Positions 1 through 64,000 of a stretch of 64,000 nt of DNA are shown piece by piece. Numbering within the stretch: position 1 is the first letter of the stretch; each line of letters opens with the position of its first letter. This DNA comes from Octopus vulgaris (taxonomy: Eukaryota): positions 28,086,001 to 28,150,000 of the forward strand of contig OX597829.1 in the NCBI GenBank assembly GCA_951406725.2. Reading direction: 5' to 3'. The position numbers were made by a program, and so were the translations under genes. A model generated the notes under the pieces. It was not told where the DNA came from, did not search any database, and worked only from the letters and a program-made list of their open reading frames with translations.

Positions 1-111
1 CCTCATAGACTGGTAGTAAGATTTTGTATCGTTCAAGTTGAAATGAAGGAAAAAGTTATGTGTAGTTTGTTTCCTTTGATTCAGTTCTGATAATCTTTAA
101 CTGCACCCAAT

Positions 112-112
<1 letters not shown>

Positions 113-194
<82 letters not shown>

Positions 195-220
195 TTCTCT
201 CTCTCTCTTTCTCTCTCTCT
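113..220. repeat. (CT)n microsatellite
   Basis: Directly visible. Confidence 0.95.
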
Positions 221-1154
221 CGCTGAGCAGTCAGAAAAAACCCCCAGAAAAGTCTAAGGAATTTGTTTATCACTGGTGCTTCTTTTGTATAAGAACTGAT
301 CCCTTGCTGCCATTGTCTACAGGTTTAACGAGTTCCGGTCTAGTTGCTGTGGATGGTGGATATGATGGAGGGGTAGGATGATCTAGCAGGAGACAGTGGT
401 AGCAACAGTGGTCATTATAAAATCTTTTTCATGGATCCTTAATATAACTACGGTGGATCTCCGATTTACTAAGTTGCTTGTGTGGACTCCGAAAAATCTT
501 GTATGGCCCTTGGTTGAGAAACACTGACAAAGAACATTATAAGTGGCTGTCCATGATTCTTAGTGCTGTAAAATGGATCTCTGGTGCTTCTGATGATGAA
601 TTTTATATTGTTTTTCAATCAACTGAAATAGTTGCTTGTGGCTGTGTAGTTAAGTAACTCACTTCTCAATCATGTGGTCTTGGGTTCAGTTCCACTGTGC
701 AGTGTCTTGGGCAAGTGCCTTTAACTATTATAACTTTGTGAATAAATTTAAATGAATATATATATATATATACTGTTGATAGGCCAAATACTGCAGTATT
801 TGTCCAGAGATAATATTTCTTATGCACTTGCTGTGCTAAAAACACTACAAAATATCATAAAGACAAATGAAAATTTATCCCACCAGCTGTAGTGAGAGCC
901 ACAAGCATTTTGGCATTTTCAATGGTGCATACTTCCAGCCAGTCATATCATACACATTGATATATCTATATGCATATATCAATGTGTTTGTGTGTTTTTA
1001 GACATCATATGATCATTGTAAAGAGTATCACTGACATACAAATAATGTTGTTCACTTTCCTGCCATCCATTGTCACATTTTTTTACTTTGCTTCAAAGCA
1101 GGTGAGGGTTGGCAAAAAAGGCATCCAGTAGTAGAAAATGTACCTCAATAAATG

Positions 1155-1840
1155 TGTCTCACTCACCCACTCACCTACCACTAACCCACTCATTCACTCA
1201 CACACCCACTCAATCACTCATTCATACACACACTCACTCACTCACCTATACACTCACTCACCTCTCACTCACTCATTCACTCACATCTCATTCACTCACT
1301 CACCCACTCACTCACTCAACCACCCACTCACTTAACCACTCACTCCATCACTTATTCTCTCCTTCACTCAACCCACTCACTCACACACACCCACTCACTC
1401 ACTCACATACTCATTCAACCACCCACTCACTTAACCACTCACTCACTCCTACCCTCACACACTCCCTCACTCACCCACTCCATCCCACCATCCCTCCCTC
1501 CCTCACTCACCCACTCAATCACTCATTCACACATTAACTCACTCACTCGCTTGCTCACTCAACCATCCACTCAGTCACTCACTACCTCACTCCATCACCC
1601 ACTTACTCACTCTCTCCCTCACTCACCCACTCACTCACTCCCTCCCGCCCTCCCTCCCCTCACTCACCCACTCACTCACTCACACACACACTAACTCACC
1701 CAGTCACTCACTCGATTGCTCACTCACCCACCCACTCACTCATTCACCTACTCACTCAACCACCCACTCACTCCCTCACTCCATCACCCACTTACTCTCT
1801 CCCTCACTAACCCACTCACTCACTCACTCCTTCACTCAAC
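1155..1840. repeat. Degenerate (CACT)n simple repeat
   Basis: Directly visible; explains the His/Thr/Ser/Leu-rich spurious ORFs. Confidence 0.95.
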
Positions 1841-1852
1841 TACTCTGCATAG

Positions 1853-1900
1853 AGTATCAGAAATGAAACAAAAGCATGCAAACATTCAGAACAATCGCAA
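1853..1900 (+). CDS. Possible small exon (SIRNETKACKHSEQSQ)
   Basis: Unique 48-nt island between (CACT)n and (GGT)n tracts with ag|...|gt boundaries; the donor GTATCA is weak. Confidence 0.25.
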
Positions 1901-2219
1901 GTATCACATTTGATCAATTTGAAATGAATTACAAGAGTGATGGTAGTGGTGGTGGTCCTGGTGGTGGTGGTGATTGCGATGGTGGTAGTGGCGGTGGTGA
2001 TGTTGGTGATGGCTGTGGTCATAGCAGTGATAGTTGTGGTGGTGGTGATTTTCTTATTACAATGATGTAAACAACAATCTCCGCACCAAAAAAACAAAAA
2101 AAAAAAAACAACACAGCAAAGCTAACACTGACCAAGGAAAAACCTGGTCATGTATGGACTTGTTTATCACTGGTGCTTCTTTTGTATAAGAACTGATCCC
2201 TTGCTGCTATTGTCTACAG

Positions 2220-2304
2220 GTTTAAGGATTTCCTGTCTAGTTGCTGTGGATGGTGGATATGATGGAGGGGTAGGACAAGAATATACTTGCCTCATAAACT
2301 GGTA
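2220..2304 (+). CDS. Candidate upstream exon (G-LRISCLVAVDGGYDGGVGQEYTCLINW), locally duplicated
   Basis: CTGAT branch-like motif, ctacag| acceptor and |gtaaga donor; open frame, phase 1 to 2. 'YTC' resembles the N-terminal part of DUF3105 proteins. Near-identical partial copies at 1-15 and 323-378. Confidence 0.4.
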
Positions 2305-2469
2305 GTAAGATTTTGTATTGTTCAAGTTGAAATGAAGGAAAAAGTTATTTGTAGTTTGCTTCCTTTGATTCATTTCTGATAATCTTTAACTGCACCCAAT
2401 AGTCTCTCTCTCTCTCTGAGCAGTCAGAAAAGGCTAATTCAATGAAAAATATTTCCCTCCTGTATTTCT

Positions 2470-2782
2470 TATTTCTTTATTGCCCACAAGGGGTTAAACC
2501 TAGAGGGGACAAACAATTTGAACTCAGAATGTAACGGCAGACGAAATACCTATTTCTTTACTACCCACAAGGGGCTAAACACAGAGAGGACAAACAAGGA
2601 CAGCCAAATGGGTTAAGTCGATTATATCGACCCCAGTGCGTAACTGGTACTTAATTTATCGACCCCAAAAGGATGAAAGGCAAAGTTGACTTAGGCGGAA
2701 TTTGAACTCAGAACATAGCGGTAGACAAAATACCACTAAGCATTTCACCCAATGTACTAACGTTTCTGCCAGCTCACCACCT
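2470..2782 (-). mobile_element. SINE family B copy with partial tandem duplication
   Basis: Reverse complement of the gagctggcagaaacgttag...gagttcaaatt...gcctttcatcctttcggggtcgataaa element also at 13236, 21670, 49362, 53759 and 63883. Confidence 0.85.
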
Positions 2783-3862
2783 TTCCCTCCTATATGTCTG
2801 GAGATGTTACATCTAATTGATGTAGAGCTTATGGAGGTGGGCGTAGTGGTGGTGGTGTGGTGGTGTGGTGACAGCTGTGACAATGGTGTTGGAGAAGGTG
2901 TGTATGTGTGGAGGGTGTGAGTGTTTGTTTGTTTTGTTGTTTTGTGAACAATTTGTCTCTGTCCTTACATTTTAACTCTTTGCTGTTGCATAGGAACTGA
3001 GAGTGTAAAATAACCAATCACCATCATTAATCAATTTATATTCCGTTTTGATGCAAAAAAAAAAAAATAAATAAAGTAAAAAAAAAAACAGAAAAAAAAC
3101 ATATGACCAAGCAAACAAACAAAAATTAATATTTCCAGGAATAATGTAGTCTTTTGGGAGTGGCCATTATTTCGAATCTTTTGTTTTCATCCAATCCAAG
3201 TTATTATTTCTGGACATTGCCTGCTGTAGCTATAACCTTGGTGCTGTTCTTAGGAGGCAGCCAAAGTGGATTAATCTGAAAATATTTTGTCTCTCTCTTA
3301 ACTGGCTTTTCATACATTTCCTAAGGCTAATCCTCCTCCTCCTCCCACTTGTGTGTATGTGTGTGCATGCTGTAGATGTTCTGCAATGCACTCATTTCAG
3401 GATCTGGACACTGCTGACTTGCAGGGGTTATGTCAAACAGCTGTTACTGTTTTAGATAAATGTGACTGTTGCATGCTTATATGCATTCATCACAAATGCA
3501 TGCTGACCAACTGTTTTGCTGCGTCTGTTCTTTGTCAGGTGAAATGGCAGAGAAATTTTTGCTATGTCTGGTTGCCATGGTGAAGGAAATATTGAGGTTG
3601 ACGTGACTGTGTAAGGTGAGAACACGATTCCAAAGCACCAGCCCTGACCTCATCAACTACTTTCAATACTACTTGAGAGGTAGGTGGGAAAAAAGAGGGA
3701 AACGTTGCTTGCCTGGGAATTTTCTCGAAGGGGTTGGGGTGGGGTGAAAGCAGGGAACCATGACCTGGATGAATGAGCACCTGTAGATTGTGGTGGGCAG
3801 TCACCTGTTATAATCAGAGCAATCAGACATTGACTTTCAACTGTTCAAGCTAAGTACTGGGA

Positions 3863-4076
3863 TACTCTCTTTTACTCGTTTCAGTCATTTGACCTGTGGC
3901 CATGCTGGAGCACTGCCTTTAGTCGAGCAAATCGACCCCAGGACTTATTTTTTGTAAGCTTAGTACTTATTCTATCGGTCTCTTTTCCTGAACCGCTAAG
4001 TTATGAGGATGTAAACACACCAGCATCGGTTGTCAAGCGTTGTTGGGGGGACAAACACAGACACATATACATATAC

Positions 4077-4122
<46 letters not shown>

Positions 4123-4348
4123 ATGTCCAACCCATGCAAGCATGGAAAACGGACGCTAAACGATGATGATGATGATGTACATATATACGATGGGCTTCTT
4201 TCAGTTTCCATTTACCAAATCCACTCACAAGGTTTTGGTCAGCCCGAGGCTATAGTAGAAGACACTTGCCCAAGGTGCCACACAGTGGGACTGGACCCGG
4301 AACCATGTGGTTGGTAAGCAAGCTACTTACCACACAGCCACTCCTGCA
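3863..4348 (-). mobile_element. SINE family A (tRNA-like head, CORE-like box, internal microsatellite)
   Basis: Homologous to copies at 6718, 9953, 11714, 24727 and 56717; has A/B-box-like head and accttgggcaagt motif. Confidence 0.9.
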
Positions 4349-5228
4349 TCAAAATTTGTTAATTTTTTAAAGTTTTTTTTTTGTTTTTCATCCTGTTTGG
4401 CATACCATCATTATATGTATGAAAACAGGTTAAAAATTATTCCGATTTCAAAAACAATGAGCAAATTTTGCAGAGGAAGAATAATGCCGCAGAATTAAAA
4501 GGAAAAAAGAAAAAACAAAAACAAAAAACTTGTCAAACACTGTAATAAAAAAAATTTTTGTCTTAATTTAAATAACATCAGAAAGGAATAAAAGATATAA
4601 ACAAATTTGTTTGAGAACCCACCACCAGTTGCACCAGCTTTAGAAGGTTTCTGAAGGCCTATTGCCACTGAGTGAAACTATATCACTAGAAAAGAAAAAA
4701 TAAATAAATAAATAAAATACTCAAAAAAAGTTATAAAATTTCTTAAAATTAAAGCAAACATTGACAATTTGACATTTTATCAATGAACATGATTCGTGTG
4801 GCATTAACTTCAAAGCCGACTGTTGACTTGCTTTCCTTTTTTTTCTATGAATTGGTTAAATTGGATGCAAGATTTTATTGAAAAGCTTTTCATGGCTCTT
4901 CAAATAATGGGAAAGCTGTGCAAAAACAATTTGTTTCATTCTCTTGACTGAAATTTGAAATTTGAGAAATGTATTTGTGAAAAAAAAAAAGAAGAAAACC
5001 ATGTGGATCAGGTAGCATTTTGTTCAATAAAAGCTAATTTTGATTAAAGAATTACTATAAACAGTATTGATGCAGTAAAAGGGGGAAAAAAAATCAACTT
5101 AGCTTAAACACAGACATGAAAACGCATTTGCATACACACACACACACACTCATACACACATATTTATATATATGTGTGAATTTGTGTGTATGGGTGTCTA
5201 TTTTTATACATATATATGCGTATAGTTT

Positions 5229-5990
5229 CATCATCATCATCGTTTAATGTCTGTTTTCCATGCTAGCATGGGTTGGACAGTTCGATTGGGGTCTGGGAAG
5301 CCAGGTGGCTGCACCAGGCTCCAGTCTGACAGTGCTTCTACAGCTTGATGCACTTCCTAATGCCAACCACTCTGTGAGTGCCACCGACACAGGTGCCAGG
5401 AGAGGCTGGCAATGGCCACAATCGGTTGTTGCTTTTTACGTGCCACCGGCACAGAAGCCAGTCAAGGCGGCGCTTGCATCGGCTACGTTCGGATGGTGCT
5501 TTTTACGTGCCACCGGCACAAGTATCACAACTACAATTTCCATTTGATTTTTATTTGATGTTGATGTACTTGACTCAATAGGTCTCCTCAAGCACAGCAG
5601 GTCACCCCATGATCCAAGGTAAGCACAGCAGGCCATCCTGCGATTCAAGGTACTTTGGATGGGCTGGAGCTGCTATGTGAAGGTGGTGCAGGAAACGGCC
5701 ATGAACTCACATTATTTGTCGGGTCTTCACAGTCACAGCATATCTCCAGAGATCTTGGTCTTTCATCATTGCCCCTGTGAAACCCAACATTCGAAGGTCA
5801 TGCTTGACGACCTCATCCCATGTCTTTCTGGGTCTACCTCTACTCCAGATTCCTTCAATTGTTTGGGAGTGGCACTTCTTCGCACATCTCTCCTCATCCA
5901 TCCGTAGTACATGACCATACCAGCGCAAACGTCTCTCTTGCATGCCACATCCAATGCTTCTTATGCCCAGCATTTCTCTCAGGGCGCTTA
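5229..5990 (-). mobile_element. RTE-clade LINE 3' end with (GAT)n tail
   Basis: ORF 5707-6060(-) includes RRLRWYGHVLRM...GRPRKTW...W, typical of the RTE ORF C-terminus; 3' UTR repeated at 19890-20513. Confidence 0.88.
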
Positions 5991-6717
5991 TACTCTGTTG
6001 TATGTGCACACTGACATTACACATATAAATATGTCTGTGTATGTGTATATATATATGCATATGTGTATGTACCTATATATATATGTGTGTGTATGTGTAT
6101 ATCATCATCATCATCATCGTTTAACGTCTGCTTTCTATGCTGGTATGAGTTGAACAGTTTGACAAGAGCCGGCCAGGCAGAAGAATGCATCAGACTTCTG
6201 TGTCTTTTTTGGCATGGTTTTTACAGATGGATGCTCTTCCAAATGCCACCCACTTTACAGTGTGAACTGTATACTTTTTATGTGGCACCAGCACTGGCAG
6301 GGTTACCATGTAATTTCCAAAACAAGAAATCTTTGAGAGGCGAGGGGAAATTGGAGGAGGTGATCTTGTGTCAGATGATGAAAGGTTAGAGATCAACAGA
6401 GAGGCAGAAACAGGGTCTTGCTGTAGAGAAGGTACATGGTTACCCAGTCAGAGAGAGAGAGAGAGAGAAGAATCTTGATAAATACAGTTACTCAGGATTT
6501 CCTTGTTGAAACATTAATTTATTTTGCCATTTTTCAAGCTGACAAACTGTCTTGTCCTTATCAGTTTGAAAAACTGGTGAAATAAATTAATGTTTTAATC
6601 AGGAAACCCTGGATAGCTGTATTTGACAATACTTGAAGATTTCATTATGACATTATCTTAACTCTCTTAGTTGATTGAGTGCTTTTCTACTTGTTGAAGC
6701 CTTATCATACAATATAT

Positions 6718-7124
6718 ATAGGTGCAAGAGTGGGTGTGTGGTAAGTAGCTTGCTTACCAACCACATGGTTCTGGGTTCAGTCCCACTGCATGGCACCTTG
6801 GGCAAGTGTCTTCTACTATAGCCTTGGGCTAGCCAAAGCCTTGTGAGTGGATTTGGTAGACAGAAACTGAAAGAAGCCCGTCATATATATGTATATATAT
6901 GTATGTGTGTGTGTGTGTATATGTTTGTGTGTCTGCGTTTGTGCCCCCAACATCACTTGACAACCAATGCTGGTGTGTTTACGTCCCCATAACTTAGCGG
7001 TTCTGCAAAAGAGACTGATAGAATAAGTACTAGGCTTACAAAGAATAAGTCCCGGGGTCAATTTGCTCGACTAAAGGTGGTGCTCCAGCATGGCCACAGT
7101 CAAATGACTGAAACAAGTAAAAAG
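6718..7124 (+). mobile_element. SINE family A, full length
   Basis: Complete head, body and tail; a second diverged copy follows at about 7156-7527. Confidence 0.9.
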
Positions 7125-7705
7125 TATATAAATTATTAAAAAGTACAAATACATATAGGTACAGGTGTGGCTGTGTGGTAAGAAGTTTGTGTTGCAACCA
7201 CATGGTTCCTGGTTCAGTCCCACTATGTGGCACCTTGGGCAAGTGCCTTGTGAGTGGATTTGGTAGACAGAAACTAAAAGAAGCCTGTTTGATGATTATG
7301 TGTGTGTGTGCACGCACATGCGCATGCATACGTGTGTGTCTTTGTGTCCCCACCCCACTTCAAAACCAGTGTTGGTGTGTTTATTTCCCCATTACCTAGC
7401 AGTTTGGTAAAAGGAACTGATAGAATAAGTACCAGACTTAACAAGAAACTAAAACATGTATTGTCTGACTAGAATTTCACAAGGCAATTGTCCAGCATGG
7501 CCACAGTCTAATGACTGAAACAAATAATAGATGTACATGTGCATACAGGCATACACACACATACACACTCCCTGATATTCTCCCTATACCTTGACATATC
7601 TCTCCCTCCCCCCTCTCTCTCTTACCAGCTGTTATGAATCTGTTATTTTTCTTTCTAATCTTTATTAATTTTATTAATATCACTTCAATTTAATTTACAA
7701 TGCAG

Positions 7706-7744
7706 CCTTTCTACGACATCTCATCGGATGAAGAGGAGGATCCA
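7706..7744 (+). CDS. Probable 39-nt micro-exon of the same gene (PFYDISSDEEEDP)
   Basis: tgcag| acceptor and |gtaagt donor; symmetric phase 0-0 with an open frame compatible with exon 9426; CpG-containing unique sequence among repeats. Confidence 0.62.
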
Positions 7745-9425
7745 GTAAGTATAACTATTTCCTATTTTATAGAATTTTCCAGATTCAGAAAAGCTACTTT
7801 TGTATTTAAACTTAAGATTCACAGAGCTGGAACATATCCTGTTCCAGCTCTGTGTATTCAGAGCATCAGATAGAACGTATCCTGGCTGATATTCTAACAG
7901 TTCTGTCAATTATTCAATCAGATTTTTGTTTTTTTTATTCACTCTGAATGGATGGAAGACAAATTGGATCCCAGTGGGATTTGAACTTCGATAAGTATTT
8001 GTGCTCCAAGTTCAAATTCTACTAAAGTCAACTTTCAGGGACAAATACTGTAGAGCATTCTATTTAACACTCTAATACAGGGGTTTGAAAAGTGCTCAGT
8101 ATTGACCCCTGGGGAGACTTATGTGGCTGTTGATAAAGATCTAAAACAATTCTGAGCATTATTGGTGCTTAAGTATTAGCAAACTGAATCTGGAAGAGTG
8201 TGGTAATGTAAGGCTAAAGCTCCACCAATTTCCAATCAAATAATTTCCAGCAGGTTAAACTGGTTAGGAAATTTAGTCTGCCACCCAAACAGGACATGGC
8301 AGGATTTGGACTCAGAATAGAAAGAACTGGTAAAAAATCTCATGAAACATGCTCATGTTGCTTTGGCTGTATGGTGAAGAAGTTCACTTTGTGATCATGT
8401 GGTTTTGGGTTCATTCTCAATGCATAGCACCTTGGGCAAGTCTCTTCTATTATAGCCCCAACTGATCAATGCTTTATGAGTGAATTTGGAAGACAAAAAC
8501 TGCAGAAGCTCATTGTATATGTGTGTGTGAGTGTGTGCATGTATGTGTGCGTGTGTGTGAGGGAGAGGGAGAGAGAGTGTGTGTTTATGTGTATTTTTGT
8601 ATGCATGTATATGTCTTAGTGTTAGCATCTGCATTTTCCACTCTTGACAACTAGTATTGATTTGTTTACAACCTTGAAGTTTATTAGCTTGTCAGAAGAG
8701 AATGATGACTAGGGGGTGAAACAAATGAAAAATAAAAGCAGAGTTGACCATGACAATATTTGAACTCAATACACTAAGAATCAAAACAAATGGCATCCTC
8801 TGAGGAATTCTATCAGGGGCTCCATCGATTCTGCCAATTTTCTTCCAAGTGAGATATGTTCTTATTTTATTTAATTTTTGTTGACTTTGTTTTTTTACTC
8901 TTCAAATGGAGTAGCATCAAAGGAGCTAAAGAATAGAATATTTTAAAATGTAAATATCTAAAGAGAAATAAATTTTTCCTGTGAATTGAACTAATTCAAC
9001 ACACATGGTTCCCTTAATGGTCTCAGCTATAAGATTATCATTTTGTCATTATATGAAGCATGATTATAAATTGGAAATTGAAATTAAGAAATCAAAAGGA
9101 AAAAGTTACATAGAGTTCACATGTCTATATTTTATTTTGCTTACTTAATACAAAGTTGTTAAAATATCTACTTGTCAGTAATCATGTATTGCACTATTTC
9201 ATTCTTTTTAGAAGTTATCAGCATGATAAACCTGACATTAATTAACCATTTTATGGAGTGTGACATTTCATTAAAGATGAAAATAAATACTGATTGGAGG
9301 AAGTTCATGGAATGAGTGTTTACTACATTTCTTTTCTTCAAGGAATATTAGTAGATTAGAAATAGAAAAAGTTCTTGGTGATCTAATTAACATGCACATT
9401 TAACTCTTATTTCATTTAATTGCAG

Positions 9426-9481
9426 CCAATACATGTTTGCCTGCCGGAAAACATCACTTATAACAAAGACATACCAACATC
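9426..9481 (+). CDS. TP53I13: DUF3105/TP53I13-like gene, internal exon (PIHVCLPENITYNKDIPT-S)
   Basis: tgcag| acceptor and |gtaagt donor; 56 nt, phase 0 to 2. Joins the next exon as TC|T (Ser). Peptide matches the DUF3105 'H.C....I.Y...IPT' segment as recalled. Confidence 0.88.
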
Positions 9482-9675
9482 GTAAGTCATTTATTAAATG
9501 ACCAATAATTTTTTTTTTAAGCATGAGACAGCTTAAAATACTTTTCCTTTGGTGAGGGGGTGGGGCTTCATTATGTCTGTTTCTGTTGAGAATTTCACTA
9601 GAAACCTTCTCTGATGTATGTGTGTGTGTGTGTGTGTGTGGTGATATAAACAGGAAAATAGAGCTCAAAATGTGA

Positions 9676-9719
<44 letters not shown>

Positions 9720-9952
9720 ACACCACATGCATGACCTCCTGACACCACCAACAGGCTCCAAAAGTCTATGTCTGTAACTCAGAAGACTGTGCAGGTGAGC
9801 TCAGCAAACCAACTTGCTTAGGGCGGAAGAAGCAATAGTCAAAGAAGTCAAAAGAGTTGAAAATAAACAAAACCGTTGATATAACCAAAATACAAAAACT
9901 TTAATTAAGAGGCAAATAAACATTTATGGAATAAATAGAATTCTTTAGAGAG

Positions 9953-10360
9953 ATAGGTGCAGGAGTGGTTGTGTGGTAAGTAGCTTGCTAACCAACCACA
10001 TGGTTCCGGGTTCAGTCCCACTGCGTGGCATCTTGGGCAAGTGTCTTCTGCTATAGCCCCGGGCCGACCAATGCCTTGTGAGTGGATTTGGTAGACAGAA
10101 ACTGAAAGAAGCCTGTCATATATATGTATATATATATATGTGTGTGTGTGTCTGTGTTTGTCCCTTTAGCATTGCTTGACAACCGATGCTGGTGTGTTTA
10201 CGTCCCCGTCACTTAGCGGTTCGGCAAAAGAGACTGATGGAATAAGTACGGGCTTACAAAGAATAAGTCCCGGGGTCGATTTGCTCGACTAAAGGCGGTG
10301 CTCCAGCATGGCCACAGTCAAATGACTGAAATAAGTAAAAGAGTAAAAAGAGTAAAAGAG
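9953..10360 (+). mobile_element. SINE family A, full length, young-looking
   Basis: CpGs retained; (gtaaaaga)n tail. Confidence 0.9.
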
Positions 10361-10927
10361 AGAGTTCTTTCATTTACCTCTTCTTTTGGTGAGCTCTTCT
10401 TTTTATTCACCAGTTATGGAGATGCAAACAAAGCAGCACTGTTTGCCAAATGATAAGAGACAAACACTGACAATCTCACACACACACACACACATGCAAA
10501 AAGGCTTTTGCATAGTTTTGATTTACCAGATCTGCTCAAGGCTTTAGGAAACGACACTAAAGTGCTACACAGTAAGACTAAATGTAAAAGCATACAGTTG
10601 CAAAACAACCTCCTCATCCCCACCTCACAGCCACACCTATGCTTATACAACTTATGCAGGTGCTCAAAGACATTGTTTTAAGTAAATTTATGAAATATTT
10701 ATTTTGAGTTCAGCCTTAGAATAAACCAATCCCAGAATTCCCCATTGATGTACTTTAGTCAACACGGCTGTAACTGAGATGTTGTGGCATTCATTATTTA
10801 CCAGGAGAGAAAATGCCGTATTAAGGATGTCATAGATGTTGATGTGACAGAGTCTTTTAAAAAGAACTATCCACTTCCTGGATTGTTTCTCTGACATTCA
10901 GCTTATCTTGGAGCATCAACAGTGCAT

Positions 10928-10980
<53 letters not shown>

Positions 10981-11713
10981 TGTGTGTGTGTGTAAGTGCA
11001 TACAAATGTTAATGACTTAAGAAAAGCAGCAAAGCCAACAAAATTTATGAAAGAAGGCAACATCTGGACGTTAGTTTTCTGTGGTGGATGTGAAACTCAT
11101 ACAAAAGAACACTGAAGCTTACACTAATCTCTCTCTGTCTTTCTCTTTCTCTCTCCCTCTGTCTCTCTTTCACTCTCTCTCTCTCTCTCTCTGTCACGCA
11201 CATACTGTTGACTATTCAATATATCACCGAAAGTGGACAGTTATGTAACACTTTAACAAAACAACCCAGGGATTTACATAGAAAATATCTTAATGTGACA
11301 TTCTACAACCACATTTGCACAGAGAGAAAGCGAGCGAGAGAGAGAGAGAGAGATAGTGAGACAGACAGACAGACAGATACACATGTGGTAGTGGTGGTGG
11401 TGGTGGTAAAGAGAGAGTTAGTTATTCATTTCTTTCTTCAGTTGTCTGCACAAAGACCAATCAAACATTTATCTTTGCTTAATGTTTGAACATAGTTTAC
11501 AGACAGTTATGAATTGCTTTGTACAATTGGTCAGTCAACATTAATCATCATGAATCACCACTTGCTACCATCATCACCACAACCACCACCACTGCTGCCG
11601 CCACTGCCACCATCACCACCACCACCAACAGTACCAACCCTCACTGCTACATCCACCACTACAATCACCACCACCATCTTCATAAAAAAAATTATCTTCA
11701 TGAACATTACTTG

Positions 11714-11935
11714 CTACTCTTTTACTTGTTTCAGTCATTTGAATGTGGCCATGCTGGAGCACCGCCTTTAGTCGAGCAAATCGATCCCAGGACTTATTCT
11801 TTGGAAGCCTAGTACTTATTCTATCGGTCTCTTTTGCCGAACTGCTAGATTATGGCAACGTAAGCACACCAATATCGGTTGTCAAGCAATACTGGAGGGT
11901 ACAAACACAGACACAAACATATACACACATATACA

Positions 11936-11969
<34 letters not shown>

Positions 11970-12133
11970 CAACGGGCTTCTTTCAGTTTCCGTCTACCAA
12001 ATCCACTCACAAGGCTTTGGTTGGCCTGAGGTTATAGTAGAAGACACTTGCCCAAGGTGCCACGCAGTGGGACTGAACCTGGAACCATGTGGTTCGTAAG
12101 CAAGCTACTTACCACACAGCCACTCCTACGCCT
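11714..12133 (-). mobile_element. SINE family A, full length
   Basis: Reverse complement of the 9953 copy. Confidence 0.9.
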
Positions 12134-13504
12134 CAGTGAACATTTACTGTGGAACTTCCCTGTCAAAACTATTTAGCTTGGGCATCATCCATCTCCCATC
12201 TTTCAAACTGGTAGCTTCCTCTCAGATTACACTGTAGTGGTACATGCTGACAGAAGTTCTCTCTGATCCAAACTTTTCCAACTCTCGTGCACTCCTGGTT
12301 CCTGCTTTGTTTGCCGTCACTACTTTCTCTTCTACACCTATGATCTACTCGCTGTCACCTGCAGCAACAACAACCTCTCCTATGCTAGGGAGATGTAAAC
12401 AAACCAACACTGGTTATCAAATGGCAAGTGACAGACACTAACTCAAAGATGCATGCACACACACACACATGCATACACATGCACCCATTCATGCACACAT
12501 GTGCACATGCACATACACACATGTGACAGGCTTTTGCATGATGTAAATGGTATATATGCAAACAGTACCGTCCTTCGTCTTCCTCTAACTTCTCTCCATC
12601 CTAACCTGCACTGAACAGAGAACTTAAAAATGCCCTCCCTCATGAGTGACAATAACAATGACAACTACAATTCCTATAGGAGAACCTCTATATGGCTCCC
12701 CAATCTATTAAAATTGCTGTCAAATCACCCTCATGTCACATCTGCAGTAGTTTCAGATAAAGTGTTTCAAAGTAAAAAATGTGATGTTTGCCGTACAAGT
12801 ACTTTTGATCATAGTTGTGCCAGTGCCACATAAAAGTTCCTGTGCGGTGCCGTGTCAAAGTACCCAGCACACTCTGTAATGCCGTTCGTGTTAGGAAGGG
12901 CACCCAGCTATTGAAGCCAAGCCTAATCAGACCAGAACTCTCCAGCTTGCCAGCTCTGGTCAATCCATCCATGCCAGCATGGAAAATGGTCTGGTCAAAC
13001 AATGCCAGCATGGAAAATGGATATTAAATGATACTGCTGCTGCTGATGATGATGGTTATCAATGACCTGAAGCTAAACAACATTTTACTACAGATAAAAA
13101 GAGACAAGATACCAATCTAGTTCCCTTCTAACCATCTGTCCATCCATCCATTTTCTCTACCCTTGATTCATGGTAGGGTCATGGGGGTAGAATCTTCATG
13201 TACCTCCTCCAAATTTTAATTTAATTAGATGATATGGTAGGCTGGCAGAATCATCAGCATACCAGGGAAAATGCTTAGTAGTTTTTGTCCATCTTTACAT
13301 TGAATTCTAATTCTGCTGAAGTCGACTTTGCCTTTCATCCTTTTGGGATCAGTAACATAAGTACCAGTGAATCACTAGGATCAATGCATTCAACTTAATC
13401 ACCTCCATCTTCTGAACTTACTGGCCCTGTGCCAAAATTTGAAACCATTTAATTAAACATTTTTAATAATCCAAACTTTGCTTTTTTTGTTTTTGTTTTT
13501 GCAG

Positions 13505-13583
13505 TGGTAGTCACCGACCTCTGTGGCCAAAATATGGAGATTATATGTACTTGCCACCACAGCGATGGTTACATTCACTTGAG
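13505..13583 (+). CDS. TP53I13: DUF3105/TP53I13-like gene, core exon ([26 protein letters not shown])
   Basis: Long polypyrimidine tract plus gcag| acceptor and |gtgagt donor; 79 nt, phase 2 to 0. Carries the hallmark [20 protein letters not shown] motif of metazoan DUF3105 proteins. Confidence 0.93.
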
Positions 13584-13998
13584 GTGAGTAGACTTTAACA
13601 TTTAACTACTGTAAATCAGAGGATGAATGTTTCCAGCCTTAAATAGACATAAAATATTTAGGAGTATTCATTAAATCTTTTTATTAGTGATATTTTTTAA
13701 AGTGTTTTATTTGAACACCTCTTTATTGCTGGGTATACAAAGAGGTGCTGAAAAACTCCTGAAAATACTTGCACATTGTGTTGATACTTCACACCACAAG
13801 ATTTACTTCACCTATGTATTTTGTTTTAATAAAAGTTTATATTATTTGGAGGAGATACATGAAGATTCTACCCCCATGACCCTACCATGAATTAAGGGTA
13901 GAGAAAATGGATGGATGGTTTTATTGTAGATATTTTCCATCAATTGTCTTAATATTTTACTTATTTTTCGTATATTTTTCATATATATTTTACATGCA

Positions 13999-14352
13999 TG
14001 GTAAGTAGCTTGCTTACCAACCACATGGTTCTGGGTTCAGTCCCACTGCATGGCACCTTGACCACAGAGGTCGGTGACTACCACTGCAAAAACAAACAAA
14101 AAAGTATATATATATAATATTATATTATATATATGTGTGTATGTATATTTGTGTGTTTGTGTTTGTCCCCCCAACTCACTTGACAACCGATGCTGGTGTG
14201 TTTATGCCCCTGTAACTTAGCAGTTTGGTAAAAGAAACCGATAGAATAAATACTAGACATACAAAGAATAAATCCTAGGGTCACTTTGCTCAACTAAAGG
14301 TGGTTCTCCAGCATGGCTGCTGCAGATGACTGAAACAAGTAAAAGAATAAAA
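13999..14352 (+). mobile_element. SINE family A with its middle replaced by an antisense splice-site copy
   Basis: Head to ggcaccttg (about 14060), foreign segment to 14104, then the SINE body resumes. Confidence 0.85.
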
Positions 14353-16042
14353 GAAAAAAAGAATATTTTGTGAAGTTTTTCTGTATTTACATTTGTTGCA
14401 ATGAATGTCTTTCAGTTTAAATTCAGGTCAGGCCAGAATGAACAATTCTGTATTTTTATTGAAGATGTAGGGCAACATTATTTAATGTGTCCTTCATTTT
14501 TAAAATGTTAGAGCATAGTGTGAGGGAGATTTGGCTGTTATTTCTATCAAATTGAACAATCACACAGACTACCTCATCGGCTCATTTGCTGATGTGTACA
14601 AGTAAGCAAAAAGCAAAGGAAATGGATCTCCATCTGTTTCTAGGATTATCAGTCCAGTTGTATAATCAACTGGACTGTTTACACATTCAACTGGTACTTT
14701 ATTTTATCAACCCTCAAAGGATGAAAGGCAAAGTCAACCTAGGTGGAATTTGAACTCAAAATGTAAAGCATTTTACCCAGGTGGTGGACATTAGAGGGTT
14801 GATAAGAAGAGAAGAGGCAAGTGGGATGGAAACGTTGGAGAGGAGGGGAGGTGAGCTCAGCTAGCTGCAAGGAGCAAAGCCATATAGTAGCTGTAGAAAT
14901 GACAGAGAGAGGGGACACTGAATGTCTGGGCATCAGAGGATGGAGCACATCTGTGAGTAGTTAATCTGTCAGGTGACCAAAGCATTAGGAGTAAAATTGG
15001 TTAAATAGAAACTGTCTGGAACCCTGCCAAATGAAGTACAACTAATTTAAAGAGCCAACCTTGTCTCACACCAAATATGCAGCTAATAAGTAAAAGAGAA
15101 ATTTTTAAGGAAATTAATTAAGTGCATGGATTTAAGTGAAATTTTTGAAGTTACTTTTGTCAGTAAATAAGGAACTTAATTTTATCAATAATTCCATCAA
15201 CAACAATAAAAAGAAAACAATAATGTTGTAAAAGTAAATATGGAATTTGTAGGCAAATTTAACAAAGTGTATGGATTGGAGTGAAATTTATGAAGTTAAT
15301 TTTGTAAATTATGCAATTACTCTCATCAGTAATTTATGTAATTTTCATCAGTAAATTATGAAATTACTTTCATCAGTAATTGTGAACTTCTTTCTGTCAG
15401 TAATTTGTTGTTGTTTGAAAACAATAGCGACTGAACTTCAAGTGAAAACAATAGCATCTGAAAAATGAAAGTGAAAACAATAGAGAGTGAGTGAGATATA
15501 GAGAGAGAAGGAGAGAGAGAGGGAGAGCTAACTAGTTAGACAGACAAATAAGATAGATATAGATAGATAAGATATAGACAGATAGATACAGAGAGATAGA
15601 TAGATAGAGAGATAGAGATAGATAGAGAGATATATCGAGATAGATAGAGAGATATATCGAGATAGATAGATAGATAGATTTGTGTGTGAGTGCGATATGT
15701 CTCATGTTTATAAACCAGCAGTAACTTATTGTTTACTGTACTAAAACCAAAATTAATATCAGGTCTAGACATTATAGTGGGACACTTTAGTTGTTTCTTT
15801 TATGTTCAGAAATCCTTTGAAAACACACAAAAACCGTAGTTCCAAAAAATTTAAACATTCCTTTATTTATGTGTAGTTGTTACATCACTGATGCTAGTAA
15901 ACCAGAAGTAAATAATTCAAAAATCTTTCAAAGACGTGAATGTAATATAAAAAGCATGTGTCTGAGGTCAAATTATTTATGCAACACAAGTATGGAAGTA
16001 ATTGGTGAAGCCATTTTCGTGTGAAAAGTGAACACACATCTC

Positions 16043-16102
<60 letters not shown>

Positions 16103-16194
16103 CATGCTCATACACACCCACCCACACATATATATATATAACAGATAAATAAAGAAATGGAGTTAAAAGCAGGTGTTATTCAAATCTTTATACT

Positions 16195-16277
16195 TCCGAC
16201 ATATGTTTCAAAAAAACATTGGTATTATTCCAGAGGTAATAAAATGATGTAAAACAATGCTATCTTTTCATCAGGGA
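16195..16277 (-). ncRNA. Minimal type-I hammerhead ribozyme motif (Penelope-type)
   Basis: Minus strand reads tcc-CTGATGA-aaagatagcattg...caatgttttttt-GAAA-CATATG-TC-gga; flanks homologous to the 32834 copy. Confidence 0.65.
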
Positions 16278-17144
16278 TAAAAAGGGAAACAAAACACATC
16301 AATAAGCCATTTTAACCGAATGTAATGACTGCATATATGATGAAGGGAACACTGGCAAGTTATTTAAAAAGAGATAAAACGCTAATAGATTTAGCATCAA
16401 ATGCAATTAGAGAAAGAGGAGGAGAAAGAAAGAAATTAGCAGAAAATCAAGAGTGGAGAAATGTAGTTCCTATATTCAACCTTTAACTATCTTCTTACAT
16501 TTCATTTCCACTAAATATATATATCTATTTCCACACCTTTAAGCTTTATTCACATTCATCTATCGCACTACATATATATGTGTATAATTATATACATATA
16601 TGCTTATGCATGTATATGTGTATGCGTGTGTGTGTAGAAATGTGTGTATGAGCTTGTAATAATGTGTGTATGGGCATATATTTATACATAACTGTGTGTG
16701 TACATATGTAGTTTCTATGAACACAGAAGGTTTCTATTGTGAGAATGTGGTTGTGTATTTTTTATTTTTTATAGATTATATCTTTTATATTTTTCATGTC
16801 TGTTAGTGTAACTTCCCTTTTATTCAATGTTTTTTTTCATACTGTCCATTGTCAAAAATAGCCAATGAAAATGCCCCAAAGCTTTTAGCTTCTGCATTTG
16901 AAACTCTGAGTTCTATTACGACAACTTACTGATTGTCCTATACTATATATATATATATATATATATATGTATTCCTCTATTTTCATAATATCGAGGTCTC
17001 ATTCTTTTGTTATCATTTAATTATTATTAATGAATATATATATATATATATATATATATCATCAGTAGAACATAAATCTAAAAAAGAAGCACACTCTAAG
17101 TCATAGAGCAGTATATAAATATAAAAAGTTAGAAAAGGCTGGTT

Positions 17145-17211
17145 TATGGGATTATCTTTGGTTTCACGTCCATAAAGCACTTAGCTTTACAGTGTATCAT
17201 CAGATCCCATA
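17145..17211 (-). ncRNA. Type-I hammerhead ribozyme motif, near intact
   Basis: Minus strand reads tatgggat-CTGATGA-(tgtaaagc/gctttatg hairpin)-GAAA-CCAAAGA-TA-atcccata; perfect 8-bp stem I. Confidence 0.7.
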
Positions 17212-17689
17212 TAATATTTCAACTAAAAAGATGTCCAAAAATATTCCATTCCACCAAGTAGGCTTTGTTGCAGTTTTCACCTTAGTTGCTGTGACCTAAC
17301 CATGGAACAAATTTTGGAGTGTTACATGGTAGCAGTAGCACTCACAAGCAACCTGATACTATATACATTTGTAAACACTACTTTCTCCATATCTACTTAC
17401 AGCTCAGCGGATGTGATAAGTTAATTGGAATTAAACGTAATAACACAGAACCATGTTAATGGGAGAATATGGCCCTTTGTAAACCAAATATTCATTAACT
17501 TTTTCGCTAGAGAATGTGTGGAATCAAAATATTGGAATTAACAAATATATCAATATAACCTCACAAAAAAAAAAAAGCTCTACTAAGAGTTGATTCAACC
17601 AGAAGCTCTCAGTTCATCAAGGAAATTAAACAAACAATAGTCTAGGAAAATTTGTTAACATCATTTAATTAACTTTTCTTTTCTTTTAG

Positions 17690-17818
17690 CATGGTGCAGC
17701 TGTATTCTTATATCATCCATGTGCCAATAAAGCTAACATTAGCTATTTTAAAAGAATAGCTTTTGGTTGCTTAAAGAAGATTATTGTGACTCCATCAAGT
17801 AAGGTACCAAAAAGTAGG
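17690..17818 (+). CDS. TP53I13: DUF3105/TP53I13-like gene, exon (HGAAVFLYHPCANKANISYFKRIAFGCLKKIIVTPSSKVPKSR)
   Basis: ttttcttttag| acceptor and |gtaagt donor; 129 nt, phase 0-0. Continues the motif LE|HGA.V.LYHPCA...C....I.TP. Confidence 0.93.
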
Positions 17819-17834
17819 GTAAGTTGTAGCAATT

Positions 17835-17836
17835 AC

Positions 17837-17899
<63 letters not shown>

Positions 17900-17900
17900 C
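17835..17900. repeat. (TTA)n microsatellite just after the exon donor
   Basis: Directly visible. Confidence 0.95.
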
Positions 17901-19184
17901 ATTGCCTCCATACTGTGAAGTCACAGAAATTTGGTGCTTTGTAAGTTGAAAAAGTGTTTGTAATAGTTTCAGTTTTCTAAGGCCCTGTCTTTTCAATTCT
18001 TTAGTTACCATTACATTTCTGAGATTGTCTGGACTGTGCAGATAGTATTTTAGGGGAATCACATCCCCTCCATTTTGCAGGGGGGTGTGCTTCAATGATT
18101 TATGCGTTTAACTGCTTTTGGCAAAAACAAATATCTTGCAATTATCTGTAATTATTTAAAGATGGCTGAAGAAGCCATCATAATGTTTGACAAAGGAATG
18201 CACTCCTTGTCGTGGGATGGGGGGTGGGGGAAATTGAGAACAAGGAAAGAATTGAGAATATGACGTCACTGAGGTGAAAAATGTTTCGTCTCTAAGTAAC
18301 GTCAAAACTTTCAGTGTCGACAACGAGAACAACAACAGCAACAGTAGCAGCAGTGACAGCAACAACAACACCAACAACAATATGAAAGAAATAAAACATA
18401 AAAATGCAAATATCGCCTCTGATTTTTTTGTGTCAGTGGTGGGAAATATGCTCCTGAGAGTGAAGTACAAAAATGCCTTCGGTGCTGGTGGGAACAAAAG
18501 ACCCACGTCACCTAAGGAAAGAAGTTTGAAACCATTGAGGTGAGATTTGGGACAGAAGAAGCCAGATGTAATTCCGCAACCACTTTGAGGAATGACAACT
18601 TTTTCTTACACCCCAGCTATCATGGCCAATGCCTTGCCATAATTAGGGTGCTGAATGTACCACCAGAAATATCCATTACCTGGTTAGTGATGGCTATCTA
18701 AATGATTCTCACCAGCTATAATTTATGCATTCATTATTACTGCTGTTGTGAAGTGTTCTGTTTTTCCTAATCTATAACATTATATAACTCGATTCTCTAA
18801 TGTCTTTTGCTAAATGTTCTCATTCATGATAATAGCTTCCAGCAATTTTACCTTTACACTTTAATAAATATAGAAATATTTGTTTGTTTAATTTCCTAAA
18901 TCATGTCATGATATTTTCTATGGTGACATCTTGTGGTGACATTTAAACACATAGTCCCTCTTTCTCTTTCTCACCCTCCCCCCTCTCTCCAGTATATCTC
19001 TCGCATGTTTAAGGACAAGGAAATATGCTGCCTACAATTTTCCATTTTGGTATCATGTTTTCTATTTCTCTCTTAAACAAGAATGGTAATTTATTATTGG
19101 AAAAAAAAATCAGCTGACAGAAGGAAATTGTTTTGGTGCTGAGACAGAGAAACTGAAGCTTTTCTTTGACTAATCAATGCTTTT

Positions 19185-19480
19185 TTAATATCTAAATTGC
19201 TCCAGCAATACACAAATTGCTCCCACGATATTGAAATTGCTTCGATATCTAAATTGTTTCAATAAAATCAAAATTGTTCCAGCTACATAGAAGTTGTCCT
19301 AACAACATCTAAATTGCTTCAATAATATCAAAATTTGTGCCAGCAACATCTAAACTGTTTCTATAATATCGAAATTGCTCCAACAATGCATAAATTGCTC
19401 CAGTGGTATGTACATTGTTCTAACAATATGCAAGTTGCTCCTGTGATACCTTAATCCAGTAATATCTGAATTGCTTTAAT
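19185..19480. repeat. Degenerate ~21-bp minisatellite (aatatctaaattgctccagc-like)
   Basis: 'aaattgctcc/aaattgttcc' recurs at about 21-nt spacing. Confidence 0.75.
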
Positions 19481-19889
19481 AATATATTGAATGAGCTTTA
19501 GAAAGTATGATGTTAAACTAGAGAAAATGGATATAATGCTTCCATTTCATTCTTGTTTTCCCTCATAAACAGGTAATTAACCCTAATAAATTCATCAGTG
19601 TTTTGTACTTTTCTAGTTACGTTTCTTTTTGTCCTATTTTTTTTCTTTACAAAGCTCATGCATTTCTGTAATAGTGTGTGCTCACAAATCAGCTACTACA
19701 CATAACCATTCTACATTGCATCCAAGAGAGGCCCATTCAACAAATACAAACTACCATTCATCAACTTGTTACAGTCACTGGCCCACTATTATTTTGTATT
19801 CTCCTTTAACCCTTATACCACTTCTTCAACAGCTTTTGCACTTCAGAACCAAAAACAGCTACATAGCATAATTCATAATTCATCTGCCT

Positions 19890-20513
19890 TCATCATCATC
19901 ATCATCATCATCGTCATCGTTTAACATCCGTTTTCCATGCTAGCACGGGTTGGATGGTTTGATGGGGGTCTGGGAAGCCAGGAGGCTGCACTAGGCTCCA
20001 GTCTGATCTGGTAGTGTTTCTACAGCTGGATGCCCTTCCTAACGCCAACCACTCTGTGAGTGTAGTGGGTGCTTTTTACGTGTCACCGGCACAGGTGCCA
20101 GAGGAGGCTGGCAGCAGCCATGATTGGTTGGTGCTTTTTACGTGCCACTGGCACAGAAGCCAGTCAAGGTGACGCTGGCATCGGCCACATTTGGATGGTG
20201 CTTTTTATGTGCCGCCTGCACAGGTATCACAACTACAATTTCCATTTGATATTTATTTTGATGTTGATGTTCTTGACTCAATAGGTCTCCTCAATACAGC
20301 AGGTCACCCTACAATCCAAGGTAAGCACAGCAGGTCATTCTGCAATCTAAGGTACTTTGGATGGGCTGGGGCTATGTGAAACTGGTGCAGGAAGCAGCCA
20401 TGAACTCACATTATTTGTCGGGTCTTTGCAGTCACAGCATATCTCCAGAGATCTCAGTCTTTCGTCATTGCCTCTGTGAGGCCCAACGTTTGAAGGTCAT
20501 GCTTGACTACCAT
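19890..20513 (-). mobile_element. RTE LINE 3' end, second copy, 5' truncated
   Basis: Colinear with 5229-5810. Confidence 0.85.
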
Positions 20514-20631
20514 GTATCAACCACCAGACACATTTTACCCGATCCTTCCTGCCTGGAGGAAATTACCTTCCCTTGTCCTCACCCTATCATGTTCTTCCCA
20601 CAGATCTCAATGTGAAAATGTTGAAATTAAC

Positions 20632-20859
20632 TTAACCCTTTCGTTACCATATTTCTGTTGTAATATACCATGTTTGTTTCAGTTGATTTCGAAGATAATG
20701 AAGAATTTAAATAAAATAACTTTGTCATTATTAAGTTGGTGTCTGGAACATAGATTAACACGAAATTTTGATGGAAGATTTTAAGTTAGATCACTTTAAA
20801 CAGGATATGTATTATAGAATGAGGGGTACTCTCAGGCAAGTAAAATTCAAAAGAATTAA
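20632..20859. mobile_element. piggyBac-type MITE (TTAA-CCCTT terminus)
   Basis: Starts ttaaccctttcg; related inverted copy at about 62532-62761. Confidence 0.55.
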
Positions 20860-20883
20860 CCGATTCTGGCATTTTATTTACAG

Positions 20884-20961
20884 CCATTTGTTGTTGTGGT
20901 ATACAAGAAGAAGTTGCTGATGAATACGGTTCAGGAAGGTGTGATTACAAACTTTCTAGAG
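20884..20961 (+). CDS. TP53I13: DUF3105/TP53I13-like gene, exon (PFVVVVYKKKLLMNTVQEGVITNFLE)
   Basis: tttatttacag| acceptor and |gtaaat donor; 78 nt, phase 0-0. Aligns by eye with the family's 'PLALVAW...L.M..V....V..FI' segment. Confidence 0.82.
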
Positions 20962-21669
20962 GTAAATATGTGTGTATGTACACATGCAAGTATGTTTGTA
21001 CATGTGTGTGTGCATGCATGTGCACATATATATTCTTATTCTTTCCTTTTATTCCTTTACTTGTTTTAGTCATTGGACTGTGGCCATACTGGGGCACCAC
21101 TGCCTTGGAGGATTTAGTCAAGTAAATCAACCCAGTATTTATTCTTTCTAAATCTGGCGCTTATTCTATTGGTCTCTTTAGCCCAACTGTTAAATGATGG
21201 GCTATGTAAACAATCTAACACTGATCATCAAATAGCATAGAGGCAAACACAAAGACACATACATACATGCTCACAAACACATACATACCCACACTCATGC
21301 ATACTTACACATACATACATACATGCGCCAGCATAATTCAATTCGTCCTTAGTCGAAAGACATCTGTTGTTATGTCCTGTTATTATTTTTATTGTATTTT
21401 TTATTGTATTTATATTTGTGTAACATTGTCCGTTTTTTTTCCGTCCTTGTTTTTGTATACATTTGCTGCTTTCTTCCAAGGAATCTAATGCTCTTAGCTT
21501 AGTTTTTCCTTGGGGCTGGCCAGATTGGAGCAATCTCAAGAATAATCAGCCGAAATTGCGAAGATGATCTGGTGCTTGACTGAAGAGGGGGAGCTTCAAA
21601 TGACCCGTCCTTGTTTTCTTTGTATCGTCTATCTGGATGTTTTGTTGTCCCTTTTTGTATCACCTACCT

Positions 21670-21895
21670 GCAAGCTGGCAGAAACGTTAGCACGCCAGGC
21701 GAAATGGTTAGCGGTATTTTGTCTGCCATTATGTTCTGAGTTCAAATTCTGCTGAGATCATCTTTGCCTTTCATCCTTTCGGGGTCGATAAATCAAGTAC
21801 CAGTTATGCACTGGGGTTGATGTAATCAACTTAATCCCTTTGTCCTTGTTTGTTCCCTCTATGTTTAGCCCCCTGTGGGCAATAAAGAGATAAGA
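21670..21895 (+). mobile_element. SINE family B
   Basis: Homology to other B copies. Confidence 0.85.
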
Positions 21896-22599
21896 ATATG
21901 AACTCTCAGGATGTTTATCTATGCACACATGTATGTGTACATATACACATGTATGTATGTATGTATGTATGTATGTATGTATGTATGTATGGATGGATGG
22001 ATGGATGGATGGGTGGATGTATGAATGTATGTATGTATGTATGAACGTATGGATGGATGGATGGATGGAGGAATGTATGTATGTATGTAATGTATGTTGC
22101 CATTCTTTTTCTGTTGTTTCTCCGCTTATCCATTTTGTTAATCTTCAGCATTCTTCTTTCCATGACTCTTTGTGTTCCTCTTAATTTATTTTCAGCACTT
22201 TTATTGACATTCTATGTTTCTGATTTATGCGCAATAGCAGGTGTCATGGATATCATCTGGTAAATAAAAACTCTGAAATGGTCTTATGTGAGACATGCGT
22301 TTAGAAGAAAGAATAATAGATGGAATAGGAAATTGACAGAGTTAACACCATGTTCAGAAAAAAGGAGGGCAAGACCATGCAGAAGTTGGAATGAAGACTT
22401 TGTTAAGTTCTTCAACCCCAAACATGGATGAGGAAAACATCAGGCTATGGTTGGTGGGAAGAACATACTGAGGCATTTGTCCAGCAGTGTACTGAACATA
22501 TGCATGGATGATGATGTATATATCTGTTATTAATAAAAATCCCACAAAATCCATGTGAGATTAAGCCTATTTTTGCTGTTTTTCAAGCTGGTAATGTCA

Positions 22600-22972
22600 A
22601 TGGCCCAGTGGTTAGGGCAGTGGACTCGCGGTCTTAGGATCGCGGTTTTGATTCTCAGACTGGGCGTTGTGTGTGTTTATTGAGCGAAAACACCTAAAGC
22701 TCCATGAGGCTCCAGCAGGGAGTGGATGTGAACCCTGCTGTACTCTTTCAGCACAACTCTCTCTTACTCTTTCTTCCTGTTTCTGTTGTACCTGTATTTC
22801 AAAGGGCCAGCCGTGTCACACTCTGTGTCATGCTGAATCTCCCCGAGAACTACGTTAAGGGTACACATGTCTGTGGAGTGCTCAGCCTCTTGCACGTTAA
22901 TTTCATGAGCAGGCTGTTCCATTGATCGGATCAACTGGAACACTCGTCATCGTAACTGACGGAGTGCCAGCA
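22600..22972 (+). mobile_element. tRNA-derived SINE family C
   Basis: tRNA-like head (tggcccagtggttagggc...); 3' half repeated at about 40495-40630 and 41046-41080. Confidence 0.7.
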
Positions 22973-23129
22973 ATGTCAATATAATGAATTAGAAGTGGAA
23001 GGAAAAAATTATATTGCCAAAACAAATGAATTCTTACTGAAGCCGTCCTAGAAATATAATCCCCTTAGATATATTCAAAATGTCATTAATTGACTGTTTG
23101 ATTATTAAAATATAATGTGTATATGTATG

Positions 23130-23480
23130 TATGAGCTGGCATCAAAAAAGTTCCAGAGTAGTTATGTTTAATAAAAAATAACTTATTTACCTAAGTTTTA
23201 ACATCATCTCCTTCCAAATAGTCACCTTGCACAGCAATATGTCAGTCCCAGCATTCCTGTCACTTTTGGAATCCAGCCTGGAAGTTGTTTTCTATAAAAG
23301 AGTTGCAGACCTTCTGTGATTTGCTCTTTAATTGCAACCTTTGAGCTACATTTTCCTCTTAGGAAGGAGCTGGAAGTCTGCAGGGGCTAAATCTGGCAAA
23401 TGGGGGCAGATGTGGAAGTAATACCATGTTGTTTTTTGTGAGGAACTCATGAGTGGGGAGAGCTTGGTGACAGGTTGCAC
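23130..23480 (-). mobile_element. Mariner transposase 3' remnant
   Basis: PHLPDLAPADF, a decayed YSPDLAPxD motif. Confidence 0.75.
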
Positions 23481-23492
23481 TTTTTGATTATT

Positions 23493-23558
<66 letters not shown>

Positions 23559-23666
23559 TATCATAACCTAGACAAGTCTGCAACATGGCTTATCTTATCA
23601 TCCAATCAACATTATTATCCCCTTTCATTTTTATCTTTCACTACAATGCTTTTATTCCTGTTTCAG

Positions 23667-23792
23667 ACTAATAACTGGTCTGTTGCTCCAGAACATAATG
23701 TGTGGACAGATGGATTTTACTCATTATACTTGCAAAAATCTTCTTATGATAACACCGTGCTTAAAAATAGCTACAAGAACATGTGTTTAGAG
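23667..23792 (+). CDS. TP53I13: DUF3105/TP53I13-like gene, exon (TNNWSVAPEHNVWTDGFYSLYLQKSSYDNTVLKNSYKNMCLE)
   Basis: cctgtttcag| acceptor and |gtatgt donor; 126 nt, phase 0-0. Has the 'PE.....DG.Y...L...C' pattern of the domain C-terminus. Could instead read through to the stop at 23849. Confidence 0.8.
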
Positions 23793-24009
23793 GTATGTAT
23801 AACCCAAGTACTCCAATACAAGCCCTGGGCTATTCAGTTTTATTTGTAAATATCTGGGGAGTCTTTCATTTCAGATTCTGGTATTTTCAGAATTGAATGA
23901 AAGTAGATTTGCCCAATTTGCTTTAGAATATTCTCTAACAAAATGTCATCAAATGTGGTTTGTTTATTTTTAGTAAGTGTACTTTGTAATGTATTTTTTG
24001 TGTTACACA

Positions 24010-24335
24010 GATGCATGGCGCAGTGGTTAGACTATCAGGCTCACAGTCATGAATTAGTGAGTTCGATTCCCAGAATCTGTGTGTTGTGTTCTTGAGCAGG
24101 ACACTTTATTTCATGTTGCTCCACTTCATTCAGCTGTAGAAATGAGTTGTGACGTCATTGGTACCAAGCTGTATCGGACTTTGCATTTCTCTCAGATAGC
24201 ATCAGTGGTGTGGAGAAGAGAGACAGGCATGCATGGACGACCTCTGGTCTTCCATAAACAACCTTGCTCAGACTTTTGCCTCGAAGGGGAACTTTCTAGA
24301 TGTAATCTTCATTGATGACCAAAGTGGGGTTTTAC
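24010..24335 (+). mobile_element. tRNA-derived SINE family D
   Basis: tggcgcagtggttag A box and gagttcgattcc B box; homologous copy at 48760-49100. Confidence 0.8.
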
Positions 24336-24726
24336 CCATTACCCTTTATAGTGAGGGAACATTGCCTTGGTTTGAGTATTGCTCTCATGTTTACAAGAGT
24401 GTGGTTCTGATTTCCACACATTTCATTTCATGTTGCTGATTTCCACATATTTCATTTCATGTTGCTCTGTAATCACTTTGGCATCTGGCTTGTGGCATTC
24501 TCTGCACCTGCACAGACAGTGTTGGTTTGATGGAGTGAGAGAGCTAATGTGCAACACATAAATTTGATCACTACAAACAAGTCATCTGTGCAGGAAATAT
24601 ATGTTAGTGACAGAGACAATGTTAATACTAAGAGGTAATGTTTACTCCCACTTAAACACGGATGCTTTGTTAGAACAAACTTTATTGACGTAGATACCAC
24701 AAGGGAAACTCTCTCATGGTATATAC

Positions 24727-25132
24727 TCTACTCTCTACTCTTTTATTTGTTTCAGTCATTTGACTGTGGCCATGCTGGAGCACCACCTTTAGTTGAGCAA
24801 ATCGACCCCAGGACTTATTCTTTGTAAGCGTAGTACTTATTCTATCGGTCTCTTTTCCTGAACCACTAAGTTACGGAGACGTAAACACACCAGCATCAGT
24901 TGTTAATCGATGTTGGGGAGACAAACACAGACACACAAACATATACACACACACACATACATATACATATATACGACGGGTTTCTTTCAGTTTCCGTCTA
25001 CCAAATCCACTCACAAGGCCTTAGTCGGCCCGAGGCTATAGTAGAAGACACTTGCCCAAGGTGCCATGCAGTGGGACTGAACCAGGAACCATATGGTTTG
25101 TAAGCAAGCTACTTACCACACAGCCACTCCTA
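24727..25132 (-). mobile_element. SINE family A, full length
   Basis: Homology to other A copies; sits in the loop of an older inverted repeat. Confidence 0.9.
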
Positions 25133-25701
25133 CACATACACGTGAGTTTCTCCCATGGTATCTACTGCAGCAAAGTTTGTTCTAACAGAACATCTATGTT
25201 TAAGTAGTAGTAAATATTAGCCATCTGTGTAGGGGTTCAGCAAGAGATTACCGAACCCTTGTCTGTCATCTATGACAGGAGGGACCATAATTTGTGACTG
25301 AATTGTGTGAGTGCAAGACTGGCAGTCTCGTTAAGGAGTTTGCTTCTCAATCATGTAGTTTTGGGTTCAGTTTCACTGTGTAGCACTTCAAGAATCTTCT
25401 ACTACTACAACACCTGGCTGACCAAAGACTTATCAACTTAGTAGATGGAAACAGAAAGAAACTTGTATGTATGTGTTTGTGTGTGTGTTTAGCATTGTGT
25501 TGACATCTATTCATAGTTATAAAATAAGTGACCGTCATTCATTTCCAGTTTCTCATGGAAACATGATATGTCATGGGGAAATATTAACTTGCCTGTCTTA
25601 TGAATATATAAAAGTATATATGTGTATGTGTGTATATTGGGAAATGGGAAATTTGAACAAAGGTGCTTTAATTTACTGGAGATGCCATCTGTTGGTTTTA
25701 C

Positions 25702-25752
<51 letters not shown>

Positions 25753-26094
25753 TTGTAAAAACAGAAAATAATTACAGCAGCTTGCAGAGATTCAATAACA
25801 CCCAGTTTCTACATTAACCATATAATATAGTATTTACATAAAATTATTACCACATTCTCTGACCCCGCTCCACCTCCACCATTGCTGCTGCTGCCCACCA
25901 CCACTGCCATCCTTTCCTTACAAATATAAAACCACATATGGCCAAATATATATTCAGAACAAAAATTTACATATTTCAAAATGTAGTTATATGGTTCGAA
26001 TATAAACCATAGTTGCAGGCATGGCTTTGTGGTTGGAAGGCTTGCTTTGCAACCATGTAGCTTGGATGGATTCAGTCCCAAAGTATTGTTGCGG

Positions 26095-26960
26095 TACGTG
26101 AGAAGTAGCTATCTGATAGCAGAGGGCTTGGGATTTACTTGCATGTTGTTTTCTTCGGCCCATTTATATTTGGAATCTAGGTTGTTCTGTAGAAGTTTAT
26201 CTTTGGAAGATTCCTTCATTGCTTATGCTATTTTTGTGTCATCTGCATAGCTAGTAAGTGTGGTTGTCAACATAACTGATGGCATATTCATTGAGAGGCC
26301 ACCATAAACAGCAGTTGCTTCAAGACAGTTCCTCGAGTTACTCCACTCTCTATTACTGTCTCCATCAGCTGAATGAAGTGGAGCAACATGAAATAAAGTA
26401 TCTTGCTCAAGAACACAACACACAGATTCTGGGAATCGAACTCACTAATTCATGACTGTGAGCCTGATAGTCTAACCACTGTGCCATGCATCTGTGTAAC
26501 ACAAAAAATACATTACAAAGTACACTTACTAAAAATAAACAAACCACATTTGTAACCACTTTCTCAGTCTTCCAACTGTGCGGAGTCTCTGTAGCTTGAG
26601 ACATATCATCCTGTGATCAACCTTATCAAAGGCTTTTGCAAAGGAGAGATTTATCACATCCACTTTTAAGTGATTCCTTAGTTGTTTCAAAACCCTGTCT
26701 TAATGCTGCAAAAGCTGTGTAGGGCAGCTTCATCCTGAGTGGAAACCATGCTGAATGTCAGGGAGCAAGTCATTATCTTTGAGGAACACAATCAATTTCC
26801 TCCTGACAATGAATTCCATGACTTTGCTGACATGGGAAGTTAGAGATACAGGACTATAATTTTGAGCATCTACTCTGCTACCTCCTTAGGTACAGGACAT
26901 ATTATGCCTTCTTTTAACTTTCTGAGAAGTATCCCTGTTGTAAGGAAGATCTGGAAGAGG
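26095..26960 (-). mobile_element. Decayed LINE reverse transcriptase (CR1/L2/Jockey group)
   Basis: YADDTKI motif at about 26230-26250 and upstream FAKAFDKVDH-like motif at about 26615-26645; interrupted at 26366-26552. Confidence 0.75.
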
Positions 26961-27201
26961 ATCTGTTATACCTATATATAATACACACACATACACTAGC
27001 ATACCCATGTCAGCAAAAATGCAGACAGTTTTATTAATGATAGAAAATGGCACATCAACACAATGAGGAAAATTATTAATAAATGTCAGCTATCTAGTAA
27101 ATATATGTACATACACAGAATTGAAGCACTTGAAGAATGAGATATGATTGCAACATCTTGGTTAAAAATATCACCCACATAATGTATGCTTGTGTATATA
27201 T

Positions 27202-27251
<50 letters not shown>

Positions 27252-27314
27252 TACACACACGTATGTACATATAAAAACTTATAAGCAGACATATATATAC
27301 ATACATGCATATTT

Positions 27315-27352
<38 letters not shown>

Positions 27353-27452
27353 ATGTATATGTATATATTTACATTTGTACACCACCACAAACAAAGTGTA
27401 GCCTTGGGCCATGTGTGGATTTGGTAGATGGAAACTGAAAAAAGTCCGTCAT

Positions 27453-28348
27453 ATATCCATATACTAATAAAAGGGAGGTTCAATCTTGCTTACTTGCTTG
27501 CAATGTTACACAACCAAACTAGCACATAATGGGAAAATACTATGAATTAAATTGGCCCTGAAATGTTAATATGAAGAGAATAAATCAAGTTTCACATAAT
27601 TCAGACCAGTAGTTATTGAGATATTTAGGGTTTGGGGGTATAAATACTCAAAACAGTGCATAATGGAAAAATATTCTGAATATAACTTCATCTTGAAAGT
27701 GAAGAAATTACCTTTTGATTAGACACAGTAACTTTTACAATAAAAAATACAATTTGTTTTTTACAGTAAATGTTTCTATTTTCACTTTTGTTAAACACAA
27801 TATTTTAATCATTTAGGAATAATTAAAAGTGAATGTGATTTCAAAAGTGTAAGTTGGTTGTACTGTAAGTATTTATATTTTAGCTTTCTTTAAACAGACA
27901 ATATTTTAATGTTTTTTTTAATTGTTTTCAAGTGAATACCATTACAAAGATATTTTTTTTTGGCATATTTAAAAAAATATTGTGGAGTGAAAATGACTTT
28001 AAAAATATGGTAAATATTTCGTAAAAGACCTGTTTGTAACCTCAGTAAAAATAATTTTTTTCCAAAGGTTTTTTTCAACTGCATTCAATGTATCTTACCT
28101 CCAAAGATTTGGCTGCTATTTCTAGCACGCCCTGCTACCATGTAACAGCTATTTGCGATAAAGGACCTGAAATACTTGTTATTTAGTAGCAGGGCATGCA
28201 AGAAGTAGCAGCCAAACCTTTACTTTTGGGGGGAAAGGAGATGTTTATGCGTGATTTTGATGTCACATTTGTTAAAAGCATGTGAAATAACAAAACTCCG
28301 TTGCTGAGAAACTCAGACTTTCCCAGTGATCCAACAGGTCACAGGTAG
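27453..28348 (+). mobile_element. Possible non-autonomous Helitron
   Basis: 5' atccatatactaataaaag and degenerate 3' ...ggtcacaggtagt resembling a CTAG terminus; no coding evidence. Confidence 0.35.
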
Positions 28349-28459
28349 TCAAGTATGTATATATATATATATATAATTATATTAGGGAGTATATATATTT
28401 ATATGTGTGTGTGTGTGTGTGTATTTTTTACAAATTTGTATGAATGTGTATAGAATAAT

Positions 28460-29072
28460 ATATCAGTTGAACAAAATTTAAACATGGTCTGGTTTTCATG
28501 TTTTTTATTATGGTATTTTAGCATTAAAAAAATATATTTTGTAATGTTCATAAAGCTCAGTTAGCACTTTCATACGTTCATAGTAATCATCAGATTTCAA
28601 AATGTTCTTAACTGACTGTTGAGTTCTTGACAACTGTAGTGCCTCTTAGAATGCTCCAACAAGCTGAATATTTGGAATTGGTTTTGGCCAATCCACATGC
28701 AACTTATACATTATGGTTTTTCAGGTGTACCGATATTACTGGGATAGATCCTGCCTTTATTTTAACCAATTAGTTTGCTGTTTAAATGTAATGGTTTTAT
28801 GTGTTTCAATTGTTTTTATTTGGTTTCAATTGTTTTTATTTCAGTTGGTGAAAATCTTCTGTAATTTGTTTATATTCATATGTTAAAGATATTTTTCAAT
28901 CCACATCATTAACTGGTTGTTATATTATTGTTGTTATTTCTGTTCAGAACAGGTTTGAACATTTTAATAAACCGTTTTTATGAACATTACAAAATATATT
29001 TTTTTAATGTTAAAATACCATAATAAAAGATGTGAAAACCAGACCATGTTTTAGCTTTATTCAACTGATATA
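28460..29072. mobile_element. Element with ~95-bp inverted termini in (TA)n, possible Penelope end remnant
   Basis: 28460-28554 is the reverse complement of about 28977-29072; degenerate minus-strand CTGATGA...GAAA motif at about 28556-28600. Confidence 0.6.
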
Positions 29073-29084
29073 TATATATTACTC

Positions 29085-30415
29085 AAAGCTTTTGACGAAA
29101 TAGAGGGGGACATAGCATCACATGATGTGGAAGACAACTGGAGGTTTCTATGGGACAACCTGCTGAGAGCCACTGACCAGATATGTAGATGGTGCAAAAT
29201 CCTCTCTTGACCCAAGATAATGTGGTGGTGGAACAATGTTACTGACAGGGCTATTAGGGGAATGAAACATGTTTGGGAGGACTGGAAGAATGGTGGTAGC
29301 AGGGAATTTTATCAGACTGCCAGAAGGGAAGCTAGGAGACAGGTTTATTTAGCCAGATGGGAAGCAGATAAGAAAAAATTTGCCAATGTTCTGTGCCATG
29401 AGCTCCAAGACTTGAGGTATTTTGTGTTGTAAGACAGTGTGTGAGAGAGAATCGTGATGTTGTAGGAGAGAAATGTGTCCACATGGATGATAGTTTGCTT
29501 GCATTAAATGAGGCTGCAAAGAGAGAGGTTTGGAGATGCCACTATGAAAGGTTGCTAAATAGAGAGAATGAATGGGAGAAAGAGAGTCTGCCAAATGCCG
29601 ACCCAACAGAGGGACCAGCTATCCAAATTGACAGTACCTTGGTAGATAAAGCAATTAAGAGTATGAAGACAGGGAAAGGTCCCAGCCCATCAAGATTCAC
29701 TGCAGAGATGCTCAAAATATCTGACGGTGTTGGCTATAGCCTAGTTACCTGTAGTCAACCAGGTGGTACAAAAAGGAGTCATACCCAATGACTGGTGTAG
29801 CAGCACTATAGTCAACTGCTATAAAGGTAAAGGTGATGCATTAGATACAAATAATTACAGAGGTATCAATTGTTGGATCAAGTAATGAAGGTCACGGAGA
29901 GGGTCATAGACCAACTAATTAGGGAGAGAGTCAATCTAGATGTGATGTGGTCTGGATTCATGCCAGGGAAAAGCACCACTGATGCTATATTTCTGGTAAG
30001 ACAGCTGCAGGAGAAATACCTAGCCAAAGATAAACCTTTCATTGACATGGAGAAAGCCTTTGACAGGGTCCCCTGATCCCTTATCTTGTGGTCAATGAGG
30101 AGACTAGGGATAGATGAATGGTTAGTGAAAGCTGTGCAAGGATGCTGTACAGGGATGCTGTCAATAAGGTGAGGGTTGGCAAGGAGTATAGTGAAGAATT
30201 CTGAGTATGGGTAGGGGTCCACCAAGGATCAGTCCTTAGCCCCCTCTTATTTATCATAGTTCCCCATGCAATACCAGGAATTCAAGACAAGATACACCTG
30301 GGAGCTCCTGCATGCTGATAACCTTGCTATAATAGCTGAGTTACTACCAGAACTAGAGGAAAAGTTTCAGGCGTGGAAGCATGGATTAGAATCAAAGGGC
30401 TTTAGAGTCAACCTA
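29085..30415 (+). mobile_element. RTE-clade LINE ORF fragment (RT domain, frameshifted)
   Basis: WWWN, GFMPGKSTTDAIFLVRQLQEKY, DMEKAFDRVP, GVHQGSVLSPLLF and LLHADNL motifs. Confidence 0.92.
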
Positions 30416-30839
30416 CCAATGTATGTACATCTATGCCTGTGCCTATATGTCCATGCATGAATGTGTGTGCATATGCTCTTAACATTTTCTAGATCAATGA
30501 AATCACTTTATTGAATATAATATATATATGCCTATTTGCGTGTGTGCGTATGTGGGAAATTAATAAATATGATTTACGATAAAAATTTGATTTCATTTTC
30601 ATTCTCGTGAATTGAGAGTTCACTACAGTCTACCACCTCTGACTGTCACTCACTGCCACTCCGTTTGTTGTTTTACTCTTCTTTCCTTAGCATCTTTGAA
30701 GCAAGACCTTTAAAAGCTGTCATCTGCATTAACATCTCTCCCTATCACCCATTCCCTCTTTGCCTGTTGTTTTACTATTCTTTGTCTTCAGCGTAACTGA
30801 CAGGATCACACTAAGCGTTTTATTATATATGAAGATATA

Positions 30840-31714
30840 TACGCGGTCTGATCAATAAGTATCCGTACTGTTGCAATAGTAAGGAAACTAAAGCACGCAG
30901 AGGGTAACCTCTTGGCAAAGATTGACCTTGAACTCTGCTGTGCATGAGCACTAAGTTTTAACATTCTACTCATTTCTACTGTTTACAGCAGTGCTTGGTA
31001 GGAAGGTGTGTAGTGCATGATTGTTTCATTGACCATGGCAGAGGAAGTTGTCTTGGTGATACCTGCTCAGAGTCCTTCACAAAGTTTCTGAGAGTGTATA
31101 GAAAGGAGTGTGTGAGTCGCACACAAGTGTACGAGTGTTTCAAACGTTTCTAAGCTGGCTGAAAAATGTCTATATTAACAAACGTTCTAGGAGACCTGCA
31201 ACCAGCAGGACTGAGAAAAACATCGCTGATGTGCGTGCAGCTGTGAGGGGAAATCGTCGAATCTCTATCCATAGGTCATCAGAGAATGTGCAGATTAGTT
31301 ATGGTTCAGTTCAGTCCACTATCACTGAATATTTGGGTATGAGACATGTATCTACCAAGTTTGTGTCAAAACTGCTTTCGGCTGATTAAGAAGACACATG
31401 GGTTTCTCTCTTTGCTTATGTCGAGAATGATGTAAACATTTTGAAATATTTGCATAGGCCTCTGAGCAGGTATCGCCAAGCTTTTTGGCAAAATTTGATG
31501 CAGATTCTCTGCTCAACTTTCTCTGTCATGGTCAATGCAATGATCATGCGCTACACACCTTCCTTCCAAGCTCTGCTGTGAACAACTGAAGCAAACTAGG
31601 ACATTAAAACTTAGTGCACATGCACAACAGGGTTCAAGCCAAGCAGCTTCACTCTGCATGCTTTAGCTTCATTACTATGGCAACAGTCTAGATACTTATT
31701 AATCAGACTACGCA
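30840..31714 (+). mobile_element. Non-autonomous mariner with long TIRs and transposase HTH remnant
   Basis: Ends gtctgatcaataagtatc / gatacttattaatcagac with inverted similarity extending over 200 bp; internal RS.RP.TSRT..NI..VR..V..NRR...LGMR peptide. Confidence 0.85.
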
Positions 31715-32104
31715 CATATAATTAGATAATAAGAATAAAAATGGGATTTAAAAATCCTGGCAGATATCAATAAAGCACTCAGTTTTAAATGAATCTGGTC
31801 AACTATGTCAAACAATCGGACACCAATCAATGCAAGTAGAATAAACATCCAAGGTAATTTCTTTTGTCTGACAAGTAGATCCAAATATCATTTAGAAGAA
31901 TTTCGAGAAATTCAGTGTCAGACAACAAAAATACAGATAGAGAAAATCACATCTTTAATTTCAGAATTTACCATACAACACTGGTGATCATCTCTGTTGC
32001 ATCAACTTATTTATGGTAAATTCTACAATTAAAGATGTGATTGTGTCTATTTTTCTGTATTTTTATTATATTATATTATATTATATTGTATTATATTATT
32101 ATAT

Positions 32105-32139
<35 letters not shown>

Positions 32140-32242
32140 CTTTCCTTCCCTGAGCGTCTTCTAATACTTTGCATGTACCACGTCCTCGTGTTGTTGTTCT
32201 TTCTTTGTGTTTGTTCTTCGTTTTTTTGGGGGGTGGGGGATT

Positions 32243-32279
<37 letters not shown>

Positions 32280-32311
32280 GTTTTTTTGGGGGGTGGGGGA
32301 TTTACTATATA

Positions 32312-32346
<35 letters not shown>

Positions 32347-32351
<5 letters not shown>

Positions 32352-32560
32352 AAGTATAGAAGCCATCTTAATATGGCTAACCACATAGGGGAGGGGGTGT
32401 TACTGTAGCTTTATAGCCCCAGGAGATCGTCATCTCCAGCTGGCTTTAGACACCATTTCAGTGCCAGCTGGAGACGACGATCTCCTGGGGCTATAAAGCT
32501 ACAGTAACACCCCCTCCCCTATGTGGTTAGCCATATTAAGATGGCTTCTATACTTTACAT
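32347..32560. repeat. Near-perfect ~100-bp-arm palindrome, Penelope-associated terminal sequence
   Basis: Arms complementary around a short spacer; right arm plus extension recurs at about 47987-48100 next to the GIY-YIG element. Confidence 0.85.
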
Positions 32561-32605
32561 TATCGAGCGATTACTGTTTACATCTCATTCTGAGATTTAA
32601 TAATG

Positions 32606-32642
<37 letters not shown>

Positions 32643-32833
32643 TGAGTGTATTTTTACCTTGTTAGCAATTAACACAGAAAAAATAAATAAATAGTTACCA
32701 GGGTAGCAAAAATCTCACAAGTAAAGATGTTGTAACTCCTTGTTTATAAAGGTAGAAACTTCGTGTTTACGTGGAATATTTTGAATAATATATGAATAAA
32801 TAAATGGAGTTTAACGCAGGTGTAAACAAAATA

Positions 32834-32930
32834 TTTTTACTTTCGACGCATGTTTCGAAAATTCCACTGATACTATTCAAAAGAATAAATGGTATAAACA
32901 ATGCAATCTTCTCTTCGGGAAAGTGAAAAA
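32834..32930 (-). ncRNA. Type-I hammerhead motif with one core substitution
   Basis: Minus strand reads tttttcactttc-CCGAAGA-gaagatt...aattttc-GAAA-CATGCG-TC-gaaagtaaaaa. Confidence 0.65.
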
Positions 32931-33199
32931 AAACGTAACTCGTCAATACGACATTTTAGCAAAAAATGATGGATTTGTATAGCGATAGACAGAACGCTAT
33001 TAATATTGTTTAAAAAAACGTTATATGATATAACATCATAAGTAGCTAACAGAAAGAGTAGGGATATTAATAGTGAATGTTAAATATAAAGGAAATTAAA
33101 GTTTAAATTATATATAATGATAGAGACTACTTATATGCACTAAATGTGTGTTTTTGCCAATGCTTACATCTGTATGCTCGCTTTATAACCGTGTTTACT

Positions 33200-34521
33200 A
33201 GAGTATCTTTAGAAAAAATAATGAAAAATAGCTCAGAATTGCAGAGCTATTTTTCATGAATGAAATTTAATAATATTTTAGTATGTCTAAAGGAATTTAA
33301 AATTATTTTTATGCATTTGTGTACATTTAAACTAATTAAATATTATTTTACAGAATAATAGAATTAAAATTTCTTTGATTAAAACCCTTTCTAACATGGA
33401 AGTATCCAAAGAGCACTTAAGGCGCATAATGCTTAATGAGTACAAAAAAGGAAACCCTGCAGCCAAAGCGACTCGAAACATACCCTCAGTTTATGGGAAA
33501 GAATGCTTGAATGAAAGAACTTGCAGAAGATGGCTTGCAAAATTCAGAAGTGGAGATTTCAGCCTTGAAGATGAAGATCAAACAGGATGTCCAGTTGAGT
33601 TTGATGATAAGCTCCTTGAGGCATTACTTGAAGAAAATCTTGCATTATCAGTTGAAGAATTGGCAATAAAACGTAGTTCAAACCATACAACTGTTCATCA
33701 TCATCTTCAACAACTTGGAAAGTACAAATGTTCATCGTTATCTTCAACAAGTTGGAAAGGTTCCTAAACTTGGAAAATGGGTGCCTCATGAATTGTCCGA
33801 AAGCAACTGCAAATCCCGAGTTGACATCTGCTCTTCTCTCCATTCTTGTGAACTCGTTTCATCCTTTTTGGATAGATGGTGACGAAAAATGGATCTTCTA
33901 TCGAGATGTTAAGCACTGTAAACAATGGCTTGGTAAAAGGGAAAAAGCTCAACCACAATCGAGAAGGGAACTTCATGGGGAAAAAATTCTTCTCTCTATC
34001 TGGTGGGATTGCAAAGGAGTAATTCACTTTGAATTATTACCACCTAATGCAACAATCAATGCTCAAGTCTACTGTCAGCAATTAGAGCGTTTCAACCAAG
34101 CTTTGAAGAAAAAAAGACCCACTTTAGTGAATCGAAAAAGAGTGATGTTTCATCAGGATAATGCGCAACCCCACACTGCAAAGATCACATAACAGAAGAT
34201 CGAAGAGCTTGGTTGGGAAAAAATTCCTCATTCACCTTATTCTCCCGACCTTGCTCCTTCAGACTACCATTTGTTTTGTAGTTTACAGAATCATTTGGGG
34301 GACAACTTTTGCAAGCTAGGAGGAGGTCGAAACTGACATTTTAGAGTTCTTCGCTTTGAGACCAAAAGAGTTTTACATTGATGGATTAAAAAGCTTGTAA
34401 ATAGATGAAAGGAAGTCATAGATAATCAGGGAAAGTACACTGATGGTTAAATTTCAATTAAATATAACATTTTATCACTTGTTTTCTTTATTGAAAATTT
34501 GGACAGAACTTATGGGATGAC

Positions 34522-34527
<6 letters not shown>
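33200..34527 (+). mobile_element. Mariner (DD34D) element with pseudogenised transposase (ATG 33396 to about 34450)
   Basis: HTH, WVPHEL-like, DEKW, HQDNA and YSPDLAPSDYHLF motifs; frameshift by internal duplication and stop at 34190; right TIR ends in (TA)n, left TIR not found. Confidence 0.95.
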
Positions 34528-34565
<38 letters not shown>

Positions 34566-35239
34566 TGTATATATATATATAGGTGCAGACATGGCTGTGT
34601 GATAACAAGATAACAAGCTTGCTTCCCAACTACATGGTCCTGGGCATGGCACCTTGGGAAAGTGTCTGCTATAGCCTTGGGCTGACAAATGCCCTGTGCT
34701 TATTTCTCGTGTGTTTACATATTTTTCACTTGTTGGTGGTGTCCTGTACTTATTGTGAATTTTTTATTTATTTGTAATCGAATACTGCACAGCCTTGTCC
34801 ACAGTAAGTTCTTATGTTTATTTATAATTTCTGCGGCTCCACACTCTGTTTTCTTTTTTTCGCTCTATCCCTTTATAATCGTCTATATTTTCCGTTTCTC
34901 CCCTCCTTCTTTGCTGTCCCCTGCCTATCTTTCTTCCACTCCCCACTATCTTTCATTCCTTCTCCCTTCGTTTCTTTTCCCTCACCCTCTCTCTTGTCTT
35001 CCCTCTGCAGGCCATTTCTTTTCCCATCTTCTCCAGACAAGACGTCAATCGCGCTGGACGTCATTTCTCTCGCCTCCTGACATTTTTTTTCTTCTGCTAT
35101 TTTCTTCTCTTCTGTTTATTCTATAAACATTTTTTTTCTTCTGCTATTTTCTTCTCTTCTGTTTTTTCTATAAACAGAAGAGAAGAAAATGGTAGGTCAA
35201 TATGTAGTTATAAATAAGACATTTACAAAAATATCCTAA

Positions 35240-35308
35240 GGCTTCTTCAGAGGCTAATATAAGTAAAATGAGACATACTTATCTACATGGCCGAAACAGC
35301 TGTAAGAT
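35240..35308 (+). ncRNA. Degenerate hammerhead motif
   Basis: ggct...ataagta/tacttat...ggcc-GAAA-CAGCTG-TA-aga; the CUGANGA core has decayed to cttcaga. Confidence 0.45.
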
Positions 35309-35726
35309 GTAGTCTATATTTATATTTATGTGTACTTATATTTATATTCTCTTATACATATTCTATTTATTGTATAACATTACTCTTTTATGTACACTCC
35401 TTTATGTATACTGTGTTGCTCTACATTATTATGTTTAACCTTATAGTTTCTTATGTGGTGGTTTAATAAAGTATGTGATTGAATATTATCTGGTAATTGA
35501 TATTTGATTTCGATATATATCTCCATTTTCTTATTTTGTATTATGAATTTGTGGTAAAACATTTTACCTTTGCCCATATAATACAGTAAATTAATTAATT
35601 GCATCGCAATTCTTAACATTTATGTATTAACTTTGTTGGGTACTTCACTAGCAGTATATTGGATATATGTTATCCCATGGAGGGTTGCATTTACAACCCT
35701 TATCTCAATTTATATATATATTTATA

Positions 35727-36180
35727 GGGTGTGGTGAATATATTGTCGTCTAAATTACGCAAAAGTGAAAATAACACTGACATCTCGTTTTAACAGATAT
35801 ATTTACCAAAATTACATAAAAATATCCTGCAATCCTAAAGAGTAAATTTATTCAATAAAATCGCCATTGGTTTCAACCACGACCTCCAGACGATTTTGGA
35901 ATCTCCTGCAACTCTTCTGGACGGTCTCCTTGTTGAAGTTGGTGAATGCTGGCGTAATTCTTGCCTTCAGTTCATCTTTGGTGTTACAAGGAATTTTGCA
36001 GATTTCTCACTCAACTGTGCCTCATGCATAATAATCAAGGGAGTTGCAATCTGGGGAGTTAGGTGGCCAGATGTTAGGGGTGATGTGGTCATAAAAATTG
36101 TCTGACAGCCATGACTGGGTTCTCTTCCTTGTGTGGCATAGTGCAGAGTCCTGTTGCCAGACATAGTGTCTTCCATGCAT
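35727..36180 (-). mobile_element. Tc1/mariner-superfamily transposase 3' remnant
   Basis: WQQDSA.CHT and WPPNSPDCNSLDY motifs. Confidence 0.8.
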
Positions 36181-36969
36181 ATAAAATATACATATGTGTA
36201 CACCCATATATACAAGTGTGTTGAGTAATTAATTAACAGACTAATTTTCAGAATGATCCATGGTAGTTCAAAGCATCAACTCTCTTTCTCTTCCTCTCTC
36301 TCTCTTTCTCTTCTTCTCTCTCTCTTTCTCTTCCTATCTCCCTCCCTCTCTCTCCCTCTCTCTCTCTCATTAAACACGTTTTCCATTCTATGTTTTCTTT
36401 CCTCATTTCTTTCTGTCAAAGAGCATAGGCTTGAAATATCAAAGACTCTTCCATTTTTCCTGTCTCTGTCTTAGTTTTTTTTGTCTATTTGAAGTATTAA
36501 TACATACGTGCATACATACATACATGCATACATACATAAATAAATAAAAGTAGTAGTTTGCTGGAAGCATTGTGTATTGTTTGTGAAGTGTAACGTGTCT
36601 GGAATGGCACAACAAGGCAGAGTGGACAATAATAACTGATAGAAATAATTTAATTATTCATAGTCTGATATAATATTTCGAAATATAAAATTCCTTCTTT
36701 AGGTATTTCTAGGAATTAATGAAGTCACTGTTATAGTCGGTTTTCCAACGATTACTGAAATTTGTCAGAAGCGTCCCTGCAGTGGTCTCACAAAGATCTT
36801 TTTAGAATTCCTCATGAGAAGTGCATGTGGACGGTCATGTCTTGAGCTTGTGTGTATTGGCATATCTGCAGCACTGCTTCAAAGTTATGTGTTATAAAGG
36901 CATTTTTTTAAATATAAATAATGTTTTCTTACATGAGCATATTACAACCATGTATGTAGGATGTTGATG

Positions 36970-37490
36970 TTGTTAAATAATATATTGATTGTTAATTTCC
37001 AAACTGTTGTTAATTTGGGGCCCTAGTCTCTCTATGAGGATAGCCTCCTTAATACTTAAATTTCCTAAATTTCTGTCATTGGCCCTAATTGTAACTGTTA
37101 TGGTTTTGTTGGTGTTCCGGCAACTGTCTAGATGTTTTCTAAAGGAGGAGGCTTGTGTGTTTAGATGTTCTTTGTTGCGCATATATAACGGTCTTGTGCT
37201 ACCCACATAGAAATTGTTGCATTTGCTACATTGGATTCACTATACAACATTTACCCGTTGGCATAAATCTGTGTCACAGATGGAGAAGTTAGCTAGTGTG
37301 CATTGATTGCTGTCCCTTGCTTGTTTCTTTGCTAAGTGTCTTCTCAGAGAGGGGCCAGTTGTGTGTCTAATCCTTTCTCTTCTTAGGGCTCTTCAGATGG
37401 CTGTAGTTATCCTCTCACTAAAATGGGGTATTTTAAGGAAGCATGTGTTGCTGGATTTTATTTGTGTTTCATGTGTTTGTCGTCTCAGAT
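36970..37490 (-). mobile_element. Penelope-like element, GIY-YIG endonuclease remnant
   Basis: VV..IQCSKCNNFYVGST-RPLYMR.KEH...IKEAILI...PQIN. Confidence 0.88.
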
Positions 37491-38242
37491 ACTAAAGCCA
37501 ATTCATCATTGATGTGTGTACATAAATACATATAAATACATGCACACAGACAATAACATAGATATGCTTGTACAATAACTAATACTGCTTAAGGTGAAAA
37601 CGATTACCCATAAAATGGATCAAAATTGTTCTTAATGAAAGCATATTCAGTCTAATAGGAAATTGCTAATTGTTAGCCATTGCTATGCTGCCTGGTAACG
37701 ACCTAGTCATGATGAAATAGATCTTTCAACAGAAACCCACTACAAGGATTGCATAGATATGCTCAACAACCTGTTTTTTTTCTTTCTTGAAACAAATTTT
37801 AATTCCATCTTCCAGGCACTGTGCTTGTGTGTGTGTGTGTGTGTACGTGTGTTCATGTGCGTGCATGTGTGTGTATTATGTCTGTAATTGTATGTAATTG
37901 TGTGTATAGTGTATTCTCCAAATTACACACATATGTACTTATGTGTGATTTTCATGATTATATATGTATTTATATATGCCCTTGTATTCATTATATATAT
38001 AATGAATACATGTGTGTGTGTGTGTGTAATATGATATAATATATGTGTTTATACATATTTTTTTGATACAGAACTTACTGGACAATTACAAAGACATGGT
38101 TGAGAATATTGCACTGACTTAATTTACAGTATGTTATGTATATATATATAATATTTGTGTAATGGTGTTGTATATGTGTAAAGATATTATACATATGTAA
38201 TGTTTGTGTTATTATGCGTGCATGTGTTTGTGTGTTTCTGTC

Positions 38243-38287
<45 letters not shown>

Positions 38288-38922
38288 GCTAGTTGTCCAT
38301 GAATGAGACAACTAACTGATCAAAATGTTACCATTTCTTTCCACGTGGAAAATTGTCTCCAGACAGTATTGACAACTCTTTAGATATGCTGGCTCGAAGT
38401 GCATACCTTCCGCCAAGCAATATATTACTTGTATGGCATACATCTGTTCCTCCAACTCATAACAAGCCTTGCACTTTTGCAATCAGCATGTCTGAAGTGT
38501 TGTTGATATTGTCATGTGGCAATATTAACACAAATCAACCATAAAATTCTGATCAGTTATATGCTATAATCAGTAATATATTGTTTGATATGTATGCATG
38601 TGTGTATGTGTATATATATATATATTATGTATATATATTTGTATTTTTACATCGGTATATGTTTTAGAAGGTTGATTGTTATGGTCAATCAGAGACCTAT
38701 AAAGTACTTAGCTGAACAGGCAACTTTTTTTTTCTTTTTTTCTTTTCTATACAACTAAGAGCTTTATATGTGCAAAACCAATGGTCACTCTCTGACCAGC
38801 CATAACAAACACTTTCCTAAAAAATATATTACTAGTCTAATGTTTTAGAGTGTGCTTCTTTTTCGGATTTTAGAACTATTGGCAATTTATATACATATAC
38901 ATATATATATATATATGTATGC

Positions 38923-38960
<38 letters not shown>

Positions 38961-39051
38961 GTATACATATACACACACACACACACACACGCACATACTT
39001 AATTATGTATGTGTGCATATTGTAACTGTATATATACACGTGCACACGTAT

Positions 39052-40420
39052 ATGAAGGTTCTACAACATGCAATGTTTTTAAGTGAGCATACCTTTTATA
39101 TTAACTGACATAGATTGTTCAAATTACACATGTCACACATGGGTAAAGTGTCTCTTCCTCTATGTGAAGGTACTCCATCAAAAATGATGTATTTGTGCCC
39201 TCATTGATCCCAACTCTTTAATCTTCTTTGAAAAGAAAATTTATATTTTCTTTTTTTCACAAACACTTTCATCTCTTCTTTGTCATCAAATTGTTGTCCA
39301 CAAAGACTGCCCTTCATTGAAATGGAAAAGTGGAAGTCAGAGGACACTATTTCCAGGCTGTATGGCAGATGAGGGACCAGTAACCAGCCCAATTTGCTGA
39401 TTGCTTCATTTGTTACCAAAGATCTATGTTGTCATTACATTATCAGGATGAATGTGGATTGTTTTAGGTTTCTTATTTGGACCTTTCTTCCTAATGGCTT
39501 CTCCAAGCTGTCTAAGTGTTCTACTCACTCTCTACTGTACAGCCACGCTCCAGAATATCAAGAAGAATGGATGTCCTTGTCATCCCCCAAAACAGTCACC
39601 ATGACTTTCCTTACCTGTCACTGGTTTATGAAGTTCTTATGCTTTGCAGGAAAGGTGTGACACCATTCCATGGACTGAGCTTTCATTTCCAGATCACAAA
39701 AATTTGTCCACATTTCATCCCCTGTCACCAGATTGGGGGTAAAAAAAAATGTGTCTTCATTGGTTTCAAATGCTTCCTGCAGACAGTGCAGACTTTTGCT
39801 CTTTTTACCTCTATATCAGTTGTTAACTGCCAATAAACCCACTTTGCACATCCTTTCTGATACACAAAGTTATCCCTATCTTCTGTTACGTATTATGGCC
39901 ACAGTTGTCCTGTTGTGCAGCAAGGTCACTGACAGTGACTCAACTGTCCATGCAAATCATTTTTCCCATTCACTGGCATTCCATATCAAATATCACAGTC
40001 GCTGATCTCCCACTGCATGATTTGTTTTCGATACTAGTCACCCACCTTCTTTTACCCTTTAGTATTCAAACTGGCCCTATTAGGGCCAAATATTGGGCCT
40101 GTTTTATGTTCAAACTGACCAGACCAGGCCTCTCATACCCACCCTAATATGTCATTCTAAAAATAAACAATCACATCATTGGAATCTCAAAACTACGAGA
40201 TAATGTATAATTAATTCAAAACAATGTGAATAAATAAGCATTGAATATGGTAGAATAACCTGAATGCCAAAGGGTTAAACTTCATTCATTTGGGCACAAT
40301 CAGCCCAAAGCCTTCTGTGAATGCTGAACAGCCTTTATCCCTCTTTCACCAAAAACTTCATCATGACAGCATGTTACTTCAGCCTGGAACCCATTACTTG
40401 CTTACATTGAAGAACCTGAG
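39052..40420 (-). mobile_element. Decayed mariner, interrupted by a piggyBac-type MITE at about 40051-40278
   Basis: LGW..VPHLPYS.EI.SSDFHF motif; the MITE ends ...aaagggttaa. Confidence 0.7.
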
Positions 40421-40630
40421 CAAGACATTGTATTTCATATTGCTCCAGTGTACTCAGCTGAAAAAAAATTAGAAAATATGTAGTACTTTTAGTTCAAAGG
40501 GCCAGCTTTGACTCATTCTGTGTCATGTTGAATTTCCCTGAGAACCATATTAAGGATACACATGTTTATGGAGTGCTCAGTTACTCGCGTGTTAATTTCA
40601 CAAGCTGGCTGTTCCATTGCCTAAATCAAC

Positions 40631-41045
40631 TTAAAATCCTTAAAAATGTTTTAGCCCGAAGGCTGCGGCCATGCTGGGGCACCACTGCTGAATGAGCTAC
40701 ACTAGTATGTGAATCCACCTCTGATACGTGGCACTTGATCAACAAGGGAGTTTGATGCCGCTGCCCGCATCTGTGTCTTCTGTCGTGAGGTAGGTTAATC
40801 TGGGACCCCTGACAAGAAGAGATCCAGTTTAGTTTTAAAGAAACCCACATCCACACCATGTAAGTCTCTCAGGCATTTAGGGAGGATGTTAAAGAGCTGT
40901 AGTCCTCTGAAACCCAAGCTGTTGCAGTATCTGGACCTGTATTTTGATGGTGATGTTGGAATCTTTGGCACCATGCAGTGGCGCCCTGTTCTGCGGTTGG
41001 GGTAACTTTGAATGCCAAAGTTTGGGACAAGACCCTCCAGGATCT
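40631..41045 (-). mobile_element. CR1/L2-group LINE 3' end inserted in a family C SINE
   Basis: Minus-strand translation KILEGLVPNFG...NSLGFRGLQLFNILPKCLRD...FKTKLDLFLSGVPD*P...RAAASNSLVDQ. Confidence 0.8.
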
Positions 41046-41553
41046 TGGAACATTTGTCAGCATAACCGATGGAGTACCAGTTGTGAAGAACAAATAAAAA
41101 AAGAATTTCTATAGAGGGAGATTTATTCTATCAATACATGCAATTTGAACAGTTTATATCATTAGATAAAAATGTAACTCCCGCTTTTTTGTATTACCTT
41201 TACTGCAACCCAGTGTAAGCATGTATGTGTTGTATGTTTGTGTGTTCCCTTTGTCAGGAAATTTATGTGCTGATTGAAGACAAAGTCAGCATGCATGTAA
41301 ACAGTGTTATTTGCTTACAGTCTTCTGTGAAGCAGGCTTTGTCAGTGTACTGTTTGTTATTTGGCAGATTAGGGGAAATATTCCCTTGCTTGGAAACAGG
41401 GAAGGGTTGGCAAGAGGAAGAAGCGAGTCCAGTGGTAAAAACATCTACCACAACAGTTTTTGCTTAACCCATGCAAGCAGACAGAGATATTTGGATCTTA
41501 AAATAATAACGCTGATGATATATGCATGCACATCCACACACACACACATGACT

Positions 41554-41586
<33 letters not shown>

Positions 41587-41819
41587 TGCAAAGGTGTATG
41601 GACTCGAGGTTAGAGTGTTCAGTTCATGGTAATGTTGGCCAAGATATTGGCCAGATCAACCTTTTCATACTTACCCTATAATGTCATTCTAAAGATAATC
41701 ACATCATCAGAATCTTGAGGTTACAAAATAATGCATAATTCAATATAATGTGATTATATAAACATTACATTTGACAGAGTAATCTGAATGTTAAAGAGTT
41801 GAACAACTATATTTGTTTA

Positions 41820-42420
41820 CTCGGATGATGGCACTTACAAACCCAGCTGTGTTTCTGTTAGGACAAGACAACCAGTAGTGGTGCTTAGGGAAGCAAATGA
41901 TTCTATTTGCCTCAGCGCAGATTTTTTGACTGGATTAAATGAAACCTTAGAAGACCACTCTTACCCTCTACCTAGTCCTGAAAACATTTTCAGCAAGCTT
42001 AATTGTGGTCGTTACTTTGCAAAAATCAAACAATTATGGAGATTATTGTAGAAAAAATGCAAAATGAATTAAATGACAGTTACAAGAGATACAAAAGATA
42101 TTTCCATCCCAGACAGCCAGTATGGGTGTGGCAATTTAGAAAGGAAAGTTTAGTGTGGTTGCTTGGTATAGTTTAAAAAGTGATATGGAAAAGTTATTTA
42201 TGAAATTCAAGTGGATGATCAAATCTCAGCAAAACAAGAAATAAATCTGAATAATAGAGTTCAAAGAAGTGAGACACACCTGGACATTCTGATGGAAGAA
42301 TCCAATTTACCTTCATCACAAGAATATATGCAAAAGAATTATTTCCCAAGTCAAACTTAATGAAGTTCTACTTGAGTGCACCAGAAGTTAAACAGGATCA
42401 TTCTAGATCCGCACAAGAAT
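41820..42420 (+). mobile_element. Ty3/Gypsy pol remnant, internally deleted
   Basis: PVVVLREANDSICLSADFLTGLNETLEDHSYPLPSPENIFSKLNCGRYFAKI (RT start), then F.P.QPVWV (post-integrase-like). Confidence 0.8.
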
Positions 42421-43599
42421 TTCTATGGCAGTGGAATTTAATTTTTTGTTGACAGGAAGATGTTAGGGATAAGAAAATAAATAGTTTTTAGCACATGGAC
42501 GTTTTAGTATATGAATGTAGCATTCAACATGGTACATTCCTGGAAAAATCAGTCTCTCTTCCATGTGTAATTCTTGCTCAGTTTTGTTGTCTAACAGACA
42601 GTTTTGTTTTTGCTGATTGTGATAATACAACTCTAATCTAAGTAAAAGTGAGTTATGAGTTCTTTTCTTTTTCACTGGAATCTTGTGGATTATATATTTT
42701 ATTATTCTTGTACTCGAGGCCCAAATTTCAAATTATCATTACAGTTACAATAGTTTCTTTTGAGTTTCAAAATCATTAAATTGACCAGATATAATGCCAT
42801 CATGGAATATAAACATAACAGTACTGGCAGCAAGAAGGAAAGCTGTCAATATTCATGCACATTGGGTTCTCTGATGATTTTGAAAATTGAAAGAAACACA
42901 AATCTTGTAAGTAGCATCATCTGGTTAAACAAATATCTCCACTCCACCAAATGTTATTCAGTACTTTACTTCAAATTGTGGCTCCCCCAGTTTTTCATCT
43001 CTCTCTCCCATTTATGCACACACACACACACATTCATATAAAAATAGATAATATATAAAAGGTCCAAAGTAATATATATACAGTATATATGAGATCAGTT
43101 AATAAGTTGTTGAAATCCATGATAATTTTATGTGAAATTTATGCTTTTCTATTCTAAATATATGTGTGCATGTAATATAAAGATATATTATATTGTATGG
43201 CTACACACACACACACACACACAGTCACTCACACATATATTTGCATGGTCATTGTTGTTATTATTTTTGTTGTTGTTATTGTTGTATCCAAAGTGAGCTA
43301 ATTTAAAAATTATGTATAACAATTATAAAGACCATCAGATACTTACATGGTTAATATGTTGCCTCTGTAATCATTATCATGCTGTATTCCTTACAACATA
43401 ATTATTTCTAATTAGATTTTGAATGGTTACTACATTAAATATATTAAATGTATCTTAACTATTTCTTCCCATGCAGACAGTACCTCTGAGTAATTTTCAT
43501 CAGTGATCTATTATTATTTTAAAATATGATTTTTGATTTTTCATTTTTTTGCATTTACTGGCAATAGGGAAAGCATCTAGTTCTAGAAAACTCTGCTCA

Positions 43600-45370
43600 A
43601 CTTATTCTCGACTGGACCGTGGTAAAGTAGACATTAAAATGATGACAATGACAACAACTGGTGTACAATGTTGAACATTCTTTAAAAACTTGTTGAAAAT
43701 GGATTTTAATTCCAAGATTCAAAGTAAAGCATACAAAAACTAAGATATCTGTTGTCTGTGCACCAACTGAAAATGAAGTAAAGTCATGTTCTGTAAACAG
43801 TGCCATGATGTTCTTAATGGCATACCTGACTAGGACATTAACCTGCTGACAGGTGACATGGATTCACAGAATAGTGGGAAGAGAGGAGAACTAGAATATG
43901 TGATTGGATCACATGGATTACTTCAATTAAGAATTGATGACAGAGAAAGGCTATCAACCCTTTAGCATTGAGATTACTCTGTCAAATGAAATGCTTGTTT
44001 ATTCACATTGTTTTGAATTAATCACATATTATCTCATAGTTTTGGGATTTTGATTATATGATTTTCATTTTTAGAGTGGTGACATTGTCAGGTAAGTGTA
44101 AGATACCAGATGTGTCCAGTTTGGACATGAAACTGGTAGAATATTGGGGCTGGGTTTGCCTTATTTGTATGCTAAAGGGGTAATCATATTCAAACAAAAA
44201 TAGCATGGGCAATGGAAATACCTAGTTTATCCACAAACAGATACATGAGAAAATTAGGCAATAATCAGATGGAAATATCAAGAATGAAATTAATTACCTG
44301 TTTGTGAACTAAAAATTGAAATCAGTGCTTCACAATTTACAAGCCTTTCAAGGAGCAGATGTTTACTCTAATCATCTCCTTTTTTATGTAAGTGGTTGTT
44401 AAAGTATGGCTGAAGAAAATCCAGAGAATGGTTGAGATATATACAAGAGAAAAATTGAAAAATGACAACATCAAAGCACAGTTGCAACTGACATTGAAAA
44501 ACATGCATAATGGCCTTCTAATTGGCCTGTGATGTTGAAGAACAGTGGGATGTATTAAGAGATGTGATCAGAAACAATGCAGGATAGGAGAAAGTCTATG
44601 AGACAGAGAGAAGTGTGACAAAAAAAAGTTGAATTTGGTTAAGAACATTGGTGTTGATTGGTGGGGGGAAAATAAGAAAACAAAGTAGTAGACAGCTGCA
44701 TCAAGAACATACTCCATAGAAAAGAACCAATTGTTGGATCACAATTTGAAAAGAAGCTTCAGAGCAGGAAAGAAGGCTTGGTTTGAAGAAAAAGATGAAG
44801 CAACGTCTGAAATTGATATGAAGACCCTGTAGAAAATTAGTTGGGAGAAAAGACTCAGTGGAATGTGCCAGTAAAAGACAAGATTTAGAAAGTGTAGAAC
44901 AGAAGAACACTTGTGGGTGCTTTTTTTTTTGTGTAGAATTCTGCTATGGCAATTTTGTGCTACTGTTGATGCAAAATTATGAGAGCTGGCAGAGAACAAT
45001 AACAATAATATTGTGAAGAAATTTTCACAAAACAGAATATCAACAAGGGCACCATTGTCTGGACTTTGTAAGTCGAGCACTTAGCATTTGTTGATAAATT
45101 TTATTTATTTTAAAAAGAATTTGACAGTATTCCTCAAGAGAGAGAGAGAGAGAGAGAGAGTTTCTGTGGAGCATCATAAAGATTACAGGATCCCGGAGCA
45201 CCACATTTCAATATTTAGAAACATATAGCATAAGAATGTAACTGATCATATCCTGCAGTAGCCAGATCAGCGGTATGTAAAAACAGCATTGAAATGAACA
45301 TCAACAGAAGGAAAAAAGATGAGAAAGGCTACAGATTACACAGAGAGAGACATCTGAGAAAATACAGAAA
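43600..45370 (+). mobile_element. Highly decayed RTE-like LINE with nested piggyBac-type MITE (about 43955-44182)
   Basis: Residual V.APTE (APE domain) and FKK.FDSI (RT) motifs. Confidence 0.55.
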
Positions 45371-45782
45371 ATGCAACTGATTGAAATAACTAAAGTACAA
45401 CTGCCAACTAATATGCAAACGAACACATGTGGGTCGAACTACATGACTGACTTGGATGATTCTCCCAGCAAGTATGGTGAAGTGTTATATCAAAACATGC
45501 CACAATTGCTAGCCCTACTTACCAAGACCATTAAAATAATGTTATTCATTTGCTAATGTTGTATTTTCTTCACTGCATAGTTATTTTTAATTTGCTTTCC
45601 AATGTTCACTGTATTGACCACATTAACATTATCTTAACTATTATATTTCCATGTGGATGATACTGAGTAAATGATCTTAGTAATTTATTTTATGCTCTGT
45701 TTGTTTATTCATTTTTATATAATATTGCATGTCTACGTAGTGATTCTTTCATAACATCTTTGGCAAATACAGTGAAGTCTAT

Positions 45783-45825
45783 GCTTCTCTGATGAGGTCT
45801 AATAAATCTGAAGCATGTCTGAAGT
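45783..45825 (+). ncRNA. Degenerate minimal hammerhead motif
   Basis: cttct-CTGATGA-ggtctaataaatct-GAAG-CATG-TC-tgaag. Confidence 0.4.
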
Positions 45826-46699
45826 TATCTCATATGCTTGCCATAATAATTAAAACGGCCATTAGCCATTGAGGTAACGTTGCCTATTGTTTTTCGATTA
45901 ACTATTTAATTGTCACTGCATTGAACTATGCTAAACATTAACATGACTAATGCAGGGTTTTGGTTTGGTGCCAGTGCTTTTGGCTTCAATAATAATTTCA
46001 TATGAATTGAATTATTGTTTTTAACATATTTCCACAGGAATTTATCTCAACTAATACTACTGCTGCTGCTGTTGCCACTACTGCTGCTACTACTTCTGCA
46101 GATAATAATAACACTACTAATTATTCTTTTCAAAAATTGTAATTATGGTAATAACAATAATAATAATGGTAAAGGTTGTCGTGATGATTTTTCTTTTTGC
46201 CATCTGGGCACTATGATACAGAAACATTTAAAAGGAAAGAATAAAGAAAACACTATCTCATAACAAAAATAATTATGGTGGTGCTAATAAATTATTTTGA
46301 AAAAGCATAACTCATTTGTTTTGTTTTACTTTGAGTTGGATTAATTTGTCAGATTTTCTATTTAATCTATCATTCCTTTTTTAGTAAATTACTAATAATT
46401 TAGAAGTTTGCTTTGCAACCAGATGAGTCACACTATGTGACACCTTGGGCAGGTGTCTTTTTCTATAGCCCCAGGCCAACCAATGCCTTGTGAGTGAAGT
46501 TGGTTGTCGGAAACTGAAAGAAGCCTGTTTTATATGTGCATGTGTGTGTGTATCATCATCATCATCATTGTTTAATGACTAGCAGAGTCAAAAAATATTC
46601 TAACAAAATGTTTTACAGCTCGAATGCATATGATCACATGTTTGCTATGAGTGGAAGAATTCAAATACTTGGGAATCACGATTATATCTACAAGCATTA

Positions 46700-48100
46700 T
46701 TCTAATTCAATTCCCTTGTAGATCTAATTTTATAGGTTTTTAGAAATGTAGAGTGAAATTTATGGCTACACAAGGGGATTGTATCTGCAAACTTATTTAA
46801 CATATTAGTGGTATATAATTTAAGGATTAGATACGATTCCCTTATACACAATATATACCTACCAGAACCATTACCATATGGGGGAGCCCTCGCAATTATA
46901 GACCATGTCAGGTCATAAGGCAAATTATTATCCCTAAGTTTATTTATGTATGCCGCTAAGGAAGTGGAATTCTTATATTTAGGGTTTGGAAAGGAATTCA
47001 GATGGGCCCTATGTCTCCTTTTGAAATCTATTGTACTGCCAATATATATCTTGTTTTGTCTCTTGGGTATGCTAACTATACATTTATACACAACATTGTA
47101 TCAAAGACATGATCCTGCAAACAGGCAGGTTTTGAGAGCTCTGCAGTTACAAATTTTATTCGGTGGCAACCTACTTTTAATGTTCTTATTTATATTGCCA
47201 GCATTATTAATATCATTAGACTGGGATATATACCTAATTTTAAATTCATTAAAGTTTGATTATAATTATTTGTTACATTAGTATTTGGGGTTGGTACCTT
47301 AGCTTTACCCTTATTTCTGTTAGTACATAGTGCTAGTTCTAAAGCATTATTATTTGTTGCACTGTTGTTGTCCTTATTTTTTGCTATATCCTTAATTTCA
47401 TTAGTGCATGTTCTTTCCCCTAAATTATTATTATTACTTACCCTATTGTTGACCTTATTCATTATACGTTTAATTTTACCCCTATTTATAGAAGCTATTA
47501 TTGTCCCTAAGTTAGGCATTGCTGAGTACAAGAATTTTACAGTAGATTTATTACAAATGGTGTAATATCTGTGATGTTTTGGGAAGTTAGATTCTAGAAT
47601 TTTAAAAAACAATCTAGGTAGATTCTTAACCCTAAGTGAGGAAAGAGGGGCAAACCAAATAACTTCAAGTAATCTGGGTTTACAATTTCTAATTGTATTA
47701 GAAGTCCCAGGAGTAGGAGGCTAATACTTATAATTATTATAATACCTATGATTTCTCAGCCTAAAGCATTTAATATGCGGTTGATTCGTGCTAGTATCAT
47801 TTAATTGACCTATGTTCACTTATACCTATGCTATTATTAGTATAAATATTTGTGATCTTTCTTTTTAATTTAGTATCTGGTATATAGTAGATACTATATT
47901 AAACCCACTTAATTTCAAGGCATTATTATATGGGGGGGGGGGGGGTGATTGAAGATTTCCTCATTAGCGGAAAGTTTATTTATAAGTATAAAGCTACAGT
48001 AACAACTCCCTCCCCAATGTGGTTAGCCATGATAAGATGGCTTCTATACTTTACATTATCGAGCGATTACTGTTTCAATCTCATTCTGAGATTTAATTAT
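46700..48100 (-). mobile_element. Penelope-like element (Naiad-type), RT C-terminus plus GIY-YIG, with terminal sequence
   Basis: IWFAP...FPKHHRY..I.N..TVK..YS.MPN, CNCR...C...G.C linker, VVYKC...IYIGST..FK.RH..H..SF...W.I...C..E. Confidence 0.9.
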
Positions 48101-48759
48101 ATTTATAAGTAATTTTATATGTATTTTTATATATTCTTATATCTCTTCTATATATGAGATAAAGTGTCTTGCTCAACAACACAACACAAGGCCTGGTCCA
48201 GTAATCGAACTCACAACCTCATAATCATAAGCTCAACACTCTAACCTTGTAAAGTCAATACCACCATGACTGATATCCAATCTACAGTGGAGAAGGCTAG
48301 CCACTGGATTTGGTTAAAAAGAGACGATGAGCGATGGCTAGAAGTATATTGAGTTCTTCATAACCAGCTGATCTAGCAAGCGGGGCCTCATATCAGTGAG
48401 GGGGGCCGGTGCGCATTGATGCCGTCGAGAGGTAGGCCCCGAAACGGCGTGCATTCTCTCCTGATGACCCCATACACTTGCTAGCTTCCGGTATACGGAG
48501 CTTTTAACTGGTAGCACTTGCATGTGCAAGTTGTTTGCAAGACATTTATATCCTTGGAGAATCTTTATGCCTGTACATGCATGATTTGTGTTGATGTGTA
48601 TAAATATATATTATTCAACTACTTTGACTGAATATTTTCATTTATGTGTTCGGGAATCTGTTTGACTGCCTATGATTTGTGTTTTCAATTTCCTCTACTC
48701 TCTCTCTCTCTCTCTTTCTCTCCCTCTCTTTATATATATATATATATATATATATAGTG

Positions 48760-49100
48760 AAGGCACATGGCTCAGTGGTTAGAGTGTTGAGATTATGATC
48801 ATGAGGTTGTGAGTTCGATTACTGGACCAGGCCTTGTGTTGTGTTGTTGAGCAAGACACTTTATCTCATGCTGCTCCAGCTCACACATCTGTAGAAATGA
48901 GTTGTAACATTCCCAGTTCCAAGCTGTATCAGCCTTTGCCTTTCTCTTCGATAACATTGGTGGTGTGGAGAGGGGAGACTGGTATGCATGGGCAACTGCT
49001 GGTCTTCCATAAACAGCCTTGCCCGGACTTGTGCCTCAGAGGGGAACTTTCTAGGTACAATCCCATTGGCATTCATGACCAAAGGGGATCTTTACTCCTT
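48760..49100 (+). mobile_element. tRNA-derived SINE family D
   Basis: Homologous to 24010-24335. Confidence 0.8.
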
Positions 49101-49361
49101 TAATCCTATATATATTTGTGTATGTATGTTTATATGTGTGTGTATATATGTATGTATCTTCATCATCATTTAATGTCCACCTTTCACGCATGTATGGGTA
49201 GGACGTATATATATATATATATACTCTTGTGTCTGTTGTAGGCAGTATATGGTTTTTTTTTTGTAGCGTTCAGGGGCAGCAAACAGAAGGGCCACCCCGA
49301 GCAGCACACACTTTAGCTATGCTAATGTACAAGGGCATCTGTTGACAGGCCAATGTTTGTT

Positions 49362-49593
49362 ATTTCTATATTGCCCACATGGGGCTAAACATAGAGGTGA
49401 CAAACAAGGACAGACAAAGAATTAAGTTGATTACATTGAACCCAGTGCGTAACTGGTACTTAATTTATCAACCCCCGAAAGGATGAAAGGCAAAGTCGAC
49501 CTCGGTGGAATTTGAACTCAGAATGTAACAACAGATGAAATACTGTTAAGCATTTCACCCTGCATGCTAACAGTCCTGCTAGTTCGCTGCCTT
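49362..49593 (-). mobile_element. SINE family B
   Basis: Homology to other B copies. Confidence 0.85.
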
Positions 49594-51703
49594 ACACAAA
49601 CATTGACAGGCCAATGTTTGTGTCTGCACCCCACCCCCACTGGCATTAGATGTGCATCATTTAGCATTCTTATATTTAGTATGTTAATCAACTCTTTGAT
49701 TTAGTATCTGTCGACACCTGTCCTATTTCATCCCTTGATTGATTTATGGTTACACACCCACACAGGTTCATTCATCCATAAAAAGGCATTCACACACACA
49801 CAGATATAAATGTATACATACAACTGGCTTCTTTCAGTTTCCATCTGCCAAATCCACTCACAAGACTTTGGTCAGTCTGAGGCTGTAGTAGACGACACTT
49901 GCTCAAGGTACCATGCAGTGGGACTGAACCTAGAACCATGTTGTTAGAAAGCAAACTTGTTATCACATATCTATGTCTGCGCCTATATGAAATTAATGAT
50001 GAAACATATTTGGAAAATGTAGTCATTTAAAACAAAAGAAAAAATAATAGACAAATAGCTGTAGAGTTAAGAGGCTCACCTTGCAATCTTGTGGTTTTAG
50101 GTTCAGTTCTACTGCATGGTACCTTCACCAAGTGTCTTCTAAAATAGTTGCAAGTCAACTAATGTCTTGTGAGTGAATTTGGTTGCCATAAACTTTGTGG
50201 AAGATTGTGTGTGCGTGTGCATGTGGTGTGTCTGTGTGTGTATGTGTACATGAGTGTGTTTGCGTGTGTGTGTATGTGTGTGTGTTTGAGTGCGCCTGTG
50301 TGTGTGCATGTTTGAGTGTGTGTGTTTGAGAATGTGTGTTTTTGAGCATGTGTGTGTTTGAGTGTCTGTGTATTTATGTGTGTGTGTTTCTGTGTTTGTT
50401 CCCCACCAGTGCTTGACAACCAGTGTTAGTTTGTTTACGTCCTTGCAACCTAGTAGCTTGGCAAAAGAGACAGATAGAACAAGTATTAGTTTGGTAAAGA
50501 AGATAGAAAAGGGATAGAAAGAAAAAGATAATTACTTAGGTTGTTTTGTTCAACTAAAACCCTTCAAGGTGGTGCCCCAGCATGGCTGCCATCCAGTGAC
50601 TGATACAAGTAAAAATAACGTTTGACACATAAATGTTCCAGAAAATTCTCTTTTAAAATTACGCACGAAGTGTTGATAGATTAAGGAGAGGTGAGAGATT
50701 AGTCTCTGTCCAAACGAATGGCATTTACTGGCAATGACAGGTAAGCCTGTACTCAATACGGAAAGATTATAACTTTAAAACTAAAAACACTACATGAGAA
50801 AGGGAGGAAAAATGAGAAAAGAAAATGGGGGAGAGAGACATAGAGAGGTATTTATGTATTATATCTCTGTATGTATATGTGTGAGTTTATGTGCACTGCA
50901 GATATGTGTTTGCATCTGTATACATACATGCTTGCACACAAGCACACACACACAGAGGCAGATATATCAACTCGTCTATGTATGTGTGTGTATATGTATG
51001 TATGCATGTATGTACATATGTATGTATGTATGAATCTATGTACTTATGTATGTATTTATCCATCTATCAACATATATGTGCTTGTGTGTGTGTGTGTGTG
51101 TATAGATGTACATGGAAAGAAAGAGGGGAGAGAGAAAGGGAGAGAAAGATGGGAAAATGGATATAAATATGTATGTGAATATATAGAATGGGAGAGAAGG
51201 TGAAAGGTAGGTAGAGACAAGGGGATAGAGGTGGACAGAGAAAGAAGTAACAAGGAATTTCTCTTGTTCAGTCATTTACAACTAAAATTACCGATTCTTT
51301 AGGAAATTCTTATACTCTTTTGATCAATGCTTTTCTTGTTCTACTGGGAACCTATGGCTCATATAACACATGTATACATATATGCCTATATTTTGTCTCA
51401 TACACATATAATCATGCAACTGCACACACAACATATATATATATATATATATAACATATATTGTTATACTTAGTGATGGTCATATTTTGCCAATTAAACA
51501 CTTGCACTATAGATTTGGTTTTCACTTTAGCATCATTACTATTATTTTAGTTTCTTTGTCAAAGTACTTTCATCACACATTCTGTGACCTCTTCAGTAAC
51601 TTCCTGCACCATGTGTCTCCTCTTGTTATGCTCATTTCATTTTGTCTAGACAAAATATATAATGTCTCTTTTTACTTGACAAAATAGGATCTTCCCCATG
51701 TAT

Positions 51704-51779
<76 letters not shown>

Positions 51780-51929
51780 TTTCTGACAAGTTGTGGTGCA
51801 CCTGAGCACTGTATACAATAATTTCATTATTATTATATATATATATATATATAGTAATAACTATAATCCTTGGATGGAATTAATTAATTTATAAACCAGT
51901 AGAAACAGAGGAAACAAAATACACTAACA

Positions 51930-52545
51930 AAAGAAATGGAAAAGCAAGTGATGAAATTATTTGGTTTAATCCAACTTTCAATTCACAGATAAAATCCAAA
52001 ATAAGTCAGGAATTCTTTGCAACATTAGATAAGCACTTTCCAAGATCTAAATATCACAAAATCATCAACAGGCATAACATAAAATTAGCATATCTAATCT
52101 AAAATACCACATACATTAACTAAATAATGCAAAACTAAATAGAATAAAACTGGAGGGGTGATATGGAACAGCCGTAGATCATTACACAGTATACAACAAT
52201 GGAATGGTTGCAAATAAGAGTAATAAAAGCTCATCAATAGCAAAAACAGATCCAAACAACACCACTGAGTTGACAGTCCAATCCATACATAAGGAAAATG
52301 AGTACACGATTATAGGAGGAAGAGGAAGGGGGACCATCAGTTGTAACTCTGCTGGGAGATCAGAAAAAATAAGATCATTTGTAATTGCAGACATAAAGAA
52401 AATGTAAATTTAACAACAACTGCATGATAAAGGATGTACTTTACAAATGTGAGGTGAAGGCAGATACGCAGAAATATATGTACACTGGTGGCACTAGAGA
52501 CACAACGAAATACGTATACATAACCATCTTATATCATTTTCCAAT
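51930..52545 (+). mobile_element. Penelope-like (Naiad-type) remnant
   Basis: IIWFNPTFN..., then DVLYKCEVK...YMYTGGT...IHNHL.SF. Confidence 0.75.
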
Positions 52546-52836
52546 ATAAGGTTTGTTAGTGTATTTTGTTTCCTCTGCTACTGTTTTATAAATTAATAAA
52601 TTCCATCCAAGGATTATTATTATGGTTTTCTTTATTAGTTAGTCTTCTCCAACAGGGATGCCTTGACAAAGACCAGAGGTCCCTCACTCCCACTGGGTTT
52701 ACTGTTCCTTCAAATATCAACCCAAATATTTCTACAGCCAAGTGCTAATATATACAGACACACTGTGACAGATACACACTCCTGCACACACACACACACA
52801 CACACACTCACACACATACATGTGCGCGCGCGCGCG

Positions 52837-52875
<39 letters not shown>

Positions 52876-53758
52876 CCCCAGGGCTATAGTACTGTAGCAA
52901 AGGTAATTGTCCAAAGTGTTGCATGGAGGGACTGAACCCATAACTGTATGGTAAGTTTTTAAACCAAGAATTGAGACAAAGGTTTTAGTAAAAGTTTTAG
53001 TAAATTGGAAAGAAGATAAGACTTTGGTATCTTCAGGAAAATGACCTTAATCAATTTGCTGAAAAAGAGTAGGTATAAACTACATGAACTCTATCCAATA
53101 TAAAATTCTGGACACCCAAGAGATGTAGTGGAATCACAGGCAGACTAACTGAGAATATAAGCTTCATGTGCAGCAGATGCGCTGGAGCAGTACATTTTAT
53201 GAACACATCAGAAATAAACTCCCTCAAATGCTTGGCTCATTAGAAGTAGTTGATAGCTTTTGTCACCTAAGAGATGTCAGCAAGGGTGGAGAAGAGGAGA
53301 ACCACAATAATCTATCAAAGTTTTTAATGTTACACATGCATGGATGATACCATAACTTCAGCAATATTGTCTACTGACTCTACTAATTTTTTGATCTAAG
53401 ATGACAATTTGTTGGTGGCCAATATCTTTTGAGTGAATAGTGGTAGCCGCTTGGTAACCAACTATTTGAAAATTGTGGGATGCAATGTTATAGGAACTGT
53501 GGGAAGCTGCTTCACATGCCAGAGAAGTTTCATGGCTTTCTTGTCAGTGATAGAAAATGGGTTTTACAAAATGGTATAAGAAAGTTGGGGTACACAAAGT
53601 GTGAGAGGCTTATGTCTATAAGCCGTATGTCTCTGAACTGAAAAGTAGGGGAACATTATACCCTTGCATGCCTCCGCCCTCCTCCGAAAGATGGCTCTTT
53701 GTCCAGCCTCCCACCTCTGCTATCTCAGGCTATCTGTTCTCTCTGTCAGAGATAATCA

Positions 53759-53997
53759 TATTTCTTTATTGCCCACAAGGGGTTAAACATAGAGGAGACA
53801 AACAAGGACAGACAAAGGGATTAAGTCGATTACATCAACCCCAGTGTGTAACTGGTACTTAATTTATCGACCCTGAAAGGATGAAAGGCAAAGTCAACCT
53901 CAGCAGAATTTGAACTCAGAATGTAATGGTTGATGAAATACTGCAAAGCATTTCGCCCAGCGTGCTAACATTTCTGCCAGTTCACTGCCTTAGATTA
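53759..53997 (-). mobile_element. SINE family B with 12-bp TSD tcagagataatc
   Basis: Direct repeat on both flanks; uninterrupted homolog of the target at about 61463-61553. Confidence 0.85.
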
Positions 53998-54598
53998 TCA
54001 GAGATAATCTTGACAATGATAATTTTGGATCTAATACCCAGTTTATTGTAATATGAATAATCAAGTTTCTTGCTGTCCAGTTTTTCCCCAATGAGCAGCT
54101 GATGCAGCCACTGTTACCTTGATTTTGACGTTCTTTTAATAAGTCCATGCTTGAGAGTCTCATATGAGACAATGCCTGGTGGGACCTCTCTTGAGTAATC
54201 ACTATGTATCCTCCTCAGCAATCCTGCACTAACCACTCTGTCCAGACATTCTGTCTTTCTTTACTTTCTTCCTTCCTTTCCCAGAATGTTTACCATCTGG
54301 AACTTTCTTTCTGCCTATGTTTTTCTTGCAGTTGTTCAAGAAAAAACATTGACTACAGCATTCTCAACAGGATCAGAGAGCCAAGAAAGTGTATGGATAT
54401 AGCCATCTCTACTGCTTTGCTCCAGGCCAAGCAAAACATGTACATTCTGAGTTCAACCATTGTAGTCAGCTTTGGCTTTTATCTGTCCTGGATCAATTAA
54501 TACCAATCTATTTATCATTCTGAAGATAAATAAATTATTAATGAGTTCAAGTTTCAATTCAGTAGTCAGTTCAAAGTGCCACAACATCCTAGAGTGTT

Positions 54599-55320
54599 GG
54601 GATCTTTACCTTTTGACCGACAGATTTAAAAAATAATTGTTTGTAACTAAACACTTTCAAACTTCAGACACTGGTAGAATGTGTCATATAAAACATCTTT
54701 TACTCTTAGCATTTTTGAGAAAAACTTATATTTATGAAGTTATTTCATGTTAAAGTAGTCCTATTTCGGTAATTTCAACTAATCACTAACGTGTATTTAG
54801 CTGAATAAAATTACTGCCATTATTTGTCAACAACAACTATCAGCGGTGTATTTTTCGTTTGTCACTGTTATTTATGACATCATTCGTGCGTTTGTACTGG
54901 TTTTAAGGTTTTAGGGTTGGGGTTAGGGTTTTAGGGTTAGGGCTAGGGTTTTAGAGTTAGGGTTTTAGGGTTAGGATTTTAGGGTTAGGGTTAAGGTTTT
55001 AGGGTTAGGGTTTGGGTTAGGGTTTTAGAGTTAGGGTTAGGATTTTAGGGTTAGAGTTGTCATAAATAACTGACAAACAAAATATACACCGCCGGAAGTT
55101 CTTGTTGACAAACAACAACAGTAATTTTATTCAGCTGAATACACATCATTGATTGGTTGAAATTACCAAAATGCAAGAACTTTAACGTGAAATAACTTCA
55201 TAAATATAAATTTTTCTCAAAAATGCTAAGTGTAAAAGATTTTTTATATGACACATTCTACCAGTGTCCGAAGTTTGAAAGCGTTTAGTTACAAAAAATT
55301 ATTTTTTAAATCTGTCGGTC
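54599..55320. mobile_element. Foldback/MITE with ~265-bp TIRs and central (TTAGGG)n-like tract (54901-55058)
   Basis: 54615-54880 is the reverse complement of 55058-55320. Confidence 0.9.
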
Positions 55321-56565
55321 CGAGTATTGTGGTCAATAGTTAGTGGTGTATTGAGGCTTTTAAATGTAAACAAGACATCATCATTTAATTCTTATGTCCC
55401 ACACTGGCATGGAACATGGATTGAATAATTTAACAAGATCCAATGGGTCCAAGGACTGCATCATGCACCATTGTCTACTTTGACATGGTTTCTGTAACTG
55501 AATGCCCTTTATAATGCCAATAACTTTACAGTGTGTACTGGATTCTTTTCTCATGCCACCAGCAATAGTGAAGATACCATACAACTTACTAAACAATGAA
55601 ATGGATTGTGTGTGTGTGTGGTGGGGGTCGCTTTATGCTAGCAGGTGAGCATTAAGACAATCAATATAAAAGATCTATAATCCAGAAAATGGAAGTGTAA
55701 AGTGTGAACAAGAAATCACACTTAGGGTATAGAAGATTTTTCTCTAAAGCTTACATTTTCTCTCAAGAGAAGTAATTCTGAGTGAGTTAAAGCAACAGCA
55801 TGGATGTTTCATTGCTATCATGACAACCAACATTATTTTTTCTTTAAGTATAGGTCAACAGAGAAGAGTCACAACTAGATGAAATCACCAAGCAGTTTAA
55901 ATAAACAAGTCTCCAATATTTAAGTGGCTAAAAACTGTCAGCAAGAGGGCACCCAGAAGTCAGGAACTGGATGTTGCTTGGCCACCTTAGAATGTAAGGA
56001 GTTAAGGGCCGGGACACTTGTCTGAGTGAGATTTCTTTTCTGAAGACTTTCTATTGTTCAGTTCTCTTGTGAGTTTTTTTTACCACTGCTTGTCAATTTG
56101 AGTCAAGTAAAAAACTCTTGTTACCTTAAGCATAGAGAGATAGAGTGCCAAGGCCAAAGAGACATTGGAAATCACTGCAATGCCTATTATAAAATCAGCC
56201 AGCCTTCTGTCTATTTGATAGAAATCAAGCTTGTGTAGCTCATCCAAATAATCACTCAAATTCCATTGATTTCACCTGTGAAATAACCTTTTTTTCCATT
56301 ACATTGTTGGCAGCTGTTGTCATTCTCTAGTGTGTGGGATTTATTAAATAGGATCAATAGACCCAATTTGAACAACTCATCACTACTGGTTTGTGAATTG
56401 TCAAAATAAAATTAGGACACCACCACCACCACCACCATCATCAACCTATCTTCCACCTACCACTGTCACTACATACATACAAATATATATATAAAAAAAT
56501 ACAAAATGAGACAAGAATGTACACTTTTCTCTTATATGTAAGTACAAATATACATACATATCTAC

Positions 56566-56619
<54 letters not shown>

Positions 56620-56716
56620 CTGTTTGTCTGTTTGTCTGTCAGTCTATCTATTACTTTCTCTTTCTCTCTCTCTCTCTCCTGCTCCCTTGCTCCCTTCCCC
56701 TCTCTCTCCATTTATA

Positions 56717-56928
56717 TTCTTTTATTCTTTTACTTGTTTCAGTCATGTGACTGCGGCCATGCTGGAGCACCGCCTTTAGTCAAACAAATCAACCCCAGGA
56801 CCTATTCCTTGTAAGCCTAGTACTTATTCCATCCATCTCTTTTGCTGAACCACTAAGCTACAGGGACATAAATACACCAACATTGGTTGTCAAGTGAAGG
56901 TGGGGGGGACAAACACAGACACACAAAC

Positions 56929-56967
<39 letters not shown>

Positions 56968-57117
56968 AGTTTCCTTTTGCCAAATCCACTCACATGGCTT
57001 TGATCAGCCCAAGGCTATAGTAGAAGACACTTGCCCAAGATATCACGCAGTGGGACTGAGCCTGGGCCCATGTGGTTGGTAAGCAAGCTACTTACCACAC
57101 ATCCACTCTTGCGCCTA
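56717..57117 (-). mobile_element. SINE family A
   Basis: Homology to other A copies. Confidence 0.88.
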
Positions 57118-57149
57118 TTATATATATACACTAAATATGAATAGAATCA

Positions 57150-57655
57150 CTTACATTGCTAGAAATAAGAGCTAAAATGTTCTAATACTGTAGTCAAAGC
57201 ACATAATTGTATACATATGCACTGATGGGGACTATAATTGCCCGAATTCCTTATACTGATTGGTCAGTTTTGGCAATTTCCATTGCCACATCAGTTGGGA
57301 CTAGCTTGACTTTGGCAGATTCCAGACTTAATTCTCCTTCATTATATATGTTTTGATAAAACATTGTAGACTGTATACACATTAGCGTATACACATTAGC
57401 GATTCACTAAATCACCCATAGATTTTTATGGTGAAAACATGTATACTGTTGGAGAATTAAGTTCAGAATCTGCTGAAGTTGAGCCAATCCCTGCTGATGA
57501 GGTAACAGAAATTGCTGAAATTGACTGGTCAGTATAAGGAATTCACAAATGGTGCTTTTTTGGGGGATTATAGCACCTGTCAGTGTAGATGTATACAATT
57601 ATGTGCTTTGACTTCAGCATTAGAACATTTTATCTTTTATTTCTAGCAATGTAGG
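57150..57655. mobile_element. Inverted-repeat element with a hammerhead motif in each arm
   Basis: Arms at about 57150-57355 and 57434-57655; + strand core at 57494-57534. Confidence 0.8.
57486..57543 (+). ncRNA. Type-I hammerhead ribozyme motif with intact core
   Basis: CTGATGA-ggtaa..ttgct-GAAA-ttgac(tg)gtcag-TA-taaggaatt; GUA triplet at 57532-57534. Confidence 0.7.
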
Positions 57656-57737
57656 AGTTTCTAACACCCTAGTGACAATTATTGTTTTCCTTTTAGGTAA
57701 AGCACTGCAGACTGTTGTCTATATTAATTTTATATAT

Positions 57738-57949
57738 ATATAATATGTGACAATTATTCGGTAGCCATGACAAAACTCTGAGTTTCGGATGTCGGGGTGG
57801 AAACCCACACTAGCATCTCTTCAGTTATCAGGCCATCAAAAAAGTGTTATGATGGCCCAATAACTGAAGAGATGCTGGTGTGGGTTTCTGCCCTGACATC
57901 GAAATTCAGAGTTTTATGATGGCTACCGAATAATTGTCACATATTATAT
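57738..57949. mobile_element. Palindrome with a hammerhead motif in each arm (57768-57830 minus; 57860-57917 plus)
   Basis: ataa-CTGAAGA-gatg...catc-GAAA-(c/t)tcagag-TT-tt(a/g)t in both arms; flanked by (TA)n. Confidence 0.85.
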
Positions 57950-58022
57950 TTACAGATAAATTCCTCTATTTACATAATATCGAGGTCTCTTTCATTCTTT
58001 TGTTGTCTTGCTATTTCTATCA

Positions 58023-58054
<32 letters not shown>

Positions 58055-58614
58055 AGTGAAATGGCACAGCCCTTTCCATGTGGAAAAGTGGTATGACTCA
58101 GCTACTATAAAGTCAAACAGTCAGTCATTGTAGAAAATCAGTCAGTAATAGTAGGGTCATTGTACAAGTTTCTCAGTTGGAGCCAGTGTTACTTACGTGA
58201 TATGTACAAGCTTGAGTTAATGTCGAAGTAGACGTTTCAAGTCATTGTCTTGAGGAGGTATCAGCGATAGCACAATAGACAAGTCAATGATAATTAGATG
58301 CAGAATACTGTCACAACATAATAGTGGTGACAAGAATATTACAGTACCAACAATAACATACAAGTGGGTGAGGATCCACATTATAACATATATATATATA
58401 AAGCTAATAATGAAGGATTATCAATCTGGACAAATACTTCATAAGCTCTCTGTTGGCCCACCAGGCTAACAATATTATTTAGATTAGTGAAGAACTCTGG
58501 GTGTCATTAAGCCAGGATCCTAGGTTGTGGTTGATCACAATTTTGCATATAATGATATACAAAAACAAGATTAAAATAATGGTCATTACATATCATTCCT
58601 TTACTGGAGCAAAT

Positions 58615-58741
58615 ATGACTTACAACTGTTTCCAGTAGTTATTATAGGTACATTACTGATAGATTTTCTCAATTGGTCTATTGATCAATTGAGAAAAACT
58701 GAATGACTCAAGAAAATTAATGCTACTTTCATCAGAGCCAT
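58615..58741 (-). ncRNA. Hammerhead motif with extended stem II
   Basis: Minus strand reads atggct-CTGATGA-aagtag...(ttttctcaattg/caattgagaaaa hairpin)...ctactg-GAAA-CAGTTG-TA-agtcat. Confidence 0.6.
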
Positions 58742-60939
58742 TTCTGGTTATAACAAGCAGAACACTGAAGGTATGTATATTACATGGGGAAGGGAGGAAA
58801 AGAAGATGGAAAGATGCAAGTAGAATAGAGAACAAAGGAAGACAGGTTACAAAGGGGTAGAGAGAAGTAAGGAGATGGTATAGGAGTCACTTAATAGAAG
58901 CAGGGGCATTGTATTGCCAAAATTTGGAAGAGGGTCAGTCATAAAACAAACCTCCGACCAGAAGAACATTACGTGGGAATTATTAACTATGAGGATGTAT
59001 TTGAAATTTGAAAGGACTGGAGAAAAGTCGTATTGCAAGATAGCTGGAATGCGGGAATGGAAGTGGTGTTGACAGAAAATCAGGTGACGGAGCTTGAAAA
59101 AGAACTTAGAAAAGTGTATTTGGTAATAAGGGGAAGGTTGAAACAGGAAAAGAGGGACGAACTTGAGAAAATATATGGGATAATTCTAGGGGACTACGTG
59201 GTTTTTTTCATTGAAATAGGGATGAGGACAAGTAAGTGATGTTGACTGATGGGGCAGTTAACATCACTTTCATCTCTCATTTTCACCCTTTTTTCATATC
59301 TATCATACGCTTATGTTTTTATTTTTAATTTTAATTTTAATTTTTGATGTTTTGTGTCCCCAATGTATTGTAATGTCCCCTCTGTGTAAAACCTTTATGG
59401 TGAATAAAAAAACAAGTGTTTGTAGCCAGCTCAACACCCATTATCATATTAACATTGTATATTGATTAGGTATTCTCCAACCATTGTGTTGAAATTTGAT
59501 ATGGGATTTTATACACATGGTCAATCTAAGACATGGTCAATATTTATACTCATGATCAATATCTAGTGATTGTTGCAATCAAGCATTGTAGGGGAATTAT
59601 ATTAGAAGATAGGAATATTAGTAGTAGTCATATTGTAGCATTGAGGTTGAGAATGCTCTTCCTACCTAGCAAATAAATACTGATAGATTGTGAGATGTTA
59701 GGTCAAAATAATAAAATAACAATAAAATATAGTTAAAGTTGTTTAAAGTCAAATGTAAATTCAGATTAACCTGATTAGATGGGTTTTAAAGTTTAAACCA
59801 ATAAAAAGATTATAGATTAAAATTTGAACTAAAGTTAAAATTTTTAAAGTTAGCATTAAAGCAAACCAAGACATAAAAGAATTAAAATAAATTTGAGGAA
59901 TAATGGGTGATTCTAAAAGAATTATGATGAAGTTACAACACCAACATCAACAAAACCAATAAAAATAATAATAATAAAATAACAATAAAATAATGTTACA
60001 AAATTATTTTTAAAAAATTATAATCATAGGATGATAATAGAACAACAATAAGAGGGTTAGAATTACAATAATAATGAAATGAAAATAAAAATTAAAAGTT
60101 AAAAATTAAAGGCCTTAAAAAAATGAAAATCTTAAAAGAATAAAATAAAATAAAGTTTAAAAAATGTTAAATATGGAAATATATATATATACATACACAT
60201 ACATAAAATACAAAAGAATATTTTTAAAAATAATATAAAAATAATATGTAAACTTTTAAACATTTTAAGACTTTAAAATATAGTGAAATGAAACTAAATA
60301 AAATAAATAGAAAACCCATATATAGAAAAATTTTAGGTAATTAACATTCATCCCTTAGGCATTATACCCATCCCAACCTATACCTCTCGCTATATCATTA
60401 AAGTTAACTAGGGAACCTGCTGAACGATTTATTTTTAAAATGCTGACATAATATCACTATTTCCTGCCTACGGTTAATAAGATTACCCACTGATGTTAGG
60501 ATTTGGAATGACTACCTATTTCATATGGTTTAACTCTACTGAGGATTGACCATTTCAGCTCATATCCTGCTTTTTCCTTCCTAAGTTGCAATATTAGCTT
60601 GCTAAGTGATATCACATTTTCATAACTTTTGTGCCTAAATGACAAGATGTGGTTGTAATATCAGAGCTTAAATGTCATGGCACAGCATCCTATGTACTTG
60701 TAAGCTATGTTCTGTGTTATTACTGCACATTCATATACTATGTTCTTTTCTAAGCATGATTTATTTAAAATACGTTCCCTATCCCCTCTACAGTTACAAC
60801 TGGCCCTGTCCTTCCTATTGTTGCTACCTGTGCAGTTATTATTACTATTGTCATTATTATCTTTATCATTACTGTTATTTTTATTATTCCTTCGTAACGC
60901 ATTGTAGGTAAAAATGCACCAGAGCCTTTAATCATCTGT

Positions 60940-61560
60940 CAAGTCACAACAAGGACCTCAGACAGATAATATTTTCCTTAAGATGTGTGCTCTGCCCAGT
61001 AAAGCTGTATGGGATTTCCAGTTAAGAGATCTTGATGTTTCAATGAGATTGAGCAAAGTGCTCCAATCACCACTGGTACTCCTTTTACATTACTCTCTCA
61101 CATTCCATAGAGTCTTGCCATTTCCACATTCAATTTGGAGTACTAGGTGATTTTTTCAACCTCTTTACTCACAACAGTCATGTCATTTGCTATGGCTACA
61201 TCAATGATCTGACAATATTTCTCTCTCTCTTATTCAATATAATAATATCTGGCTGACGGTGTTCGATTACATGATCCTTCTGAGGATCAGCTTTAAGTGT
61301 GTATATTTAGATGTGTCATCTTCAGATCACCGGGGTCCACAAAAGAATGTACTTAAGTTGTTGGTGGGCTGATATGTCATTTCGTTTAGCATACAGCATC
61401 CATGCATAGCGCCCATGAGAACCAGAAGATGGCCCTGTGTACACCTCACTACCTTCGCTCTCTCAGGTCATCTGTTCTCTCAGTCAGAGATAATCTTGAC
61501 AATAATAATTTTGGATCTGATACCCAGTTTGTAGTAATACGAAAAGTTAAGTTGAATCAG
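60940..61560 (-). mobile_element. R4/Dong-like non-LTR retrotransposon 3' remnant (restriction-like endonuclease)
   Basis: DHVIEHRQPDIIILNK...CQIIDVAI..D..V..KE.EK...Y..L...VPVVIGAL, a PD-(D/E)xK REL pattern; (TTA)-rich tract beyond the 3' end. Confidence 0.82.
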
Positions 61561-61857
61561 TTGGTCTCAGAAATTGGTATTACAGTTGATCCTGTCAGTT
61601 TTTGAACTCAGAATCTTAGAAGGACAAACACTAAACAACACTAAAGTATTTAGCCTGGTATTTTACCCTTTTTGTAACCTTCAACACCTAAATAAACACT
61701 CAAGAAAGAGAGAAACGTGTTAAGCTGTTTGCTGAAAGATTTAGTCTTCTTGCTATTTGTAGTAAAAACATCAGAAAAAAAGGCAAGTTGAACAAGGAAA
61801 CCAACACATTTCCTGTTAAGTCGGTATTTAATTGGAGGAGTTTGTGATTTTCCTTAG

Positions 61858-61921
61858 AATAATCACTGTAACCTACATCACATTAGTATGCAGGTCAGAA
61901 TATTGCTTCTGTTTCTGGCAG
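61858..61921 (+). CDS. Candidate exon encoding NNHCNLHHIS-MQVRILLLFLA (signal-peptide-like start at ATG 61888)
   Basis: ttttccttag| acceptor, perfect CAG|GTAAGT donor, open frame and hydrophobic run; partner exons not identified. Confidence 0.4.
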
Positions 61922-63110
61922 GTAAGTTTGCAGTGATATTTTTCTCTTTTATATTTTAAAAACATATTCTTGATAAAATACCTGTTCACTTGATTTACTT
62001 CTCCGTCCTCTGATACATTTTGGAAGTTGAGAAAAAGATATCCTGAAACATGTTCATTGTTATATATTGCTATGGTGATATATTGTTTGTAAAACTGTAA
62101 CTTATATCAAACTGGTATGATAATAATAAGATGGTGATTTTTTTTTCCTTATTTTTCCTTTTTTATTTTTTGTTATTTTTCAAATTCAAAATCATATTGA
62201 TTAAAATGTGTTGCATACAACAATGGTTATGAAACAACAGACTAAAAGCTTTCTAGATTAAAGTGATATAGCAGAATTGAATCTCTTTCTTCTTTCACTT
62301 TGTACTGCACCAGGCACTCTATACAATAAATTCATCATCATCATCATCATCATCATCATTATTATTGTCATTGCTTTATTTCTCAGTGTGCTCAGTCTTG
62401 TTTGCTCTGGTAGATTCTGTGAGAATGGACAGGGTGTCTTTCCACACATTATAAGCTTTGATTCTTGATTGTTAATTATGGTGGGAGACATTCAACATCC
62501 AAGTACCAATCTCAAAATCCTAGCTGTCTCATTTAACCCTTTTGTACTAACCTGCCTGTGACTACCTTCTGGTTTTATGATACAAACGTCCTGTTTTAAA
62601 GTCATCTAAATTAAAACTGTCCATCAAAATTCCATGTTAATTTAAGTTCTAAATGTCAACTCAATAATGACAGATTTCTTTTACTAAATTCTTCATTATT
62701 TTCAAAATAAATTGAAACAAAGGCAGTGTATTCCCACAGAAACATGGTAACAGAGAGTTAATGTTCTACTAGTACTATTGTAAACTATGTACCAAGGGTG
62801 CTATAGCACAGGTAGTCTGGAGACTTATGGATCCTTTTTGAGTAGGAGAAATGTATACAGAAATGCATCACTCAAGCCAACGAGCACCCAAAGATGGCTT
62901 TGTGTCCCTCTCAGGTTACCATTGTTATAGTGTTGGATAGAATATCTAGCAGTGTTTGTCCTGGCACTTTGCACTGGCTTTAAATCTTGCTGAGGCCCAC
63001 TTTACCGATTCACTTTTTTTGTGGGGGCGAAGTGTCAATACATATAGACCAGCACTGGTGCTGATTTTCATTTTCTGTCTGCTTTGTCTGCTTAGCCATC
63101 TATGTGTCTA

Positions 63111-63146
<36 letters not shown>

Positions 63147-63738
63147 CATACATCTCTCTCATTCTCTCTATCTCTTCTTCTACCTCACTCTTCTCCCACC
63201 TCTCTCTTCCTCTAACTCTCTGTCCTTCTAATCCCTCCCCATCCCCCCTCTCTCTGGAAGAAATCAGTCATGGTCAGACTAGAGAAGAATGAGTTCTACC
63301 TGCTTTATGTTCAACCAGACCAGATTCAGTCTCTCATACCTACCTCACAATGTTAGTCTAAAATATAAAGAATCTCATCATTGAAATCTTGAAGCTGCAA
63401 GATAATTTATTATTAATTCAAATTAATGTGGATAAATAAGTATTATATTTGATACTTAAATCTGAATACTAAAGGCTTAAGAGCTTGGAATTTTGATGAT
63501 ATTACAAAAGAAGGCTCTGTCTCATTTTATACTTTGTTTTTTGGCATGTGGATACTGGTACATGTATGAAGTCTTTCTGAGGTACATGTGCTTTTAAGTT
63601 GTCATTATTGTATATTGCCATTTCATTCATTGCATATAATAAGAGTCAACAAAAAAGTTCCTACATGGGTGTTCACACTTCTAGAAATAACAGTCAGGTC
63701 TCAACCAAATCTTAACCCTTTAGCATGTAAATTGACCA

Positions 63739-64000
63739 TAGGCACAGGTATGGCTGACTGGTAAGAAGCTTGCTTCCCGACCACATGGTTCTTCTTTCAG
63801 TCCCATTGTGTGGCACCTTGGGCAAGTGTCTTCTCCTATAGCCTCAGGCTAACCAAAGCCTTCTGTGTGAATTTGGTAAACAGCAAGCTGGCAGAAACGT
63901 TAACACGCCAGGCGAAATGCTTAGCGGTATTTTGTCTACTGCTACGTTCTAAGTTTAAATTCTGCCTAGGTCGACTTAGCCTTTCATCCTTTCGGGGTCA
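63739..64000 (+). mobile_element. SINE A head followed by SINE B (truncated by window end)
   Basis: Homology to both families; junction at about 63883. Confidence 0.8.

What the first reader, a model, noticed from the sequence alone, without database searches (positions are those of the whole stretch)
13481..14104. Antisense copy of the core exon's splice acceptor captured inside a downstream SINE
Seen: 14060-14104 (gaccacagaggtcggtgactaccactgcaaaaacaaacaaaaaag) is the reverse complement of about 13481-13527, i.e. the polypyrimidine tract, AG and first ~22 coding nt, and it replaces the middle of a SINE A copy. In the pre-mRNA it could form a ~45-bp duplex over the 3' splice site. Knowledge: coleoids recode extensively by ADAR, which needs such complementary sequences and prefers UAG. 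A13509 is in a UAG context (AGT Ser to Gly); CAC His to Arg and the acceptor A13503 are also inside the duplex. Skipping this 79-nt exon would frameshift. Inference: a newly created editing-complementary or splice-masking element born by templated insertion.
Basis: partly seen in the sequence, partly recalled or inferred. Interest (0 to 1): 0.85.

Follow-up and report, generated by a model that had tools for sequence, protein, structure and literature searches.

The report
Backward repair copy over splice site
An octopus gene's intron holds a short backwards copy of the start of the neighbouring exon, likely left by DNA-break repair; it is predicted to be able to pair with that exon in the RNA, but no editing or splicing effect was seen, so it is likely an incidental scar.

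Summary
Observation confirmed. 14058-14104 is an inverted copy of 13481-13530 (acceptor plus 26 coding nt of a DUF3105 exon), with a 35-nt perfect core, found once in the genome. It replaced ~81 nt of a SINE, with junction microhomology: the signature of a foldback/template-switch insertion. Function is unsupported. The one RNA contig laid includes the exon and reads A at 13513 and 13517; 13503 and 13509 were masked by the tool. Gly occurs in 0 of 43 homologues at Ser115, His116 is invariant, and 13517 is silent. It copies no exon, encloses this exon and crosses the proposed duplex, which stays feasible only as a pseudoknot. Presence of the copy in other individuals was not established. Verdict: likely a neutral repair scar with an incidental RNA duplex; low-level editing is not excluded. 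The scan noted a similar copy earlier in an arthropod TRPgamma intron (e1-7513212).

The parts
14058..14104 (-). Inverted templated copy (B') of the acceptor region. About 42 inserted nt (14062-14103) plus junction microhomology: 14058-14061 (TTGG in both SINE and template, now TTGA) and G14104
   Evidence: found once in G000
13481..13530 (+). Template (B): polypyrimidine tract, acceptor AG 13503-13504 and first 26 coding nt; perfect core 13492-13526
13505..13583 (+). 79-nt core exon of the DUF3105 (TP53I13-like) gene, residues 113-139 of P0002; holds invariant G114, H116, R117, H136 and E139
   Evidence: included in RNA contig X19 record 13
13509..13510 (+). UAG adenosine (Ser115Gly if edited). 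Also a downstream AG whose use as acceptor would drop Gly114-Ser115 in frame (inference from sequence)
   Evidence: not examined in RNA because the tool masked it
13999..14362 (+). Host SINE copy, 5'-shortened, with ~81 nt of its middle replaced by B'. Head 60/62 and tail 175/198 identical to the majority of 39 copies
13140..13214 (+). Arm A: 75-nt fragment of a dispersed repeat end with a (CCAT)n run; other genomic copies are 77-85% identical
13844..13918 (-). Arm A': second local inverted copy (97% to A) that replaced 12 nt of an older repeat. A:A' encloses the exon and crosses B:B'
   Evidence: contig breaks in X5 fit both arms being present
13770..13995 (.). Older AT-rich dispersed repeat interrupted by A' and by the SINE; it resumes at about 14362
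9426..9481 (+). Upstream coding exon (ends in phase 2)
17690..17818 (+). Downstream coding exon; holds the premature stop if 13505-13583 is skipped

Best explanation
The 47-nt stretch at 14058-14104 is a backwards copy of the exon's splice acceptor region that replaced about 81 nt of a SINE, likely made when a broken or stalled DNA end folded back 530 nt, was extended, and was rejoined; the RNA duplex it is predicted to form is likely incidental and not selected. Shown: inverted copy, single genomic source, deletion in the host SINE, microhomology at both joints. Inferred: a single-stranded 3' end ending in TTGG annealed to CCAA at 13527-13530, copied ~42 nt leftwards, then rejoined the SINE's AT-rich middle. 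In the pre-mRNA the copy would pair with the acceptor only as a pseudoknot across the stronger, earlier-transcribed 75-bp A:A' helix. It may attract some ADAR editing, most likely at A13509, but the exon is included in the major transcript seen.
For: Delins with 4-nt and 1-nt microhomology matches the foldback inversions and MMB-TI signature in PMC11724301 and PMC8421209. A second local inverted insertion 140 nt away copies a repeat fragment, not an exon, so such copies arise here without any exon target. Local inverted pairs also occur elsewhere, 8 in 600 kb, about 37,000 genome-wide by extrapolation and including TE ends. Nested folding of 13100-14200 gives B:B' probability 0.0 and A:A' 0.98, a 53 kcal/mol gap. 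The RNA contig X19 (769 nt, depth 62) includes the exon with 0 other letters over 13513-13583. Gly is absent at position 115 in 43 of 43 homologues and His116 is invariant. The arms differ by 1 substitution and 3 nt, and organism C has a T>C change at 13520 inside the core. [quoted passage not shown]
Against: With A:A' held, the 35-bp core still nets -32.5 kcal/mol at 37 C and -42.8 at 18 C before any pseudoknot penalty, so the duplex may well form. A13509 is in a UAG context (ADAR preference recalled), and it and A13503 were masked. Contigs drop minor variants, and only 1 of the 9 RNA-labelled runs listed (X15-X20, X22-X24) was laid, tissue unknown. The 527-nt loop is longer than the within-100-bp templates of MMB-TI searches and the 41-nt yeast loop. 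A random template would hit an acceptor of this gene only about 3-6% of the time for 4 events.
Confidence: 0.72

Rival explanations
1. Same origin, but the copy works as a newly born editing-complementary sequence that gives appreciable (5-10% or more) Ser115Gly recoding, with lesser His116Arg, in neural tissue of this Octopus lineage.
For: 35-bp perfect core at -66.9 kcal/mol, still favourable after opening costs. UAG context at A13509. Position 115 is variable (9 residue types in 43), so the change may be tolerated. Intron-guided editing precedes splicing and depends on its speed (PMC5291252 abstract).
Against: No Gly among 43 homologues, and His116 in the same duplex is invariant. A13513 and A13517 read A in the one RNA contig. 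The crossing A:A' helix is transcribed first and wins nested folding. No compensatory change was seen.
Confidence: 0.15
2. The copy, alone or with the 75-bp A:A' stem that loops out the exon, masks the acceptor and causes partial skipping coupled to nonsense-mediated decay, tuning gene dose.
For: The duplex covers the pyrimidine tract and AG. Skipping creates a stop 22 codons on. Masking of pyrimidine tracts and looping-out of exons are known mechanisms (PMC7404189 passages).
Against: The RNA contig is unbroken through the exon. All 11 annotated isoforms from three Octopus species include the exon, though skipped forms would be degraded and under-annotated. The laid stretch held no flanking exon, so skipping was not directly testable.
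Confidence: 0.08
3. The copy is an assembly artefact or a private allele of the sequenced animal.
For: No listed contig piece of X2, X5 or X13 showed 14061-14104, and X2's contig crosses the template unbroken. Part of the stretch (14088-14240) was masked and SINE contigs swamped the output.
Against: The copy differs from its template at 4 nt and has biological-looking junctions. Its poly-T tract is 3 nt shorter than the template's, close to the net 4 nt missing from organism D's contig, while organisms A and C have the long tract (from record lengths). That suggests, indirectly, an origin before the A/C split. Contigs lose unique links between high-copy repeats (inference).
Confidence: 0.05

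Closest known systems
Microhomology-mediated templated insertions (MMB-TI; PMC8421209) and local foldback inversions at breaks (PMC11724301)
   Same: Short inverted copy of a nearby template, replacing local sequence, with microhomology at the priming joint and little at the other; such events persist as germline variants.
   Different: That is still within reported meiotic resection lengths of 1-2 kb per side (PMC7615360). Here the template happens to be a splice acceptor.
Intronic editing-complementary sequences of ADAR substrates (e.g. GluR-B/GRIA2; PMC5291252 abstract, PMC1920255 listing)
   Same: Downstream intronic sequence complementary to an exon of the same transcript, a few hundred nt away.
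   Different: Lineage-recent and a near-perfect copy that also covers the acceptor. No editing shown, no conservation shown, and it is crossed by a stronger stem.
Splice-site-masking and exon looping-out RNA stems (review PMC7404189)
   Same: B:B' would cover the pyrimidine tract and AG; A:A' would loop out the whole exon.
   Different: No skipped isoform seen; the exon is frame-shifting and core to the protein.

Membership tests
MMB-TI / foldback templated inverted insertion | Insertion is an inverted copy of a nearby template | tested here: met
MMB-TI / foldback templated inverted insertion | Insertion is derived and replaces ancestral sequence | tested here: met
   ~81 nt of the SINE middle, present in the majority of 39 copies, is missing
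MMB-TI / foldback templated inverted insertion | Microhomology at the junctions | tested here: met
   TTGG shared by SINE majority and template (one later change at 14061); 1 nt at the right joint
MMB-TI / foldback templated inverted insertion | Template within 100 bp (operational limit of MMBSearch, not a mechanistic one) | tested here: not met
   527 nt between arms; limit read
MMB-TI / foldback templated inverted insertion | Dependence on repair polymerase and end joining | not testable with these tools
   past germline event
ADAR editing-complementary sequence | Can form an exon-intron duplex of 20 bp or more in the same transcript | tested here: met
   predicted only: 35-bp core, -66.9 kcal/mol; needs a pseudoknot with A:A'
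ADAR editing-complementary sequence | A-to-G in RNA against DNA within the duplex | tested here: inconclusive
   one RNA contig reads A at 13513 and 13517; 13503 and 13509 masked; contigs drop minor variants
ADAR editing-complementary sequence | Pairing conserved, with compensatory changes | tested here: inconclusive
   uncompensated differences between arms, and T>C at 13520 in organism C; B' itself not seen in other runs
ADAR editing-complementary sequence | Editing lost when the element is deleted | not testable with these tools
   needs a minigene
Splice-masking RNA structure | Stem covers a core splice signal | tested here: met
   predicted: covers 13481-13504
Splice-masking RNA structure | Skipped or alternative isoform that depends on the stem | tested here: inconclusive
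   inclusion seen; flanking exons were not in the laid stretch

The most novel reading that the evidence does not exclude
A single DNA-repair foldback created, in one step, a working editing-complementary sequence that recodes Ser115 to Gly next to an invariant histidine in Octopus. Templated inverted insertions (thousands genome-wide) would then be a general source of new lineage-specific recoding sites in coleoids, with a second scar (A:A') acting as a competing stem.
Probability: 0.15. Interest if true: 0.72.

Novelty: new member of a known kind. Interest (0 to 1): 0.33.

Why it matters
As a scar it is ordinary, though it is a clean example of a templated inversion from about 530 nt away. 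Its value is as a ready-made test of how new ADAR sites arise in coleoids. The duplex is datable, sits on a core exon, has an outgroup, and predicts four named adenosines. A positive result would show one mutation creating a recoding site. A negative one would show that a perfect 35-bp complement over an acceptor can be tolerated.

Tried and rejected
(1) Raw-read test of editing. All 24 runs listed were contigs, not raw reads, and 4 of 24 were laid. The tool skipped 13474-13512 and 14088-14240, and the 86% threshold let SINE contigs swamp the joint and loose-end tables. Lack of B' pieces there proves nothing. (2) Published editing lists. Gene-name searches in the supplements of PMC8382921, PMC8891338 and PMC9699675 gave 0 hits, but these files appear not to hold site tables (even 'vulgaris' had 0 hits). 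The 2017 Cell paper was not held. Tables I could not see may settle A13509. (3) 'Hotspot with fixed 500-700 nt spacing'. There are 7 local inverted pairs at 400-800 nt in 60 kb of the window against 1 in 800 kb elsewhere (last 4 kb of window not tiled). On inspection they are mixed. 28458/29073 is a trait of its repeat family (1 of 3 other copies checked has the same kind of inverted end). 51857/52623 lies at the edges of a repeat fragment. 48154/48869 adjoins a young 300-nt element. 54615/55320 are two ends of one repeat family, and 24636/25219 is split by a SINE. With those at 28, 52, 54 and 24.6 kb and B' itself set aside, 3 remain against 8 unfiltered in 600 kb, p=0.07. A hotspot is not established. 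(4) The Penelope-like label for the 28 kb and 52 kb elements rests on recalled motifs; Pfam did not confirm it. (5) Rfam: 0 matches in the window. (6) PDB sequence search: 0 matches. Fold searches gave only weak thioredoxin-like matches, best Z 5.2, so they give no functional reading of Ser115 or His116. (7) Literature searches listed no paper on an editing-complementary sequence born by templated inverted insertion; only listings were seen, and the library lacks most subscription papers. (8) One search was swamped by the young element and said nothing about the 48154 arm.

Full report
OBSERVATION. The match is real. 14058-14104 is the reverse complement of 13481-13530, with a 35-nt perfect core (13492-13526 with 14062-14096), one substitution (14061) and 3 nt missing from the poly-T runs; the arms are 527 nt apart. 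The longest exact inverted match in 1000 resamples was 13 nt, and the other 7 of 8 acceptor regions tested have 8-12 nt. In G000 the query found only itself and this copy.

GENE. The exon 13505-13583 hits Pfam DUF3105 and is identical to residues 113-139 of P0002, labelled Octopus vulgaris. Homologues in other molluscs are named TP53-inducible protein 13. The neighbouring exons are 9426-9481 and 17690-17818; the first two coding exons lie upstream of the window. Skipping shifts the frame and stops after 22 codons. Among 43 homologues, position 115 holds S 14, A 12, R 4, K 4, P 3, M 2, N 2, T 1, Q 1 and G 0, while H116 and R117 are invariant. A13517 is a silent third position. An AG at 13509-13510 could act as a fallback acceptor, removing Gly114-Ser115 in frame (inference from sequence).

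ORIGIN. Against the majority of 39 full-length SINE copies, about 81 nt are gone and about 42 nt of inverted template stand in their place. The left joint shares TTGG with both the SINE and the template (now TTGA); the right joint shares one G. This fits the foldback inversions described in yeast (PMC11724301; abstract and section 15 read) and human germline MMB-TIs (PMC8421209; passages). The loop here is longer, though within the 1-2 kb of resection reported at meiotic breaks (PMC7615360; passages). The enzymology is inferred, not shown. The SINE tail is 88% identical to the majority, so the copy is likely younger than its host. The SINE itself sits inside an older AT-rich repeat.

A second inverted pair, 13140-13214 / 13844-13918 (75 nt, 97%), lies 140 nt from the first. 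A' replaced 12 nt of the older repeat, whose two halves are adjacent elsewhere in the genome. Its template is a fragment of a dispersed repeat whose other copies are only 77-85% identical (40 of 105 candidates scored). Its ends coincide with the fragment's ends and it shows no clear microhomology, so its mechanism is unresolved. It shows that local inverted copies arise here without an exon target. A:A' (-143 kcal/mol) encloses the exon and crosses B:B' (-76). Nested folding of 13100-14200 gives pair probabilities 0.98 and 0.0 at 15, 20 and 37 C. Folding 13400-14200, which omits A, does form B:B' (z -8.85). With A:A' enforced, opening both B arms costs about 34 kcal/mol, leaving -32.5 before a pseudoknot penalty. 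B:B' is therefore disfavoured in order of appearance but not excluded.

READ EVIDENCE. All 24 listed runs are contigs, and 4 were laid on 13030-14240. The RNA-labelled run X19 has one 769-nt contig (depth 62) that covers 13513-13583 with no other letter and runs on at both sides, as a spliced transcript would. So inclusion is present and A13513 and A13517 read A in the major form. 13474-13512 was skipped, so A13503 and A13509 are untested, and skipping could not be seen because no flanking exon was in the stretch. Organism C differs at 13520 (T>C, silent, inside the core) and at 13541 (D to E, as in the proteins labelled O. sinensis). Organism D's three exon changes match P0003, labelled O. 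bimaculoides. X5's contig breaks at 13173 and 13856/13885 fit both A arms being present. B' was not shown in any run; masking and SINE noise make that uninformative. From record lengths, D lacks a net 4 nt, probably in the masked tract, whereas X2 and X5 match the window's length. B' is 3 nt shorter than B, which hints that it copied an older, shorter tract before the A/C split. This is indirect; slippage in B' is the alternative.

CONTEXT. Local inverted pairs with 400-800 nt spacing number 7 in 60 kb of the window and 1 in 800 kb sampled elsewhere. Four are repeat-structure features, of a kind described for Penelope-like elements (PMC8557442; passages); my label rests on recalled motifs that Pfam did not confirm. 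After setting them and B' aside, the excess is 3 against 8, p=0.07. At the background rate of 8 per 600 kb (about 37,000 genome-wide, TE ends included), some such copies will overlap splice sites by chance. For this gene the chance was 3-6% over four events.

LITERATURE ON FUNCTION. Intron-guided editing depends on splicing speed (PMC5291252; abstract). Stems can mask pyrimidine tracts or loop out exons (PMC7404189; passages). In O. vulgaris most editing is in introns and 3' UTRs, and it very rarely altered splice sites (PMC9699675; passages and supplement passages). Most coleoid sites are edited below 10% (PMC8891338; passages). No site table for this gene was reachable. Searches listed no paper on an ECS born this way (listings only). 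No notes exist for this genome.

VERDICT. A real templated inverted insertion. Most likely a neutral repair scar with an incidental, possibly weakly edited duplex (0.72). A working new ECS is possible (0.15), splice masking less so (0.08), artefact or private allele unlikely (0.05). Interest 0.33; new member of a known kind.

Noticed in passing
window 13140-13214 / 13844-13918: A 75-nt, 97% inverted pair encloses the core exon in a 629-nt loop. It is a better predicted ADAR substrate and looping-out candidate than the reported copy. The copy's ends coincide exactly with the ends of the repeat fragment it copies, which is unexplained.
   Followed up: yes
window 13030-13165 joined to 13892-13777 (run X2, record 17): A DNA contig runs from the left flank through the arm into the reversed inner segment with no mismatch. 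This is either an inversion allele that would flip the exon or, more likely, a contig-graph artefact (the reciprocal joint was not listed).
   Followed up: partly
window 13140-55320: Seven local inverted pairs at 400-800 nt spacing against 1 in 800 kb elsewhere. They are of mixed origin on inspection; the 200 kb of flanks are also richer in inverted pairs (about 5 per 100 kb) than random stretches (1.3).
   Followed up: partly
window 48249-48548: A very young ~300-nt element, 96-99% identical at 39 other places scored, directly beside a 93-nt inverted copy of a nearby SINE. It holds CTGATGA and GAAAC words recalled from hammerhead ribozymes, but Rfam gave no match.
   Followed up: partly
window 23950-24136 / 26366-26552: A 187-nt, 98% inverted copy of a flank-plus-SINE junction 2.2 kb away; best other genomic matches cover only the SINE part at 83-89%.
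   Followed up: partly
window 28354-29073 and 51857-52623: Decayed retroelement fragments with an inverted duplication at one end; Penelope-like by recalled motifs only.
   Followed up: partly
P0006 (window exons 7706-38119): A confident model (pLDDT 91.7) of the DUF3105 protein shows only weak thioredoxin-like fold matches over residues 121-214 (best Z 5.2, rmsd 2.7, 91 aligned). Invariant H116, H136, E139 and H140 suggest a metal or catalytic site (inference).
   Followed up: partly
window 38072-38119 and about 46035-46139: Two alternative last coding exons, both also annotated in O. bimaculoides isoforms.
   Followed up: no
P0007, P0009, P0013: The O. sinensis models of this gene end early, inside the exon matching 17690-17818; a frameshift in that assembly or a real loss, not tested.
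   Followed up: no
L086:6979-9898: A near-perfect (99-100%) array of ~590-nt units with an inverted copy, about 90 kb upstream of the window.
   Followed up: no
window 1-378 / 2160-2417 and 32347-32560: Two ~120-nt direct duplications about 2 kb apart in shuffled order, and a 214-nt near-perfect palindrome.
   Followed up: no

Follow-up and report, generated by a model that had tools for sequence, protein, structure and literature searches.

A twin-hammerhead palindrome in Octopus vulgaris as a probable head-to-head insertion of an abundant Penelope-like element family

The locus described here lies in a 64,000-nt stretch of the Octopus vulgaris genome (assembly GCA_951406725.2, contig OX597829.1, positions 28,086,001 to 28,150,000), hereafter “the window”. 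The window has 36% G+C and many microsatellites and short repeats. As an earlier note on this DNA had claimed, a 212-nt palindrome (57738-57949) is set within (TA)n. Its arms (57738-57838 and 57850-57949) are separated by an 11-nt spacer (57839-57849) and differ in 10 of 101 aligned columns, i.e., by nine substitutions, eight of them transitions, and one indel; the arm-to-arm JC distance is 0.096. If the arms started out identical, and if the clock quoted in part of PMC13282606 holds, this divergence would correspond, as a rough estimate, to ~13 million years. An assembly artefact is ruled out by the 10% difference between the arms together with the recurrence of their parts elsewhere. A-to-I editing was likewise rejected as the source of the differences, because the sole site that can be polarised, using the relative at 16900, shows a change from C to T. 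Only the right arm continues into a 3′ extension, the “tail”, of 65–74 nt, and (TA)n runs border palindrome plus tail on both flanks; within these runs, a target-site duplication cannot be read. As RNA, the palindrome has a predicted folding energy of −161.1 kcal/mol (z = −24.1), which none of 200 shuffled sequences equalled.

Each arm carries a type I hammerhead motif, and the two motifs point outwards on opposite strands (Table 1). In both arms, there are CUGANGA and GAAA boxes and an NUH cut site, helices I and II can form, and helix III is short and palindromic. A hammerhead descriptor found four motifs in the window (the two arms, 51596, and 16274), whereas 50 Markov-simulated windows averaged 0.04 and never held more than one. 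The individual elements named in the earlier note can mostly be located. The gatg/catc letters of stem II are present in the arms (4–5 bp), as is the GUU triplet at both cut sites. CTGAAGA and GAAA also occur in both arms, although in the left arm one additional C separates catc from GAAA; the palindromic CTCAGAG of stem III is found in the left arm, whereas the right arm has TTCAGAG, which introduces a U-G pair. The predicted self-dimer of helix III amounts to −9.8 kcal/mol for the left arm and −5.2 kcal/mol for the right arm, and stem I has six pairs in the left arm versus four contiguous pairs in the right. With their type I cores and palindromic helix III, the arms agree with the description of minimal, dimer-type hammerheads of Penelope elements and retrozymes. 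The hammerhead is 36 nt away from the element end. An ATG at 57872 marks the start of stem II; the arms differ by 1 nt, giving different frames, one of which is closed after 20 codons, and a 51-residue frame from this ATG had no protein match.

Table 1. Features of the palindromic locus and of related elements in the window
Feature	Position	Strand	Remarks
Left (TA)n target run	57731..57742	.	Doubles as 3′ end of the neighbouring element 57142-57727; letters of that family reach 57702 and beyond
Left copy, element 3′ end without tail	57738..57849	-	Includes the 11-nt spacer
Type I hammerhead, left arm	57764..57833	-	CTGAAGA 57824-57818; stem II plus extra C; GAAA 57786-57783; palindromic helix III; GUU cut 57774/57773; 6-bp stem I plus extension
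Right copy, 5′-truncated 3′ end of the left copy’s element	57850..57949	+	Starts where 3 nt (TGA/TCA) are microhomologous to the left copy (read from the sequence)
Type I hammerhead, right arm	57855..57924	+	CTGAAGA 57864-57870; stem II 57871-57900; GAAA 57901-57904; helix III with U-G; GUU cut 57913/57914; stem I degraded, 4 bp
One-sided 3′ extension (tail)	57950..58023	+	Right copy only
Right target run (TA)14	58023..58050	.
Single-arm decayed relative, with like tail	16860..17035	+	Ends in (TA)n; first core box CTGANGA lost
Older head-to-head palindrome, unrelated family	57142..57727	.	173 matches, 40 mismatches in 230 columns; tail 57664-57727
Young palindrome, sister family	32347..32610	.	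98-nt arms, 99%, lacking a hammerhead; one-sided tail; (TA)n run on either side
Neptune-like RT-thumb/Zn-linker/GIY-YIG frame, broken, 5′-truncated	46717..48100	-	Frame 47974 to 46717; 47987-48100 is the inverted end of the 32347 family together with its tail
Broken GIY-YIG part, other Neptune-like element	60413..60819	-

Some properties set limits on how these motifs could act. For single arms, predicted folding places the ribozyme fold 8–10 kcal/mol above the free minimum. Forcing the full palindrome transcript into the hammerhead gives −78.1 kcal/mol, at a cost of 83 kcal/mol relative to the free fold. A read-through transcript of the palindrome would, on this model, be a plain double-stranded hairpin with the ribozymes as passengers. 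Because the ribozymes lie on opposite strands, one such transcript would lack two same-sense cuts and would yield no unit-length circle. The extra nucleotide between A9 and G10.1 that is typical of minimal PLE (Penelope-like element) hammerheads is absent from both arms (offset 0 in each). It is present in the unrelated motif at 51596 (minus strand), a minimal hammerhead with an extra nucleotide after A9 and a GTAC helix III. An Rfam search of 57100-58800 at E ≤ 10 returned no hammerhead family; its sole hits were generic hairpin (miRNA) models that stayed under the respective gathering score. Elsewhere in the window, at 9164-9240 (minus strand), there is a weak Rfam HH9 match (29.6 bits, threshold 52) that the hammerhead descriptor missed.

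The arms and tail belong to a repeat family that was examined in contigs of four of 24 listed public runs (three DNA, one presumed to be RNA), aligned to 57130-58760 at 80% likeness. In the three DNA runs, contig depth summed across the outer arms and the tail reaches 0.38–1.17 million, versus 51 and 70 for two locus-like contigs (run X1). Judged by this depth, which is not equivalent to copy number, the family is clearly very abundant; toward the palindrome centre the depth declines, perhaps through divergence in addition to truncation. T at 57771 makes up 99% of the depth in the three DNA runs and renders stem I fully Watson-Crick, and G at 57859 (78–95% of the depth in these runs) brings back a base pair that the right arm no longer has. 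Since these letters repair the motif, the family keeps a hammerhead fold, from which the 57738 copy has decayed. Some copies lack the GAAA box, through deletions joining 57776>57813 (run X13) or 57778>57814 (run X3), and GAAA-less copies also occur in run X10. The latter, presumed to be RNA although no RNA run is listed as a carrier of the family, contains contigs of the family as well as a single locus-like one (57506-57760, depth 2.1), which extends 23 nt into the arm; this has no bearing on strand, ends, or expression level and was given no weight as evidence of transcription. A 22-nt arm pattern had no matches in metagenome contigs.

Copies of the family differ in where they begin, end, and join. 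In run X10, family sequence runs past the palindrome centre in four contigs behind 57837 (median 102 nt) and one behind 57844. By eye, the first letters of these continuations resemble the spacer, which therefore seems to belong to the left copy. Joins between left and right arm occur at other points in six of 12 rows among 97 (57763>57913, 57769>57950, 57771>57911, 57795>57913, 57837>57969, and 57841>57934; depths 71–185); each row comes from one contig, aligned at 80% likeness to a reference that is palindromic, and some may be misplaced. In three of the six, the right copy starts in the 3′ half of helix III, 2–4 nt upstream of the scissile bond, counting intervening letters. Because the family extends past the centre and copies join at other points, the palindrome was probably made anew at insertion rather than amplified as a unit. 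There are also two types of end: tail-less copies stop at about 57958 and pass into (TA)n, as seen in 37 contigs of run X3, whereas the 57738 locus and the copy at 16.9 kb are tailed. The latter bears out the claim that the tail recurs at ~16971-17010 beside a decayed relative: 57960-58007 matches 16971-17014 at 87.5% over 48 columns (E = 7e-12), next to an arm relative without CTGANGA (16900-16955, 75% over 56, E = 2e-5), and (TA)n is found here as well (16951-17060).

Other inverted structures in the window share this architecture. The palindrome at 57142-57727, immediately to the left, has hammerhead cores at 57494 (plus strand, boxes intact, stem I decayed) and 57294 (minus strand, both boxes mutated); the family’s letters at 57288, 57491, and 57493 restore the core as well as a 6-bp stem I, and the cut then reads GUA. 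The junction varies among copies of that family too, and its tail ends in the very TA run that holds the 57738 palindrome. The earlier note had proposed a hotspot of ribozyme-bearing retroelements that takes in this neighbour and a motif at 58615. A cluster of such repeats, including the twin-hammerhead neighbour, is indeed present, but the 58615 motif has no canonical core (CTGATAG, no GAAA) and belongs to another repeat family. The positions of the runs suggest that the “hotspot” came about as elements nested into (TA)n runs that previous insertions had left behind. Kinship between the 57738 tail and that of the 32347 family was considered and dropped, being marginal (uncorrected p = 0.035–0.04).

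Several further repeats were observed in the window. At 51456-51713, an asymmetric inverted structure of the same general form, from an unrelated family, lies between (TA)n runs; its long arm contains the hammerhead at 51596, and its short arm is 64 nt long. Another family contributes two single copies that resemble hammerheads (16198-16274 and 32845-32918, minus strand; 74% over 168 columns), with a long AT-rich stem II and a GUC cut site. In the abundant repeat at 58556-58760, CTGATAG precedes a 13-bp hairpin and a short palindrome, which gives a hammerhead-like layout. A CTT-rich hairpin at 35099-35190 is a short inverted duplication (45 nt, 89%) with a direct copy upstream and resembles a local template switch. 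A broken transposase of mariner/Tc1 type lies at 33336-34192 (PF01359, E = 4e-27).

Three broken frames in the window (47974, 51884-52099, and 60413-60819) are of a kind that we take to be “Neptune-like”, a label that draws on the group’s domain order and motifs and on PF01541 in a window frame. The 47974 frame, which has an Asn-rich linker, aligns to residues 457–800 of a protein 806 residues long that has RT, Zn-linker, and GIY-YIG motifs (PF01541, E = 1e-4). An end plus tail of the 32347 family lies inverted beside it (93% over 114), 13 nt from the truncation point at 47974, so that by its sequence 46717-48100 is a textbook 5′-truncated PLE with an inverted end. A link to RT and GIY-YIG is thus seen for the sister family only (47987-48100). 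The minimal hammerhead at 51596 lies ~290 nt upstream of the 51884-52099 frame.

Searches for a coding parent of the 57738 family gave less. A protein scan with the RT-thumb stretch returned 678 proteins at E ≤ 0.001, with 150 listed, and the four that were checked carried no name; Pfam assigned a weak GIY-YIG domain to one of six scan-matched proteins. Compared with the 57738 locus, the 150 Neptune-like proteins listed among the 678 gave a single, chance-level match (E = 0.32). Comparison of the arms with the flanks of the three broken frames gave no match beyond p = 0.05, and word-index protein searches returned nothing. Because no coding parent is shown for the arm and tail family, a non-autonomous PLE derivative has to be allowed for. 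In its strongest form, the family would have no coding parent of its own and would be a short, non-autonomous element of very high copy number that bears a hammerhead and depends on Neptune-like proteins to move, and its many fold-back insertions would record the mechanism; we regard this version as possible but unlikely.

We conclude that the 57738 locus very probably represents one insertion into (TA)n of a very abundant endonuclease-bearing (EN+) PLE, or of a non-coding derivative that the PLE protein mobilises, in the form of two truncated ends joined head to head. An inverted 5′-truncated copy in head-to-head arrangement, a tail at one end only, and a (TA)n target, as expected of an EN+ PLE insertion, are all found at the locus. 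The three broken Neptune-like frames in the window, and the tie between one of them and a sister family of like form, also speak for this reading; the tail, about twice as long as published, the missing extra nucleotide in the hammerheads, and the negative searches for a coding parent speak against it. The arms, the one-sided tail, the abundance of the family, its continuation past the centre, and the alternative junctions are directly observed, and from them we infer a route of priming and, presumably, a coding parent. In the sequence of events that we envisage, the element’s terminal repeat (pLTR) would carry a minimal type I hammerhead, and reverse transcription would start at two alternative points, with and without the tail. 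The two copies would stop after about 110 and 175 nt, and these truncated copies would then join head to head via the TGA/TCA microhomology. Priming from both cut target strands is the route that we would favour, by somewhat better than an even chance, because the spacer and the tail belong to different copies. Snap-back self-priming followed by later resolution is the less probable route, though a serious contender. Since the owner of the spacer has no tail, the tailed copy would not be a plain fold-back of it.

Other readings of the palindrome draw on the same observations. The earlier note had suggested an undescribed retrozyme-like family producing hairpin or circular RNA. This suggestion is not supported: there is no tandem array in 56000-60000, the ribozymes are on opposite strands, the fold-back points vary, and the arrangement has already been described for PLEs. 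In the relevant parts of PMC7229834 (Cervera and de la Pena 2020) and bioRxiv 10.64898/2026.07.22.740005 (Li et al. 2026), retrozymes are head-to-tail tandem repeats of 150–450 bp whose same-sense ribozymes release unit-length RNA; according to the same parts, they derive from PLE pLTRs (bioRxiv 10.64898/2026.07.22.740005) and occur in molluscs (PMC7229834). The locus could thus be a stray inverted insertion of a non-LTR retrozyme, i.e., a truncated by-product of a non-coding tandem parent located elsewhere, whose hammerhead-cut circular RNA is moved by PLE proteins. This is improbable, albeit the most credible of the alternatives. It would suit the palindromic helix III of the type I hammerhead, the left-arm self-dimer energy, the fully paired stem I that T at 57771 gives to nearly all of the family, the origin and molluscan occurrence of retrozymes, and the failure of protein and flank comparisons to find a coding parent. 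However, no head-to-tail tandem unit with hammerheads is found in 56000-60000, and no same-sense array of descriptor motifs in the whole window; every relative seen ends in the tail or in (TA)n, never in a next unit; and two DNA runs and X10 contain copies without GAAA. The earlier note held that its view would fall if all copies were simply ends of coding Penelope elements. That is largely how the copies appear, although a coding parent of the arm and tail family was not found.

A fixed ambisense palindrome that multiplies as a unit, via hairpin or circular RNA cut by both hammerheads, is less probable still. That both cores can be read despite about 10% arm divergence speaks for it, but with 5% decay in each arm a core of 7 + 4 nt would stay intact about half the time by chance (0.95^11), and both the right stem I and the left junction are damaged. 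A second twin-hammerhead palindrome does adjoin the first; against a fixed unit, however, copies have other fold-back points, the family continues past the centre, and the relative at 16860 has a single arm. Moreover, a single strand contains one ribozyme and its exact antisense, which sets 83 kcal/mol against the ribozyme fold. A miniature inverted-repeat or foldback DNA transposon with a TA target, in which the hammerhead letters are incidental, is the least probable reading of all. TA-flanked inverted repeats and mariner-type transposon remnants in the window are in keeping with it, but in place of fixed symmetric terminal inverted repeats there are an asymmetric tail, a single-arm relative, and variable centres, and the hammerhead motif occurs far above chance. 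Insertion of truncated PLE ends thus remains our preferred reading.

On that reading, the locus adds a probable cephalopod example of an already described form of insertion. The PLE papers, in the parts cited below, leave the role of the hammerhead during insertion open. With thousands of head-to-head junctions, the abundant family offers a test of two primers versus snap-back, and of ribozyme-cut RNA as the template. If the clustering of junctions in helix III holds genome-wide, it would be an in vivo readout of the role of the PLE hammerhead during insertion. If transcribed, such hairpins would form double-stranded RNA on which editing or small-RNA processing could act. The listed titles and abstract openings from the literature on octopus hammerhead ribozymes contain nothing on this palindrome, although repeat libraries may already include the family; passages of PMC13282606 report Penelope-like families and their past expansion in O. 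vulgaris and, as far as they go, make no mention of ribozymes or palindromes.

The closest known counterpart is the EN+ PLE insertion unit. Portions of PMC8557442 (Craig et al. 2021) describe PLEs with an inverted 5′-truncated copy beside the 5′ end, a tail of 30–40 bp at one end, and a bias toward (TA)n, and portions of PMC3846280 (Arkhipova et al. 2013) describe head-to-head palindromic PLE junctions, attributed to self-priming. Relative to these accounts, the 57738 locus is alike in its inverted copies, palindromic junction, one-end tail, 5′ truncation, and (TA)n without a readable duplication. It differs in that the copies are only about 100–175 nt long, so no coding part is left, and in that the tail is 65–74 nt rather than the published 30–40 nt. 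The hammerheads themselves can be compared with those in the relevant section of PMC4209133, i.e., dual minimal hammerheads on opposite strands, 100–700 bp apart, with weak dimer cleavage. The arms share with minimal type I PLE hammerheads the core, a weak, dimer-suited palindromic helix III, G10.1-C11.1, and the opposite-strand pairing, but have a 7-nt helix III palindrome and a longer, branched stem II. Metazoan non-LTR retrozymes, as characterised in the sources cited above, resemble the locus in being non-coding, bearing a type I hammerhead, and being related to PLEs; their ribozymes are tandem and same-sense, whereas those at 57738 point apart on opposite strands. A mechanistic parallel is provided by the PAc Poseidon element of Anolis. 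According to the parts of PMC11167929 (Frangieh et al. 2024) that deal with it, the PLE protein cuts and extends both target strands, the tail is the interval between two RT start sites, and the ribozyme cut, although unneeded in vitro, takes place only with protein. PAc Poseidon and the 57738 family are alike in having an ATG where stem II starts and a cut a few tens of nucleotides upstream of the end, as well as both tailed and tail-less ends at an AT-rich target.
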